Below are positions 1 through 64,000 of a stretch of DNA of 64,000 nucleotides, one piece after another. The stretch is taken from NCBI GenBank assembly GCA_000004695.1, contig CM000154.2:2752001-2816000 (forward strand), read 5' to 3'. Both the position numbers and the translations under genes were made by a program. How positions within the stretch are numbered: the first letter of the stretch is position 1; the number at the start of each line of letters is the position of its first letter. Source of the stretch: Dictyostelium discoideum (taxonomy: Eukaryota). Under the pieces are notes generated by a model that was given only the letters and a program-made list of their open reading frames with translations, had not been told where the DNA came from and did no database searches.

Positions 1-345
1 TAATTAATTAATTTTCATAACAATTATTTTTAGAACTTATTAAGTTTTATTTTTGTTAGATATTGAAATTATAATAGATTTATTTTTTTGTTTTTAAGTA
101 GATAGAAGTTTTTTTTTAAATGAGTTAAAGAGTACAAAGGAACATTGTAACATAGGTTGAACTTTTTTTACAAATTAACTTTATAGTTGTATATTTGATC
201 ACGCATTGCACCTTTTGATATTTTATTGGCATCTGCAAGTATTTTATTCCAAGATTCTCCGACAATATCAAATACTCTGCAATTAAATATGTCTCCATTC
301 TTTCCCTTTAAAATTATATTTTTGGTTAATAAAAATTAATAATAA

Positions 346-3046
346 TTAATAATTATAATAATTATAAAAATAATAATAATAAAAATAATAAAAGTTGATA
401 CAAACTAAATCAGTTAATAAAAATCCTTCACGAAATTGTTGGCAATATTTGTAAAGGTCTAAACAAGGACTATAAGGACTACGGTTATATATATGATGAA
501 CTGTAACCACTGTTTGATCTATAATTATATCTTTTCCACAAAAACTAATAACATCTTGATAAGTTTTAAATTGTTGTGTCAACATATTATTATTATTATT
601 AAAAAAATAAACTTTGTTATTTGAGTTATAAATATTTCCAAGAAGCATTCTTAGAGCAATATCCATTTCAAACATATTGTAACCATCTTCTTGACCTAAA
701 GGATCTATAAGTTTTTCTATACCTTCTAAAGCAAATTTAGTTATTTGTTGATCATCATCATCTCCATTTGCTTCATAGAAATATGAAATTATCTTATTTT
801 TTTCTGTACAAAGGTACTTAGTTTGAAAATTGTTACAATTATCTTCATCTTTACAAAAAACAATATGTGGATAATAAAAATTTGACTCCCAACAAAATTG
901 AATTGGGGCATCCAAAGTATAAAGATTGTTTTTTCTTATAACCATTTCTTGAAATGTTTTAAAATCTATTTTACCACCACCATTAATCTCTACATTCAAA
1001 TCGATTTTGTCTGATGGTGGTGGAAAACTCATTGATGATCCAGTTAGTTGATAATGTTGTTGAATTTTACTTATTCTTTCCATATCATCACTATTTTCTT
1101 TAATTACCAACCTTGAAATAAAATCATTAATACCTTCTTTAACTTTTGAGTTATAAAATGTCCTTTCTCCACTTGAACTTATATAGTAATACGAATAAAC
1201 TTTTTTTGAAAAAAATTTACTAAGAGTTGGGCTTTTGAAACAATGTACTGATCCTCCTCTATGAGCCTATTTTTGAGTGTTATGAAAAATCAATTTTATT
1301 AAAACTAGATTTTAGAAATCCATAATTTAAATATAAATTTTTACTTACCTGTTTTTCCATAAAATTATTATCACCAACACAAAACCATATATAATCATAT
1401 TGATTAGGTTGGGTTGGTACAACTTCATCAGGAAAATCTCGTTTAAATTGAATAACTGAAAAAGCTTGTTTTGAATGATCCTTTTTTCTTGTAATAATTT
1501 TATTATTAGGAGCATAACCAGTTATATCTTCAACTTGATATACTTTACGTTCAAGATTTGTAACTTTTCCTGTTTCAATGTCATTATAATGTTGAGTTTG
1601 TAAATAAAAGTTTCCTAATAGTGAAATTTGTTGACCACCAAAATCCATCTTTAAGGTTGAAATGTATGTCCAAATGTTTATTAAATTTTTATAACTCAAT
1701 TTACTGGGATCCATATATCTTCTTACACCATTAATATAGTTTTTCCCTAATTGGTTATCTTTGTTATAAAATTGTTTTTGATAAAAATATAATTTTTCTG
1801 AATATTGGTTATAAAGTGTTTCTAAATGTTGCTTTTTACTGTATTCCGAAAAATAATATGCCTGGTTTAAAAAGTTAATTTTTTTTTTTTTTTAATAAAT
1901 AAGGTAATTTAAAGATTTTGATTAGATTAATGAAAATACACATACATGCTTTGCCAAAACATACAATGGGAATTTATCATTTTGGTCCAATATTTTAACA
2001 TCTTTAACAATTCCGGCTGTTACTTGAGATTCTCGAATATTAATATTTTCGTAATGAATATTTCTCTTTTGAAAATCATTTGTATCAGGTATTCTCATAA
2101 AGCTAACTCTTGGAAATTTGGCAGGATCTAAATCATCTAATATATTTGTTAACTCTAATGATGAGAGTCCCCAATTGACCGCCAAACCATTAACGTAACC
2201 AATAACTGAATTTGTTAATACCAAATGTCTATAGATACCAACTTCAATCCCTGTTTTTGAAATCGGATAGCAATATGCATACTGTGCTTGTTGTAATTTT
2301 GGGTTCTTATCTTTTGGTATTAAATTCAAAAATTAATATTAATAATAAAGGAATGAAATTGGTTAAATGTATGAAATAATGAACCATTACCTCTTAAATT
2401 TTTATCTTTATGATTAAAAACTTCTAAACCAGGATTAAATCCACCTGTTTGTGGCTTTTTTGCAAATTTTCCTTTCTCCATAGTTTCATCATTTCTACTT
2501 GTTCTAAACAAAGGAAATGCTGTAAAACTATGCATCACATGTATACCACCATCTTTGTTCCTACAAGTTCACAATGTGTTTAAAATAATAAATCAATTTT
2601 TAAATTAAGAAATTAATTTTCCTTTTTTTTTTTTTTTTTTTTTTAAAAAATTTAAATAAAATTAAAAATTAAAATATTAATATTTACCAAATAAAAAATC
2701 CTTTTGAATGTCCACCTATTGGATCTTTATCTCTTGTTTCATCTGGATGATCATTGTAGGTAACATAATTATAATCTGGGTTTTCCATTTGGTTGAATGT
2801 TAATAAAAACGCTGATTCACTATCATATCTTAATGAATATTCAATTCCTATTTTTTCAGTTATGGTATCAGAGAAACTATTCCAATAATAAATTCCACCT
2901 TCTTCAGGTAACTGGTAAATGTACCATTTTCTTATTTTATCGTTCAATCCAATATCTTTTCCTCCTTGTAAACACATGGGCTGACAATAAAATAATTGAA
3001 TATTAAATATAATTAAAATTAAAAAAATTAAAATAATCTTTTTCAT
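346..3046 (-). CDS. Multi-exon gene for a secreted protein of unknown family. Exon 1 carries a signal peptide (MKKIILIFLILIIFNIQLFYCQ), and at least 5 more exons correspond to ORFs 2684-3046, 2326-2538, 1922-2329, 1280-1714 and 346-1110.
   Basis: Collinear minus-strand ORFs are joined by GTAAAT/GTAATG/GTAAGT donors and AG acceptors. For example, the CAG|GTAAGT donor after ...FMEKQ pairs with a ...AAAATAG| acceptor before AHRGGSVHCF (phase 0). Exon 1 has a hydrophobic N-terminal signal peptide. No family motif was recognised with confidence (phospholipase-B-like was considered but not supported). Confidence 0.4.
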
Positions 3047-3119
3047 TTTATTTGTTGTAATTATTTTTTTTATTCTTTTTAAAGAAATTAAATTATTTTA
3101 AAAATTAAAATAATTATAA

Positions 3120-3178
<59 letters not shown>

Positions 3179-3621
3179 TTTTTTAAAAACCCAAATTTTG
3201 GAAATTTTGGAAAATAAAATTTTTTTCCCCCCAGGGGGGGAAAAGGGAAAATTTCCCAAAATTTTTTAAATTTTTTAAAAAAAACCCCCCAAAAAAAAAA
3301 AAAAAAAAACCCAAAAGGTTTTTTAATTTTTTCCAATTTTTTTTTAAACCTTCAAAAAAAAAAAAAAAAAAAAAAAAATTACATTTTTAAAACATTTTCC
3401 AAACTTTAAATTATAAAACCGGGGCAAAATTTGGGAAAATTTTTTTTATTATTATAAATCCCTCCCTAAAAAAAAACCAAACAAAAGGGGTGTTGCCCAA
3501 AAAATTTTAAGGAGGGCCCCCCCCCGGTTTAAAATTGAAAAAAAAAGTTAAATTAAATTTATAAACGGTAAAACCTTTTTTTTTTTTTTAAAAAAAAAAC
3601 TTTTTTTTTTATAAAAAAAAA

Positions 3622-3675
<54 letters not shown>

Positions 3676-3695
3676 CCATTTTTGATTGTGATAAA

Positions 3696-6600
3696 ATGAA
3701 TAAAAAATTTATTTTATTATTTATATTTTTATTATTTTCACTGATAAAAAGTGAAAATATCATAATTATAAATAATGAAACTTTTTTAAATCAAACAAAT
3801 TTAATTTTAAATTCATATTATTCACTAAATGATAATATTTTCAAAACTTCAATAATAAATAATGAATTAATATTCCAAGATTCAAGTATAACATTTTTAA
3901 ATCAACATGAAAAAACATCAATTTACAAAGAAGATTTATTAATTAAAAATGGAGAATATCAATTAAATGGTAAATCAACAATTCCAATAATTTTTATAAG
4001 TTTACAACAAATTTTAAATTCAATAAATCCAGTATTGGAATTATCAAATATTGAACCAATAACCAAAATTACAGCAATTGTAAATTCTTATGATGGTAAT
4101 GTGATTGTAGAAGGTTATGAAAGAATTCCAATTTTTTATAATGAATTACAAAATAAAGTTGAATTTTATCAATCAATTTCAGATATTATTGCTCATATGA
4201 TTATTGATTCAATTAAACCAAACCTTGTTTCAAAAAATAAAGATAGTTTATTTCAAAATTATGATTTAACAATTAACGATTGGGAAGAATCAATATCATT
4301 TTTAAAAGGTTTTAAGAATTTTTTTTCAATTTTAATTAAAAAGGTAATTAATCATTTAAAAAAAAAAAAAAAAAACTAAAATGATTATGGATAAATTATT
4401 AATTAATTTTTTTTTTTTTTTTTTTTCTATTTTGTTATTTCCCATACCTATAGATTGCATTCCCAAAATTATCAGATTCTGTAACTGAATCAATCTATAA
4501 TGATAAATCAAATTCATACATAAACATTAAACATATAAAGTACGTATAAAAATCTGATTTTTAATTTACAAAAAAAAAATATCTTTTCTCAACATAATAA
4601 CTTTTTTTTTCATTTTCGATTTTTCTATTTTTATTTTTTATTATTTTAATTTTTTTTTTTTTTTTTAATTTTTTTTATTTTTTTAATAGGCCAAAAAATA
4701 ATCCCACATTCTCTTCATTATCAATTTCATCAACATTGTTGGATTTATATCAAGGAAATGTTGATAAACAAAATAAACCAGTTTTCTTTGAAAAGATAAC
4801 ATTGTTGTCAATGATTACAAGTTTAAAAAATAAACAAGTTATCGATATTGAATCATTTTCAAAAGTATTATTAGAAAATAATAATTTAGAAATTGGTAAA
4901 TCAATTGAAAATATATTATTTTTAAATAAAATAATTTCAACTTGTTCACTAGTTAATTGTTCAACTAATACATCATCCTCTTCAAGATCAATAAAAGCAA
5001 TTTTAAATCCATCAACATTTAACAATACAATTTCACAATGTATTTATTATGATAAAACTAGAAATCAATATTATGATTTAACTCCATTAATGTTGTATGT
5101 ATTTATATATTTTTAAAATAGTATCAATAATAATAGGAATATTGAATAATATAATATTAATATTTTTATTATTAAATTATATATTATATTATTCAATATT
5201 ATTAGACCATCAAATCAATTTTATAATGTAACTAAAGCATCAGTTACAGGAGGTGCAGTTTTTTTTAATTTTTGTACGAAAATTACAAAATGTGATTCAA
5301 TTGCATCAACAACCAAACAATCAGTGGCTTGTCAATCAACCATTGAACTAGCTTCTCTTAATCTTGCACATACTACAACTTTTCCAACCACTGATGGTTT
5401 AACACTTGCATATACAGCACCTGCTACAGGTACTTGCTCACCTTCAAGAAAATTGTCATATGTTTTCGTATGTAATCTTGCTCAAGAAATGTTAGCTGAT
5501 GTCACTGTAACTGCCAATGCATGTACTTTTACTCTTACCATTCAAACAAAATATGCATGCAAGAATCAAGCAGTCTTTTATTTAAATGGAGATCTTTATG
5601 ATTTAAGACCATTACAATTGTAAGTTTACACCCCTTTTTTTTTATGATCATAATAAATTATTAATAAAATCTTTATATTATTAGAACATATCCAAAACAA
5701 TTTCAAGTTAGATTAACACCATGGAATTATCCAGCAGGAGTAATTAGATATGTTTATTTCAATATTTTTGCAAAATCTAAAATGTGTGAAAATACAACAA
5801 CTGGATCAAATCATGCATGCTATATCGATAGTACAAATAGTGGAGTGATTGTTCCAATGAAGGAGCCAGTCTATACAATTGAAACTCAAGATTTAATTAA
5901 AATTCAATATTTTAGTACAGCCCCTTATTTTCCAAGTTGCCCAAATCCTGTATTGGAAATTAATATCAAATGTAATCCAACAGTTGATTATCAATTCCCA
6001 AGTTCAGTTTCTTATGAAGATATGTGTAGTTATCCAATTCTTATTATTGAATCAAGATATGCATGTCCAACAATGCGTTTCTTAAATGGTAAACAATTTT
6101 ATAGTTTAGAATCCTTACAAAAACAATCAACTAATCCATATCAAGTAGCATTTGGATCCAATTATAAATTACTTTTTAATTTTGGTGGTATTGTTGATAC
6201 ATGTGTACAAGCTATGCCAGCAACAAATCCAACAAAAAGAATTCAAGCTTGTCAAATTCATAATACCAATCAAACTGATGTTCGTATAATTGGTGTTGTT
6301 AATTTAGGTCCATTCGTTAAATTCTCTTACAATTCAATGACATTAGAGTATTTTACAGAAACATTAACAAGTGAATGTCCAACCAATGGCAATCGTAGAT
6401 CTATTAGATTAGTATTAACCTGTAATCCAACCACAGATTATTTAGTAACTAGTGTAGTCGAAAGTCCATTATGTGTCTTCCAAGTAAATATAGGCTCAAA
6501 GTATGCTTGTGATTCATTGATATTTTTCAATGGGTATAGTTTTACAGATTTAACACCATTGAAATCCCTCCAAAGATACACTGATATCAGTGGTGGTAAC

Positions 6601-9600
6601 ACTCTTACTCGTTTATATTATTCAATTGGTGAAGCTCATCCAAGTTGTTATACACATGCAACTGCCAATTCATCATTAATTTATCAATCATGTACTTTTC
6701 CAAACTCAACAGTTTCACAAATTGGTGGATTAAAGAATAGTTCTTATTCATTTATAAATGGTGGTAAGAGTTTACAAATTACCTATTCATCAGATGTTAG
6801 TAGTAAAGTTAAATGTGGCGTTTCCTCAACCCAAACTTTTAATGCCCTTACATTTCAATGTGATCCAGTAAATGAATTTGTTCAATCCCTATATACTATT
6901 CCAAGTGTTTGCTATTATGAGGTTAAAATTAATTCATCATATGCATGTTCATTTCCAAAACTTGAAGATTCACCCAAAGCTATAACATCAATCTCTCAAC
7001 CAAACGGTTTTGCCGGTGATCAGTTAACCATCAATGGTGTAGCGCTCCATCAAACAGATAAGGTTATTTTCTCTACACTATTATTTGATGGATCAGTTCA
7101 TAATGAAGTTGCAACAATTATTTCAAAAACATCAAATCAAATCATAGTTCAAATACCATATGGTTATAGAGATTCTGTAATTTATCTCATATCTGCACTT
7201 GGAGTAAAAAGTAATAGTGTTCCATTTTATTTTTCTCCAAATGTTGATCTTTTAATTCCAGAATTTGAAATAAATAAAATAAATAAAATTTATTTAATTG
7301 GTAATGGTTTAGGTTCATTATTTTCAGCAGTACCAAGTTATTGGGTAAATGTATATGCCACAAGAAATTTCACAGGAAGATTCAAGAGTGAATTAACTTG
7401 TGTTTTTGATAGATATTGTTCTACAGGTGGATCCCAATTTCAACCTATACCTTTACCAAATGGTCAACCAGGTATAACATGTATTGAAAGTGAATATTAT
7501 TTAAATAATACCTCTCTTAGATCAAATTTAACAGATGTAGTGGTTTGTCTTGAAATTCCTTATAATATTGGTACTGGTACGATTGATGCTATTGTTTTCG
7601 GTCCTGGTAGTCTTTCTCAAGTGTTCTCTTCATCCTATAGGTATAAAGCCCCAACTATTATACCACCAAGTATTGATAGTAATGTTAAATTAGTGGTTCA
7701 AAATGAAATAATTACAATCAAAGGTGCAGGTTTTCCAAATTACTCCTATAATAAATATAGTTCAAATCTTGCATGGGAGAAAAGCTATGTTTCATTTGGA
7801 CCTTCTTATCAATGTTTAAATGTTGATTGGAGAAAAACAAATGAAATCTATTGTAAAATACCACCTGGAATTGGATCAAATCTTTTATTATCAGTTACTG
7901 TTGGTGATATCACCTCTAAAGCCTCTCTAAATACAACAAATAATTATTATATTTCTTATAATACTCCAACTTTAACACCAAATATTTTATTTTCTGGTGA
8001 ACCAAGTACTCCATCTAAAATCACAATCACTGGTAATTATTTTATTCCAATTGAATTAGTGGTTGCTGCAACTAGTACTCCAAGCATAATCAATTCATTG
8101 GAAAATTATATAATGATTGGTAATGGTAGAAAATGTGAAAATGTTCAATGGATTGATATAAATACAGTTATTTGTACTCCACCAATTTCAACAAGTTCAA
8201 ATCTCGATCAGTTATATCCAATCTCTATAACAGTTGGTGGTCAAACATCAATTGGTGGTAATGTAAATTTTAGATATTACAATGCTTCTTGTTTTTTCCC
8301 TTGTAATTCAAAACCAACCGTAAATACTCCTTCAAATTTTGTATCAACTTTATATGAAAATGGAATTTGTTCAAATCAATTAGATAATAATAATATTCCA
8401 AATGGTAAATCAATTCAACAATTAGAACAATTTTTCATTGATAATTGGACACCAAATACAATTAACAATGATTGGAAATCTGGTCAATTTTATAAAACAT
8501 TCTTTAGAGAACCAAAACAAACCATTTCAAGCTTATCTCAATTTATTGTACAACAATCAAATGATTCAATTTGTGCCTACGATAATTTATCAGTTACTCC
8601 ATATATATCAGTTCAAGATTTAATTACAATTAGCAATGATTTAAATAATTTAGTTGAAAATTCATTTAAAACTTTAGAAATCGAAAATGGATTCCAAATT
8701 TCCTATTATAATGTAACAAGCAATTCAAATGGTAATGGTCTTGCAATTGTAAAAAGCAATGATAAATTATGTAGTTTCGTTGAAAGTTCCTATGATGTTC
8801 CAAGTTTAAATCAAGCATTACAATTATGTTTTGAATCTTGCTATTTCTATTTTTGTAATGATACTACTCAAAATTATCAAATATTATTAGCTAATTCAAA
8901 TGATTTAAAAAGTATTCTATTAAAATCTGGTATTTGTTCAAATGATATCGAACAATATAATTTCCAACTATTAGAATCCATACTATCGAATCAATTATTT
9001 TATAATGAATTTGAAAGTGATTGGTCAAGAGGTCCACTTTTAAATTTACTTTCAAATACATCAAAGGCAATCAATCAAATATCACCATTTATCAAATTAA
9101 ATTTTCCATTAACATATAGTTGTATCTATGATACACCATCAGCAAGTAAAATTACAATTTCAAAATTAATAGATATAGTTGATGATTATAGAAGATTAAT
9201 TGTTAATAAAGTTTATAATGAAACTAAGGATTATGGTGGTGGTATTTTGAAATCTTATTTTTTCAAATTAAATAGTGATAGTAATACTAAAGGTCTTGTA
9301 ATAGTTACTCGTGATAATAAGATTTGTAGTATCGTTGATTCTTTATATTCAGATTTTACTTCAGATTCAGTTATTACAACTTGTGATATGATTTACTCTA
9401 TTACATCTGTTCAAGTTATAAACGATTCAGTTAAACCATATAGGGTCAGATTTGAATTACTTGGAAATTTCGTTGGTGATATTAAATTTGGTGATGATCA
9501 AATTTGTAATCTCGTTTCAACAGAATTTACAGGTCTTTATGGATATAGGGAATGTTTATTTGATGATATTAAAAATTCAGCCACATTAACATATCAAGCA

Positions 9601-12600
9601 AATGGTATTACCATAGTCGATGATTTTAGATTTAAATTCCCACAACCAATAATTACAAATATTGAATATTCAACCACACCATTAGTAATTGCAAATTCAG
9701 ATATTACAATCACAGGTTTAAATTTATTTAGAGATAATGATGTAGTGAATTTTAAAAACTTAAAAGTAATGATCAATCAACTTGATGTTACATCAACAAT
9801 TAAAGATTCAACAATAAACCCAACAACTGGTTTTTCAACATTTAAAATCAAAGCAATTGGTAGGGGAGAGGCAAACAGAATCATTGTTTATTCAGATGAT
9901 TTTGAAATTCGAACTAATAAATCAATTATGGGTGTAGATTTTTCTCTTATTTATACTTTAGAATCACCAATTTTATCATCATTATCAAGCACAACAGGTC
10001 AACGTGGTGACATGATTAAATTATTTGGTTATTTCCCACAATGTATTCAATGTAATGAAACCATCATTTTATTTGGTGACAATCAAGTTTCTGATTTTAC
10101 AATTATAAGTTCAACAGAAATTCAAGTTATTGTACCATATGGTTTCGATAAAGTACCCATAATAGTAATGATTAATCAAGTTTTCAATCATGATGATAAT
10201 TGGGTTTATTTTTCATATCCACAACCAGAAATTCATCAAATTATAAAGAGTTCAAGCATTGAAACCTCATCAAATAGTCCATTTTGGGTTTTTGGTATTG
10301 GCTTAAATCCACTTCCAACAAATCCAGATTCATTCTTTACAGCTTCTTTACTATCAACTATTTACGATGCTGATAATGATGTAGATGGTGATAATCTTAA
10401 ATTGGAATGTGAATTTTCAGACTTTTGTTATAGAAACAAAGTTTATTATATTGATGGTGGTGATGGCACTGAAAATAATCAAACAATTCCAAGACCAACT
10501 TCTCAAATTGATCCAAATAATTTTGATCCATGTATAGAGTTGAAATCTCAATATTTTGAGAATGTAGAATTTGATACATATGTTTGTTATTTAATTCCTG
10601 GTATTGGTAAAGATTCTGTTGTTGAAATTCAAATCATTCAAGATAATGTTTCAATTAAAAGTAGTTTCAACTATTCCTATGATTTACCATTAATTAATTC
10701 ACTTGAAATTTTACAAAGTAATGGTAGTGATTCTTCCTCTTCCTCTTCTTCTTCTTCTTTTGAATTAATAAGAAATAGTACAAATGGTGGTTTAAATTTA
10801 ATTATTGATGGTTTAAATTTCCCACCAACCGAAATATTTACATTGTATAGTAATGAAGATATTTTTACAGAAAATGATTGGATTCCAATTGAATGGTCAG
10901 TGAGTAATTTATTAATTGGCGAATTTGGTTGTAAAAATATTAGTTGGATAAATTCAAGCACAATCGAAGCGATTATTCCTCCAGGTGTTGGTAAAAATTT
11001 ATCAGTTTCAGTATTGGTTGGTGGTCAATTACCATCTACCAACACTAATTACTCATATTCATATGATTTACCATCATTGGATAATAAAGAGTATACAGTA
11101 TCAACCGATGGTAATAAATTTATTACAATAACAGGTACAAACTTTGTTCCTCTCGAATTAGCAAAACAATTTAATGAAAATCCAAATCAATATCAAACTG
11201 AAAATTTTGTTGAAATTACTTTTAATAAAAGTCATACACAACATTGTGTCGGTATTAAATGGATAAATTCAACAACATTAGAATGTAAAGTTTTACCAGG
11301 TATTGGAAAGAATCATAGTATATCAGTAACAATTGGTAATCAACATTCAATCTCAAACACAACTTTTTCATATAGCAAACCAATTATACCATCAAATAAA
11401 TTTTACTCATCATCAACTCATGGCAATGATGAAATTACAATTGAAGGTGATAATTTTATACCAAAAGATTTAGTAAATCAATATAACAGAAACAATGAAA
11501 ACATCAATGACAATGGTGAAAAAATTAACAGTATATTCATTGATGATAAAGAATGTACATCAATTGTATGGATTAATTCAAAACAAGTAAAATGTAATGT
11601 ACCAGTTGGTCAAGGAACCAATTTAAAGATTAAGGTTATAGTTGGATCACAAGAAGTAATAAGACCAAATATTTTCTCATATAATCCACCAAAAATTAGC
11701 TCAATTGAACCAACAAAAGGTAGAATAAATATCGATAATCAAATCATCACTATCAAAGGAACAAATTTTGGAGTTTCACCAAAGGTACTCATTGATCAAG
11801 TTGATCAATGTTCAAATGTATCACTCGTTTCAAATGATACTTTACAATGTACATTACCAAAATCAACCAGTGAAGGAATAAAGTCAATTTTAGTACAAGT
11901 TGAAAACCAACGTTCAAATTCAAAAGAATTTGAATACTATGGCCCACCAACAATTGAAAACATTCAAACTCCATCATTTATTTCATTTGATGGCGGTGAT
12001 AGAATAACATTAATAGGTAAAAACTTTTTAGAACATGGTGCTCCAATCGATAATTTAGTTTTGGTATTACAAAATCAAAATAATAATATTTCAATTAATG
12101 CTATAGATGTAAAAAGTACATCAATTGTATTTGAAACTATAGAAGGTTCAGACTATACTAAAATATATATCGATTTAAATGGTCAAATATCAAATAGTGT
12201 TTTCATGTTTTATTCAAATCCAAAAATTACCAATATCACACCACCAAGTGGTCAATACAATCAAGCAAATACAATTGTAATTAGTGGTTATAATCTTGCA
12301 TTGGAAGATCATAAATCAGATTTAAAGATTAAAATTGGTTCAAATAATTGTGGTGATATAGCAATTCAATCATCAGAATCTGTATCATGCTCAGTACCAA
12401 TCGTTACTAAATCAGAATCTGGTACAAAACCTGTTATTCTAACTTTTTCTCATCATCTTTCAACATCTTCAGAATATACTTACACAAAACAAGATAGTGA
12501 AAGTCAAGAAACTAGTGAAAGTCATGAAACAGATTCTACCACCACTACTACCACATTATCAACAACAACAATTTCAACTACCACTGGTGGCTCATCTACA

Positions 12601-15600
12601 ACTACATCAAGTCAATCAACTACTGGCCAATCATCGTCAACATCAACAACTGGAAATCCACCCACAACAATTATTAATACAATTCCATTCGGCTTTGTAT
12701 TTCCCCCACTTCCACCCCTTCCACCAATTCCGATTCCACTTCCACCTCTTCCACCAATTCCAAAAGGAGACTTCCTAAAGTTTGGAGAGTTTAAATTTGG
12801 ACCATTTGATTGGGACTTCCCAGGTACAAATGGAATTGCCTTACCAATTTTACCAATTGGTTTACCAGGTCTTCCTGTTGGTTTAGATTTACCTTCAATG
12901 GGTTATCCATTTGGTTTACCAACAACAGCTCCATGCGCACCAAGAACTCTTAGTTTATTGGCAAGAGCTATTAAATCTGTTGGTGGAATCGTTGGAAGAA
13001 TATTTTCACCACCGGTATTTGATCTTCCTTTCTTTGATCCTTGTAAAGATGATGATGGTACTGATGACAGTGATGACAGTGATGGTAGTGAATATACAAC
13101 CTACAATTCAGCTTCAACAACTACAACTGTTGGTTCAACTACAACTAGTGGATCAACAACAACTGGAGGAGAATCAACAACTGGAGGATCAACAACAACT
13201 GGTGGAGAATCAACAACTGGAGGACCAACAGCAACTGGTGGAGAATCAACAACTGGAGGATCAACAACAACAACTGGAGGAGAATCAACGACTACAACTG
13301 GTGGAGAATCTTCAACGACTGGTGGTGAAACTCCAACACCATCAATAACCCCAACTCCAACACCAACAATAACACCTATTCCTCTTGACTCATCCACTGT
13401 ACTTTGTAACTATAATGCTGATCAAACTATCTTAACAATTTTAAACAATGGCTTAAATAGAGTTTGTTGTACTGATGAAAAAGAATCAAGCTTCTGTTAT
13501 TTTGAAAGTATAGAATGTAGAAAAAATAAGCAAAACAACAATATTTCATGTTTGAGCTATCCATTAGGAGGTGAAGCAATTGATTTCGATGAAAGTGTTA
13601 AATGTTATATTGCAAGTGAAACCGTATCATGTTTGTTATCAATTTTAGATCCACTTTCAATTCCAGAACCAATATTACCAAATCAAAATTTACAATGTTT
13701 CATCCACACTAATGAAACATATCCAAGTATTTCCATTAAAAATATTAGATCTAATACCTCTTATATTGGTGATGATAATTCAGTTACTCAAAATAGCTTC
13801 TCTTCTGAGCATAAATGTGTTATAAATACTTTAAACAATACAATTGATTGTTCCGATGTAAATAATTTAGAGCCAACCTTAACATTTAACAAATCATTTA
13901 AAGTATTTATCGATAATAAAATGAATTGTTTAATTGAAAATCCATTTTCATCTGAAACAGGTTCAAGTGATAATAGTTCAAACTCCTCAAGTGATTCAAA
14001 TTCATCAAGTGATAATAGTTCAAACTCTTCCTCAAGCAATTCAAACTCATCTTCCGAATATTCATCTTCAGGTTCAAATTCATCCTCATCTTCAAGTGGT
14101 AGCACCTCAAGTTCATCATCATCAAACAATAGTAGCTCAAACTCATCGTCAAGTGACAGTGGTTCAAATTCTTCATTAGAAAATAGTAGCAGTAATAATA
14201 ATTCAAATTCATCATCAAGTGATAACGGCTCAAACTCTTCCTCAAGTAATTCAAACTCATCTTCTGAATATTCATCTTCGGGTTCAAATCCATCATCATC
14301 TTCAAGTGGTAGCACCTCAAGTTCATCATCAACAAACAATAGTAGCTCAAACTCTTCATCAAGTGACAGTGGTTCAAACTCTTCGTCAGGAAATAGTAGC
14401 GGTAGTAGTTCAAATTCATCTTCAAGTTCAAACTCGTCAACATCATCAAGTGAAACACAAAATAGCTCAGAATCTTATGAAAATAGTATAAAGTGTAATT
14501 TCGATACCAACAAAACTACTCTATTAATTGAAAATATTTTGAATCATTCAATATCATGCTCTGATGAATTCAATAATAATTTCACATCCACTGCTCAAAT
14601 TACATGTGAAATATTATTAAATTATAATAATAATACAAATAATTTCTATTCCAATTGCTCTACAAGCGAGAATGAATCCTACATACTTGGTCAATCCATT
14701 AAATGCTCAATTGATGAATATTTGACTTGTTCATTAAATTCACCAACTATTAACAACAATAGTAGCAGTATCAATGGTAGTAGTGGTATTAGTAGTAGTG
14801 ATAGTAGCGTTAACAATAGTACAAGTAGTGACAACAACAACAATAACAATAGCAATAATACTAGTATAGACTCATCTAATAGTAAATCAACAATTTCAAT
14901 CATCTATGATATTGTAGATAAAAGTATGGTTGTAGAAAATCAAGACAAAGAAGAGATCATATGTTTTGGTGATTATACATCAATATTAATTTATTCTGAT
15001 GATTTTGGTTGTTCGATCGTTATGATAAATGGAACAAATTTAATTAAATGTTCAAATAATAATACAGAAACTATGGAAGAGTTAACCTTTTATCAATCAG
15101 TAGAATGTAAAATTGATGATTCAACTCAATCATATTCACTAGTTATTCCGTCACCACCAATTGTTGATCAAGTTATAGAGTGCCATTTCAATTTAAATCG
15201 TACTACACTTGATATTGAAAATAATGGTAGTCATGTTATCACATGCAGTGACAATTTAAATTCTCAAAGATTCAACTTCTCCAAAGGTATCGGTTGTATG
15301 ACTAATGAAACAACAAATCAAATATCTTGTTTTAGTGAAAATCAAACTGCTTTTTTCAATCAATCAGTATCATGCTCATTAAACAAATATATGACATGCT
15401 CTTTAGATGTTGTTTCATTATCATCATCTTCCTCTTCATCTTCATCCTCGTCTGTTAACGGTGGCAATAATTCATCAACACCAACAGTGTCAATGTCATT
15501 AAACTCTTCCACATCAGATTCATCAACATCGGCCTCTTCAATGTCATCATCATCCTCCTCTTCAATAGAACCTAATGAATATGTAATTACTAGTAAATTT

Positions 15601-15924
15601 GATATTATCAACAATAGATTAACACTTGAAAATCTATATAACAAAACAATCAGCTGTATTGGTGACCGAAATGCTACCTATACTCTATATTCAAACTTTA
15701 GTTGCACAATTGTTCCATTCAATCAAACAGAAATTATCATAGAATGTTATAATGAAAACTCTTCAATTTTAACATTCACAGAATCTTTTGAATGTAATAT
15801 TGGTTTTTCATTGAAATATTCATTAACTATTCCACAAACTACCCCAACTGATGATGATATTAATAGAAGCAAAAGTAGTATCAATAACTCAAGTCACACC
15901 AATAATAAATCTCAAGAATTTTAA
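3696..15924 (+). CDS. Giant secreted protein (~3,900 aa) with multiple IPT/TIG-like domains, N-terminal MRH-like Cys modules, a Pro-rich segment and mucin-like Ser/Thr tracts. Proposed exons are 3696-4343, 4454-4539 (86-bp microexon), 4690-5094, 5206-5619 and 5685-15924.
   Basis: There is a signal peptide at the ATG at 3696 (MNKKFILLFIFLLFSLIKSENIII). Donors are AAG|GTAATT (4344), AA|GTACGT (4540), TT|GTATGT (5095) and TT|GTAAGT (5620). Acceptors are CTATAG| (4453), AATAG| (4689), ATTAG| (5205) and TTAG| (5684). The phases are consistent (0, 2, 2, 2) and join into the 10-kb ORF 5782-15924. IPT/TIG-like repeats recur about 12 times (ITIKGAGF, ITITGNYF, ITITGTNF, ITIEGDNF, ITIKGTNFG, ITLIGKNF, IVISGYNL). 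A Cys module of the form CNPT.DY...C....YAC occurs four times. Confidence 0.7.
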
Positions 15925-16639
15925 TTTTTCTTAAAATGCCAAACCAATCTAACAATTTATAATTAAATAAATCTATTGATAGAAATTTTTTTTATTAATT
16001 ATCTAAAATATTGGTAGATTTATGTCCCAATTAAGTCTACAGCAAAAATTTATTTCTTTGTTAATTATTTTTATTTTCAAAATTCTTTTTATTGGATATT
16101 AACAAATTATTTTACAATCCAAGTATATTTTTTTTTTTTTTTTTTTTTTTTGTATTGATTAATTACAGTTTTTCAAGAAAAGGAAAATAATAAATAATTA
16201 TAATTTTTTTTTTTTTTTAAATATTAATTTATTATATGCTGAATCTTTAAGCAATAATAGTTTTTTTTTTAGTTTATATTTTGTTTTAAAATTTATATTT
16301 ATATGAATTGAATCAACAATTACTCTATTTGGTAGTATTGTGCTTGATAAACAATAATCTTTTATAATTTGGTTTTTAATATTTTTAATTTTTTTGATGT
16401 ATTCGATTTTTTAACAAATTGGGAGGGTATCTTTTGATGATGCTAATTTATAATTTTTAACTTTATTTATATAATCCAAGGTCGCTGATTCATACCATTT
16501 TTAAGAATTATATCATTGTATAATGTTTTGGCTTGGATTTGGTTGTCGTTGTGGAGTTTGTCCTAGGTGTGCAAGTCAATCTATTTACCACTAATTTTTG
16601 CATATCTATATGTGTATTATAATTTACAATTTTAAAAAT

Positions 16640-16712
16640 GCCCAGATAGCTCAGTCGGTAGAGCGCAAGGCTTTTAACCTTGTGGTCGGGGGTTCGAGCC
16701 CCCCTTTGGGCG
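16640..16712 (+). tRNA. tRNA-Lys (anticodon UUU), 73 nt, no encoded CCA
   Basis: The sequence forms a cloverleaf. The acceptor stem GCCCAGA pairs with TTTGGGC (one G-U pair). The D-arm is GCTC-AGTCGGTA-GAGC. The anticodon stem CAAGG/CCTTG encloses the loop CTTTTAA (anticodon TTT). The T-arm is GGGGG-TTCGAGC-CCCCC, followed by a discriminator G. Confidence 0.9.
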
Positions 16713-16832
16713 AAATTTTTAAATTAATATCGTTGATCGAGGGTTCAACTCCCAGTTTAATGTAATGCCAATATTGATCATAATAAATAAAGGAACACAC
16801 AATTAATATTATATGAATGCTGTAAAGCGTGA

Positions 16833-18547
16833 ATCAAAACTAACTTTATTTTTTTTCATTTTTTTCAGTTTTTATAATTTTCGAGTTTTCGTTATTTTCG
16901 ACCTAGAAGTTTCGAACGAAAACTCTAAAATATATAAAAACTAAATAAATTAATTATTATTTTAATTATTATTGTTTAATTGTTAATCATTATTATTATT
17001 ACTATTATTAATATTATGATTATTAAAAACTTATTAATATTAAACAATGTAATTCATTACATATCCCCCTTCTTGACAAGATCGGGAAAAATGAAATGAG
17101 AATATTAATTGTGGATGATTAATTATTATATCAATTGGCTTATATTAAATTTTGATTGATTTTTTTTTTTTTTTTTTTTAATTTGATTTGATTTGATTTG
17201 ATTTGATTTGATTTGATTTGATTTGATTTGATTTGATTTGATTTGATTTTTTTTTGATTTCCAAAGATGCAGACCTTGAAAATTTCTTGAAATTGTTAAA
17301 TAACAAAACTGTCACTACGACTTGAACAACTCTATTACCTAAATTTCTTGCATGGATTCGCAACACTGAATCTAATGACTGGAACTTCAATTCACTATTA
17401 CTATCACTTCTTAACTATCTTTTACTATTTCAGGATGGACTATCATAAGCGTGAGATTTTCACTTTAACCATTACAACTATATATATAATCGACATTGTT
17501 TATACATATCAGTAAACCAAACTTTACTTTCCTCTTCTACTACTACCACTACTACTACTATTACTTCTGGACGGACTATCGTTTAGCGTGAGATTTATCA
17601 CTTCAACCATTACAACTATATATATATAATCAACATTGTTTATACATATTAGTAAACCAAACTTTATACTACTTCTACTATTACTATTATTACTACTTCT
17701 AATGAACACCACGATGGATACCAGTTCATTATGTTTGCAACTTTAAAATCATTATAATAAGATTCAACATTGAATATCTTAATACGACTACTTAAGGAGA
17801 CTTTCGCATTACTATTATTTCTACTAGTGATACGCAAACATAGACATCTATTTGCGCTCTGCAGTGATAACCGACACCGCCACTTAGTATTGTAATAAAC
17901 CTTTATATCCATGAATTCTATTAATCTATGGTGATGGTTTGCACATCATACTATCGTGGTTTTATTATAACTCTTTTGATGTATGATTTAGTTTAAATAT
18001 TGTTTACACACATTGTCAACAAGTATTAACCTAACATCTATTGCTATTTTTTTTTTTTTTTTTATGATTATTAAATTTTAAAACTATATCTTGTTTAACA
18101 ATTATTTTAAATGACATAATTTTATTTGTTTGCGAATTATGAATTCATATTCATAATTTCATCCCCTCATTAAAATTTATGACGATCAGCCAACCATTAA
18201 AACGAGCAGGTACTGATTAAATAATTATATCAAAGGATAGATAGTGATACAATTAAATAATTTGAGTAATGATGATACTTTACGAAAGAAAAAAAATAAT
18301 AATGGTAATTTTCTTTTTTTTTTTTTTTTTTAACAAGCAAATATTAACTATGATATCTATTATGTATGGGCATACTCTTAGAATAATAATGATTAACAAT
18401 TAAACAATAATAATTAAAATAATAATTAATTTATTTAGTTTTTAATATTTTAGAGTTTTCGTTCGAAACTTTTAGGTCCAAAATAACGAAAACTCGAAAA
18501 TTATAAAAACTGAAAAAAATGAAAAAAAATAAAGTTAGTTTTGATTT
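16833..18547. mobile_element. Non-autonomous element of ~1.7 kb bounded by near-perfect ~165-bp terminal inverted repeats (16833-16998 and 18381-18547), located ~120 bp downstream of tRNA-Lys. It has no intact ORF.
   Basis: The reverse complement of 18381-18547 matches 16833-16998 almost base for base (…TCAAAACTAACTTTATTTTTTTTCATTTTTTTCAGTTTTTATAATTTTCGAGTTTTCGTTATTTTCGACCTAGAAGTTTCGAACGAAAACTCTAAAATAT…). The interior holds an (ATTTG)n microsatellite, a ~130-bp direct tandem duplication (17430-17700) and a GC-richer segment. No target-site duplication is obvious. Confidence 0.45.
17180..17250. repeat. (ATTTG)n pentanucleotide microsatellite (~13 units) inside the TIR element
   Basis: Direct reading of the sequence. 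Confidence 0.9.
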
Positions 18548-18589
18548 ATTCTTATATCTTATTTTTATTAATTTAATTCCTATATTTTT

Positions 18590-19260
18590 TAAAATAATAA
18601 AAAGTTTCATTTAATATATATATATTTTTTTTTTTATAAAATTTATTATTTTTTATCTTATTTTTTAGGGATTACTTATATTTTAATAAAATATGTTGAA
18701 TATTATAAAATTTTCCAATTTATAATTTCTTTTATTATTTTTTAAACATCTTATTTTTAAAACCTTAATTAAAAAAATTTATAACCTTCTTATATATTAT
18801 CTCATTTTTTTAGTATTTAATATAATAATAAAATATGTTAAAAATTATCTTATGTTTCAATTTTTAATATATTTTATTATTTTTTTATTATTATTATTTA
18901 TCTTATTTTTTAATATATTTTATTAAAAAATAATAAAGGTTTCATTTTTTCTAAATAATCTTATTTTTTTATATCCTATTTTCTAATAATTATTTTAATT
19001 ATTTTTAAAAAAAAAATAACCCCGAATTAAAAAAATTTAAAAATTCTAATATATTTTCTTATTTTTTAGTATTAATTAAATTTTAATAAAAAATGCTATT
19101 TTTTTTTTTATAATAAGTTTCATTTTTTTATAAATTTTATAAATATTATTTTTTTTATTTTTTTGTTATTATTAATCTTATTTTTTAATAATTTTTATTA
19201 ATTTATAAAATAGCATTACAAACTTTTATTAAAATTTAATTTAATTAATTATATTTTAAC
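18590..19260. repeat. Degenerate AT-rich tandem repeat array with recurring motifs (CTTATTTTTTA, AAGTTTCATTT, TAATAAAATATGTT)
   Basis: The same motif set recurs with a period of roughly 120-150 bp across the region. Confidence 0.3.
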
Positions 19261-19369
19261 ATTTTACTAGGTTTTTTTTTTCTGGTGAAAATAAAAAAAG
19301 ATTTAGAAAAAAGTTTGGACAAAAAAGATGTTTTAATCAAAAGTAATAATACAATTCAGAATTCGAAAC

Positions 19370-19400
<31 letters not shown>

Positions 19401-19755
19401 CTAACCCCTCTTTTAGAGACCCTGTAAAAAAAAAAAAAAAAAAAAAAACTAAAAATAAAATGAGATCTAGCATCTCAAGGAGAAGCAACTAATAATTGAG
19501 TTATCCAATTCAAAAAAAAAATATGCAAATATAAGATAATAAAAAAATGAATTGAATTTCTAATCTTAATCTAAAAAAAATACAAAATATAAACTTAATT
19601 TTTTTTCAAAAAAACCAATTTTTAGATTAAAAAATTTAAACTATAATCATTCACATTATTACAAAAAAAGTGTAAACAAATTCACATAATAATTGGAATA
19701 ATGCAAAAAACTTTTTTTTTTAATTATTAATAAAAAAAAATAAAGTACTTTATTT

Positions 19756-20199
19756 TTATAGAATCAAGGAAATAATAAAGAAGACAAAGGCAGAGAACAA
19801 AACCATTGGCTTTAAAGAGTTTGATGAGCTAGCTCCGTCAATTGGAGGATCAGCATAAACTGAAAATTCAACACCACTTATTGTGTAAGGATTACATATT
19901 CCGATGTAAGCTGTTTTAGATGTAAGAGTAGCCATACCACAACCAATTGAGGCAGATACGATATATGAAGAATTTAAAGAATTGATGTTTGGACTGACGG
20001 TAATGTATGGGAGGGCATAGTTACAAGTTGCTTCTTTTGATAAAACTGTACATTGATTAACATTGATGGAAATATCTGTATATTCAGGATTGGAGCAACT
20101 TCTACCGCAAAAGATTCTTGCATTGATATGTTGGACTGTGATAGCACTTGAAAGACCCAAAATAGAAATTAAAATTAAAAGAATTGCTAAAAATTTCAT
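19756..20199 (-). CDS. Small (147 aa) secreted Cys-containing protein with a signal peptide and a C-terminal hydrophobic GPI-anchor-like tail. It is possibly ponticulin-like.
   Basis: The protein starts MKFLAILLILISILGLSSA and ends ...SNSLKPMVLFSAFVFFIISLIL. It has 6 Cys residues. This architecture is typical of Dictyostelium GPI-anchored ponticulin-like proteins. Confidence 0.45.
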   Translation of the reverse strand: MKFLAILLILISILGLSSAITVQHINARIFCGRSCSNPEYTDISINVNQCTVLSKEATCNYALPYITVSPNINSLNSSYIVSASIGCGMATLTSKTAYIGICNPYTISGVEFSVYADPPIDGASSSNSLKPMVLFSAFVFFIISLIL

Positions 20200-21147
20200 T
20201 TTATTTTTTTTATTTGTTTTTATTAACTTATTTAAATATATTTATTTGAATTTAAAAAAAAAAAAAGAGAAAATTAAAAAAAAAATTGTAAGAAAAATAA
20301 ATAGCAAGGAAAAAAAAAAAAAAAAAAAAATAAAGAGAAAAAAAAAAGGAAAAAAAAAAAAAAAAAATTAATTTTTATTCCTATTTTTCCCTCATTTTCT
20401 GGGATTATTTTTTAAAAATTGGGAAAAAAAAAATCACATTCCAAAAAAAAACATCAAACCTAAAAAAAAAAAAGATATTTTTAATTTTTTTTTTTTTTTT
20501 CAAAAACTATTTTTTTTGGATTTTTTTTTTTATTATCCCAATTTGCGACTTTTGCTTAATTAATAATTCAAGTAATTGATTTTTTTTTTTATACCTAAAC
20601 ATTATCGTTGTAACTTTTATATTTTATTTCCTTTTTTATTTTATCTTTTAAAATTTAATTAAATTTTTTTTTTTTTTTTTTTCAAACCAATTTTGGTGCC
20701 AAAAAAAAAAAAAAAATAATCAAAAAAAATTAAATTTTTCCATACGAAAAAAAAAAAAAAAAAGGAAAAAATTAAGTTTTTCCTCTTAAAAAAATAAACT
20801 TTGTTTCAACCAATTATAGAATCATTATTATTTTAGGTTCATCAGGTACTTTGAAATCAGAAAGAGGATTTTCTTTATTTTTTAAGTTAACTTAATCAAT
20901 ACCCGCATTAGGTATGCAACGGTCGTTTCAAAAAAATTTAAAATAAATTAAAAAACATTTCAACCTTTTGGCATATCCAATAGTTTAAATTTTTATCGAT
21001 ATTTCCTTTTTGAGAATTTGGGCAACAGTGTGAAACTTTAAACCAAAATTTTAAAAAACTAAACAAATGCAGATTATATTTATTATTGATTTATTTTCAT
21101 TCAAAAGCAGTTGTATTTTTTTAGGGTAATATATAATCCTTATTCAA

Positions 21148-21188
<41 letters not shown>

Positions 21189-21420
21189 TCTTTAAAATTC
21201 CATAAATAATATTTATTTTATAATATTGAAAAAAATGTAATTATTTTTTTAAGTATTTTTATAATTTCCTAAACCATAATTTTTTATAATTTTGGCATAA
21301 AAAAAAAAAAAAAAACAATAGCATATTACAAATCCAAGTGCCACATAAAAATTTTCATTTTTTTTTTTTTTTTTTTAATTTTTTTTTTTTTCACTGTTCA
21401 ATTATAACACAAAGATTATC

Positions 21421-22944
<1,524 letters not shown>

Positions 22945-23036
22945 TTTTAAAATAATATAAAATAAAATTTAAATAAATTATTACTATTATTATATTATTA
23001 TTATTACTTTTTTTTTTTTTTTAAATTTTATTTATT

Positions 23037-23076
<40 letters not shown>

Positions 23077-23104
23077 TTGTTTAAATTTGAGGGTTTTTTT
23101 GGAT

Positions 23105-25239
23105 TTATTTTTTTTGTTTTTTTGAAGCTTGTTGTTGTTTTTGTTGTGATTTTTTAACTAATGGAGCTGGTTTCTTTGGTTGTGGTGCAACTTTAACATT
23201 ACCATTTACATCTTTACCAGATTCAACTTTATTTCTCTTTTCTAAAAGTGTTTGATTAGCAGTAGCTCTTTGTTGATTAGTTTCTTTAACTTTATTATAA
23301 ATCCATTTATCTTTCTTTCTAATCATTAACTCAGCTAATTTAGTATCTTCTTCAGCTTGTTTTTGTTTATTTAATTCATCTCTTTGTTTCTTTGTGAGAA
23401 CTGGTTTAGCAACTTGTTCTGATTCTGATTCTGATTCTGATTCTTCTTCACCATCTTCTTCTTCTTCTTCTTCTTCGCCATCTTCTTCACCATCTTCCTC
23501 TTCTTCATCATCATCATCAACTTCTGAAGATTTTCTCTTTTTACTTTGTTCTTTTCTAAGTTCTTCAGTGTAACGAGTTTCAAGATGTTCAAGATCTTCA
23601 TCATCTTCATCATCAGATTCACCATCAGAGTCAACTTGTTTACGATTATCATTATCATTATCATTATCATCATCTTGTTCAGCGTTGGTATTGATTTTGG
23701 CATCAGCAAATTCTTTTGAATTGATTAAAGCATCGAGAGCTTGTTTACGAGCTGGAATGTAAGAGTCTTCTTCATACTCTACAAATGGTGAAAGATGAGC
23801 AGGTGGGATAACACCAATGGTATATTCAGAGTATGGAAGGAGGAGTTTACTATTGACTGAATCGAAAACCCATTGTGGTTGAATGTATTCTCTAGTGTTG
23901 TGAACTTTTACGGAATTTGATCTATCGACGATTTGATGAGTGATTGATTGATTAACCTCTTTAACTTTATCACCACTACCTGGGAAAGAAACTCTACCAC
24001 CAAATGAAAGAATTACAAACTCTAACATATGACGTGGTACTTCACGAGAAATATAGAAATGGAAACCTTTAAACAATGTTGTAACATCCATAATCTTTGG
24101 AATATTATCAGATTCATTACCAACCAAATCTTCGAAATCCTTTGAAATACCACTTGAATTAACTTGTAACATATTTGTATCCTCTTCAACGATTTGTTCT
24201 TTAATTTCTTTTTCTTCTTTTGAATTGATTTTTGAGATTTTCTCCTCTAATTTCTTTAATTTTGGATCAACTGGTGTGGTGGCAGCAGCGGCAGCAGTAG
24301 TAGATTTAGATTTCTTAGTTGTGTTGTTGGTTTTAGTTTGTTGTTGTGGTTTTGATTCGAAAATATTAATTAATGAATCACATTTTCTTAATTTTGCATC
24401 ATCAATTGTTGGTGGATAAGTTAAACCGATTGAAGTGAAAAGACGATAGTTTACAAATTTCATAAGGGCTTGATAAAATTCTAAAAAGCTAATCATTACA
24501 CCATAATCTACTTCTTTCTCTTTCTTTGAGAGATAGTTGAGTGGTGTAATCCAAGTGATGGTTTCACCCATAACATCGGCTTGGTAATAGACACCCTTGA
24601 CAGAGACAAACACTTTTCTTAATGATTTACTTTGAATGATGTAATATTGGAATTCACGTGCTAATCTTTCACATGCTAAAATTTGATTTTCACGAACTTT
24701 TGCTGATGCATCCATGTTGGCGAATAAATGAATCAATGATAAACAATCATCTAAATCCTTTAATGCATCTTGGAAGGTTGGATAACGCTCTTTAATAATA
24801 TGATCCAATGTAATCATTGGTCTATTCTCCTTCAAATTCTTTAATGCTCCAAATTGTTTCTTATTAATTAATTTCTTTTCTCTATCTTTAAATACTTTTC
24901 TTGCTCTAATAATCTCCAAAACTTTTTCATTTTGTAAATACTTAATATCTTTTGAATAATAATATGTCTTATGTTTTCCTTTAAATTTCTTTTTTGGATC
25001 TCTTGGGTGAATACCTTTAAGAATACATAATTTTCTATAGTTTTTTAATAATAATAAAAATAAATTAATAAATTAATAAAAAAACCAATAAACATATTAA
25101 TTAATAAAATAATAAAATAATAAATAATTTACCTAAAAATTTTTAAAGAGATTTGTAATTTCTTAACTGCTTCATTTCTAGTGATAAACTTTAAATTTTC
25201 ACCCTTTTCTCCTTTTTTGAATTTTTTAATACCACCCAT
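23105..25239 (-). CDS. Pescadillo homolog (ribosome biogenesis, BRCT domain). It has 2 exons, 25239-25133 and 25034-23105, with a 98-bp intron.
   Basis: Exon 1 encodes MGGIKKFKKGEKGENLKFITRNEAVKKLQISLKIF and ends at the donor AG|GTAAAT. The acceptor CTATAG| precedes RKLCILKGIHPRDPKK. Conserved Pescadillo blocks are present (LDHIIKERYPTF.DAL.DLDD, RKVFVSVKGVYYQADVMGE.ITWI.P, VDYGVMISFLEFYQALMKFVNYRLF). The BRCT-like region is LFKGFHFYISREVP…YIQPQWVFDSVN, followed by an acidic C-terminus. Confidence 0.85.
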
Positions 25240-25973
25240 TTTAATTTAATATTTGGTTGTATTTTTGTGTTTTTGTAATTTTTTAAAAAAATAAATATAA
25301 AAAAAATATTAATTATCTAAATAATTATCTAAATATTTATATAAATATAAAGATGAATTACGACGACACAAAAAAAAAAAATAATAAAAAATAAAAAAAA
25401 AAAAAAGATTCGTTTTTTTTTTTATAAATTTTTTTTCGTTTTTTTGAAAAAAAAAAAGTTTTTTATTTTTTAATTTTTATTTTTTTTTATTTTTATTTTT
25501 ATTTTTATTTTTATTTTTATTTTTATTAATTTTAATTATTTCCAAATTTTATTTTTTTGGATTGATCGAGAAAAAAAAAAAAAAAAAAAAAAAGAGTTTA
25601 TTTTTAGATTTGATTAAAATGGAAAATAAAAAATATTATTTTTATTTTTATTTTATTTTATTTTTTTTTTTTATTATTTTTTTACTATTTTTGGGTCAGA
25701 TGATGTAGTTAAAGATTGACATATCTATTATGCTAACGTAAAAATTCGATTTGATGATTCATACTTTGTTCTTGGATGATCATCCATTTATGTTTTTTTT
25801 TTTTTTTTTTTTTTTTGTTGTGTTTATTTAATCTAAAAAAATAAAATAAAAAAATCAATTGGACAAGTCCCCTTATTTTTATTTATTTATTTTTTTAATT
25901 TAAATTAAATTCTTCATCTGTAATATAACGACATATAATGTGTTTCTATCTCTACATAATTCTAATACCTTGT

Positions 25974-26215
25974 CTAATTCAACACCTTAGCAATCTTTAT
26001 TGCTTCTATATAATTACACCTGAAATCATCCCAACTGATTTTATCTTTGTCTTCTTTACCATCATTTATCTCTTTTAACAGGTAATGTTCTAAATAATAT
26101 TGACATACTGCTACTAAATATACTTGTTCACCAATAAGTGCTGCATCTTGTATTAATTGTATCACTATTAAAACTTTCTTTGGGATTACTTACTCGAGTA
26201 CATTAACGTTTGCAT
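25974..26215 (-). CDS. Small 2-exon gene encoding a ~70-aa protein of unknown function (exons 26215-26194 and 26164-25974)
   Basis: Exon 1 reads ATGCAAACGTTAATGTACTCGA up to the donor GTAAGT. The acceptor TTTTAATAG precedes the rest of the ORF. The joined product is MQTLMYSMIQLIQDAALIGEQVYLVAVCQYYLEHYLLKEINDGKEDKDKISWDDFRCNYIEAIKIAKVLN. Confidence 0.3.
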
Positions 26216-26817
26216 TTGTTTTTCTAACTGTTCAATAGCGTATGAAAGAAAATAAGGAAAGTGAATTTTAAAAAAAAATTTGAATTAAAAATAAAAAAAA
26301 ATATAAAATAAAATAAAATAAAAAAATATTAAATAAAAAATAAATAAAATAAAAAATTTAATTTGATAAAAATAGAATTTCAAAATATTATTTATTTTTA
26401 ATTAAATTATTTATTTTTTTTTAATTAATTTTTTCTTATTTTGTTTAGTTCATCATTCAAGATCAGTTTCAAATCCAGTTTTTAAACTATCCTTTTGGTA
26501 TTACTATATCGTGTGATAAAATTATAAATAAATTAATATATTTTAAAAAAAAAGAAATAAATTAAAAAAACTTCAAGTGGAATTTACTATTTTTTTAAAT
26601 TACCAATAAAAATAATACCATCCCTAGTGTGTATTTTCATAGTTTTGGAATTTAATTTAAATAAATTTTTATTTTTTTTTTATTTTTTTTATTTTTTTTA
26701 TTTTTTATTTTAATTTAACTTGTTTGACTTCAAATTTAATTTTTCAATTTTTTTTTTATTTATTTTATTTTTTTTTTATTTTTTTTTTTTTTCATTTATT
26801 TTTTTTTTTTTTTTTCA

Positions 26818-27470
26818 ATGATAAACTGTTGTAGAATTGGTTCAAGGTTATTTAACACAAAAAATAAAATAATCCTTGGAACTTCTTTTAATAAATCAAT
26901 ATTAATTCCAACTATAAATAATAATAGTTATAATAATAAATTTATTTTTAATATTAAAAGAGATTATACAGTAAATAATAAAATGTCAGAAAGTGGTGCA
27001 AAAGCAGGCGCCACTGAAGAAAATGTAAGTATATAAATCTACATTTTTAATATAGATATTTTATGATATTAATATCATATTCCATTTCTTATTATTAATT
27101 ATAAAAGAATAGAATTGACCCAAAGGACACACTATTTGCAAAATTTGTTTCAGGTCAAATCCAAGTACCAAAAGTTTACGAGGATGAATATTGTATTGCA
27201 ATCAATGATATTAACCCACAAGCACCAGTACATATTTTAGTTATCCCAAAACTTGCCGTTGGTGGTGTTAGTGATGTTGCCAATGTTGATCTTGAAAAAT
27301 ACAAAGAAGCCATGGGTCATATCATGTCAAAAATTCATCATATCGCTTCTCTTAAAGGTGCTGATTCTTACAGATTGGTCATTAATGATGGTGTTTTAGG
27401 TCAACAATCTGTTAGATGGTTACATATTCATATCCTTGGTGGTAGACAAATGAATTGGCCACCAGGCTAA
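26818..27470 (+). CDS. HINT (histidine triad nucleotide-binding) protein, copy 1. Exons are 26818-27024 and 27108-27470. A possible alternative start at 26983 gives MSESGAKAG….
   Basis: The HIT signature HLHIHILGGRQMNWPPG and the block FAKFVSGQIQVPKVYEDEYCIAINDINPQAPVHILVIPK are present. The donor is AAT|GTAAGT and the acceptor is TAAAAG|. The N-terminal 55 aa (MINCCRIGSRLF…) could be a targeting extension. Confidence 0.8.
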
Positions 27471-27633
27471 TTTCAATTTTCAAAGAAAAAAATAAAAAAA
27501 AAAAAATAAAAAAAAAAAAGGAATATAAAGTATTGCCAACTGAAATGAACACAAATTAAAACCATTAATAAACATAATTTTATTTTAATAAATCACACTA
27601 ATTAAATGACTTTTGCAATTCAAAATTTACCTT

Positions 27634-28056
27634 TTATTTTTTAAGTGATATTTTAGATATTTTTAAGGATTCTCCATTTGAAATGATTTCAATCCAAATC
27701 CCATCATCTTTTTCTTTTGATTTATAATTAAAATCATCTTCTGCAAAATGCTTTAATTTATTGTAGAAACCTATATTGGAACCAACTTCATCTCTTACTA
27801 GTAGCAATAAAGAAAACTTACTATTGGAACGTGTATAATAAAAAATATATCCTTTAGATAGATCATCTTTAACGGTTTTCATTTGAGATGGATTATTTAT
27901 CATTTTTCCTATAACATCATAGTACATATGGGATCCCGTATTTTTTGCCTGCAAAGCAAGGGTTTTTTCATTATACTTAATTACAAAATCACAACCATGT
28001 ATTTTTTCGTAGGCCTTGCCTATTTTTTCTACCACCACACCATCAACTCTTGACAA
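27634..28056 (-). CDS. ORF (140 aa) of unknown function, paralogous to the degenerate copy at 31653-31952. The start is uncertain.
   Basis: It shares the motif HGCDFVIKYNEKTLALQAK with INGCDFIIYYKGKKLGLQAK in the second copy. Confidence 0.35.
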   Translation of the reverse strand: MSRVDGVVVEKIGKAYEKIHGCDFVIKYNEKTLALQAKNTGSHMYYDVIGKMINNPSQMKTVKDDLSKGYIFYYTRSNSKFSLLLLVRDEVGSNIGFYNKLKHFAEDDFNYKSKEKDDGIWIEIISNGESLKISKISLKK

Positions 28057-28234
28057 AGCAAGTGCTAAAAATCGGTAATACTTTCTTCATTTGGAAAACT
28101 TACTTCATTTGCTTTTTGTTTGCTTTTTTATATTTTCTTTAAATTGGTCCATTTGTTCAAAAAATTCTAAAATATAATCATTTTTGAAACAATATTTAAA
28201 TCTTCGTAAGAAAACCTAGTCGATATATAATATT

Positions 28235-28270
<36 letters not shown>

Positions 28271-28639
28271 TATTAATTTGACAAGTTACCTATTTTCTTC
28301 TTTATTTTTTTTTTCCATTTTTTTATTATTTGTTTTTTAATTTTTATAAAAAAAAAAAAACAGAAAGAGTGATCAGAAAAAAAAAATCAAAATATTTTTT
28401 ACGTCGTCCCCAAAAAAAAAGTCAAAAAAAATCAAATGCATTTTTTTTACAATACCCCAACAATTCCAACTTTTTTTTTTTTTTAAGCGCATTTTAATAC
28501 AAATAAATAATAAAAATAATTTAATAAAAATATATATTAATAAGTCACAACTACAAATTTAAAATGATTAATAATCTCTTATTATCTTTTGGAATTGATA
28601 AAAAACCAAAAAAACAATGGATAAATTATTATTATAATT

Positions 28640-28766
<127 letters not shown>

Positions 28767-28777
28767 TATTATTGTAT

Positions 28778-29875
28778 TTAAAAATTATTGCAAATATTAG
28801 AGTTATCATTATCAATGTCCATTTCAGTATTTATGGGTTTTATTTGGAGATCTTTTTCTGTGGTGATTGTTGAAGTGGTTGCAGTAATAGTTGTTTCATT
28901 AATATTTCCGTTATAATTATTATTACCATTGTTATTTTCGCTATTTCTGCAATTAATATCATCACTACTAATATCATCATTACAAACCATCTTTGATTTT
29001 TTAAAAAGACTTTGACTAATTATATCATCGTCGTCCTCATTATCATCCCTATCATTATCATCACCTTGTTGACTAGGTATTGCTCTTTTTACATTAAATT
29101 TATTTTGTTGTTGTTGTTGTTGTTTTTGTTTTTGTTGTTGTTGTTGTTGTTGATGATTTATGATATTAGGACTAATTATTTTATTATCCATATTTGCAGC
29201 TATATTATTTTTATTATTATTATTATTACTATTATTATTATTATTATTATTAATATTATCGTTTTCATTGATATATTCTAGTAAAGCTTTCTTTATTGAA
29301 TTAAAAACGGAAAGAAGTTGATCTTCCAAGAAATTAATTTTTTCATTCATCTTCATCATTGTTTCATGCATTTTTGTAAGTTTATCATTTCCAAAGCTTA
29401 ATGGTACAATTTCATTTTTATCCTCAACAATAATATTATTATTTCCACCAACACCATAACTAAAAATAAAAAAAGAAATAAAAAAAACATTAGTTAACCT
29501 TTTATAAAAAAAAAAAAAAAAAAATCTTATAAAATACTTACTATGTTATTGAACCAATATCAATAACGAAATGATTTAAGATTTTGAATTTTTGTGATGT
29601 TTTGTTGAATTTCCTTCCTAATGGCGAATTACAATAACATTACAGATCCTCCAAGTTTTTTCATTACAAAGGTGTTTGTTAATGTCATATACATATCACA
29701 CTCGTGAGATTTATTAACGATTAATGTTGAATCACCAATTGGTGTTTTACAAGATAAGCAACTAAATATTAAAATAGAATTTATAACTTCTTCCAATGTA
29801 GGTATTTCATTAAACTGATGCTCTTCTATTTGTTGTTCATTACTATCTTGTTGTGCCTCTTGATGTTGATGACGA
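28778..29875 (-). pseudogene. 5'-truncated paralog of the Q/N/His-rich gene at 32742-34502. Its 3' exons (MHETMMKMNEKINFLEDQLL…) are intact, but the upstream part is deleted and fused to a lamin-derived fragment at ~29876.
   Basis: The region 28778-29470 is near-identical to 32742-33440. Upstream it still encodes …KSHECDMYMTLTNTFVMKKLGG, then loses ~150 bp relative to copy 2 and diverges at …GACGATG|CGAAATCCAAAGATGG…. Confidence 0.4.
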
Positions 29876-30338
29876 TGCGAAATCCAAAGATGGTCAAATT
29901 GCTTTACTTCAAATTGAAATCAATACCAAAGATAACAAATGTAATACTTTACAAACTGAAACCAATATATTATTGAAAGAGATCAAAACTTCAACATGAA
30001 TTCAATGCTGCTGCTAATCAAGATCAAAATGGTATGACCATTGAAGAACAATCCTCTACCTCTACTACTACCACCACTTGTGCCACTGGTTCATCATCAT
30101 CAACTTCACATTTGGATAATATTGACTCTAGTAAACTTCCAACTGGTCCAGAACAATCTGAATTATTTAATCCAGATACTATATCCTTCTCTTTATTTGA
30201 TTCAAATCAAGAGTTTATTAAACTATCAGTTCATGGTGATATGGTTCCAAATCTGGTTTCTCTTTCCCAGATGGTATTCAACCATTCAAAGGTATCAAAT
30301 CTGTCACCGTTTGGATAACCGGTCGTCCAAGACCTCAT
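29876..30338 (+). pseudogene. Fragment derived from the 3' exon of the lamin gene (matches 36836-37470 with two internal deletions). It is non-functional.
   Basis: The sequence CCAAAGATGGTCAAATTGCTTTACTTCAAATTGAAATCAATACCAAAGATAACAAATGTAATACTTTACAAACTGAAACCAATA… is identical to lamin exon 3. About 135 bp are then replaced by TATTATTGAAAGAGATC. The sequence continues through …MTIEEQSSTSTTTTT…SVHGDM, has a further ~55-bp deletion, and stops at …GGTCGTCCAAGACCTCA. Confidence 0.6.
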
Positions 30339-31055
30339 GTAATAATTCTATTCTTGCTCCTAATTTAATCAAATTTTTTATTTCTTTGTCATGATTTATT
30401 ATATTTTCTTCTGTGTCATTCTTTTCTATTTTTGTTTTTTCTAACTGTTGTTTTAACTCTGATTCTGTATATTCACTCATTGATAGTATCACTTTTTTTC
30501 AAAAATTATGAGAGAAATGAGGTGAAATCACAAATTTGTAATTTGTTAAATTAAAAAAATAAAATTAAATCTCAAAATAAAAAAAAAAATTTATGAAGCA
30601 GAGTGAGGAAATATTAAAATGGGTCAGGATCTTGGGTGTTTTTATATGGTAAAAAAAAAAAAAACCACTTTTTTTAATTTTAAAAAATTAATTTGTAAAT
30701 TGAAAAAATTCCTCACTCTTCGGGTTAATAAATAAAAAAAAAAATTAAAATTAATAAATAAAAAAAAATTAAAATTAATTTTAATTTGGCAAATTACAAA
30801 TTTAATTTTTCAATTTTTTTTTTTTTTTAAATCTTTTTTTTTTTTAAACCTTTTTTTTTTAAACCTTTTTTTTTTATTTTTTTTCATTTATTTTTTAAAT
30901 ATTTTTTTTTAATTATAAACTGTTGTAGAATTGGTTCAAGATTATTTAACACAAAAAATAAAATAATCCTTGCAACTTCATTTAATAAACCAATATTATT
31001 TCCAACTATAAATAATAATAATTTCATTTTTAATATTAAAAGAGATTATACAGTA

Positions 31056-31088
<33 letters not shown>

Positions 31089-31089
<1 letters not shown>

Positions 31090-31551
31090 TGTCAGAAAGT
31101 GTAGGGAATGTAAGTATATAAATCTACATTTTTAATAAATTTATATTTATTAATACCATATTCCTTTTCTTATTATTAAATATAAAAGATAAGAATTGAC
31201 CCAAGGGATACAATATTTGCAAAAATTATTTCTGGTGCAATCCCATCAAAAAAATTTTACGATGATGAATATTGTATTGCAATCGAAGATATTAACCCAC
31301 AAGCACCAGTACATCTTTTAGTTATTCCAAAACTTGCCGTTGGTGGTCTTAGTGATGTCGCCAATGTTGACCTTGAAAAATACAAAGAATCTATGGGTCA
31401 TATCATGTCAAAAATTCATCATATCGCTTCTCTTAAAGGTGCTGATTCTTACAGATTGGTCATTAATGAAGGTGTTTTAGGTCAACAATCTGTTAGATGG
31501 TTACATATTCATATCCTTGGTGGTAGACAAATGAATTGGCCACCAGGCTAA
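31089..31551 (+). CDS. HINT protein, copy 2 (tandem paralog). Exons are 31089-31109 and 31189-31551.
   Basis: It encodes MSESVGN|IRIDPRDTIFAKIISGAIPSKKFYDDEYCIAIEDINPQAPVHLLVIPK…HIHILGGRQMNWPPG. The donor is AAT|GTAAGT and the acceptor is TAAAAG|. The upstream sequence is co-linear with copy 1 but lacks the upstream ATG. Confidence 0.8.
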
Positions 31552-31652
31552 TTTCAATTAAAGAATTCTTCATTGTACCTATTTAAACCTTTTACTAATA
31601 ATAGTAAAGAAAATTCACCATTGGCACGTACATAATAAAAAAATATATCCTT

Positions 31653-31952
31653 TTAATGGATCACTAGCAACAATTTCACTTTGAGATAGGTTTTTTTTAA
31701 TTTTTTTAAAATAGTATTGTATGTTTGGCATCCAATAGTTTTTGCCTGCAAACCAAGTTTTTTTCCTTTATAATAAATAATAAAATCACAACCATTGATT
31801 GCTTCGAAGTGCTTGCACACTTTTTGTACCTTTGCTTCTATAAATCTTTGCAAAGCTAATGCTAAAAAATTGGTAATGCTTTCTTCTTTTGGAAAATCTA
31901 TTTCTAGTCCAGTTGATTTTAGTTTTCCTATATTTATTTTAAAATTTTCCAT
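31653..31952 (-). pseudogene. Degenerate copy of the 27634-28056 ORF, shortened by deletions at its 3' end
   Basis: It aligns with copy 1 but has internal deletions (…CATTGGCACGTACATAATAAAAAAATATATCC… versus the longer copy-1 sequence). Confidence 0.3.
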
Positions 31953-32155
31953 TCGATAGAAAAATTGTAAAACTGATGAAAGAAGGAAACATTTTTTTAA
32001 TTCATCGAGAGTAAACCTAGTATATATATAGTTTTAGATTTTTTTCTTTTTACTTTTTTTTTTTTTTAATATTAATAGTTGAGAAGTTACAGTTTTATTA
32101 TAAGTTTTTTTAATTTTTATAAAAAAAAAAACAAAAAATAAAATGGGTGGCCAGG

Positions 32156-32232
<77 letters not shown>

Positions 32233-32662
32233 AAAAAGAACAGACCCAAAAAAGTCAAAAAAAAATCAAAAAAAAACAGATCCCAAAAAAAAAAAACTTT
32301 TTGAAAAAGTCCGGTCAAATTTTTGTAATTACAAAATCATTTTGAAATCATATTTTAATTTTTTTTTTTTTTTTTTTTTTAAAAGCTCATTTTAATACAA
32401 ACAAAAAATAAATACTCAAAAAAAAATAAAAAAAAGTACATGTGTATATATTAATGATTCACAATTACAAATAATTTAAAATGGTTTAAATTAATAATTA
32501 TCCCATATTATCTATTTTTTAAAAAAGAAGATAATTGATAAAAAACTAAAAAACAATGGATAAATTATTATTTTATTAGATATTATCTATTTTTAATTTT
32601 TTTTTTTTTTTTTTTTTTTTAAAAGTATAGATAATTTTGAACACTATTTACAAGTTTATTTG

Positions 32663-32693
<31 letters not shown>

Positions 32694-32741
32694 CTTTTTT
32701 TTTTTTTTTTTTTTTGTTTGATTTTGATATTATTATTGTAT

Positions 32742-33086
32742 TTAAACATTATTGCAAATATTAGAGTTATCATTATCAATATCCATTTCAGTATTTGTGG
32801 GTTTTATTTGGAAATCTTTTTCTGTGATGATTGTTGAAGTGGTCGCAGTAATAGTTGTTGTTGTTGAATCAGTTATTTCATTAATATCTCCGTTATAATT
32901 ATTATTACCATTGTTATTTTCACTATTTCTACCATTAATATCATCACTACTAATATCGTCATTACAAACCATCTTTGATTTTTTAAAAGGGCTTTGACTA
33001 ATTATATCATTATCGTCCTCATTATCATCCCTATCATTATCATCACCTTGTTGACTAGGTATTGCTCTTTTTACATTAAATTTATT

Positions 33087-33133
<47 letters not shown>

Positions 33134-34037
33134 GCTGATTTATGATATTACTATTAGGACTAATTATTTTATTATCCATATTTGCGGCTATATTATTATT
33201 TTTATTATTATTATTATTACTATTATCATCGTTTTCATTAATATATTCTGGTAAAGCTTTCTTTATTGAATTAAAAACGGAAAGAAGTTGATCTTCCAAG
33301 AAATTAATTTTTTCATTCATCTTCATCATTGTTTCATGCATTTTTGTAAGTTTATCATTTCCAAAGCTTAATGGTACAATTTCATTTTTATCCTCAACAA
33401 TAATATTATTGTTTCCACCAACACTATAACTAAAAAAAGAAAAAGAAAAAACATTAGTTAACCTTTGTAAAAAAAAAAAAAAAAAAAAATCTTATAAAAT
33501 ACTTACTATGTTATTGAACCAATATCAACAACGAAATGATTATTTAAGATTTTGAATTTTTGTGATGTTTTGTTATATTTCCTTCCTAATGGCGAATTAC
33601 AATAACTACAATAAAATAGGGAATAAATACTTTTATAAAGAAAAAAAAAAAGAAAGAAAGAGTTAATATGAAAGATAATCAATTATCTTATTAAATAAGT
33701 ATTTATATAATTACCAATCAGTTTCACCTCTATAAGTTGATGGTTTTTGATCACCTAAAATTACAGATCCTCCAAGTTTTTTCATTACAAAGGTGTTTGT
33801 TAATGTCATATACATATCACACTCGTGAGATTTATTAACGATTAATGTTGAATCACCAATTGGTGTTTTACAAGATAAGCAACTAAATATTAAAATAGAA
33901 TTTATAACCTCTTCCAATGTAGGTATTTCATTAAATTGTTCCTCTATTTGTTGTTCATTATTATCTTGTTGCTCCTCTTGTTGTTGATGACGATGATGGT
34001 GGTGACGATGTGACTTTGATGATGATCGGTGTTCTTC

Positions 34038-34072
<35 letters not shown>

Positions 34073-34502
34073 GATGATGATGGTGATGATGTGACTTTGA
34101 TGCTGATCGGTGTTCTTTTTTTTTTTTTGAGCTTGAACTTGATGTTGTTGTTTGTTGCTTTTGTGGTTTTGGTGTTGTTGTTGTTGATGATGATGATGAT
34201 GATGATGATATTACTTGTGGTTGTTGTTGTTGTGGTTCTCGTTCTTGTATTGATTGTGATTCCTTGTTAATGTTTAAATTAATTGGTGAAGCTGGTGATT
34301 TTTGATTATATTGTTGAAGGAATAACTTTTTATATGATGGTGGGGGTGGTTTATATGGTGTAGTTTGTGAATTGGAATTAATGGAATCTCTAACTTCATC
34401 GTCACTATCATCTCTACTACTTTTCTTATTACTACTCTCAATAGGGTGTGAAGTTTTTTGTAAACTTTTATTTTTATCTGTTGATCCAACTTTTTTATTC
34501 AT
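32742..34502 (-). CDS. Q/N/His/Ser-rich low-complexity protein, the complete copy. It has about 3 exons, roughly 34502-33719, a short middle exon near 33590, and 33440-32742.
   Basis: ORFs 33711-34502 and 32742-33341 lie on the same strand. GTAATT…TTATTGTAG and GTAAGT…TTTTTTAG introns bridge them. The protein contains …CLSCKTPIGDSTLIVNKSHECDMYMTLTNTFVMKKLGG… with polyQ, polyH and polyN tracts. No family was recognised. Confidence 0.45.
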
Positions 34503-34978
34503 TTTTTTTTCTAAAAAAAGAAATAAAATAAAACCCTTTGTTATATTTAATTAAATTTAAAATTAAATATAATTTTTTAAAATTTAATTAAATTTAAAAT
34601 TAAAAAAAAAAAATGAAATGGGAAATAATTTTTTTTTTTGAAAATTGGAAAAAAAAAGAAAAAAAAAAAAAAATTGAACAAGCCAACCCGCGCTTTTTTC
34701 AAATAAATTTTTTTTTTTTTTTTTTATAAAAAAAAAGCCGAAATCTGGTAATTATAATTGATATCTAAATTTAAAATAGAAAATAAATAAAAAAAAGATA
34801 AAAATAAAAATAAAAAAAAAATAGAAAAAAAAAATTAAAAAAAAAAAAAAAATAAAAAAAAAAAAAAAAAAAAAGTAACAAATTCACCATATAAGTTCAC
34901 CTCGACAACTTCATACAATAAAAATTTCACAACAGTTTTTTTTTTTTTTTTTTTAAAAAAATTCAAATTTTTTTTTTA

Positions 34979-35018
<40 letters not shown>

Positions 35019-35283
35019 CCCAACGAATAAATAATTAAAGATATAAATATAATTTAATTATAATTTTGTTTTGTCATATATTTTATTTTTATTTTTTTTT
35101 TCCTAAAATATAAAAAAAAAAAAAAAAAATCTTTTTTTTTAAACTTCATAAAATTGTACTAAAATTATACAAAACAAAAATAACATTATTATTAAATAAT
35201 AACGCACGCACACAAACAAAATCCCACCTACAGCACAAATACCCTCCCACGTACCAATAATAAAAGCATAAATATAAATAAAA

Positions 35284-36587
35284 ATGGATATGTCAAAAAA
35301 GAAAAGTAAACGTGCATCTCCAATCGAATCAAGTCAAGAGGAGATTGCCATTTCAACAAGTAAAACAGCAACTACAGAAAAACCAAAGAAAACTAAAACC
35401 ACCACCAAAAAGAAGGCATCCCAACCATCACAAGAAGTTGTTATGGAAACTGAATCAGAAGTTGAAATTACAACTACCACCACATCCACATCCACAACCA
35501 ATAATAATAATATAACTACTACATCAACATCATCTCAACAAAGTAATGGTACATTATCATCATCGTCATCACCAACAATCCAATCAATACCAACAACACC
35601 AATTTCAAAATATATACCATCTCTTTCACAAATAGGTACACCATTATCACCAAATAGAGCAGCTCAACGTCTTAGAGAAAAGGATGAATTGAGTTTAATT
35701 CATAATAGATTGAAAAGTGCATTAAAGAAATTAGAGAGCGCAGAGACTGAATTAGAAAAGAAGAATCAAGAATATGAAGAACTCGACCAAAAACATACCG
35801 CCACAATCAAACAACTCAAACAACGTTCCGACCAAGTAGAGAAACAATTGATTGAAGAACAAAATCAAAACTCTGATCTCACCTCCAATCGTAACATTTT
35901 AGAGAATGAATTAAAGAGCAAAGAAAGTGTTTGGAAAAAAGAAAAGGATGAGATTTTATTGAAATTCCAAGAATCAATCAATAAACTCAATCAAGAGAAT
36001 TCATTAGCACAATCACAACTTAAATCTGAAATCGTCTCTAAGGAATATGAAATCGATGGCTTAAAATCTGAAATCAATCGTTTAAAGGATGATTTACAAT
36101 ATCGTATTCGTGAAGGTGAAGAAAAATCTAGAAAACTTTTGGAAAATGAATACAATAGATTTAAAGGTAAAGAAGAAGAATATAATCAATTAATTGTATC
36201 AAAAGATGAAGAAATTAAAAAATATAAATTTGAATTAAAAGAAAAAGTAATTATTAAAAAAAAAAAAAAAAATATATAATAATAATAGTTTTATTAATAA
36301 AATGTTTTTTTTTTTTATATATTATTATTTAATTATTTAAATAGGAAAAATCATCAAATGCAATGAATAAAAAAGAAAATGAATTAAATAATTTAATTCA
36401 AGCTCATGAAAGACAAATTGAAGATATGAGAGATAGTATTAATAGAGAATGGGAACTTAAAGCTGCTCAAATGATGGAAGAACATCATGCTAGAACTATT
36501 CACCTTCAACAAGCTGTTGATTCATTTAATGGTATGTTTTGATAAAATATAAAAAAATTAATTATTAATTATTAATTATTAATATAT

Positions 36588-36622
<35 letters not shown>

Positions 36623-37631
36623 AAAATTTTAACAGAGGAAAAAGAAAGAATTAAATCACAAATGGAAACATTAAATGGTCAAATTGAAGATATAAATATT
36701 AAAAATAATGAATATGAAGATAGAATTAAAGAGATGAATGTTTTACTTTCACAAAAGGATAATTCAATTGGTGAACTTGGTGTTGAAATTGAAGAATCAA
36801 AGAAGAAGATGAGAAAACAAATGGCTGATTTGAAATCCAAAGATGGTCAAATTGCTTTACTTCAAATTGAAATCAATACCAAAGATAACAAATGTAATAC
36901 TTTACAAACTGAAACCAATAGACTTAAATCTGAACTTTACTCTATTACCAATCAAATCGATCCAGAAATTCCACTTGATCCAGAGATTAACTCCCTCAAA
37001 GAATTGGTTAAAGGTTTTGAAAAGACCGTTGATGATCGTAAGAGAAAGAGATCAAAACTTCAACATGAATTCAATGCTGCTGCTAATCAAGATCAAAATG
37101 GTATGACCATTGAAGAACAATCCTCTACCTCTACTACTACCACCACTTCTGCCACTGGTTCTTCATCATCAACTTCACATTTGGATAATATTGACTCTAG
37201 TAAACTTCCAACTGGTCCAGAACAATCTGAATTATTTAATCCAGATACTGTATCCTTCTCTTTAGTTGATTCAAATCAAGAGTTTATTAAACTATCAGTT
37301 CATGGCGATATGGATAATGGTCTATCAATTAGTAAATGGAGATTAATTGTTGTCAAACCAGATGGTTCTAAATCTGGTTTCTCTTTCCCAGATGGTATTC
37401 AACCATTCAAAGGTATCAAATCTGTCACCGTTTGGACTGGTCGTCCAAGACCTCAAGGTACTCCAACTGAAAATGAATTCTATTGGGCTAGAACTGAATT
37501 ATGGACAAGTCCTGTCGAAGGTACCATTGTTAAATTAGTCTCACCAAGTGAAGAAACAACAACTGTCACTTTACCTGCTGATGGTATTTATCAAAAACCT
37601 TCTTCAGCTGGTAAATCAAATTGTTTGATTA

Positions 37632-37636
<5 letters not shown>
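35284..37636 (+). CDS. Nuclear lamin-like protein (NE81-type). Exons are 35284-36246, 36345-36531 and 36636-37636, giving ~716 aa.
   Basis: The N-terminal head carries an SP.R CDK site immediately before the rod start (LSPNRAAQRLREKDELSLIHNRLKSALKKLE). A long heptad coiled-coil rod follows. The C-terminal lamin-tail-like Ig domain is SISKWRLIVVKPDGSKSGFSFPDGIQPFKGIKSVTVWTGRP. The C-terminus ends in the CaaX box CLIM. Donors are AAA|GTAATT and AATG|GTATGT, and acceptors are AATAG| and AACAG|. The phases are consistent. Confidence 0.85.
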
Positions 37637-37671
<35 letters not shown>

Positions 37672-38891
37672 AATAAATAAATAATAATAAATAATAATAA
37701 TAATAATAAATAATAATAAGAAATAAATAATAATATAATAAAAACAATAATCCCAAAATGCTTAATTAAATAAATAAAACAATTAAAAAAAAAAAAATAA
37801 AAAAATAAAAAATAAAAATAATAATTTTATATCTCAATATAGCCAATATTCGACCTAAATAATTTATTTTTAAAATTTTATTTTTAAACATACTATTAAT
37901 TCAAAATATACCATACTTTAATTTATTATTGTAAATTATTTATTTTTTATTTTTTTTTTTTTTTTTCATTTTGCACATGGAATACACAACCTTTTTATTT
38001 TTTTATTTTTATTAATTTATTTATTTATTTATTTATTTTATTTATTTTTTTTTCCAATAAAACACTAACAAAATAGCAATGGCTTTAAATTATATTAATT
38101 AAACTCAAACCCCCCCACACAATTATTAAAGATATTTTTACAATCTATTTTTAACGTTTTTTTTTTTTTTTTTTTTTTCTATTATTATTTTTTTTTTTTT
38201 TTTTTTTTAAAAATTTCGAATTAAAAATACAGACCAGTATCAAAAAAAAAATAAAAAAAAAAAAAAGTGAAATAAAAAATAAAAATGTTTTTACAATAAT
38301 TAAATTGATTGGGCACGTATTTTGATATTTTTATTTTTATGATCTAACCAAGATTCTTATAAGAACCAATTTGATTTTTATTTTTTTTTCCATTTTTTTT
38401 TTAAATCCCAGCAAAAAAAATAAGCAACACGCACTTTAGCCCAATAATTTATTTTTTAAAAAAATTTAGCTAGCAAACAACAACAAAAAATTTAAAAAAA
38501 ATAAAAATAAAATTTAAATTCACCACCTAAAGATTTTTTTCTTTTTTTTTCTATTGCCACTTTATGAGAAATTCCTTTTGAAAACCCAAAAAACGAGTTT
38601 ATTTGCATTAAAAAGATCCGGTTTTTATTTTATTTTTTTTTTTTTTATTTTTTATTTTATTTTTTATTTTATTTTTTTTTTAAGACACTTTAACCTACTT
38701 TTTTTTTTTTTTTTTTATACTTTTTTTTTTTTTTTTTTATTTTTAAAAAACTCTCCATCCAACAAAACAACATAAATTTTATTTTATTTTATAATTTTTT
38801 TTTTTTTTTTTTTAATCTTGTACCATATCCTTTTTTTTCTTTTTAAATAAAAATAAAATAAAAATATAAAAAAAAAATAAAAAAATTAAAA

Positions 38892-39056
38892 ATGAACTAT
38901 TTAAAACCAACAATATTTTTAATATTGTGTTTGGTCACATTTGTATATTCACAACCATCAACTTTAACAATTCAAGGAACAATTTTTGATCAACATCCAG
39001 GTAAGTAATCAAACTATAAAAAAAAAAAAAAAAGTGGTTGGATAAAATAAAATAAA

Positions 39057-39105
<49 letters not shown>

Positions 39106-39516
39106 AATAAATAAATAAATAATCAAAAAAAAAAAAATAAAATAAAATAAAATAAAATAAAAATAAAATAATAAATATTAATATTTTTTTTTTAATTTTT
39201 AATTTTTTTTTATTTTAAGATTATAATAACAATTTCGAACCAAAGGGAGGATCCATTAAAAAAAATTTAGTCTTAAAAACTCTTGGAAGTAGCAAAGTAC
39301 CAACTCTTGTTTCTTTAGATCCAGAGGATGATACAAATGAAGATGGTAGAATGATTACACCAAGCTTGTTCCAATACTTTTATCAAACATCATCAAAACC
39401 ATTAACCAAAAATTCTGGTGCAAATGTCCCAATTCCAATTAACCTTGTCTTGAATTACGATTCCAAAAAACAAGTTTATGTTTACAATGATCAATATTTT
39501 TTCCCAAGTAAGTTTT

Positions 39517-39570
<54 letters not shown>

Positions 39571-39579
39571 AGATTACTA

Positions 39580-39611
<32 letters not shown>

Positions 39612-41454
39612 AAAAAAGTTGATTACCAAGGATTTGATGTTGATTCAAAATATAGAACTTATAATAATGGTTCAGGATATCATAATTTCCATTTTTGTTT
39701 AAAATTGAATACTAAATTCACCTATCAAGGTATTGAAGATTTTTACTTTATTGGTGATGATGATGTTTGGGTATTCATTAATAACAAATTGGTTGTCGAT
39801 TTAGGTGGTTTACATAGTAGAGAAACTGGTTCAGTTGATGTAACTAAACTTGGTTTAACTAAAGGTTCAACTTATGATTTTGATTTCTTTTATTGTGAAA
39901 GACATACAACCGCTTCAACAATTAGAATTGAAACAAATTTACAAGTATTTTGTCCAGTAAGTATTTATTTATTAATTTATTTTTATTAATAAAATTAAAA
40001 TTTACTAAATCATAATATTTTATTTATTTATTTATTTATAGTGGTATGATTATTGTGGTGTTTGCTCAGGTGATGGCTCAACTTGTTGTAATAAAGATAC
40101 TACTTGTAATGATGGCAAGAAATGTACAATCGATGCATGTCCACCACCAAAAACTGTTATAAATAAAGCTGGTAGTAAAATTACTGATGCTGATATTGCA
40201 CCATATTGTAGCCATACTGATGTTTCATGTCCAGACCCAGATCTTTGTAATAATAACAATTGTGATGCTTCAACTGGTAACTGTAAAACTACACCAATAA
40301 CCTGTTCTAATCAAGATAGTAAATGTTTATTAGCCCAAACTTGTGATCCAAAATCAGGTTGTATCTATAAGAGTAAATGTACTGGTGTTTGTGATACTGG
40401 TGTTTGCGATGGTGGCGATTGTGTTCAAAAGTCAAACAGCACCTGTGCCAATGAACTTGGTAATAATCCATGTATGGTTTATTCATGTGGTAAGAATGGT
40501 TGTGAAGCCAAGCCAAAATGTCCACAAAATCCAAGTACCCCATGTGATGTTGCCTATTGTGATGCTGGTGAATGTAAAGTCCAACATTTGAGTGCCTCTG
40601 AATGTAATTGTGGTTGTGATGCCTCTGATTTATGCTCCAAAAATAATTGTGTCAATAATGTATGTGTTCCACTCCCAATCGATGGAATAGATGATGGCAA
40701 TGCTTGCACTAAAGATACTTGTGTAAATGGTAATATTTTCCACACACCAATTAACAAATGTTCAGGTTGTATGACTTGTAATCCAGTTTCTGGTAATTGT
40801 GATTTATCCGACACCGTTTGCCAAGATGGTAATGAATGTACTACCAATGTTTGTGAATCAAGTGATAGTGTCCTTGGTGTATGTACAAACTCAACAGTTG
40901 AATGCGGTGCTACCAACACTGATAAATGTATCCAATTCTCTTGTAATGAAGCCACCGGTTGCCAACAATCAGCTGTCGTTTGTCCAGATGTTGGTAGTTG
41001 TTTAGTTGGTTATTGTGATAGTAAACAAGGTTGTCTCACCAAACCAAGATCTTGCGATACTGGTGTTTTCTGTTTAACTGGTGAATGTATTGAAAATGCT
41101 GGTGGTTGTATCGTCTATGAAAAACGTTGTGATGCTGATAATGGAAGATGTCAACAAGGTGTATGTGTAAATAATACCGCCACTGAAGAAGGTTATTGTA
41201 AATCTGAAGACTATGATCCATTACCATTCATTTGTAAAACTGGTGCTGTCGTTTCAACTGCTGTCATTGCTGGTGTCACTGTCGCTGGTGCTGTTGCACT
41301 TGGTGTTTTCATTTATGGTGGTAAAAGAGGTTATGACTATTGGAAAGAATCAAGAAATGTTCAATTCAGTGGTTCAAATTCTAATCCACTTTATGAACAA
41401 AATCCAAATGGTTCTGGTGTAAATCCATTATATAATGATAATTCTGCATTATAA
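38892..41454 (+). CDS. Type-I membrane protein (~715 aa) with a signal peptide, a PA14 domain, tandem Dictyostelium-type Cys-rich repeats, one TM helix and a cytoplasmic tail carrying two NPxY motifs. Exons are 38892-39000, 39220-39507, 39619-39956 and 40042-41454.
   Basis: The signal peptide is MNYLKPTIFLILCLVTFVYSQ. The PA14-like core is FHFCLKLNTKFTYQGIEDFYFIGDDDVWVFINNKLVVDLGGLHSRETG…YDFDFFYCERH. More than 15 C-x-x-x-C / CD..G.C repeats follow. The TM helix is GAVVSTAVIAGVTVAGAVALGVFIYGG. The tail reads KRGYDYWKESRNVQFSGSNSNPLYEQNPNGSGVNPLYNDNSAL. All three donors are GTAAGT, and the phases are 1, 1 and 0. Confidence 0.7.
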
Positions 41455-41498
41455 AATAAAATTATGTCTATATAAATCCTTATTTATTCGAAATGTAA

Positions 41499-41572
<74 letters not shown>

Positions 41573-41703
41573 TTTTTTTTTGTTCCAATTTCCCCAATTT
41601 AAATTTAACCCAAAATTTTTTTTTTTTTTTTTCAAAAAAAAAAAAAGTTTTTTAAAAACTTTTTTTTTTTAAAAAAAAAAAACCTAAAAAAAAAAAAATT
41701 TCC

Positions 41704-41753
<50 letters not shown>

Positions 41754-42000
41754 CTATCGCACCATCCCCCACTTTTTATTTTTTTTATTTTTTTTTTAAA
41801 TTGTGATTTTTTTTTTTTTTTTTTTTCTTTCCAATGTAAATTTTATTACCCTTTATCACTACCATTTTTTTTTTTTTGTATTTTTTTGTATTTTTTTTAT
41901 CTACAGTTTACATTTTTTTATTTTCTGCCCTTCAGGGTTTATTTTTATATTAGTTTTATTTTTATATTAGTTTTATTTTTAGTTTCCCAAATTTAATCGG

Positions 42001-42065
<65 letters not shown>

Positions 42066-42821
42066 AAAAAAAAAAAAAAAAAAATTTAAAAAAAAAAAAA
42101 AAAATTTTTTTACTCCTTCACCATAACCAGCCTTAAATTTCACCAGTTACAAGACGTTGATAACTTTTTTATTTTATTTTATTTTATTTTTAATTATTTT
42201 AATTATTTTTTTGTCTTATTTTCACACCTTTACAGAGTAAACTTTTTTATCGGTCTTTTTTTATATTTCACCACCCATACACACACCCAAACATTGTGAT
42301 TATCTATTTGTGGTATTTCACTTTTTTTTATTTTTTTTTTATTTTTTTTTATTTATTTTTATTTTTTATGAAAGTATTTGTGGTGGTTATAAACAACAAT
42401 AACAATTTGTAATTATTAACAACATAAACTATTATTATAATAATAATAAAAACAAAAAAAAAAAAAAAAAAAACAAAAAAAACAAAACACCAATTTGCTT
42501 TTTTTCTTTTTCTTTTTTTTTTTTTTTCTCACTTATATCTTTTTTATTTTTAAAAATTACTTTCAATTTCATTGGTTAAAATTTATATCAATACTCATAA
42601 TAATAATAATATAGTAACAATAATAATAATAATAATATAAAAAAAAAAAATTAATAATAATAGTTTTAAAAATAATATAATATACTAACAATTATAATAA
42701 TAAAAAAAATAAAAAATAAAATAAAATAAAATAAATAAATAGAATTAAAAAAAAAAGTTAAAAAAAAAAAAAAAAAAAAGACAAAAAAAAAGACAAAAAA
42801 AAAAAAAAAAAAAAAAAAAAA

Positions 42822-45698
42822 ATGAAGTTTAGAGATCTTTTAAATGATCATATTATTAGTCATTGGAGAGATAAATATATTGATTATGAATATTTAAAGG
42901 ATTTAATAGATAGAGAATATCATAATGCACCAAATTCATTAAATAATAGTATGATGATTGATATGTCACAATCAATCAATAATACAATCGCCGAACAATA
43001 TAGTGTCAATGATATTTCATCAATGGTAACCAAAGGTGGTATAAATGATTCACCAACTACAGATATTGAAGTGGATGAAACTGCAGATAGTCCAGCTATA
43101 CCTTCACCAATTATAAGTCACAGTAATATTAATAGTAATAATAATAATAATGGTGGAACAAATAGTGTTGGATTTTCTCATCTTCATAGACAATTAAATA
43201 GACAAAATAGCAATCTTAAAAATAGTAGTAATAGTATTAATTTACTTAAAGCCGATGATTCAAATAATATTGAAAAACATGTAAAATCATATTTTGATCA
43301 AAGAAATAATAACAACAATATTAATAACATCAATAACAATAATAATAATAATAGTAATAATAGTAATAATAGTAATAATAATAAAACAATTAAAAATACA
43401 AGAAATATTATAGCAGATGATGATGGTGGTAATGAAGATACTACACTTGGATCACCATTTAGTTCACCATCAATTGGATCACCACCAATGTCATCACCAT
43501 CACCAAAGATGTTAAAACAAGAATTACATTCACCATTGTTAACATCAGAAAAGGATGAAGATGAAGAGGAAGAAGGAGAAGAAGAAGAAGATATTGAAAT
43601 GGAGCAATTGGAATTGGATGATCATGATAAAAATACAACTATCAATATGACAGCCAATGGTAGTAGAGGAAATTTACGTAAAGGAATGAATCAATTTGTT
43701 AAAACAATACCGCAAAATATAAAACAATTAAATAGTCAAATTAGTAATTCATTTTTAAAATTTGGTGGTATGGTTAAAGGCGATAAAAGTAATGATAAAA
43801 ATAATGATAAAAGCAATGATAAAAATAATAATAAAAATAATAAAAATAATAATAATAATAATAATTTAAATGATGAAGATAATTTTGATATGATGACATC
43901 ACAAATTGAAAAAGTATTAAATAATAAAGATAATATGAAATTAATGGAAAGTTGTACATTTACAACTAAAGAGAATTTTCAAACAGCATTTGTTGATCAA
44001 GTTAATAAGGTTGATTCATTTTTTGTTGAAAGATATAGAAAGACCAAAGAGAAATGTGTTGAACTTTGTAATATGATTCCATTTTTATCAACAAATGAAC
44101 AATTGAGAACAATTAGAAATATTGAATTTGTAAAACAAGGATTTCAAGACAATTATCATTATTTAGAATCATTGGAAGCATTTAAAGAATTGAATATTAA
44201 AGGTTTTAAAAAGGTATTGGAAAAGTATGAAAAAAAGAATCGTATAATTTCATCAGAATGTAGAAAATATTTAGAGAATACTAGAATCTTTGAAAATGAT
44301 AGTCCAGTTAGATTTTTATCACATAGAATTAAACATTTGTATGCACGTTATTTCACTGGTAATGATGTAAAGTTGGCATCCAATCAAATTAAAACCTATG
44401 CAGAGGATGAACGTTTTCAAAAGTATAATCTATTCACAATTGGTTTACTAATTGGTGTTTGCATTGTGTTGGGAATTCAAGTTGTATTCAATTACTATTA
44501 CTATTATCCACACGAACAACCACCAATCGATTCACCATTGGCATGGTTATTATTCCGTATTTCACTGCTACCCATTCTATTGGGTACAATGTTTTCATTG
44601 ATGTCGTTTATTTGGGAAAAGAGTGGTATAAATTATGTATTCATATTCGAGTTTAAACCTGACCATAAGAGATCGCCTGGACGTTATTTAAAGTATGGTT
44701 TAATTTTCAATACACTTTGGCTGTTGGCGTTAAATCTCTATATAGATTCATCATCTCATCAAAATACAACAAGATACTTGATTCTAATTCCAATAGTTTT
44801 CGTATTGATCACTTTGATCATCGGTATTCAACCATTTCCAATAATGGCACATCGTACTCGTTTTTGGGTTTTGAAGAAGATCGTCAAGGTAGTTTCAGCT
44901 CCATGGGTGCCTGTAAGATTTCCAGATTTCTTTATGAGTGTTCAGTTGCTAAGTCTTGGTGAATTCCTTTTCAATATTCAATCAATGGTTTGTGTTTTCA
45001 ACTATAGTGCATTGGATCCTGAAGAGGTGAAATTTTGTTCACAATCCCGTTTCTTTGCTTTACCAGTTTTAAATGCCTTACCATATTGGTGGCGTGTTGC
45101 TCAATGTTTTAGACGTTATTATGAAACTCGTCAATTCTTTCCACATATTACAAGTGCAATTCGTTCAATCTTTTCAATTATTGCATTGGTTTTAAATTAT
45201 ATTGCATTGGAATATTCTCAACATGATTGGAGTATTATCAAGATAGCTTGGTTTGGTATTAATGTGGTTGGTAGCTTTTATAAATTCTATGCCGATATGT
45301 CTGTAGATTGGGGTTTCTTTAATAATTATAAAACCAATCCTGCTTGGCCATTAAGAGAGAAATTGGTTTTCAAAAAAAAATGGATCTATTATGTTGCAAT
45401 CACTTTGGATTTCTTTTTAAGATTCACTTGGTTAATCATTTTCTCAATTAGAAAAGGCTCAAAACATAGACTTGACAATCCACTCTTTTTATTCTTTTTC
45501 TCTCTAACTGAAGTGGTTTGGGCAACACAATTCATTTTCTTCCGTGTTGAATCTGAACATGTTCAATCTCCAGATACCTATAGTTCTTTCCAAGATATTC
45601 CAATTCCATTCTCTCAAGAATATAATAATTATATGGATGAAAAGAAAAAAAGAAGAAAAAGAAAACAAAAACAATCAAAAAGCAATAATAACAACAAC

Positions 45699-45731
<33 letters not shown>

Positions 45732-46064
45732 CGTCTTCATCATAATGATAGTAGTAATAATGTTGAAACTGATGAAACTATTACTTCTTCAAATAATACT
45801 GATAGTAGTCATCAAAAACAACCTCTAACTCATAATCGTCATCATAATCATAATCATAATCATCAAGATCATCATGATCTTTCTATTAATGATCATATGA
45901 ATCCTGATACTGGTGATATTAATTTCGATTCAAAAATCGATTATAAAGATGATGAAGCTTATAATTTAAGACAATCATCACTACGTACTTCAATTTCTCG
46001 TAATGCTTCCCATGTAGATTTAGGTCGTGTTTCTTCTCATAATGATTTAAATATAAGTAGAGGT

Positions 46065-46067
<3 letters not shown>
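42822..46067 (+). CDS. SPX-EXS domain protein (XPR1/PHO1/SYG1-like phosphate exporter homolog) with long poly-N/poly-S inserts
   Basis: The N-terminal SPX domain starts MKFRDLLNDHIISHWRDKYIDYEYLKDL. The C-terminal EXS region has multiple TM segments and conserved blocks (WWRVAQCFRRYYETRQF, FLRFTWLIIFS, FFRVE). Confidence 0.8.
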
Positions 46068-46101
<34 letters not shown>

Positions 46102-46333
46102 TTTTTTTTTATTTAAATAAATTTAAATAAATATTGTGTTAATATAAAATAAAATAATAAAAAAAAAAAAAAAGATAATTATCTTTGAAAAAGAGTAAAA
46201 AATTTTTAAAAAAATTGTATGAGATTTACTTTTTTGTTTTTTTGGGACAGAAGAAGATATTTAATTTTTAAAAAAAGATTTTATTGAAATAATGAAAAAA
46301 TGCTATAACTTTAACTCCTATAACGCTATTTAT

Positions 46334-46721
46334 TTAATTACAGCAATATTTTTTACCTATTTGGATATAGTTACATGAATCTAAATTCAAACCATTGGTA
46401 TCCATGAAGCTTTGGAGTGAGACTCCACATCCTTTTTTTAAACAGGTTATTAAAGATTGAAAAAAAAAATAATTAATAAAAATCCAGATTTTAATAGATA
46501 AACTTTAAAGTTTATAAAAAAAGGAGTTTTCAATCAAAGTTGTTAAAAATAATAAATTTTAATGATTTACCTCTACTCATGTCCCAGCAAGTGTAACCTT
46601 CCTCTGCATAATACCAGGAAGAACATCTTCCTTCAGTTTCAGCATTGGAAACGAAGGAAAAGACACATAAAACTAAACTTAAAACTACCAAAAAACTTAA
46701 AAACTTGTTTACAAAAAACAA
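46334..46721 (-). CDS. Small secreted Cys-rich protein, paralog A (82 aa). It has 2 exons, 46721-46571 and 46431-46334.
   Basis: Exon 1 encodes the signal peptide MFFVNKFLSFLVVLSLVLCVFSFVSNA followed by ETEGRCSSWYYAEEGYTCWDMSR. The donor is AG|GTAAAT and the acceptor is AAAAAAAG|. Exon 2 encodes GCGVSLQSFMDTNGLNLDSCNYIQIGKKYCCN*. The 8-Cys pattern is shared with paralog C. Confidence 0.5.
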
Positions 46722-46884
46722 TATAATTAGAATTGATTTTTATTTTTTTATTTTATATTTTTTTAATCTTCTAATATTTACTTTATTCATTCTTTAAAGG
46801 ATATATTTAATTGAAATACTATTTATTTAATAATTTGTTGCTCAATGTATTTCTTTTGGTTATTATTTTTTTCTTTTATAGTCG

Positions 46885-46917
<33 letters not shown>

Positions 46918-47898
46918 TAATAAATGCAAATTTTCAAATAAATTATATTAATTTTATATTAGTCATATAATACCACCAATTTATCTGAATTTTGGACCGA
47001 AAAAATATTAAAAGAAGAATAGAACAAAAAAATAAATAAATAAATAAAACTTGTAAATTCAATGGTATAAAATGATATAAACTCGTATGGACTAAAATAA
47101 TTAAGAATTGGAATTTGGTTGTTAGGCTTTTATATTAGATAGTACCAACAACTTTGTATTGATATATATGAAATTTTTTATTTTATTTAATTTTTTTTTT
47201 TAAAAAATAAAAAATTGGTGTGAATAGATAATTTGAAAAAATTATTTGTTTGTCTCAATCATATAATTAATTTGAATTTATTTATGTACTCATTAACAAA
47301 GGAGGCCATAAAATTAATTTTTTTATTTATTTTTCAAATTTATTATTTAATATCTATTTTAATAAAATAAAATAAAAAAAAAAAATAAAAATAAAAAAAG
47401 TAATTTTATATTATGGTAATTGATAAAAAAAATATTTTTAGTGGTTAAAATTATACAGATGGTTCTAATTAGAAATTGAATTGAAATTTAATCATTAAAA
47501 TGACAATTACATTAATGTTCTTGTCTTCAATAACAATTATAGATAAATATAATCTTTAGATAATATTTTCCAACTTTTATTTTTAAAATTTATATGATTA
47601 TCAATTTTTTCATTTTATTTAAATGATTTTTTAAATTTTAAAAAATTAATCATCAAATGAAATAATTTACGCTTCATATAACTTTCAGTATTTTTGAAAT
47701 TTGAAAATTTATTCAAAATTAATAAACATTACAATAAAAACTCATTAAAAGATAGTAGATGTTACAAGATTTATTTAACCAATTGTTTTTTTTTTTTGAA
47801 ATTGTATATTGGTTGTAGTTTCCTAAAAAGAAAATAAAAAAATAAGCTGAAAATATAGCAATAAAATAATGTAAAATAATTGATGAATTTTCATTATT

Positions 47899-47998
47899 NN
47901 NNNNNNNNNNNNNNNNNNNNNNNNNNNNNNNNNNNNNNNNNNNNNNNNNNNNNNNNNNNNNNNNNNNNNNNNNNNNNNNNNNNNNNNNNNNNNNNNNN
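47899..47998. other. Assembly gap (100 N)
   Basis: A run of n characters. Confidence 1.
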
Positions 47999-49441
47999 CA
48001 TTTAATTTATTTTATTTAAAAAATAATCATTTAATTTATTTTATTTAAAAAATCTCATTTTTGATAAACAATATTGAAAAGGCTTCATGTGCATTTTATT
48101 ATATTAGTTTTTTTTTTTTTTTAAAAAAATGGGGTTAATATAGCACTTTGTGTTTTCTTTTTTTATTTTGTTTATTTTTATTATTTTAATAAATGGAGTT
48201 ATTAAAAGTAGTTATTAAATTAATAATATTTAAATTTTAAATTGCAATTTAATAAGTTGATATAAGCAAAACCCATAATCGAATTAATCTCATTTTTATA
48301 ATACTAATAATTTAAACCTTATTTAAAAATGATTTAATTTTAATTCCCATAAATTTGAAATAATAGGGTAATACAAGCAAACCATATCATTGGAAAATAA
48401 TAAATAAAATAAAGGAATTTTATATATAATAGTTTATTAAATTTTAATTGATTATTAAAAAAAAAAAAAAATAATTGAAAAAAAAAAAAAAAAAAAAAAA
48501 AAATTTAAAAAAGATTTGAGGGTTTAGAAAAGAATAATATCATATAGAGATATTATTAAAATTTATTTATCATTATATTGGGCTAATAATTGAATAAAAA
48601 TCTCCTTTCTTATTATCCAAAAAGCAATTATCAAAATTTTAAATTGTTATTAAATTTAATAATTTTATGTTTTAATTTATATTATTATTTTTTATATTTT
48701 ATTTTTCACTTTTAAGTAAAAACTATTATTTAAAGAGTCAAACCCAAAAACAGTAACTTGATTTTACATAATATTTTAAATATTAAAAACTTTAATTTAA
48801 ATTATAATTTTAAGAAAATGGAAAATATAAGGACTTATATTAAATCCCTATTTTTTACATTTAAAAAAAAAAGAAAAATTTCTAAAGTCAATTACACATT
48901 AATTTTTTTTTTTTTATTATAAAAACCAACTGTCAAGTTTGAAACTTATACAAAAAATAGGTAGCAAAAAACAAAATTTAATTTAATTTTAAATTATAAT
49001 TTATTAGTATTGTTGTTGAATATTATCTTTTTCTTTTTTTCTTTTTTTTTTTTTTTTTTTTAAATAACCAACAAAATTAAAATTTAAATGTTTCATACCT
49101 CCTAAATTTCCCATTTCATTTTATTTTATTAATCATAAAAACCTCAATTCTTTAAATTGCGACAATATTTTCTACCAATTAGAACGTGTTTTCAATCAAA
49201 TTCTACGACATTAAAAAAAAAAAAAAAAAATTTGGATAAAATGATATTATTAAAATTTATAATTGTAATTAACTATTTAAATAATTACACTGGAAAAAAG
49301 AAACTGACAAATTTTATCCCATATCCAAAACTTAACCAAGTTTTATCTCTTAAAAAAAAAAAAAATTGGAAAATATAATTTTAAAGTTTGGACAAGAATA
49401 ATATCACAAAGAGATATAATTAAATTTTTATTTATCATCGT

Positions 49442-49653
49442 TTAATTACAACAATATTTTTCCCCACTATAATATTGCTGCAATCCTTTTTATAATTTAA
49501 ATTATTAATTTTCAAAAAAGAATTCAATGACAAATGGCAAGAAGTTGACATATCGATACAACTATGACTCAAAGCCCTTTCTGGCATGATGTAATCAGTG
49601 CAACCGTTTTCTTCAGCATTTAAGCCTACAGAGAAAAGAAATAAAGCAAATCA
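49442..49653 (-). pseudogene. Frameshifted paralog B of the small secreted Cys-rich family
   Basis: MICFISFLC is in one frame, …GLNAEENGCTDYIMPERALSHSCIDMSTSCHLSLNS… is in the +1 frame, and the C-terminal GEKYCCN* is in a third frame. This implies at least 2 frameshifts relative to paralogs A and C. Confidence 0.35.
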
Positions 49654-50473
49654 TGTTAAACTTAATAACTTAGATTTGGAATTAGTAAAAATAAAATTTG
49701 AAAAATAAAATTCGGTAATTTCTTATTTTTTGATGAGATAAAATTTGGTAATTTCTTTTTTTTAGTGTAATTTTTTGAACATTTTATTACAATTATAATT
49801 ATAATTCATACAAGCATAAAAAATTAATGGACAATTATAAAGTTGCAATTTTTTTTATTTATGGTCACCATAAATTGATTTTATTTTATTGGTTTTTTTT
49901 TTTTAACAAGATTGTTAATGTAATTAAAGATATAAAAAAAAACAAAAAAAGAAAAAAAAATTTAAAATTTTTTTGTTTGCTAAAACTTGTGCAAATAAAA
50001 CACCTAACAATAATCTATTTAATTTTTTTTTTTTTAATTTTTTTAGCAAATTACTATAGATATTTTTTTGGATATTTTTTAAAAATACCCCATAAAGGTT
50101 TTTTTTTATTATTATTTGGCCTAAAAAAGTTCTTTGTAACCAAAGTCACAACGAATTCCCATTGTATATTCCCAGACCAATGAACACCACATGTCTTCAA
50201 CAGATTTCTTTTTTCTCTATTTTTTATTAATCATTATTTTTTTTTTTTTATTTTTTATTTAGGATTAAAAAAAAAAAAAATAAATAAAAATCAAATAAAC
50301 AAAAAAAAAAACAAACAAAGCTTTTATATTAAAACAATTGTTCAATATTATATTTTTATTTTATTTTTTTAAAAAATCAACAAAATTAAAATTTAAATGT
50401 TTCATACCTATAAATTTTACAGTAAATTTCCCATTCCTTTTTATTTTATTAATCAGATAAAATTCCAATGCAC

Positions 50474-50686
50474 TTAATTACAACAATATTTTCTTCCAAT
50501 TTGGACGAGTTTACAAGCATTGTTATCCAATTTATTTGTACGCATGAATTGATCAAGAGTAACTTTACAAGAAGTGGCCATATCATAGCAGGTATAACCT
50601 TTTTGAGCTACATGCCAACTTGAACATGAACCCATTTCCTCGGCATTTGAACATGAGAAAGCACATAAAACTAAAACAAATGCCAA
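50474..50686 (-). CDS. Small secreted Cys-rich protein, paralog C (70 aa, intronless)
   Basis: The product is MAFVLVLCAFSCSNA|EEMGSCSSWHVAQKGYTCYDMATSCKVTLDQFMRTNKLDNNACKLVQIGRKYCCN. It has a signal peptide and 8 Cys. It aligns across the position where paralog A carries an intron. Confidence 0.5.
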   Translation of the reverse strand: MAFVLVLCAFSCSNAEEMGSCSSWHVAQKGYTCYDMATSCKVTLDQFMRTNKLDNNACKLVQIGRKYCCN

Positions 50687-51732
50687 TCCTATTAAATTTA
50701 AAAACTTTTGATTTTTTAAAAAATAAAATTAATATTACTTTTTTTTTTTTTTTTATATATTTTTATAATTTTTACCTTGTTCATTTTTATACTAATTTAA
50801 ATTTGAATATTTAATGTTTACTTTTTTTTTTGATGAATAATATAAAATAAAAAAATGATATTTATACCTTTTTCTTATTTAGGTTTTTTTTATTTTAATT
50901 TTATTTTTTTAATTAAAACTTTTAAAATTACAAATAGTGGTAATTAATACCAATAAACTAGTAATATTGTTACAAATATGCAATAAAATGACGATATTAA
51001 AAATAAAAATTAAAACTACACCAATAGCTTTAAATAGGAAATCTTAAAATTAAACAATAATTTCCTTTTTAATTTTTTATATCAATTTGAACATAATCAC
51101 ACATACTTTAATATTTAATTATATCAAAAAATAAAAAATAAAAAAAAAAATAAAAAATAAAAAAAAAAAAAAAAAAAAAAAAGTGGGGTTAAAATATTTG
51201 TAGATTAAAGTAATTATAGGAAATAAAAGATATTATATTAAACTTGGATTAGATTAAAATGTTAGTAGTATAATTTTTTAAAAGAAATTATAATTATATT
51301 AATTAATATATAAAAAAAAAAAAAAAATCTGGAAAATAAATTTTAAAGAAAAAAAAATTAAAGTTTAATTTATCAAATATATGAATGTAGTTTTTTTATT
51401 TAATATCCTATAAAATGAATTTTTGTTGGGAGATAATTATATTGTATCTTTTTTTCAAATAATTAAAAATTTAATCTTTTTATTAATTATTTTAATGATT
51501 TTAAGTTTAATTGGTATTTTTCTATTTTTTTTTTTTTTTTTTTTTTTTTTTGTTGGTATTGTTAAAAATAATTAAATTTTACACACAATATGAAATCCAA
51601 AAAAAATAAAAATGAAAAAAAAAAATAATTTCCAGTGCTTCAATATTTAAAAAGAAATGAATTTTATAATACAAAAAAATAAAGATTATTTATTAAAGAT
51701 TTTTTTTTTTTTTTAAAAAAAAATATCAAATA

Positions 51733-53584
<1,852 letters not shown>

Positions 53585-53657
53585 TATGTTTCTATTGATT
53601 TTTGTTTTTTTTTTTTTTTTTTTTTTTTAATATTAAAAATCAGGACTTAAATAAATA

Positions 53658-53702
<45 letters not shown>

Positions 53703-54079
53703 AAAAAAAAAAAATATCTATATTTTTTATTTGAAAAAAAAAACCAAAAAATGCATTTTTGCTTTGGTTTGACCAAAACATTCCCATTTTAAAATATAAA
53801 AATAAAAATAAAAAATAAAAAAAAAAAAATAAAAAAATTATTCCTCAAAAAAGAATATTGATAATTTTATGTTTTTATTTTATGAAATAATTGTTTTTAT
53901 GGATTAATAATTAATTAATTTTAATCAGACGTGTTTTTAAGTTAAATTGTTTTTTTTTTTTTTTTTTTTTCATTTTTTTTTTTTTTTATTTTTTTTTTTT
54001 TAATTTTTTATTTTTTTTATTTTTTTATTTTTTTTTTTTTTGAATAATTTTTTCAATTTATAAAGAAATCATATAAAAA

Positions 54080-54103
54080 ATGGTGAGTTCAAACTAAAGT
54101 TTA

Positions 54104-54134
<31 letters not shown>

Positions 54135-54391
54135 AAAGTAAATTAATTAATTCATTTAATATTTATTGATTTTAGGTTGCAATTTTCAACTTTCAAAGTT
54201 TATTAGTTGTAATATTATTATTTATTTGCACATGCACATATATTAGAGGGTCCTATCCATCACTTTTAGAAGTTAGAGATAAACATAGTTTTAGTGGTTT
54301 ACCGAGAAAAGCTGCAATTATAGGTGAAAGATTATCTCCATGGGTTTCAGCATGTTGTCTTATTATGGGTTTATGGACATTATATAATTAA
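54080..54391 (+). CDS. Kish / TMEM167 family small membrane protein (72 aa). Exon 1 is the ATG only (54080-54082), and exon 2 is 54176-54391.
   Basis: The ATG is followed directly by GTGAGT, and the acceptor is TTTTAG|. The product M|VAIFNFQSLLVVILLFICTCTYIRGSYPSLLEVRDKHSFSGLPRKAAIIGERLSPWVSACCLIMGLWTLYN matches the conserved Kish motif (AIFNFQSLL…ICTC.YIR…IGER.SP.V..CC). Confidence 0.7.
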
Positions 54392-54464
54392 AATCAAAAA
54401 AAAAAAAAAAACAATTTTCAAATCATAGGTGAAATAATAAATAAATAAATTCATGTACATATAG

Positions 54465-54504
<40 letters not shown>

Positions 54505-55298
54505 GGAAAAAAAAAAAAAAAAAAAACCATTACAATTGCTCAATATATTAAATAAAATAAATAAAATTAGTTAAAGAGAAATTAATTGAACACAACTGAC
54601 GATTTAATTTTTTTTTTTTTTTGAACACCTCATCCCAATTTGGGATGTGTTCTAGTTTTATTTAATTAAATTACAGTTTTAAAATAGATGGAGACTCTAT
54701 TATAAAAGGTATAATAATAATAATAATAATAATAAATAATAATAATAATAATAATAATTATAATTATAATTATTATCTTCTTCAAATGAGTCTTTAATTC
54801 TTCTTTAAACTTTGAGTTTCACACACCCAAATTCTATTCTTTCAGAGTAAATACCCCATTTTTTTATATACATACAATTTTATAAATTGATTAATTTAAT
54901 AATTGTTGTTGTGTGTAACAATTATTATTTAGATGATGTTTTTTTTTTTAATTATTTTTAGGGGAAGGTGTAATACAATCCAAGTACCAACTAAAATGGG
55001 CGAGATGCCTTTCAAGTCAGTGTTTTACCATACATGTAAAGGTTGTTCTTGGGTACAGGAACGACTCTGTCCAATTTATTTTAAGACAGAGTATTTGGGT
55101 ACCCATTTAATTGTTCGAATTTTAAAATTTCAAACTTTACTTTCCTATAACTACCGCTAATTACTCAATATAATTATGGGACATTTTTTTCGGTAAAAAA
55201 AAATTAAAAAATAAAAATAAAAATAAAAATAAAAAAAATAAAAAAAACGTTTTGCGTGAAAATATCTTAAAAAAAATTTGAAAAATTTATTATTATTT

Positions 55299-56075
<777 letters not shown>

Positions 56076-56141
56076 TATTCATTAACTTTATTAATTAATT
56101 GGTACTGTGTGGTGACTGTAATTTGAAATTGACTGTAAATG

Positions 56142-56188
<47 letters not shown>

Positions 56189-56376
56189 TTTTTGAAAAAA
56201 AAAAAAAAAAAAAAAATAAAATAAAATTATTGGTAAAAAAAAAAAAAATATCTGCGTAGTGGGGGATTTCTGATTAAAAATCGATTTTTTTTTTTTTTGT
56301 TGTTACTAATTCCAAATTATTGTTATTATTATTATTCATTTTTTTTTTTATATTTTATTTTTTATTTTATTAAATA

Positions 56377-57546
56377 ATGATTGAAACAGAAATTACAAAA
56401 CCAAAATATGAAATTCCATTTTCTAAAATGCATGGAGCAGGTAATGACTTTATAGTTTTTGAAAATAATAAAGTTAAAAGATTAGATGGTTCAGAAAATG
56501 AAATTACTTTAAAAGAACTAAAAGAGATTACATTAAAATTATCACATAGAAAATTAGGTGTTGGATTTGATCAAGCAATTATTATAAATAATAATCCAAA
56601 AGTTTTAAAATCTGCTCATTATGAAATGATTGTAATTAATTCTGATGGTGAGCAAGTAAGTAAATAATAAATAAATAAATAAGTAATATATAACACCCTT
56701 TATTTTTTTATTTTATTAATTTTTAATTTTTAAAAAAAAAAAAAAAACAAATAGGCATCAATGTGTGGAAATGGTGTTAGATGTTTTTCAAAATATATTA
56801 TTGATAATTGTATTGAGTCAAAGAGTTTAAATGGTACACCAAAATTAGTTGATGGAGGAGATATTGAACAAAAGATTGAAACATTAGCAGGATTAGTTAT
56901 AACATATCCAAAGATTACACACCATTTAAATCAATATAATTTAATGATGATTAAAGTTAATATGAATAATGCATTAGTATTAAAGACAAATCAATATAAG
57001 GATGACGAATTTGAAAATGTTTTAAATAAAAAAACAACAAATGAAAAAGCATATATTTACACAATTAAAGATTTATCATTACCACAATGCGATCAGTTAG
57101 AGTGTGTATTAGTGTCAATGGGTAATCCACATTGTGTAATATTTTTAGAAAGAAATATAGAGTTGGGTAATCTCTCCTCAACTGGTGTTGATTCAGCCTC
57201 AGATTTATCAATGATGAAAATTGATGAGATTGCAACTAAACTTCAAAAATTACCATTATTTAAAGATGGTTGTAATGTTGAGTTTGTAAGTACAAATAAT
57301 TCAAAATTAACAAATCGTGTAATTTCAAGAGTATTTGAACGTGGTGCTGGTGAGACATTAGCTTGCGGTACTGGTGCTTGTGGTGTTGCTGTTGCCTCAA
57401 TCCTCATGTCATATTGTACTCAAGATAAAGAAGTTACTGTATCAATGCCTGGTGGTGATTTATTAATTCAATGGTCAAGTGAAACTGGTGAAGTTTTTAA
57501 AACTGGTCCAGCTTGTACTGTATTTAATTCAAATATTAAATTATAA
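56377..57546 (+). CDS. dapF: Diaminopimelate epimerase (DapF family). It has 2 exons, 56377-56655 and 56755-57546, giving ~356 aa.
   Basis: The N-terminal signature is FSKMHGAGNDFIVFEN…LGVGFDQAIII. The first catalytic Cys lies in MCGNGVRCFSKYI. The block SMGNPHCVIF follows. The second catalytic Cys lies in RVFERGAGETLACGTGACGVAVASI. The C-terminal blocks are MPGGDLLIQW and TGPACTVFNSNI. The donor is CAA|GTAAGT and the acceptor is AAATAG|, phase 0. Confidence 0.85.
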
Positions 57547-57611
57547 AATAAATAAATATATAGTTTCATTTCTTATTATATCATATCATATTTTATTTTA
57601 TTTTATTTATT

Positions 57612-58612
<1,001 letters not shown>

Positions 58613-58628
58613 TTTTTAAACTTTAATA

Positions 58629-58701
<73 letters not shown>

Positions 58702-59195
58702 AATTTAAAATTAAAATTAAATTTTAAAAAATTGTAAAAGAAGATAGTTAGTTAAATTTGAATGATATAAATGGAAATATAAACCAAATTCATTAAATGT
58801 TTTTTAATTTTTTTAATTTTTTTTTTTTTTTTTTATTTTTATTTTTTTTTTTTTTTTTTTTTTTTTGTTCTGTTGACAGTAAATACAGTCAGAATTTTTG
58901 AGAACAAAAAAAACATTGTCAACAAATTTTTATTTTTTTTTATTTTTTTTTATTTTTTTTTTATTAATTTTTTAATAAAATTTTATTTTTTTTTTATTAA
59001 GTTTTTATTTTTTTTTTATTAAATTTTTAATTTAAATTGATTTTTTTTTTTTTTTTTTTTATTATTTTTTCTCACCATATTTTTTTGTAAATAGTAATAA
59101 TTAATAATAATTTTTTAAATTCTTTATTTTTTTAAACATATAAAAATTTTTTTTTTCCTTTGTATATTATTTTTTTTTCCATTTTTACATATTAA

Positions 59196-60803
<1,608 letters not shown>

Positions 60804-60937
60804 GTTTTGGTGCCAGAGTGAATAATAAATAAAAAAAAAAAAAATTTTTAACTCAAATAAAAACCAATCTAATAATAAATTTATTATTATTATTTTCACC
60901 TAAAAAAACACATTTATTTATTTATTTTTTATACACA

Positions 60938-61519
60938 TTAAATTTTTTTTGAATATTTAATAAATAATTTTTGAAGAGAATCACATTCTTTTACTTTTGT
61001 TGTTATTGGATTCCAAGTTATAACTTTATCAATTTTTTTAAATAATTCACTATTAATATCACCAATGAAGTGAGCAGTAAAATAAGAATCTTTTGTATTG
61101 ACCCTTATTTGATTGGTCGGTGTTGGTTTTGGTGATTTTAATTCATTAAAAATTGCAAGTAAAATTTTTTGATCATTATCATCCATTGTTACATATGCGC
61201 CATTTGAATCTCCATTATCAGCCTTCAAAAGATTTCTTTGATAAATGTATACTAATTTATTATTTAATTTAAATTCAACTGAAAGTTCGGTTTGATTCTT
61301 TAAATTATGAAAGATACAAATAACCTTTCCAAATGATTTTTTTGAAGTATCATTATGTGACCCTCCCAATAATAGTTTATCTATTTCATCAAAATTCCAA
61401 ATAACATCAGCTGATGCGTTGTAATTTATATCACCTAATAAATTTGATTTTACGATTGTAATACTATTTAAAACAATTAAAAATAATAAAAATATTAAAA
61501 TTTTATAATAATAATTCAT
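60938..61519 (-). CDS. Secreted protein (193 aa) of unknown function with a signal peptide
   Basis: The product starts MNYYYKILIFLLFLIVLNSITIVKS. No family was recognised. Confidence 0.4.
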   Translation of the reverse strand: MNYYYKILIFLLFLIVLNSITIVKSNLLGDINYNASADVIWNFDEIDKLLLGGSHNDTSKKSFGKVICIFHNLKNQTELSVEFKLNNKLVYIYQRNLLKADNGDSNGAYVTMDDNDQKILLAIFNELKSPKPTPTNQIRVNTKDSYFTAHFIGDINSELFKKIDKVITWNPITTKVKECDSLQKLFIKYSKKI

Positions 61520-61992
61520 TTTGTTTTTTTTTTTATTAGTTTTCTTTAGTTTATTTATTTATTTTTATTTTCTATCTTTTAAAATTTTTTATTATTTTTA
61601 AATATTTAACAAAGATAAAAAAAAAAGAATTGTTTTTTTTTTTTCAAATAAAAAGAAATTATTTTGCTTAAAAAAAATTATTTTTTAAATTATTATTTTT
61701 ATTATTATTGTTTTTATTTATTATCATTAACCTATTTTTGTTTATATGTGTGGTTTATTTTTGATAATAAAAATAAATTTAATAATTCCCTTATATAGAA
61801 ATTTAAACGTGGAAATGTTTATTTTTTTTTATTATTTTAATATCGATTAATATTTTATAAGAAGAGGAATATTTTTATTACATTATTTTATTTTTATTTT
61901 ATTTTTTTTATTTTTATTTTTATTTTTTTTATTTTATGATTATTTTTTGTTTGTTTTTAGATTGTTTTTATTTTTAGAGTGGTGGTGGGGTG

Positions 61993-62025
<33 letters not shown>

Positions 62026-62026
62026 A

Positions 62027-62463
62027 TTAAGATGATGGTAGTAATTCTAAATCAGTCATTAATAAAATGTGGTCGGACGCCAATGTTAGGGATGGTAGCA
62101 TCTTATAATCTTGTTTTTCACCAATTTCTAAAACATTGTTAACTTTAAATCTATCTTTTGAGACAAATATTTGATCAATATTGCCTGTAAATGCTCCTAT
62201 AAGTAAATAAAAAATAAAATAAAAAAAACAAATAAAATAAAAAAATAAAAAAATATAAAATATAAAATGAATAAAAACAAATAATAATGGTAATAATAAT
62301 GATAATGATAATGATAGTAATGATATTAATAATAATATTATTATTATTAATATTATTATTAATAATAATAATAAAAACAATAAAAATAATAAGTATTTAT
62401 AATAAAAAAATAAAAAAAAATTAGTAAATAAAAAAGAATAATTATAATTATAATAAAATAATG

Positions 62464-62494
<31 letters not shown>

Positions 62495-64000
62495 CAATAA
62501 CAATAATTTATAAAAATATTTACTTGAAACAATTGTAAATTTTGGTTCACCATCTGGTCTTAAACTATAAGAACTTAAAAAATTAAAATCATGTTTAATT
62601 GATTTAATTTCTGGATGATTATCAAATTGAGAAGAATTAAAAGCCGGTGGATATTTACCAGCCAATGTTAAATGATGATCATCATTCATCATTAAACCCT
62701 TGGTCATAAAATTATAACAACTATCATCAGGGGAACTATTAAAATCACCACAAACCACGATTGGAATATTATTTTCTAATTTATTTACTTGAATGAAATT
62801 TGATAAAATCATTGTGAACAAATGAATTTGAACACATTGAATATGATAATTATAACCTTGAGAGCCCCAATACATATGTTTTGAAACGACTATCATCTTT
62901 TGTTTAGTTTGTTTATCCTGTAGTAACACCAATGCATGATGAACATGATGTGATGAATGTTCAAGGAAATGAGTTATACATGATTTATAAATTGGATCTT
63001 GAATTAAAATTTCAACCAATTCCTTTTTCAATAGTTTTTGATCGGGTCTATTTAATTTTGTATAATCAATTTCCAAACCTTGTAATAAGTTGAATCTATC
63101 CTTTTTGAAAAATATGAAACAACCTTCACGATAACTATTATTAAAACCACCCATTGTAGTTTGTGGTGATTCATTGGAATCATTAGCATAGGATGGGTAA
63201 TAGTCATAACCGCCACGTACATTCATCTCTTTAAATAATTGCCAATATAATCTATCAACTTCTTGTGTACCAACTATATCTGCTTTATATTGTAATATCT
63301 GTTCAATTAACAAGTAACTTCTATAAGAATTCCAACGTAATGAATAACTTGCTGAGTGAGTATACCAACTATCTGAAACATAACAATCTGCTAATATATT
63401 ATATTGTATAATTCTATATTGATTATTAATATTATTATTATTATTATTTAATGGTTCATTTATTTTTAATAATTCTCTACTCTTTTCAAATAAAATTTTA
63501 TGTTTATATTCAATTATTATTGGTATTTCATTATCATTATTATTACTATTATTAGATGATGTTGATGATGATGATGATGATTTATTAAATAATTTTGAAA
63601 ATATATTATTTGATTTATTTTCATGTTGTTCAAAAATTAATGGTGATATTTTAATTTCAAATATTAATTCTTTACCTGAATGTTCTTTTTTTGGTGTAAA
63701 TGAAATAGTTGGCGCTGATGAATTATTTGAATAATGTAACAACTTTTCAATATTTTCACCATCTATCATCCATTTTGAAGATATAATTGCTTTACTATAT
63801 TTTAATTTTGAATTTTGATTTTTAAATGTAAAAATAAATGGTACATATGTAATTGGTTTTCCTGGGATAATACTAAAACTTTTTTCTGCTTCTCCAAATT
63901 TAAAATTTTCTGGTAATATAATTTTAAGTGGTTCTTCTTTAACTTTTGATTTTGTTACAATTGTTGATTGGGGTGGTAGGGGTGGTGGGGGTGGTGGTGT
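62027..64000 (-). CDS. Endonuclease/exonuclease/phosphatase (EEP) family nuclease, PDE12 / CCR4-Angel-like. It is partial: the 5' end lies beyond the window. The last exon is 62196-62027, and the upstream exon starts at 62524 and continues upward.
   Basis: PDE12-like blocks are present (YRIIQYNILADCYVSDSWYTHSASYSLRWNSYRSYLLIEQILQYKADIVGTQEVDR, VVCGDFNSSPDDSCYNF, LPSLTLASDHILLMTDLEL). The donor is CA A|GTAAAT and the acceptor is CTTATAG|. The ~327-bp AT-repeat intron is 62197-62523. The ORF remains open at 64000. Confidence 0.75.

Follow-up and report, generated by a model that had tools for sequence, protein, structure and literature searches.

The window analyzed here comprises 64,000 nucleotides of chromosome 5 of Dictyostelium discoideum. 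Its positions 3696-15924, on the + strand like every feature described below, very probably constitute a single five-exon gene coding for a 3,930-aa secreted and modular protein, heavily N- and O-glycosylated and free of membrane anchors. Once joined, the exons give a CDS of 11,793 nt, divisible by 3 and with only one stop codon, the terminal one. Exon 1 (3696-4343, 648 nt) starts at AAAATG, ends in phase 0 and contains the signal peptide (3696-3752, aa 1-19) and most of an N-terminal domain, about 325 aa long and specific to the family. It is followed by intron 1 (4344-4453, 110 nt, AAAAAG/gtaatt...ctatag/ATT, GC 12.7%) and by the small exon 2 (4454-4539, 86 nt, IAFPKLSDSVTESIYNDKSNSYINIKHIK), that shifts the frame by 2 nt. 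After intron 2 (4540-4689, 150 nt, ATAAA/gtacgt...aatag/GCC, GC 10.7%), exon 3 (4690-5094, 405 nt) completes the N-terminal domain and begins the first MRH module. Intron 3 (5095-5205, 111 nt, ATGTT/gtatgt...attag/ACC, GC 8.1%) lies directly 3' of the DLTPL motif of this module, whose body is found in exon 4 (5206-5619, 414 nt) together with the beginning of module 2. In the same way, intron 4 (5620-5684, 65 nt, CAATT/gtaagt...attag/AAC) is directly 3' of the DLRPL motif of module 2. Exon 5 (5685-15924, 10,240 nt including the TAA stop) showed no internal intron-like AT trough.

All four introns are of the GT..AG type with GTA at the donor, and by their boundaries, shortness and AT-richness they are canonical spliceosomal introns. 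The yardstick for this was the genome averages of D. discoideum, whose introns are reportedly short, extremely AT-rich and delimited by GT..AG. GC content was 18-33% in the exons versus 8-17% in the introns. A coding score of codon log-odds, trained on the other ORFs of the 64-kb window, was between 0.31 and 0.43 bits/codon for each exon in the model frame, with 0 stops; the other frames were never positive and the introns were all negative. The initial annotation had linked the exons by phase bookkeeping. The chain is indeed in frame and ranks number 1 by summed coding score, but it is not unique, as we found 790 GT..AG solutions with an open frame (55 direct and 735 with one internal exon). 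Phase alone is therefore no proof of the model. What settles the predicted structure is the comparative evidence, i.e., where the homologues have their introns, in which phases, and how long their exons are. All four introns appear at equal positions and phases in a D. purpureum homologue and in a D. discoideum paralogue, and the protein alignments to both run uninterrupted across every junction. Specifically, intron 1 has counterparts of equal position and phase at L001:6157-6231 in D. purpureum and at L002:3697-3795 in the paralogue, and exon 1 is homologous to D. purpureum L001:5803-6156 and to the N-terminus of the paralogous protein (P0007). The predicted splice junctions rest on these comparative data and on the statistical ones, and the five exons and roughly 3,900 aa originally proposed have held up.

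Exon 2 had been described as an 86-bp microexon that the ORF track would miss. The latter is correct: its open frame covers only 4454-4546, between the acceptor's own TAG and a TAA located 7 nt past the donor. There is no start codon in it, and the list of ORFs of at least 40 aa does not include it. Such a short, stop-bounded and unlisted frame would escape an ORF track. The name is less adequate, since microexons in the usual sense measure at most 30-51 nt, and small exon is the better term at 86 nt. If the exon is skipped the reading becomes GCC AAA AAA TAA, a stop. The small exon of D. purpureum is also exactly 86 nt long (ISFPNLSSDKINSIYDYQSKSYINLAKFR) and that of the D. discoideum paralogue 83 nt.

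Other explanations of the locus were weighed against the five-exon model. Positions 3696-4379 are by themselves a complete ATG-to-stop ORF of 227 aa, and exon 1 could be a separate small gene, with the giant gene beginning further downstream. We regard this as very improbable. The final 11 residues of that ORF (VINHLKKKKKN) are poly-A intron sequence, and the homologous segment is joined to the MRH/TIG body both in D. purpureum and in the paralogue, the protein of which has a similar signal peptide (MKKIILIFISFYF...). Besides, the three loci share the donor AAAAAG/gtaa in the same phase, and a Cys-rich, sequon-bearing body of the secreted type would be left without a signal peptide. There is also a slim chance that splicing around the small exon is different or alternative, for example with donor 4308 and acceptor 4476 or with donor 4543 and acceptor 4796, and several open-frame paths do score within 5-15% of the best one (145.4, 140.6 and 136.3 vs 151.9). 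However, their sites are weaker, they would delete sequence that both D. purpureum and the paralogue have conserved (SFLKGFxNF..IKK; I.FP.LS...), and the exact 86-nt length and its boundaries recur in D. purpureum. No annotated AX4 protein for the gene at 3696-15924 was found in the protein resources queried, which would fit a pseudogene in decay or an artefact of assembly with a merely long open frame. This is extremely improbable given that the frame stays open over 11.8 kb in DNA of 18-33% GC, the codon bias is like that of the other window genes, the domain profiles are intact and the frame is the same in independent strain contigs. The latter (Logan contigs, i.e., unspliced genomic DNA) were 99.92% identical to window positions 4658-13197 with 0 indels, and of the 7 SNPs found in the independent strain assembly 4 were synonymous and 3 missense. 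Independent read assemblies of D. discoideum also yielded the ORF 5324-5623 at 98% identity (P0001).

Four MRH repeats (CI-MPR-type, P-type lectin) are found at 5036-6954 (aa 361-941), a span interrupted by introns 3 and 4. Single modules were sub-threshold in Pfam (ATG27, E 0.004; PRKCSH_1, E 0.04). A profile built from 31 modules of the family, the four in the window among them, matched CI-MPR with E 2.3e-91 across 10+ repeats, and also the MRH domain of glucosidase II beta (GIIbeta, 5e-4) and CD-MPR (2e-3). The unit is about 145 aa long, with four invariant Cys in the set of 31 modules and a fifth that is at least 90% conserved; in module 3 there are six (Cys 45, 61, 103, 118, 135, 147). 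This profile homology and Cys framework confirm the predicted membership of the MRH/P-type lectin fold, as the initial annotation had suggested for four MRH-like Cys modules. We then mapped the Gln-Arg-Glu-Tyr positions that contact mannose/Man-6-P from CI-MPR domain 3 (Q392, R435, E460, Y465; 6um1 numbering). Module 1 has Q,R,-,F; module 2 -,-,E,Y; module 3 Q,R,E(-4),F; and module 4 -,-,-,Y. Thus, the full tetrad appears in 0 of the 4 modules, being nearly complete only in module 3 and degenerate in the other three. Several MRH modules of the homologues do retain Q,R,E,Y, among them modules 1 and 4 of D. purpureum, unlike the window protein. Lectin activity of the latter is doubtful because only module 3 approaches the tetrad, a failure that bears on lectin function and not on fold membership.

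The MRH repeats are followed by a first IPT/TIG block (6970-8283, aa 947-1384) of four modules, the second of which carries a 4-Cys insertion. Then come an alpha/beta domain of about 185 aa, specific to the family and present in two copies (8284-9411; aa 1385-1575 and 1576-1760), and a second IPT/TIG block of about ten modules (9397-12486, aa 1756-2785). A domain search for IPT/TIG had been set as a test beforehand, and Pfam PF01833 matched the whole protein in 9 stretches with 213 bits (E 3.7e-64). When the modules were searched in isolation, nine exceeded the curated gathering score of 20.9 bits (22-53 bits), namely modules 1, 3 and 4 of the first block and six of the second. One more of the second block was sub-threshold (15 bits), and four modules, three of them in the second block, were in register without a PF01833 match. 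With about 14 modules in register, counted in this way, the previous figure of about 12 was fair. Tandem TIG modules also form the stalks of metazoan plexin, Met and fibrocystin, although the likeness to plexin and fibrocystin is one of architecture only. A linker (12487-13386) contains a mucin-like S/T tract and, at aa 2846-2965, a hydrophobic segment rich in Pro that includes a poly-Pro string at 12703-12762 (aa 2858-2877); it also has an acidic stretch, after which GGESTT repeats appear. The C-terminal part (13399-15834) consists of six Cys-rich beta-sandwich modules of about 80 aa (aa 3090-3171, 3188-3271, 3453-3538, 3588-3673, 3682-3761 and 3819-3901) separated by Ser/Asn-rich tracts. Their Cys1 and Cys6 disappear together, which is consistent with a mutual disulfide. 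Poly-Pro stretch, mucin-like tracts and repeated Cys-rich C-terminal module had all been noticed in the initial annotation.

Secretion was judged by a Kyte-Doolittle scan with a hydrophobic cut-off of KD>=1.6. The only strong hydrophobic segment was aa 4-26, the N-terminal h-region (max KD 2.21), supporting the signal-peptide exon first proposed. The sole other window at the cut-off was the internal Pro-rich 2902-2920 (KD 1.64), with 4 Pro and 3 Gly. The scan gave no TM helix or GPI signal, also in agreement with the first reading of the C-terminus, the last 60 aa being hydrophilic (max 0.45). The 3,930 aa include 99 Cys and 110 N-x-S/T sequons. At the level of sequence, a secreted, non-anchored extracellular protein is confirmed. 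Some membrane association is possible because 2902-2920 reaches KD 1.64 and paralogues are TM-like at the equivalent place: P0003 and P0007 have Ala/Ile/Val stretches of this kind between the TIG array and the Cys modules. A membrane-bound receptor, either a sorting or endocytic lectin like CI-MPR or a cell-cell recognition molecule like the Tgr proteins, would account for these stretches, for the CI-MPR-type repeats and for the TIG arrays, which are also found in the adhesion and allorecognition proteins TgrB1 and TgrC1 of Dictyostelium (PMC12821622, PMC4404348). Nevertheless, we consider it unlikely. The best internal window is not a TM-grade helix, and there is neither a cytosolic (sorting) tail nor a GPI-type C-terminus. 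Repeat size, Cys framework and profile-level homology are common to CI-MPR-type proteins, but here only four repeats exist, fused to TIG arrays and each with an incomplete tetrad. The Tgr (Tiger) proteins share the tandem extracellular PF01833 modules, but they are of about 900 aa, some 4 times smaller, with a C-terminal TM anchor (PMC12821622) and without MRH repeats. By its size and lack of TM the window protein falls outside that family. No Tgr protein appeared among the homologues of its N-terminal 951 aa, and the searches gave no sequence relationship with Tgr proteins past the TIG fold.

The probable orthologue is D. purpureum DICPUDRAFT_77883 (XP_003287029.1 / F0ZHW9, 'MRH domain-containing protein') together with the neighboring JGI gene model downstream of it. 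Domain order is collinear (N-domain, four MRH, four TIG, twin domain, TIG array), all four introns are shared, including those around the 86-nt exon, and both genes have a DNase II gene head-to-head upstream. Identity is only about 27-34%, MRH modules 3 and 4 have additional introns, and the database model is N-terminally truncated, lacks a signal peptide and is divided over two genes. The D. discoideum paralogue is annotated as DDB_G0290815 ('MRH domain-containing') and DDB_G0290813 ('IPT/TIG domain-containing'), merged into one 2,456-aa protein (P0007) in newer strain assemblies. It shares the signal peptide, N-domain, MRH repeats, twin domain, TIG array and C-terminal Cys modules (phmmer 82 bits with the N-terminal 951 aa), and its gene has the homologous small exon and a DNase II neighbour too. 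It is shorter, with only 2-3 Cys modules and with a TM-like hydrophobic stretch that replaces the Pro-rich/mucin-like linker. The window also encodes exact copies of the AX4 proteins ubqF/DDB_G0289449 and DDB_G0289459, which identifies it as part of D. discoideum chromosome 5. The domain combination had been called unusual; it is so outside the dictyostelids, but it recurs in paralogues to which UniProt has given the names 'MRH domain-containing' and 'IPT/TIG domain-containing'.

By means of its cleavable N-terminal signal peptide, the product of the five-exon gene would enter the secretory pathway and, with no membrane anchor, this very large glycoprotein would be released or deposited outside the cell. 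From the N-terminus it would present the N-domain, four MRH, four TIG, two alpha/beta domains and about ten TIG, then the mucin-like/Pro-rich linker and six disulfide-bonded beta-sandwich modules with Ser-rich spacers. The TIG arrays may form a long, stiff stalk and the mucin-like tracts extended spacers, while the terminal MRH and Cys modules may offer surfaces to which glycans or other components of the matrix bind. No functional data on members of the family were found in the searched literature. The gene belongs to an annotated but unstudied dictyostelid family, so that its description is ordinary annotation of low novelty. Judging from the architecture, its product is most likely a secreted matrix or adhesion glycoprotein, that would have a structural or adhesive function in the extracellular matrix or cell coat.

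The data show that window positions 3696-15924 (+) form a single gene, and they also show how its exons are arranged, which domains its product contains and that this product is of secretory character. Joined together, the five exons (3696-4343, 4454-4539, 4690-5094, 5206-5619 and 5685-15924) amount to 11,793 nt, which is divisible by three, and encode 3,930 aa up to a sole terminal stop. Each of the four introns is GT..AG, the donors being of GTA type and the AG preceded by T-rich tracts, and GC content was 18-33% in the exons vs. 8-17% in the introns. With codon log-odds trained on eleven other window ORFs, each exon scored positive in the frame of the gene model only (0.31-0.43 bits per codon, without stops; 0.43 in exon 5 and comparable in the others), and introns were negative in every frame. 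The 86-nt exon has no start codon and its open frame spans 31 codons, with the acceptor's TAG at one end and a TAA seven bases beyond the donor at the other. It is therefore absent from the ORF list, as the initial annotation had anticipated. When it is skipped, a stop (GCC AAA AAA TAA) appears at the start of exon 3. Phase bookkeeping, from which the exons had originally been linked, is not sufficient to fix the model: from the ATG to the end of exon 3, 790 GT..AG combinations leave the frame open (55 direct and 735 with one internal exon). The path originally proposed ranked first among them on summed coding score, with 151.9 bits vs. 145.4 for the runner-up, a lead that is not decisive by itself. 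The readings of the locus as a pseudogene and of exon 1 as a separate gene were both rejected. Hidden introns within exon 5 were likewise discarded, since the GC scan found no intron-like AT trough there below 14%.

A HMMER scan with aa 1-951 over 1.84 billion representatives retrieved 12 relatives, all dictyostelid except several metagenome or read-assembly sequences and one 99-aa fragment. The Dictyostelium purpureum protein XP_003287029.1 aligned continuously with aa 192-646, spanning all four junctions. The D. purpureum donor following ...ILVKK is AAAAAG/gtaatt, identical to that of the window. The exon after it is exactly 86 nt long and ends in phase 2 (ISFPNLSSDKINSIYDYQSKSYINLAKFR vs. 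IAFPKLSDSVTESIYNDKSNSYINIKHIK), and two further introns, after DL.LL.L and after LSPLVL, fall at the same residues and in the same phases. In the D. discoideum paralogue (DDB_G0290815 and DDB_G0290813 in AX4, a single 2,456-aa protein in newer strain assemblies) the locus, L002, contains an 83-nt exon with phases identical to the window layout. The alignment of the paralogue protein to the window product covers aa 158-301 (E 9e-14), and the paralogue's N-terminus carries a comparable signal peptide. The same predicted small exon is conserved across dictyostelids. Besides, independent D. discoideum read assemblies (Logan) covered 4658-13197 at 99.92% identity without indels, the seven differences being four synonymous and three missense. 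With its introns conserved in D. purpureum and in the paralogue, the predicted five-exon model, as drawn in the initial annotation, is regarded as established on comparative and statistical grounds.

For the relatives, the gene models in the databases look fragmented. The D. purpureum model lacks its N-terminal part and is divided between two neighbouring ones (6001-11033 and 11384-17033 of its locus, L001), collinear with the single window protein, and AX4 DDB_G0290815/DDB_G0290813 is one paralogue gene split in two, which newer strain annotations join. In a collection of 15 billion proteins no exact match was found to the 3,930-aa product, the 227-aa ORF (3696-4379) or the 3,380-aa ORF. Above 50% identity to the product, a 99-aa ORF fragment was the only protein retrieved from AX4 or the other strains, the neighbouring AX4 genes being present in these collections. 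A word-indexed protein search with aa 1-1201 and aa 1385-1840 gave no match, and the same search also missed clear relatives known in its collection (P0002-P0007), so that its negatives carry no information here. The AX4 genome being curated, we take it as almost certain that the gene has a dictyBase entry. Family entries in the databases are hypothetical 'MRH domain-containing' or 'IPT/TIG domain-containing' proteins. The domains are known and the family is already in the databases; the result is a careful correct annotation rather than a discovery, and it does not overturn current knowledge. In practical terms it supplies a validated gene model, in which the 227-aa ORF, the 86-nt exon and the 10-kb ORF belong to one secreted protein, and it could guide the repair of the broken D. 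purpureum and AX4 DDB_G0290815/813 models.

IPT/TIG was the sole family that Pfam found on the whole protein (E 3.7e-64). When the 14 in-register TIG modules were tested singly, nine were above the gathering score, one was sub-threshold and four were undetected, two of the latter bearing a 4-Cys insertion; the IPT/TIG assignment is thereby confirmed. The four MRH-like modules gave singly only sub-threshold Pfam matches to MRH-type families (ATG27 E 0.004, PRKCSH_1 E 0.04). An HMM built from the four detected 3-7 copies per relative, and the family profile matched CI-MPR, with weaker matches to glucosidase II beta, CD-MPR and erlectin. At the level of sequence, the predicted fold of the window modules is MRH. 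Four sugar-contact residues were transferred by alignment from CI-MPR domain 3, and at these sites modules 1-4 have Q,R,-,F; -,-,E,Y; Q,R,E,F and -,-,-,Y; Q,R,E,Y are retained in several MRH modules of D. purpureum, Polysphondylium and paralogue proteins. A lectin activity of the window protein is doubtful. Dictyostelium has classically been described as lacking Man-6-P receptors (PMC2114169), and the possibility that it may have extracellular P-type lectins is the most interesting remaining point.

In each MRH repeat of the paralogue (L002:4577-4732, 5162-5250, 5728-5873 and 6300-6382), and partly in D. purpureum (L001:6801-6863 and 7290-7355), an intron lies at the same relative place, with the DLxPL motif directly before it. 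In the window gene this intron is retained in MRH repeats 1 and 2 only (introns 3 and 4). This pattern is consistent with repeats duplicated together with their intron and a later loss of introns.

The Pfam matches to the N-domain, to the Pro-rich segment, to the Cys modules and to the twin domain (two copies of a family-specific alpha/beta domain) were all either sub-threshold or spurious, and no PDB sequence relatives of the twin domain and N-domain were found. The poly-Pro stretch and the mucin-like tracts described initially were both recovered, the former at aa 2858-2877 and the latter as linkers rich in S/T, Ser/Asn and GGESTT, with tandem repeats in the underlying DNA. Strong hydrophobicity is confined to the N-terminal signal sequence; inside the protein, one hydropathy window rich in Pro and Gly peaks at KD 1.64, and the C-terminal end is hydrophilic, in agreement with the signal peptide and lack of TM anchor reported before. 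The 99 Cys and 110 N-glycosylation sequons of the product point to a protein of secreted type. In two paralogue proteins, P0003 (aa ~2810-2905) and P0007, the merged DDB_G0290815/DDB_G0290813 product (aa ~2090-2190), Ala/Thr/Ile/Val-rich TM-like stretches separate the TIG array from the Cys modules and take the place of the Pro-rich segment of the window protein, so that the family may contain both membrane-anchored and free forms. Should these stretches form a single membrane crossing, the Cys modules, which are of disulfide type, would be cytosolic.

The window is extremely AT-rich (8-40% GC across 400-nt windows) and encodes exact copies of the D. discoideum AX4 proteins polyubiquitin-F (DDB_G0289449, 59202-60803) and DDB_G0289459 (60938-61519), as well as a psiH fragment, which places it on D. 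discoideum chromosome 5. The giant gene is about 43 kb from ubqF (DDB_G0289449) and lies head-to-head with a DNase II gene (2684-3046 with more exons down to ~350, minus strand; Pfam PF03265 E 2e-7, own signal peptide). The same divergent pair was found in D. purpureum (DNase II at L001:2994-5353, minus strand) and at the paralogue locus (L002:1-2540, minus strand), which suggests a conserved pair duplicated as a block. Between the two window genes, positions 3300-3560 consist of brief single-base runs (cc, gggg, ccccccccc, aaaa, tttt) with a GC of ~24% vs. 12-17% in both flanks, and look like low-quality, 'stuttered' sequence or an unusual promoter region. The sole tRNA gene of the window, tRNA-Lys(UUU) (16639-16713, plus strand), is ~700 nt downstream of the giant gene stop. 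Elsewhere, two ORF pairs on the minus strand look like local gene duplications, one near-identical in sequence (28778-29371 and 32742-33341; 197 and 199 aa) and the other alike as known from length alone (52405-52938 and 53051-53584; 177 aa each).

No functional study of the gene or its family was found in the literature searched, and the D. discoideum paralogue is merely mentioned as a gene without recovered insertion mutant (PMC7190356). We infer that the protein could be an extracellular matrix or cell-coat scaffold, in which TIG arrays and mucin-like spacers would supply length and the terminal modules binding. Two other roles were considered and are not supported. A sorting receptor would share the MRH-type repeats of CI-MPR, from which the window protein differs in having neither TM nor tail and in its degenerate sugar-binding residues. 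A recognition protein of the Tgr type, in turn, is of a different size and has an anchor that is absent here (PMC12821622, PMC4404348). By its predicted domains, the protein belongs to a dictyostelid-specific family in which CI-MPR-type repeats are fused with long TIG arrays and three kinds of module without known relatives. In aggregative multicellularity, the members of this family are candidates for a role in the matrix or in adhesion.

Follow-up and report, generated by a model that had tools for sequence, protein, structure and literature searches.

A 1715-bp unit of inserted non-coding DNA, bounded by two inverted arms that lie 1384 bp apart, stands beside a tRNA-Lys gene in a window of 64,000 nucleotides of AX4-type Dictyostelium discoideum DNA (the window being, throughout, the whole stretch analysed). 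The inserted DNA is real; no evidence points to targeting of tRNA genes or to movement as one unit. Three origins are about equally likely, and a DNA element of the terminal inverted repeat (TIR) or foldback type stands slightly ahead: with a probability of roughly 0.35, the unit is mobile-element-type DNA, a non-autonomous class II element of the long-TIR/foldback kind with a cargo interior that includes a repeat fragment. New here, as read from alignment with relatives, is the lineage-specific presence of the unit together with the inversion of the tRNA gene and ~3.1 kb of AX-specific DNA. The tRNA gene and the arms are made up as follows.

16639-16713, plus strand: tRNA-Lys(UUU) gene (ARAGORN; Rfam tRNA, 72.6 bits).
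16742-16752, plus strand: external B-box-like motif GGTTCAACTCC, 3' of tRNA-Lys, kept in the L006 and L007 alignments.
16832-16997, plus strand: left arm of the inverted repeat, 166 nt, 18% GC, 163/166 matching the right arm.
18382-18546, minus strand: right arm, 165 nt, from self-comparison with the left arm.
16867-16942, no strand assigned: hairpin-forming palindrome of the left arm, ~76 nt, stem ~28 bp, z -5.2.
18437-18511, no strand assigned: twin hairpin of the right arm, ~76 nt, z -4.5.

The first-pass annotation had described a tRNA-Lys gene followed ~120 bp downstream by an ORF-less 1.7-kb unit bounded by TIRs, and this arrangement was recovered with ARAGORN, Rfam and BLAST, the left arm beginning 118 nt past the end of the gene. 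Its ~165-bp TIRs, called perfect there, are near-perfect: two mismatches and one 1-nt indel leave 98.2% identity (BLAST E = 1e-77). The window holds exactly two occurrences of a 16-nt core of the arm, with 0.01 expected, and identity between the arms stops sharply at their ends. Just inside them a weak inverted match pairs 17008-17029 with 18327-18348 (P ~0.014). The only strong hairpins of the whole element are the two listed, one per arm, that of the left arm having a perfect 11-bp core (GAGTTTTCGTT/AACGAAAACTC); the first-pass annotation does not mention them. The terminal bases, AATCAAAAC..., are not known to resemble any superfamily terminus. Whatever the origin of the unit, the arms are predicted to be able to form a stem of 166 bp with each other, which in DNA would be a cruciform and, on read-through, a double-stranded RNA. 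They would also offer a substrate for inversion of the 1.4-kb interior.

Orthologous sites were compared in two wild D. discoideum isolates, D. cf. discoideum and D. citrinum (L005-L008). The unit is missing from the orthologous intergenic site in all four, and so is the ~3.1 kb of AX-specific DNA around it; the orthologous interval measures 0.75 kb in L006 (longer in the other relatives) against 3.8 kb here. Since the region is empty in four of four relatives, the unit is inserted DNA, in agreement with the earlier suggestion of a mobile element. An independent AX-type assembly contains the identical structure (chromosome 5, ~2.83 Mb), so that it is no assembly artefact. Two further stretches of lineage-specific DNA were delimited.

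16129-16597, minus strand: AX-lineage-specific DNA upstream of the tRNA gene, with a T-run (16128-16151) at its low-coordinate end.
18547-19339, no strand assigned: AX-lineage-specific block from the right arm to conserved sequence, 8-10% GC, with a recurring ATCTTATTTTTTA motif.

AX-specific DNA extends past the left arm by 77 nt and past the right arm by 790 nt, so that the arm ends are not demonstrably insertion boundaries. Within the upstream stretch, the 36-40 nt nearest the tRNA gene (16558-16597) are matched by the 5' end of a D. cf. discoideum repeat. That repeat sits ~50-60 bp upstream of tRNA genes; as a tRNA-like sequence it was recognised by neither ARAGORN nor Rfam.

The tRNA-Lys gene lies on the opposite strand in all four relatives, as judged from flank orthology and alignments, and has been inverted in place here. 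Targeting of tRNA genes, which the first-pass annotation had raised from the downstream position, is therefore not inferable: with the gene flipped and ~3.1 kb of extra DNA on both sides of it, the present geometry (downstream, ~120 bp) is, by comparison with the relatives, a lineage-specific product of rearrangement and added DNA. The TRE3-like downstream position arose within a rearranged, insertion-rich flank and is not readable as targeting. Orthology between the 77 nt separating the external B box from the left arm and the downstream spacer of L006 and L007 was not significant, and a breakpoint of the inversion coinciding with the arm end is accordingly unsupported. In this intergenic region close relatives differ by at least two other small inversions, one of the tRNA block (AX lineage) and one of block 19340-19675 (L007).

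Under the TIR/foldback reading, the unit would have entered the tRNA-Lys flank in the NC4/AX laboratory lineage of D. discoideum with the 166-bp arms as its termini; the interior would be non-functional cargo, with the 141-bp unit described below being a piece of some other dispersed repeat; movement would have depended on a transposase that acts in trans and recognises the arms, as the unit would be unable to move by itself; and proximity to a tRNA gene would reflect insertion-tolerant flanks rather than specific targeting. This reading is favoured by arms matching at 163/166, their sharp ends, the inner inverted match, the internal hairpins, the want of coding capacity, the empty sites of the relatives, the identical structure in the second AX-type assembly and the long TIRs known from D. 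discoideum DNA transposons. Against it stand the missing flanking duplication, although arms so similar imply a young event, the missing second copy (searched for in the window and ~150 kb of related loci), the terminal bases, the AX-specific DNA past both arms and the direct repeat around the left arm alone described below. The earlier proposal of a non-autonomous MITE-like or foldback DNA element holds as to the TIRs, the lack of an ORF and the insertion; a duplication bounding the unit is missing, and the length is 1715 bp.

Target-site duplications, which had been suggested as a mark to look for at the copy boundaries, do not flank the unit: directly outside it the sequences ...AAAGCGTG / TATTCTTAT... 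match at 2/9 positions, and local alignment scored no higher than shuffles. Duplications of a nested insertion, a 14-mer at 17014/18062 and an 11-mer at 17143/18069, were not significant (P ~0.13); that candidate insertion of ~0.9-1.0 kb would shrink the unit to ~0.7-0.8 kb. No second copy of the unit was found in ~210 kb of Dictyostelium DNA (the 64-kb window plus ~150 kb of related loci); nhmmer with seven pieces of the AX-specific DNA returned nothing from the compared relatives' loci or the rest of the window; and metagenome and prokaryote-genome contigs gave 0 hits to two arm sequences, a 43-mer and a 23-mer, and to a 30-mer from the 141-bp unit. One direct repeat was found around the left arm.

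16802-16812 and 17007-17017, plus strand: 11-bp direct repeat ATTAATATTAT, bracketing the left arm alone (empirical P ~0.008).

This pair is, on sequence grounds, a possible if marginal target-site duplication of a separate ~194-bp insertion, and a separate insertion fits it better than a TIR unit does. It is possible, as a tentative reading, that a short hairpin-bearing repeat (~170-195 bp) inserted twice, separately and in opposite orientations 1.4 kb apart, the 1.7-kb "element" then being no unit; the repeat would be either a small element without autonomy or what is left of the 3' end of a retroelement that terminates in (ATT)n-type sequence, and the interior would be intervening DNA. The 11-bp repeat encloses, besides the left arm, 19 relatively GC-rich nt outside it and 9 nt of ATT type inside; its site, 89-99 bp downstream of tRNA-Lys, lies within the 40-150 bp window of TRE3, and the arm would then be oriented like the tRNA gene, as TRE3 is (PMC5911963). 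On either side of the right arm stand TACTCTTAG and TATTCTTAT, which match at 7/9 positions, no duplication surrounds the whole unit, and the flip of the tRNA gene in this lineage could explain why orientation-specific insertions face opposite ways. The right-arm match is, however, not significant by local alignment; the 11-mer is AT-only, lies in an ATT-rich tract and was found after several tests; the same left-inner sequence is the one that weakly matches, inverted, the inner flank of the right arm (17008-17029 and 18327-18348); the right arm is ~1.7 kb from the tRNA gene, beyond any known targeting window; and the arms have no oligo(A) tail. [quoted passage not shown] A short tRNA-targeting element of this kind, if true, would be the first SINE- or MITE-sized one in dictyostelids and would come with a datable in-place tRNA inversion.

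The sharp arm boundaries and the lack of a target-site duplication, with a single locus in the ~210 kb searched, are also what an inverted duplication in place would leave. Palindromes promote breakage and template switching, and each arm contains a strong one. Somewhat doubtful but not far-fetched, this account has a retroelement-derived insert, e.g., an ORF-less deletion derivative of TRE3 type in tRNA orientation ending in (ATCAA)n A20, partly inverted, with a 166-bp stretch copied to the other end of the segment by a staggered break or by template-switch repair at that hairpin-prone stretch. The at least two other small inversions of the region agree with it, and flipping the interior back yields one plus-strand element, 100-119 bp downstream, in tRNA orientation and with an A-rich tail, which is the geometry of TRE3 (PMC5911963). 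Its weak points are that the interior has no orthologue in any relative, which makes the ancestral orientation uncheckable; that the 11-bp repeat, if real, should not survive beside the left arm under a simple staggered break; and that an (ATCAA)n tail differs from the oligo(A) described for TREs (PMC5006619).

The interior contains repeats and two gene models.

17160-17249, plus strand: T20 followed by (TTTGA)14.6, the array itself at 17177-17249; on the minus strand (TCAAA)n followed by A20.
17250-18040, minus strand: internal "complex" stretch, with a GC content of 0.26-0.33 (flanks, 0.08-0.18).
17395-17697, minus strand: two diverged tandem copies of a ~141-bp unit (17395-17559 and 17537-17697), 82% identical.

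The (ATTTG)n array of the first-pass annotation is the (TTTGA)14.6 array that follows T20. The internal tandem duplication also exists, with a period of ~141 bp in place of the 130 bp given for it and an identity of 82%. The longest ORF in the unit has 82 aa. Two annotation pipelines placed models on the minus strand of the complex stretch, DDB_G0289425 (171 aa) and ACTFIT_001048 (152 aa), and apart from one another these have relatives only in an 88-aa AX4 model and in translated microsatellites. phmmer with DDB_G0289425 against 1.84 billion representatives found microsatellite translations only; the 152-aa model matched nothing beyond its own locus and a single model on chromosome 1. The minus-strand translation of the 141-bp unit recurs once, in the AX4 chromosome 1 gene model DDB_G0268912. 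Searching with the chromosome 1 model turned up another repeat family, in D. cf. discoideum. Pfam gave no hit past threshold on the element; a hit to MATH (E = 0.028) was taken as noise, comparable hits being obtained for two control proteins. Rfam found no family besides tRNA. Both models should be treated as spurious, whichever origin holds, and the absence of an ORF noted earlier is borne out as the absence of a credible one, the annotated models being orphans. AX4 gene models were called here, which suggests that masking of known repeats had left the region untouched.

The hairpins of the arms (~76 nt, z near -5), with a T-rich tract followed by G before the interior that resembles pri-miRNA start sites (PMC6161686), bring up a functional hairpin-RNA locus, a source of miRNA or siRNA type, or a palindrome with a regulatory role, for instance a heat-shock element, the left-arm CTAGAAGTTTCGAA agreeing at 13/14 positions with the classical heat-shock consensus. 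Any such function is very unlikely. None of the 33 published D. discoideum miRNA 5p/3p sequences occurs in 16000-19800 at up to 3 mismatches, no listed miRNA locus lies near this part of chromosome 5, and the locus, missing from all four relatives, is not conserved and has no Rfam match. The heat-shock element was rejected: the window holds 2 matches against 1.8 expected, and the right arm carries a mutated form of the motif.

Retrotransposons that persist in a compact genome by inserting beside tRNA genes have their textbook case in D. discoideum, and no DNA-type or miniature element is known to land in this way. If the arms belong to a multicopy family associated with tRNA genes, they would represent a new class of passenger on the RNA polymerase III landing pad; a multicopy family would also add a repeat to the D. 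discoideum catalogue, which reportedly dates from Gloeckner et al. in 2001. If single-copy, they would provide a clean natural example of tRNA flanks gathering insertions and small inversions, an in-place tRNA flip included. Such changes of the flank occur within what is provisionally one species.

[quoted passage not shown] The distance fits (arm at 118 nt, candidate site at 89-99 nt), with the tRNA orientation here being derived. TRE3 has two ORFs, with APE, RT and zinc-finger regions in ORF2, an oligo(A) 3' end and a flanking duplication; the unit has a longest ORF of 82 aa, no Pfam domain or protein relatives, neither the tail nor the duplication, and a T20/(TTTGA)n that is internal, not terminal. 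TREs are without inverted ends, whereas the unit has inverted arms. It is, as the first-pass annotation held, not a TRE3 as such: Pfam shows no APE/RT ORFs, and there is no oligo(A) end. An ORF-less deletion derivative is known for TRE5-A, namely TRE5-A.2 (PMC5391098).

With 166-nt arms that are 98.2% identical, the unit has the TIRs of class II elements. [quoted passage not shown] These Ginger2 elements, likened to the unit by description of the arms alone, share the long TIRs, move by cut-and-paste and are expected to have non-autonomous derivatives; they differ in their 3.8 kb, integrase-like transposase and 5-bp target duplications, the unit having neither ORF nor duplication. The small or unclassified D. 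discoideum DNA elements thug-S, thug-T and DDT, which the first-pass annotation had put forward for comparison, are likened by description only; the transposases of D. discoideum DNA transposons, those of thug and DDT included, have no significant similarity to known transposases (PMC5633606). thug-S carries the multicopy hairpin miRNA_can_D3, of six loci (PMC4894637); it is missing from both strands of the window at up to 3 mismatches, and its listed chromosome 5 copies lie at 0.43 and 4.80 Mb, against ~2.83 Mb here. MITEs are non-coding, below ~800 bp, of high copy number, with TIRs and a flanking duplication; the unit is likewise non-coding with TIRs, and differs in its 1715 bp and missing duplication.

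DIRS-1, a tyrosine-recombinase element of 4.8 kb with ITRs of ~330 bp, three ORFs, an internal complementary region and a centromeric preference, is expected to make no target duplication. Inverted terminal repeats are described for this element of D. discoideum (PMC5633606). The unit shares its inverted ends and has no internal copy of the arm ends, no ORFs and no RT/YR domains. The foldback element Galileo belongs to the P superfamily, is multicopy and makes 7-bp duplications. In Drosophila buzzatii it reportedly has long structured inverted ends and frequent non-coding copies and is associated with small chromosomal inversions (PMC3573991). Long, internally structured inverted ends are what the unit has in common with Galileo.

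The 1715-bp element at 16832-18546 of the window (23% GC) is inserted, non-coding, lineage-specific DNA in the flank of a tRNA-Lys(UUU) gene, a flank that is also inverted. An inverted-repeat unit beside tRNA-Lys had been described in the first-pass annotation; ARAGORN, Rfam, and the alignment of the two arms confirm it as real and correctly located. AX denotes the NC4/AX laboratory-strain lineage of D. discoideum; the proteins encoded in the window identify it as AX4-type DNA.

16129-16597, AX-specific DNA upstream of the tRNA gene
16639-16713, + strand, tRNA-Lys(UUU) gene (ARAGORN and Rfam in agreement)
16742-16752, external B-box-like GGTTCAACTCC, 3' of tRNA-Lys (from sequence)
16761-19339, AX-specific DNA downstream of the tRNA gene
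16832-16997, left arm of the inverted repeat, starting 118 nt past the tRNA end
17160-17249, T20 followed by (TTTGA)14.6
17250-18040, interior stretch of 26-33% GC vs 8-18% GC in its flanks
17395-17697, diverged tandem duplication (two copies, 82% identity, period about 141 bp)
18382-18546, right arm of the inverted repeat, separated from the left arm by 1384 bp

The arms are equal at 163 of 166 positions; two mismatches and a single-base indel account for the rest (BLAST E = 1e-77), and the inverted repeats are thus near-perfect, not perfect as first described. Within the 64 kb, a 16-nt arm core has two exact occurrences (0.01 expected). Each arm contains a ~76-nt palindrome whose folding is far above that of shuffled sequence (z of -5.2 and -4.5), and these two are the element's only strong hairpins. 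The (ATTTG)n array reported earlier is present in the interior, as (TTTGA)14.6; so is the internal tandem duplication, with the 141-bp period in place of the proposed 130 bp.

The element is effectively non-coding. Its longest ORF is 82 aa, and Pfam returned sub-threshold noise only; no credible ORF is present, in agreement with the earlier description. AX4 gene model DDB_G0289425 (171 aa), whose N-terminus corresponds to a minus-strand ORF at 17664-17912, is annotated on the minus strand inside the element, as is ACTFIT_001048 (152 aa; exon structure reconstructed) in a newer assembly; the Pescadillo homologue nearby is DDB_G0289415. The translated (TTTGA)n array makes up part of both models (17178-17912, minus strand). 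In a search of 5.8 billion proteins only these two and an 88-aa AX4 chromosome 1 model, DDB_G0268912, were matched, and HMMER over 1.84 billion representatives returned no further relatives except translations of (TTTGA)n arrays. All three models are apparently spurious, repeat DNA read as protein, and identification of the element as a gene is rejected. Rfam returned tRNA and no other family; none of 33 published D. discoideum miRNA sequences, including the thug-S-borne miRNA_can_D3, matched the element. Identity with thug-S is rejected by this single test, the absence of miRNA_can_D3.

The Holland et al. 2025 project (PMC12745789) supplied further assemblies, whose orthologous regions were retrieved via flanking proteins. 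One of these assemblies, labelled D. discoideum (L001, GCA_054883475.1), shares 99.8% identity with the window across 20.8 kb and differs over 16000-19800 only in the length of two homopolymer runs; judged by sequence identity it is an independent AX/NC4-type assembly, probably of strain AX2 of Holland et al. 2025, and its identical structure confirms that the element is no assembly artefact. Four more distant genomes were reached through the Pescadillo homologue: L005 (D. citrinum), L006 and L007 (labelled D. discoideum; presumably wild isolates provisionally kept within that species by PMC12745789; alignable intergenic DNA about 80-93% identical to the window), and L008 (D. cf. discoideum). 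In all four, tRNA-Lys(UUU) lies between the gene pair that flanks it in the window, a large one upstream and one of 147 aa downstream, and the arm, the 141-bp unit, and the 8-10% GC block are absent from the interval, which measures 0.75 kb in L006 vs 3.8 kb in the window. That the element is a functional hairpin-RNA or regulatory locus is very improbable: the locus is not conserved, known small RNAs do not match it, and a heat-shock-like arm motif is no commoner than chance.

The flanking protein genes are collinear between the window and L005-L008, and relative to them tRNA-Lys is on the opposite strand in four of four. Its flanks (16598-16760; about 40 nt on the upstream side and, downstream, up to and including the external B box) are specifically similar to their L006 and L007 counterparts and not to those of a non-syntenic tRNA-Lys copy in L004 (D. 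cf. discoideum), so this is the orthologous gene; in the AX lineage, a segment made up of tRNA-Lys and about 40 nt to either side has flipped without leaving its site. An inversion breakpoint exactly at the arm end is unsupported, as the 77 nt from external B box to left arm are not demonstrable as ancestral downstream spacer. The tRNA-proximal 36-40 nt of the upstream AX-specific DNA (16558-16597; 42-81 bp from tRNA-Lys) match the 5' end of a D. cf. discoideum repeat located on the upstream side of tRNA-Ala and tRNA-Lys genes, at a distance of ~50-60 bp, a TRE5-like geometry. Members of this tRNA-upstream repeat family in D. cf. discoideum are:

L002, 7795-9720
L003, 7841-8526
L004, 7795-9885

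The family opens with A-box- and B-box-like motifs (TAGTGCAGTGG ... GGTTCGATACC), but it gave no tRNA call by ARAGORN or Rfam; the 5'-end relic is all that remains of it beside tRNA-Lys in the window.

Beyond the right arm, an AX-specific block of 8-10% GC (18547-19339) carries the motif ATCTTATTTTTTA ~7 times at spacings of 50-120 bp, the first directly past the arm. Block 19340-19675, bounded by A and T runs, is inverted in L007 (reverse-complemented 5072-5288) and collinear in L006, which adds a second small inversion to this intergenic region. At 19396-19454, 30 nt (GTAAACTAACCCCTCTTTTAGAGACCCTGT) and A23 lie within an ancestral A-run, unbroken in L006, and look like an extremely 5'-truncated retroelement insertion. 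With the AX-specific DNA added, the intergenic region has thus piled up insertions and small inversions in a lineage-specific manner. Elsewhere in the window, two HIT/DcpS_C-domain gene copies (about 26773-27478 and 30866-31559; about 4 kb apart; 88% DNA identity) form a local gene duplication.

TRE3 elements lie 40-150 bp downstream of tRNA genes and are transcribed in the same direction as the tRNA (PMC5911963). The TRE3-like position first proposed (~120 bp downstream) holds in the present AX arrangement but not as targeting: the orientation of tRNA-Lys, hence which side is downstream, is itself derived in the AX lineage, and one instance, in a flank that has been rearranged, does not count as evidence that tRNA genes are targeted. 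Identity with TRE3 is rejected. With the interior flipped back, one + strand element results, with a start in the TRE3 window and an (ATCAA)n A20 end, as would suit an inverted duplication of the arms made while a retroelement-derived insert was rearranged; we consider this origin rather unlikely.

This origin, two separate insertions, and a long-TIR or foldback element fit about equally well, the last slightly ahead. Tentatively (probability about 0.35), the element would be a non-autonomous long-TIR or foldback-type DNA element, because equal-length, near-identical inverted ends are a hallmark of such elements. A target-site duplication, proposed earlier as a check at copy boundaries, is lacking around the 1715-bp unit: the 9 nt that adjoin it at either end agree at 2/9, and the 30-nt flanks align locally no better than shuffled ones. 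The left arm by itself lies between two copies of an 11-bp direct repeat, ATTAATATTAT (16802-16812 and 17007-17017); 19 nt, relatively rich in GC, separate the outer copy from the arm, and 9 nt of ATT-type sequence the inner one. This repeat is a marginal signal, one as long occurring in 0.8% of AT-rich window pairs sampled from available Dictyostelium DNA. Read as a duplication, it would turn the left arm into an insertion of its own, ~194 bp long, at a site 89-99 bp downstream of the tRNA, as fits the possible but doubtful origin of the arms as two insertions of one short hairpin-bearing repeat; the right arm flanks match at 7/9 only. A second marginal signal points the opposite way: a weak inverted match just inside the arms (17008-17029 vs 18327-18348; P about 0.014), as if the TIR ran on in degenerate form. 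For an insertion nested in the interior, the candidate duplications fall short of significance (P about 0.13).

Apart from each other, the arms match nothing in the window, in related loci totalling about 150 kb, or in metagenome and prokaryote collections. The C-terminal 44 residues of DDB_G0268912 are 80% identical to the minus-strand translation of the 141-bp unit, which to judge by this match is dispersed, with at least one further copy; the N-terminal part belongs to the tRNA-upstream repeat family of D. cf. discoideum. By both matches, the interior includes part of a repeat that occurs elsewhere alongside a tRNA-associated element. A multicopy, tRNA-associated family, if true, would raise the significance of the element, which is otherwise moderate to low. 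Among known systems, the DDT and thug families have transposases without significant similarity to known ones (PMC5633606). DNA transposons with TIRs of 260-297 bp are known in D. discoideum (PMC2836005); the element described here, with arms of 166 bp, likewise has long inverted ends.

Follow-up and report, generated by a model that had tools for sequence, protein, structure and literature searches.

Among the closest described counterparts of the proteins analyzed here are plant and fungal LysM proteins. Chitinase A from ferns and horsetails has LysM domains (4pxv, 5ylg and 5bum) of beta-alpha-alpha-beta arrangement that are the best sequence and structure matches, but they are modules on a GH18 catalytic domain, whereas in the Dictyostelium discoideum proteins the LysM domain makes up the whole mature protein. 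The closest architecture is that of the fungal LysM effectors Mg1LysM (6q40, single LysM, about 78 aa) and Ecp6 (4b8v), which are likewise small, secreted, Cys-stabilised and without an enzymatic domain. The annotated D. discoideum paralogs are DDB_G0289443, DDB_G0271110, DDB_G0293854, DDB_G0289783 and a chromosome 6 'peptidoglycan-binding lysin domain' protein (P0161). Together with the D. firmibasis genes RB653_008944-008949 they share with the cluster described below an MNK mini-exon, a putative signal peptide and a 6-Cys LysM domain ending in YCCN. The LysM family and its domain are already known, and our data do not overturn the current understanding of them; the family is known but unstudied, and a literature search on the family gene identifiers returned no functional study and no papers. 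A LysM gene listed as DDB0218607, an old identifier unmapped to the copies described here, was expressed 32-fold higher in strain V12M2 (Sillo et al., 2008). With respect to introns, 441 precise losses were counted in D. discoideum vs. 40 putative gains (Ma et al., 2015, PMC4683709).

We analyzed a window of 64,000 nt from chromosome 5 of D. discoideum AX4, and compared it with an independent D. discoideum assembly (L002) and with a second, divergent D. discoideum-labelled assembly (L003). Tblastn of the window confirmed three paralogous loci (A vs. C, E 1e-25; B vs. C, E 1e-11) at the positions at which a sequence-only reading had placed them, all cluster copies being on the minus strand, and, as that reading had it, the loci are tandem relatives coding for small, secreted proteins that contain Cys. 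Its gene starts had to be moved, however: A and C both begin further upstream, at a 9-nt first exon. The corrected models are:

46334-46790, minus strand: gene A, whole, three exons, 79 aa
46782-46790, minus strand: gene A exon 1, ATG AAT AAA (MNK), with a GTAAAT donor next to it
46704-46781, minus strand: gene A intron 1, 78 nt, phase 0, GT..AG ends
46571-46703, minus strand: gene A exon 2, from its translation the rest of the signal peptide and LysM beta1 and alpha1
46432-46570, minus strand: gene A intron 2, 139 nt, phase 1, GTAAAT...AAAAAG, 85% A+T
46334-46431, minus strand: gene A exon 3, LysM alpha2 and beta2, ending ...IGKKYCCN, TAA stop at 46334-46336
50474-50784, minus strand: gene C, whole, 79 aa
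50776-50784, minus strand: gene C exon 1, ATG AAC AAG (MNK)
50705-50775, minus strand: gene C intron 1, 71 nt, GTAAAA...AAAAG ends
50474-50704, minus strand: gene C exon 2, TAA stop at 50474-50476

Gene C corresponds to the annotated DDB_G0289443; its spliced product is 100% identical to XP_636223.1 (Q54HI1), named in the databases 'peptidoglycan-binding lysin domain'. In two new assemblies, 140-aa proteins joining C and B are predicted, which are likely to be prediction artefacts. Gene A is an unannotated D. discoideum LysM gene, the ortholog of D. firmibasis RB653_008944 (87% aa identity). An exact look-up of its protein, spliced or read-through, gave no match in a collection of 15 billion proteins, and the annotations of L002 and L003 do not call it as a gene. 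Relative to the annotated paralogs, then, A is absent from protein databases and carries an extra intron, and B is disabled.

The MNK mini-exon of A is also found in C, the six D. firmibasis genes, L003 and Polysphondylium violaceum. Intron 1 is an ancient family intron, its position being kept in every family member examined, P. violaceum included. Intron 2 is present in L003, where it is homologous, at the same site and with GT..AG kept, and it is absent from C, B, the six D. firmibasis cluster genes (the A ortholog included) and the P. violaceum homolog. The difference between A and C first noted as an interruption of ~140 bp is thus genuine: it measures exactly 139 nt in A, and both C and B are continuous at this point. 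Excision at the GT..AG boundaries restores the conserved reading frame (spliced junction, ...ATGAGTAGAG joined to GATGTGGAG) and yields a product colinear, residue by residue, with C and RB653_008944. The GC content of the A exons is 0.34-0.37 vs. 0.15 for the intron, and a 3-nt repeat, AGG, is present at both intron 2 junctions.

We compared the AX4 and L003 copies of A, which are separated by a dS of about 0.15. Their coding sequences differ at 9 of 240 sites (3.75%; 6 synonymous and 3 nonsynonymous changes) without indels, giving an omega of 0.11 (P = 0.002 against neutrality), and exon 2 is 97.8% identical at the amino acid level. In the introns, 40 of 203 aligned sites differ and indels are present, so that the introns diverged about fivefold faster than the exons (Fisher P = 8e-8). 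Intron 2 itself shows 15% substitutions and 24 gap columns, whereas exon 3, downstream of it, has no indels; the signal of constraint on exon 3 alone since the insertion comes from few sites (2 synonymous and 2 nonsynonymous changes; P = 0.008 vs. intron 2). Against the D. firmibasis ortholog, the coding sequence as a whole gives an omega of 0.10 and exon 3 one of 0.054. Neither the AX4 nor the L003 lineage has lost the reading frame or any of the six Cys. In a neighbor-joining (NJ) tree the two A copies (Dd_A and L3_A) group with a bootstrap of 100 and join Df_44 at 93.

Intron 2 is best read as a lineage-specific gain. Judging from the comparisons above, A would have acquired a phase-1 spliceosomal intron at an AG/G site, in the loop between two helices, once its lineage had separated from D. 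firmibasis but before the two D. discoideum-labelled lineages parted. Purifying selection on A since the gain would mean that intron 2 must be spliced out. We consider it fairly likely that A is a functional, unannotated gene and that few spliceosomal intron gains in Dictyostelium are as young and as well bracketed as that of intron 2. It resembles the gains reported by Ma et al. (2015, PMC4683709) in being lineage-specific and without an identifiable source sequence, but it is bracketed much more tightly, D. firmibasis lacking it and two D. discoideum-labelled lineages having it. Being located in an unannotated gene, intron 2 was out of reach of that survey.

The possibility that the 139-nt interruption is an unspliced, disabling insertion, and A a young pseudogene like B, was weighed against these data. 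It would account for the failure of annotators to call A and for the absence of A from the protein collection searched and from the L002 and L003 annotations, although small genes split into several exons, the first of 9 nt, easily escape gene predictors. Retention of intron 2 leads to a stop after 12 codons, cutting the domain short just past helix 1, which fits either a disabling insertion or an intron that has to be removed. The insertion is older than the AX4/L003 split, however, and since then the exons changed by 3.75% without indels while the introns changed by ~20% with several indels. The omega of 0.11, together with GT/AG ends, frame and six Cys intact in both lineages, is not what true decay looks like in this same cluster, where B provides the example (see below). 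We therefore regard an unspliced insertion as unlikely. An exact search for the spliced A junction in metagenome contigs gave 0 matches; on transcription, neither this result nor the empty look-up of the A protein is informative.

Less probable still, and in our view very unlikely, is that the family had intron 2 from the outset and that precise losses removed it from all other copies. Intron loss mediated by reverse transcriptase occurs frequently in D. discoideum, where precise losses exceed putative gains in the tally given above, and gene conversion among tandem paralogs could spread an intronless state. On the NJ tree, however, this would take ~5 independent precise losses (in Df_44, the HD clade, the C-type clade, the B-type clade and P. 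violaceum) vs. one event for a gain, and the intron is missing even in D. firmibasis, which retains all six cluster genes. Reverse-transcriptase-mediated loss would also tend to take intron 1, which every copy still has. Members of one type cluster together whatever their species (A with Df_44, C with Df_49 and HD with Df_45), a pattern that speaks against homogenisation by gene conversion.

The source of the gained intron was sought by blastn (word size 7) against the window, L001 and L002, and only low-complexity A/T-run matches were recovered. The best of them (52 nt, 79% identity, at 50241-50292 of the window) was judged compositional. A tandem-duplication origin was rejected on inspection, the intron ends being unlike the adjacent exon ends. 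Inspection by eye also showed 13 nt (TTTGATTGAAAAC) shared by intron 2 and the region upstream of fragment D, a match that could be due to chance.

The products of A and C each consist of a putative signal peptide ending in ...SNA and one LysM domain. By inspection, the signal peptide comprises MNK, a hydrophobic stretch of 17-20 residues and (S/V)NA before E, a pattern kept across the family; AlphaFold places an N-terminal helix of low pLDDT at residues 5-20. The mature peptide is about 55 aa long, as first proposed, but the family was wrongly described as having eight Cys: the mature domain has 6 conserved Cys, and the extra ones lie in the signal peptide (2 in C, 1 in A).

The mature domain of A and C is assigned to the LysM fold by three lines of evidence: Pfam, profile matching against the PDB, and an AlphaFold model compared by Foldseek. 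The Pfam LysM model (PF01476, CBM50; gathering cutoff 20.9 bits) scores C at 21.8 bits and A at 20.9 bits, a thin margin, and it matches 7 of 11 family members at E <= 0.01; repaired B gave no match. The PDB profile search retrieved chitinase A LysM domains, 4pxv (E 3e-4) and 5bum, with Cys opposite Cys. AlphaFold predicts a beta-alpha-alpha-beta fold (strands at 32-35 and 75-78, helices at 42-48 and 53-59) with a domain pLDDT of 83-93. In a Foldseek search of the PDB, all of the first 13 matches and the majority of the first 30 are LysM domains or proteins that contain one, among them 4uz2, 4pxv, 5bum, Ecp6, CEBiP and Mg1LysM, with an rmsd of 1.5-1.9 A over about 48 residues and a target-normalised TM-score of up to 0.80. 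A HMMER profile search of 1.8 billion proteins gave hundreds of proteins matched in multiple stretches, and the few inspected carry repeated LysM-type motifs (GDTC...IA...N...C.NLQIGQ..C). That these are instead cystine-knot-like signalling or kin-recognition peptides, as the sequence-only reading proposed, with a spurious LysM match, is hardly credible: the proteins are small, secreted and Cys-rich, their Pfam LysM scores lie only at threshold, and one weak, non-significant PDB match to BMP-7 (E 0.15) was found, but three independent methods agree on LysM, the multi-stretch HMMER matches inspected bear LysM-type repeats, the predicted fold is beta-alpha-alpha-beta rather than an all-beta knot, and Pfam gave no knot family match at E <= 10.

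Four of the six Cys of the cluster proteins are at positions of plant and fungal LysM cysteines. In the alignment with chitinase A LysM these four are at the start of the domain, in GDxC/GYTC, before the LQIG motif and at the C-terminus; relative to chitinase A LysM, the cluster proteins have an extra Cys pair (after helix 1, and the second C of CC). Superposition on the fungal LysM effectors gives a Foldseek rmsd of 1.7-2.1 A, but identity is only 17-22% and the proteins come from an amoeba that feeds on bacteria rather than from a plant pathogen, so that an effector-like role is only an analogy. From family membership only, the products of A and C would be soluble lectins for GlcNAc-containing glycans (bacterial peptidoglycan and/or chitin), putatively released by a bacterivorous amoeba.

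The remainder of the cluster lies between A and C:

47899-47998, no strand: assembly gap (100 N), bridged by L002 12787-12825
48000-48574, minus strand: orphan flank, left from the 3' side of a deleted 'HDYCCN' paralog, matching L003 12971-13518
49043-49198, minus strand: fragment D, an incomplete copy of a C-type gene's 3' end together with its 3' flank
49245-49322 (left arm) and 49733-49810 (right arm), no strand: inverted repeat flanking B, 78 nt, 79% complementary
49442-49671, minus strand: pseudogene B, a B-type LysM paralog, with a TGA in frame at 49653-49651 and, near 49465, a loss of 7 nt that shifts the frame
49714-49731, minus strand: degenerate remnant of the first mini-exon of B, aligned to ATGAATAAAGG in L003, start codon lost in AX4

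B is a real and old pseudogene of a distinct B-type paralog. It had been thought to need two frame changes; B is indeed disabled, but alignment to the paralogs revealed one frameshift, near 49465, where B is a net 7 nt shorter than the L003 copy, and the other lesion is the in-frame TGA, which falls in the signal peptide. The start codon and the W and GYT motifs of B are gone too, and its signal peptide carries a 12-nt in-frame deletion. Homopolymer sequencing errors are excluded as the cause: B is base-for-base identical in L002, and the TGA is common to the divergent L003 lineage. L003 B has other, extra lesions, namely GT to GG at the donor and the first Cys to Phe; its mini-exon (ATGAATAAAGG) keeps the ATG, followed by the donor GG. 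ATGTTCAAA, near 49782, was considered as the mini-exon remnant of B and rejected, the L003 alignment placing the remnant at 49714-49731. In the tree, B groups with the intact gene DDB_G0293854 (bootstrap 100).

Fragment D, missed by the earlier reading, derives from the 3' part of a C-type copy; its match to the L003 C gene is confined to the 3' end, and its coding remnant (49156-49191) reads HVLIGRKYCRN. The orphan flank points to a further copy. Its L003 counterpart, 12971-13518, adjoins the L003 HDYCCN gene directly downstream, and 48572-48712 of the window matches L003 11939-12079; with both L003 matches lying around the HDYCCN gene, ~890 nt including this gene are missing in AX4. AX4 would thus have deleted a third functional cluster copy, of the HDYCCN type. 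The N-run had been correctly located, but the suggestion that it hides more copies is refuted, since in L002 the gap is spanned by some 39 nt, AT-rich and non-coding. Rfam and ARAGORN gave no ncRNA or tRNA match in 45500-52500.

The AX4 cluster therefore comprises 2 intact copies, 1 pseudogene and 1 fragment, that of L003 3 intact copies and 1 pseudogene, and that of D. firmibasis 6 copies (RB653_008944-008949). The earlier impression of a fast-evolving family holds for copy number, but not for the intact genes, which are under purifying selection (omega 0.1-0.3). The region is quite probably a birth-and-death tandem cluster of secreted single-LysM genes, in which A gained an intron, B is an old pseudogene and D a fragment.

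To our knowledge, the source and mechanism of an intron have so far been traced for only two Dictyostelium introns. These data suggest that (i) intron 2 of A would be a clean, recent gain in an organism where losses far outnumber gains, and, if the gain is true, more genomes of the D. discoideum complex could reveal its source and mechanism; (ii) a missing gene, A, can be added to the annotation and the gene models corrected; and (iii) secreted single-LysM proteins undergo rapid copy-number turnover in a professional phagocyte, in which their putative roles may be to recognise, agglutinate or sequester bacterial peptidoglycan or fungal chitin.

All copies in the window are encoded on the minus strand and lie downstream of a plus-strand 1081-aa ORF (42822-46067) that, by inspection of its N-terminus only, reads as an SPX/EXS protein. 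This ORF adjoins the cluster and carries long Asn-rich and poly-N/His tracts; its position is conserved in D. firmibasis and in two other assemblies labelled D. discoideum, GCA_054883475.1 (locus L002) and the divergent GCA_054859355.1 (locus L003). Genes A and C both open with a 9-nt exon, ATG AAY AAR (MNK), followed by an intron of 71-78 nt (intron 1) with a GTAAA-type donor, and each encodes 79 aa (MNKFLSFLVVLSLVLCVFSFVSNAETEGRCSSWYYAEEGYTCWDMSRGCGVSLQSFMDTNGLNLDSCNYIQIGKKYCCN for A and MNKFLNLIGLAFVLVLCAFSCSNAEEMGSCSSWHVAQKGYTCYDMATSCKVTLDQFMRTNKLDNNACKLVQIGRKYCCN for C). Once spliced, the C product matches XP_636223.1 / Q54HI1 (DDB_G0289443, "peptidoglycan-binding lysin domain") at 100% identity; that protein is encoded on the 5,125,352-bp contig of AX4 chromosome 5. 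Within the window, tblastn similarity was far above chance (A vs. C, E 1e-25; B vs. C, E 1e-11), and A, B and C are paralogous, as the sequence-only reading held. Its starts for A and C were wrong, the 9-nt first exon having been overlooked, as was fragment D.

46790-46782, 46703-46571, 46431-46334, minus strand: exons of gene A
50784-50776, 50704-50474, minus strand: exons of gene C
49731-49714, minus strand: remnant of the first mini-exon of pseudogene B, start codon lost
49653-49651, minus strand: in-frame TGA in B, Gly (GGA) in the paralogs
near 49465: net 7-nt deletion in B, shifting the frame before ...KYCCN
signal peptide of B: 12-nt in-frame deletion
B, elsewhere: W and GYT motifs lost
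49156-49191, minus strand: coding remnant of fragment D, HVLIGRKYCRN
49043-49198: copy of the 3' flank of C in fragment D

The encoded proteins had been described as 8-Cys and Cys-knot-like. Six Cys are invariant in the mature domain, and the remaining ones lie within the putative signal peptide. Four lines of evidence identify the domain as LysM: (i) Pfam LysM (PF01476, gathering score 20.9) matched 7 of 11 family members, C at 21.8 bits and A at 20.9 bits; (ii) a family profile matched, among PDB sequences, the chitinase A LysM domains of Pteris and Equisetum (4pxv, E 3e-4; 5bum, E 1.5e-3), with Cys-to-Cys alignment at four positions; (iii) the AlphaFold2 model of C is beta-alpha-alpha-beta (pLDDT 83-93 over the domain), and LysM domains filled the top of its Foldseek list against the PDB, with about 48 residues superposed at rmsd 1.5-1.9 A (T. 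thermophilus NlpC/P60, chitinase A, Volvox chitinase, Ecp6, CEBiP and the single-LysM effector Mg1LysM); and (iv) a complete HMMER search of 1.84 billion representative proteins returned 497 relatives at E <= 0.001, of which the best 150 were mostly long and matched in several places, with repeated LysM-type motifs in the few sequences that were read. These results give no support to the Cys-knot-like reading; the sole knot-family match in the PDB profile search, BMP-7, was non-significant (E 0.15).

Gene A is interrupted by a second intron (intron 2, 46570-46432; 139 nt, GTAAAT...AAAAAG, phase 1, 85% A+T) at precisely the point where C and B run on without a break, which bears out the presence/absence difference first noticed. 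All six D. firmibasis genes have only intron 1, including RB653_008944, the ortholog of A (87% aa identity), which is uninterrupted at the intron-2 site (...TCAAGAGGATGTAGA...); the one P. violaceum homolog examined also has intron 1 only. In L003, intron 2 occupies the identical site, is likewise 139 nt long and is recognisably homologous in sequence. L003 shares 84-87% identity with AX4 in non-coding DNA, and 92% in the C protein. Despite the species label, the two A genes are separated by a dS of about 0.15, and L003 resembles a separate lineage or a cryptic species more than it does an ordinary strain.

In the NJ tree the A genes of AX4 and L003 grouped together (bootstrap 100) and joined D. 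firmibasis Df_44 (93), C grouped with Df_49 (89), and a third paralog type, HDYCCN, with Df_45 (90). One gain, placed on the D. discoideum stem, is enough to account for the distribution of intron 2. Were the intron ancestral and lost elsewhere, about five independent precise losses would be required. The D. discoideum genome contains roughly 16,000 introns and about 12,500 genes. Intron losses in D. discoideum after it separated from D. purpureum have been counted at 441, and putative gains at 40 (Ma et al., 2015, PMC4683709). Together, these counts and totals give rough rates of about 2.5% loss per intron vs. about 0.3% gain per gene, which makes five losses far less likely than one gain. 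Intron 2 sits at an AG/G proto-splice site, with a 3-nt direct repeat at its junctions (AGAG/GTAAAT...AAAAAG/GATG); searches of the window, L001 and L002 revealed no source sequence for it.

The gene A protein was not found in the protein collection searched, and the L002 and L003 annotations hold no call for it. Between AX4 and L003, its coding sequence differs at 9 of 240 positions (6 synonymous, 3 nonsynonymous; omega 0.11, binomial P = 0.002 against neutrality), and introns 1 and 2 at 40 of 203 aligned positions, with several indels besides (Fisher P = 8e-8). In exon 3, 4 of 98 nt differ and there are no indels, vs. 19 of 127 plus 24 gap columns in intron 2 (P = 0.008). The comparison with D. 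firmibasis gives an omega of 0.10 for the gene as a whole and 0.054 for exon 3. Retention of intron 2 would yield a product ending ...SRGKSLKFIIFNNFD at a stop codon, and the domain would lack the second helix and second strand of the AlphaFold2 model. The constraint on exon 3 and this truncation argue that intron 2 is spliced, and A is probably expressed.

Pseudogene B grouped with the intact gene DDB_G0293854 (bootstrap 100), placing it in a distinct, older B-type sublineage. In L002, an independent assembly, B is base-for-base identical to AX4, so its lesions are not AX4 sequencing errors, and one copy is indeed disabled. The B of L003 has the TGA in common with AX4, but its C-terminus is in frame, and it carries lesions of its own (donor GT to GG; first Cys to Phe). 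The common TGA indicates that B was therefore dead before the lineages split. Two 140-aa proteins in these assemblies, P0007 and P0008 (L002 10001-11350; L003 10001-11327), join the end of C to B over an intron of roughly 800 nt, as estimated from locus coordinates, and are probably gene-prediction artefacts. A 78-nt inverted repeat (49245-49322 and 49733-49810; 79% complementary, not simple sequence) brackets B. Its right arm overlaps the 5' flank of B, so that part of the upstream region is duplicated and inverted downstream of B; because the D. firmibasis cluster lacks a B-type copy, the repeat may be a trace of the entry of that copy into the cluster. Between C and B lies a GC-enriched island (50100-50200; 0.32 vs. 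about 0.12 in the flanks) with no convincing ORF and no Rfam or tRNA match; in L003 its conservation is limited to the left part (50072-50147, 81% identity).

The suggestion that the assembly gap hides further copies did not hold. Both sides of the N-run align to L002 at 99.6% identity, and only 39 nt of AT-rich DNA (L002 12787-12825) spans it, leaving no hidden copy. By comparison with L003, a stretch of about 890 nt with a third intact gene (HDYCCN type) is missing from AX4. On one side of the deletion, window 48712-48572 matches L003 11939-12079, and on the other, window 48574-48000 matches L003 12971-13518, directly 3' of that gene. Within AX4, the lost copy is closest to DDB_G0271110, a chromosome 2 gene (bootstrap 99). 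The HDYCCN gene (L003 12735-12965) lies within the chromosome 5 cluster in L003 and D. firmibasis and is deleted there in AX4, which suggests that this type relocated, or was duplicated and then lost. The locus holds 6 intact copies in D. firmibasis, 3 and a pseudogene in L003, and 2 with a pseudogene and a fragment in AX4. Fast evolution thus applies to gene content (6 intact genes vs. 2), but not to protein sequence: the surviving genes are under purifying selection (omega 0.1-0.3).

The six D. firmibasis genes (RB653_008944 to 008949) are in tandem at the syntenic site, flanked by a PRMT gene and a gene syntenic with the SPX/EXS ORF. A long, imperfect repeat of short period at 52955-53200 matched L002 2300-2540 and 7600-7835 in dozens of staggered megablast alignments, shifted by 6 nt; it probably belongs to the PRMT-side neighbours, as a coding repeat of triplets or hexamers. 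Annotated AX4 paralogs off this locus are DDB_G0271110 (chromosome 2), DDB_G0293854 and P0161 (chromosome 6) and DDB_G0289783 (chromosome 5), and P. violaceum has two homologs. The searchable literature held no study of any of these LysM genes; a LysM gene expressed 32-fold higher in strain V12M2, DDB0218607 (Sillo et al., 2008, PMC2443395), has an identifier not mappable to any copy here.

The evidence shows what the domain is, how the genes are built, which lineages carry intron 2 and that the genes are under selective constraint; the cluster is real, and its first description was largely right, with the classification wrong. The domain family was already known and annotated; new are the unannotated member A with a well-bracketed recent intron gain, the verified pseudogene B and the resolved gap. 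The putative signal peptide would direct a roughly 55-aa disulfide-stabilised LysM module to the outside of the cell or to the endo-phagosomal lumen. There the module may bind GlcNAc-containing polymers, peptidoglycan or chitin, of prey or competitors, and in architecture it would resemble fungal single-LysM effectors.

Follow-up and report, generated by a model that had tools for sequence, protein, structure and literature searches.

Diaminopimelate epimerase (DapF) structures from H. influenzae (1GQZ, 2GKE), E. coli (4IJZ), Anabaena (9MRO) and Arabidopsis (3EJX) have a two-domain DAP_epimerase fold in common. In the 2025 structure of the Anabaena enzyme, the proximal amine of diaminopimelate (DAP) is contacted by Asn13 and Cys75, and the proximal carboxylate is held by the backbone NH groups of Gly76, Asn77, Gly225 and Thr226. 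The distal amine is contacted by Asn66, Glu215 and Arg216, and the distal carboxylate is held by Arg216, Asn66, Asn164 and Asn197; the Asn/Asn/Asn/Glu/Arg set of the distal site recognizes the second L-amino-acid end of DAP (PMC12039745).

Terminal remnants of the DAP pathway in phagotrophic protists have already been published (PMC3846528, PMC7971027). Trypanosomatids, as bacteria-associated eukaryotes, have the terminal DAP steps without the upstream pathway, with DapF and LysA in Herpetomonas muscarum and LysA alone in others. Both types were shown to grow on DAP in place of lysine (PMC3846528). We propose this functional model for Dictyostelium by analogy. In the choanoflagellates Monosiga and Salpingoeca, which are phagotrophs without a plastid, dapF has been flagged as derived from bacteria or algae (PMC7971027; Sun and Huang 2011). 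These organisms are reported to possess asd, lysA/lysC and further genes of the DAP pathway, suggesting de novo synthesis (PMC7971027), whereas only the terminal DAP steps are reported in Dictyostelium.

A 64-kb stretch of Dictyostelium discoideum DNA (the window; GC 23%, AT-rich and Dictyostelium-like) contains the DapF-family gene DDB_G0289455 (Table 1). The ATG at 56377 opens a 96-codon ORF (56377-56667), with an in-frame stop just past the GTAAGT at 56656; the frame is regained by the AG at 56753-56754, and a second ORF ends at 57546. Joining exon 1 (93 codons) to exon 2 (263 codons plus stop) gives a 356-aa protein that matches XP_636208.1 (EAL62707.1, UniProt Q54HH7; D. discoideum AX4) exactly. 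The gene model of the first-pass annotation is therefore the same as the public one; the GTAAGT…AG intron measures 99 nt (56656-56754). The DNA of the gene is identical in assembly GCA_054883475.1. The intron lies three codons 5' of the catalytic Cys97 codon and has a GC content of 9%, compared with 27.8% for the coding sequence. The upstream intergenic region is the presumed promoter region common to DapF and the divergent LSM11-like gene. Scans of the window for tRNA and Rfam families found nothing bearing on the DapF locus.

Table 1. The DDB_G0289455 locus, in positions of the window
Feature	Position	Strand	Remarks
LSM11-like gene	55299-56072	minus	transcribed divergently from DapF
Intergenic region	56073..56376		304 nt, rich in A/T homopolymers; between DapF and the LSM11-like gene
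Exon 1, DDB_G0289455	56377..56655	+	codons 1-93; carries GAGNDF, Gln66, Asn88
Asn23 codon (in GAGNDF)	56443-56445	+	exon 1
Intron, spliceosomal, phase 0	56656..56754	+	99 nt, GTAAGT...AATAG, 9% GC
Exon 2	56755..57546	+	codons 94-356 and stop TAA at 57544-57546; carries Cys97, Gly98, Asn99, Asn217, His219, Asn267, Glu288, Arg289, Cys297, Gly298, Thr299
Cys97 codon	56764-56766	+	exon 2
Cys297 codon	57364-57366	+	exon 2
Short 3' spacer	57547..57611		followed by the convergent minus-strand gene
Downstream convergent gene	ORF 57612-58238; called L001:11236-12236	minus	249 aa, without Pfam match

The gene is already known, as NCBI and UniProt contain the identical protein and both the model and the family assignment are public. 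XP_636208.1 is labeled "hypothetical protein DDB_G0289455"; its orthologs are labeled diaminopimelate epimerase, and tables derived from dictyBase already use that name. Enzyme assays or genetics for the protein were not found in the searched literature, and a full-text search on DDB_G0289455 and DDB_G0270030 found no mention of either.

Both catalytic cysteine motifs and the NDF signature of DapF had been described as intact, and all three were recovered here: GAGNDF at aa 20-25, MCGNGVRCF with Cys97, and ACGTGACG with Cys297. Pfam PF01678 (DAP_epimerase) matched in two stretches with E=4e-40 and 137 bits (cut-off 34.7). The NCBIfam equivalog TIGR00652 gave 191.2 bits against a cut-off of 114.65, spanning aa 14-354, while the model for the Chlamydia-type bifunctional DapF/glutamate racemase, NF038284, failed (62 bits against a cut-off of 350). 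The best solved relatives by sequence were the Arabidopsis chloroplast DapF (131 bits), Anabaena DapF (9MRO) and H. influenzae DapF.

The active site was aligned with E. coli DapF from NC_000913.3 and with PDB sequences taken out of HMMER alignments. DDB_G0289455 keeps all 14 active-site positions of the E. coli, H. influenzae and Anabaena enzymes (N23, Q66, N88, C97, G98, N99, N217, H219, N267, E288, R289, C297, G298 and T299). Cys97 and Cys297 align with the catalytic pair Cys73/Cys217 of E. coli and H. influenzae DapF and are present in all full-length amoebozoan orthologs, the lone exception (P0013) being without the whole segment. The proximal carboxylate/amine cradle (Asn11, Gly74, Asn75, Gly218, Ser/Thr219) is matched by N23, G98, N99, G298 and T299, with Thr at the Ser219 position as in plant, cyanobacterial and Firmicute-type DapF. 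The distal-site set (Asn64, Asn157, Asn190, Glu208, Arg209) is identical (N88, N217, N267, E288, R289). Thus, DDB_G0289455 has the Cys/Cys pair and all proximal and distal DAP-binding residues in common with canonical DapF, including every contact residue assigned in the Anabaena enzyme. By every sequence and structure criterion testable, it is a member of the DapF family, and its identity as a predicted diaminopimelate epimerase (EC 5.1.1.7) is well supported.

An AlphaFold2 model calculated with an 88-sequence alignment had a pLDDT of 92.6 and a pTM of 0.90. The best 26 Foldseek matches in the PDB (E ~1e-27; target-normalized TM-score, TMt, 0.70-0.87) were DapF chains save for three chains of O-ureidoserine racemase, and the top DapF matches were those of Arabidopsis, Anabaena, P. 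aeruginosa, B. anthracis, E. coli and H. influenzae (TMt 0.72-0.87). The protein is ~75 residues longer than canonical DapF because of surface insertions at aa 33-40, 118-130, 186-198 and 227-243 and an N-terminal extension of ~10 aa. These extra residues are a caveat on the activity of the predicted enzyme. No targeting peptide or long presequence is evident, and the protein is therefore probably cytosolic. Unlike canonical DapF, it is encoded by a spliced nuclear gene without a plastid transit peptide, and Dictyostelium, unlike the canonical hosts, is not known to make DAP de novo.

Word-indexed protein searches (best 120 matches each) gave, among the matches listed, orthologs in every dictyostelid genome sampled at 37-97% identity, together with the paralog DDB_G0270030 (52%) and a protein of Clastostelium recurvatum (38%). 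After the amoebozoan matches, the list leveled off into bacterial and metagenomic DapF at ~35% identity. With the Clastostelium protein as query, dictyostelids came first (227-241 bits), barely over bacteria of several phyla (207-226 bits, 40-44% identity). The best bacterial matches listed were scattered over Firmicutes, Deltaproteobacteria, Bacteroidetes, Planctomycetes and Betaproteobacteria. An exhaustive HMMER profile search over 1.84 billion representatives brought in Ceratiomyxa fruticulosa as well as a divergent third lineage of dictyostelids; Cuscuta, a plant, and Triparma, an alga, were only among its ordinary matches. With names for 20 of 150 representatives, and hence incomplete sampling, the named eukaryotic relatives are Dictyostelia, Clastostelium, Ceratiomyxa and the plastid-type Cuscuta and Triparma, a patchy distribution that plastid ancestry does not explain.

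A tree was calculated by neighbor joining, a simple method (193 sequences, 268 trimmed columns, Kimura distances, 200 bootstraps). Dictyostelia (the orthologs plus the paralogous clade B) received 97% bootstrap, and Dictyostelia with Clastostelium and Ceratiomyxa 84%, falling to 41% once the dictyostelid clade C joins. The nearest relatives outside the amoebozoan clade are diverse bacteria at ~35-44% identity, and E. coli-type enzymes are the most distant in the tree. Three insertion sites are common to Clastostelium and dictyostelid DapF, which supports common ancestry. A plastid or plant-like origin was weighed, since no PDB sequence matches better than Arabidopsis DapF; it was dropped, as plant sequences cluster with the cyanobacterial 9MRO and the amoebae stay apart. 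We read this as one ancient origin, in the ancestor that Dictyostelia share with Protosporangiida, of an enzyme bacterial in type and not derived from a plastid.

Horizontal acquisition from bacteria, as suggested in the first-pass annotation, is plausible. The amoebozoan proteins form a clade of their own away from plant and cyanobacterial DapF. The nodes tying this clade to any bacteria have 0% bootstrap, and nesting within a particular bacterial clade was not recovered in this tree. Herpetomonas DapF, in contrast, clusters with Bacteroidetes at 99% support, and amoebozoan DapF is independent of it. Any transfer predates the split between Dictyostelia and Protosporangiida.

Array tables of D. 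discoideum list DDB0169465 as "ddcB, putative diaminopimelate decarboxylase" (Sillo et al. 2008, PMC2443395 supplement), and ddcB is also in the file of genes with products in the phagosome proteome (PMC2443395 supplements 1 and 7). In a tree of EC 4.1.1.20 (LysA), Dictyostelium, Polysphondylium and Capsaspora stand beside trypanosomatids and Actinobacteria (Alves et al. 2013, PMC3846528). According to the literature, the decarboxylase that follows DapF is therefore present. With this reported step and two more DapF-family lineages in dictyostelids, the description of DDB_G0289455 as a stand-alone DapF is not supported.

D. discoideum requires lysine in defined medium. Bacteria make LL-DAP as an intermediate of biosynthesis, and in Streptomyces and certain other Gram-positive soil bacteria it is the diamino acid of the cell wall. 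Given the need for lysine, the reported DAP decarboxylase and the bacterial diet, salvage is the most economical role and therefore the most likely one. We consider it fairly probable that DDB_G0289455 is a competent DapF which, together with DAP decarboxylase, salvages DAP of the prey into lysine. Scavenging of prey DAP, a sub-idea of the first-pass annotation, is thus the favored reading, with lysine as the product. Digestion of bacteria would free DAP, and the thiol-thiolate pair of Cys97 and Cys297 would interconvert LL-DAP and meso-DAP independently of PLP, bringing DAP to the meso form. The latter would then be decarboxylated to L-lysine by DAP decarboxylase (ddcB/LysA), such that the two enzymes would make up the final two steps of the pathway, with the upstream part missing. 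LL-DAP could be supplied by biosynthetic pools and by soil actinomycetes such as Streptomyces, whose peptidoglycan is of the LL-DAP type. The common ancestor of Dictyostelia and Protosporangiida would have gained the gene or had it already, and purifying selection would have kept it since. We infer the enzymatic activity, the pathway role, the coupling to LysA and the nutritional role.

Some observations stand against lysine salvage. The ddcB mRNA had fallen (log2 -1.68) two hours after cells were moved from axenic medium onto E. coli (PMC2443395), which a simple prey-induced salvage pathway would not predict. In addition, meso-DAP, the main form in Gram-negative prey, reaches lysine without an epimerase; the selective value of DapF therefore rests on sources of LL-DAP. 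DapF and LysA are not genomically linked, and neither LysA nor any other DAP-pathway gene was found beside DapF in the nine dictyostelid loci examined. Searches of the accessible literature found no Dictyostelium data on DAP replacing lysine or on DAP label in lysine, and no usable statement on lysine auxotrophy.

Alternatively, the protein might be a true DAP epimerase with a catabolic or detoxifying role, equilibrating the isomers of prey DAP for another degrading enzyme and not for lysine, which we regard as unlikely. The degrading enzyme would be an aminotransferase, dehydrogenase or oxidase yielding carbon and nitrogen; in the detoxifying variant, DapF would remove a D-center amino acid that is otherwise inert. 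The intact active site suits such a role too, and the decrease of ddcB on bacteria weakens the link to lysine salvage. Dictyostelium also has other D-amino-acid enzymes: the D-aspartate oxidase ddo-1 is listed as bacteria-induced (PMC2443395 supplement), and a serine racemase gene lies ~7 kb downstream of DapF. Nevertheless, a DAP aminotransferase or dehydrogenase was neither reported nor seen for Dictyostelium, in which LysA is the sole DAP-consuming enzyme reported. The proximity of serine racemase is not kept in D. purpureum, which retains the LSM11-DapF-polyubiquitin synteny without a nearby PALP-domain gene, and a functional tie between the two genes was therefore dropped as a probable coincidence.

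A shift of substrate, which would make DDB_G0289455 a PLP-independent racemase for another amino acid, corresponds to the "repurposed function" of the first-pass annotation and appears rather improbable. DapF relatives with new substrates are known, namely the O-ureidoserine racemase DcsC, the histidine racemase HisR, the 2,4-diaminobutyrate racemase PddB and the Chlamydia DapF/glutamate racemase, and are documented (PMC11602996, PMC8225329, PMC5885031). DcsC (7vdy) is a close structural match, amoebozoan-specific insertions are present, and de novo DAP synthesis is not known in D. discoideum. Against this, every distal-end DAP contact is conserved, the TIGR00652 score is far over its cut-off while that of NF038284 is far below, and Arabidopsis DapF is matched better than DcsC (131 and 98 bits, respectively). 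With all DAP-contacting residues intact, nothing in the sequence demands a new substrate, and the intact distal site makes the shift unlikely for this protein.

The substitutions expected of a changed substrate sit instead in the paralogs. Dictyostelids carry two further DapF-family lineages, clade B (DDB_G0270030, Q55CJ7) and clade C (for example KYQ91803.1 of T. lacteum and KAF2074814.1 of P. violaceum), which have the family assignment, both catalytic cysteines and most binding residues in common with DDB_G0289455. The clade B intron lies within one or two nt of the DDB_G0289455 intron site. In clade B the Asn157 equivalent is replaced by Gly or Val, and the D. discoideum copies also have Gln in place of His159. 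In clade C, Glu208 is replaced by Gln in every member having the position and Gly74 is often Ala, Ser or Thr; its members contain long low-complexity inserts. By these residues, DDB_G0289455 is the conservative copy among the dictyostelid DapF lineages, while clades B and C could be candidate new PLP-independent racemases, perhaps with other D-amino acids from prey as substrates. A D. discoideum "diaminopimelate epimerase", DDB0190752, was differentially expressed between infections with P. aeruginosa PAO1 and PA14 (Carilla-Latorre et al. 2008, PMC2474670); judging from the ID numbering, it is probably the paralog DDB_G0270030.

It is very unlikely that DDB_G0289455 is a leftover of a once complete DAP lysine pathway, with little or no metabolic role or a non-catalytic one. 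The 0% bootstrap of the bacterial sister is compatible with an ancient complete pathway followed by loss, and E. coli DapF is reported to moonlight with RppH (PMC4227774; structure 6d13). However, the gene is under purifying selection, with a dN/dS of 0.13-0.14 against D. firmibasis and D. citrinum at a dS of ~0.4, and the catalytic residues are invariant across Dictyostelia and Protosporangiida, which indicates selection on catalysis. Moreover, every dictyostelid genome sampled has kept DapF and also duplicated it.

The first-pass annotation regarded the gene as resident on the grounds of its intron and host-like codon usage, and both points were corroborated, with synteny and purifying selection in further support. 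Codon usage (RSCU) correlates with that of the other long ORFs of the window at r=0.96, compared with r=-0.21 for E. coli dapF, and GC3 is 11.5%. The flanks are ordinary Dictyostelium genes, the LSM11-like gene upstream and a polyubiquitin gene downstream. Both neighbors are found at the D. purpureum locus; one of them is seen in D. firmibasis (LSM11-like) and the other in D. citrinum (polyubiquitin). The orthologous LSM11-like neighbors in D. purpureum and D. firmibasis contain PF28412 (LSM11_N) and PF01423 (LSM). A phase-0 intron at the same site, between ...DG(E/S)Q and A(S/T/M)MCGNG, is shared by six dictyostelid species of four genera (D. discoideum, D. firmibasis, D. citrinum, P. violaceum, C. 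fasciculata and H. album). D. purpureum DapF has lost it and has another intron before ACGTG. Bacterial contamination or an assembly artifact, brought to mind by a family that is typically bacterial or plastidial, is thus refuted by the AT-rich spliceosomal intron, the codon usage, the flanking genes and the recurrence of locus and intron in independent assemblies and species, and its probability is negligible.

Salvage and the divergent paralogs together would be a modest advance, unsurprising to specialists; the residual value lies in the salvage hypothesis and in the two divergent lineages as candidate PLP-independent racemases. As a tentative generalization, on the doubtful side, social amoebae and protosteloids may run a DapF/DAP-decarboxylase shunt from DAP to lysine, with clades B and C possibly being new cofactor-independent racemases. 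If true, a eukaryotic predator would obtain an essential amino acid directly from peptidoglycan. If salvage is true, the predator would metabolize a prey-specific cell-wall component, in parallel to trypanosomatids, and this would account for the retention of a bacterial enzyme over hundreds of millions of years without known DAP synthesis.

The D. purpureum orthologue of DapF has lost the intron that its relatives keep ahead of MCGNG, and its own phase-0 intron, 69 nt long, is located directly before the second catalytic motif (ETL|ACGTG). The polyubiquitin gene, the second gene downstream of DapF in D. discoideum, encodes 533 amino acids as tandem ubiquitin repeats, and its synteny with DapF was also found in D. 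purpureum and D. citrinum. On the other side, the 304 intergenic nucleotides that separate DapF from the divergently transcribed LSM11-like gene are filled with extended poly(A) and poly(T) tracts, an arrangement typical of Dictyostelium promoter architecture. The window also carries a tRNA-Lys gene and a very long uninterrupted ORF.

Coordinates of features discussed (L001, D. discoideum DapF locus; L002, D. discoideum GCA_054859355.1 locus; L003, D. purpureum DapF locus)
Feature	Location	Strand	Details
Uninterrupted ORF	window 5781-15921	+	3380 codons
tRNA-Lys(UUU) gene	window 16639-16713	+	ARAGORN; Rfam RF00005, 72.6 bits
Poly(A) and poly(T) runs	window 56145-56345
Polyubiquitin gene	window 59201-60800	+
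Serine racemase gene	L001:18088-19257 (about window 64464-65633, just past the window end)	+	match to PDB 6LUT
DapF orthologue, D. purpureum	L003:8001-9155
Clade B, first tandem copy	L002:6543-7707
Clade B, second tandem copy	L002:8001-9173

In D. discoideum a serine racemase gene lies downstream of DapF, about 6.9 kb past its stop codon; the largest exon of the racemase gene matched PDB 6LUT, 'Probable serine racemase', with 471 bits. This species therefore has two genes of the amino-acid racemase/epimerase kind in close proximity. The arrangement is not kept in D. purpureum, and so the closeness is probably a coincidence.

Relevant to the salvage hypothesis, in which DapF and the putative DAP decarboxylase ddcB would turn prey DAP into lysine, ddcB is on the list of genes with products detected in the Dictyostelium phagosome proteome, and first contact with E. 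coli down-regulated it (PMC2443395, supplementary files 1 and 7). These observations are not easy to reconcile with salvage.

Two further DapF-family lineages were compared by active-site residues. Clade C is a third, divergent DapF-like lineage found across dictyostelids (P0241, P0242 from T. lacteum, 482 aa, P0245 from P. violaceum, 629 aa, and P0403-P0407); no D. discoideum member was among the matches listed. Its proteins contain long low-complexity insertions and keep both cysteines wherever those positions exist. Glu208 is replaced by Gln in all members having that position, and the Gly74 position is often Ala, Ser or Thr.

Clade B is represented by DDB_G0270030/Q55CJ7 (proteins P0126, P0008, P0011 and P0012), and at least one D. 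discoideum strain (assembly GCA_054859355.1) carries two copies of it in tandem. Both catalytic cysteines are kept. Asn157, a ligand of the distal carboxylate of DAP, is replaced by Gly or Val, and His159 by Gln in the D. discoideum copies. The substrate of the clade B proteins may be altered.
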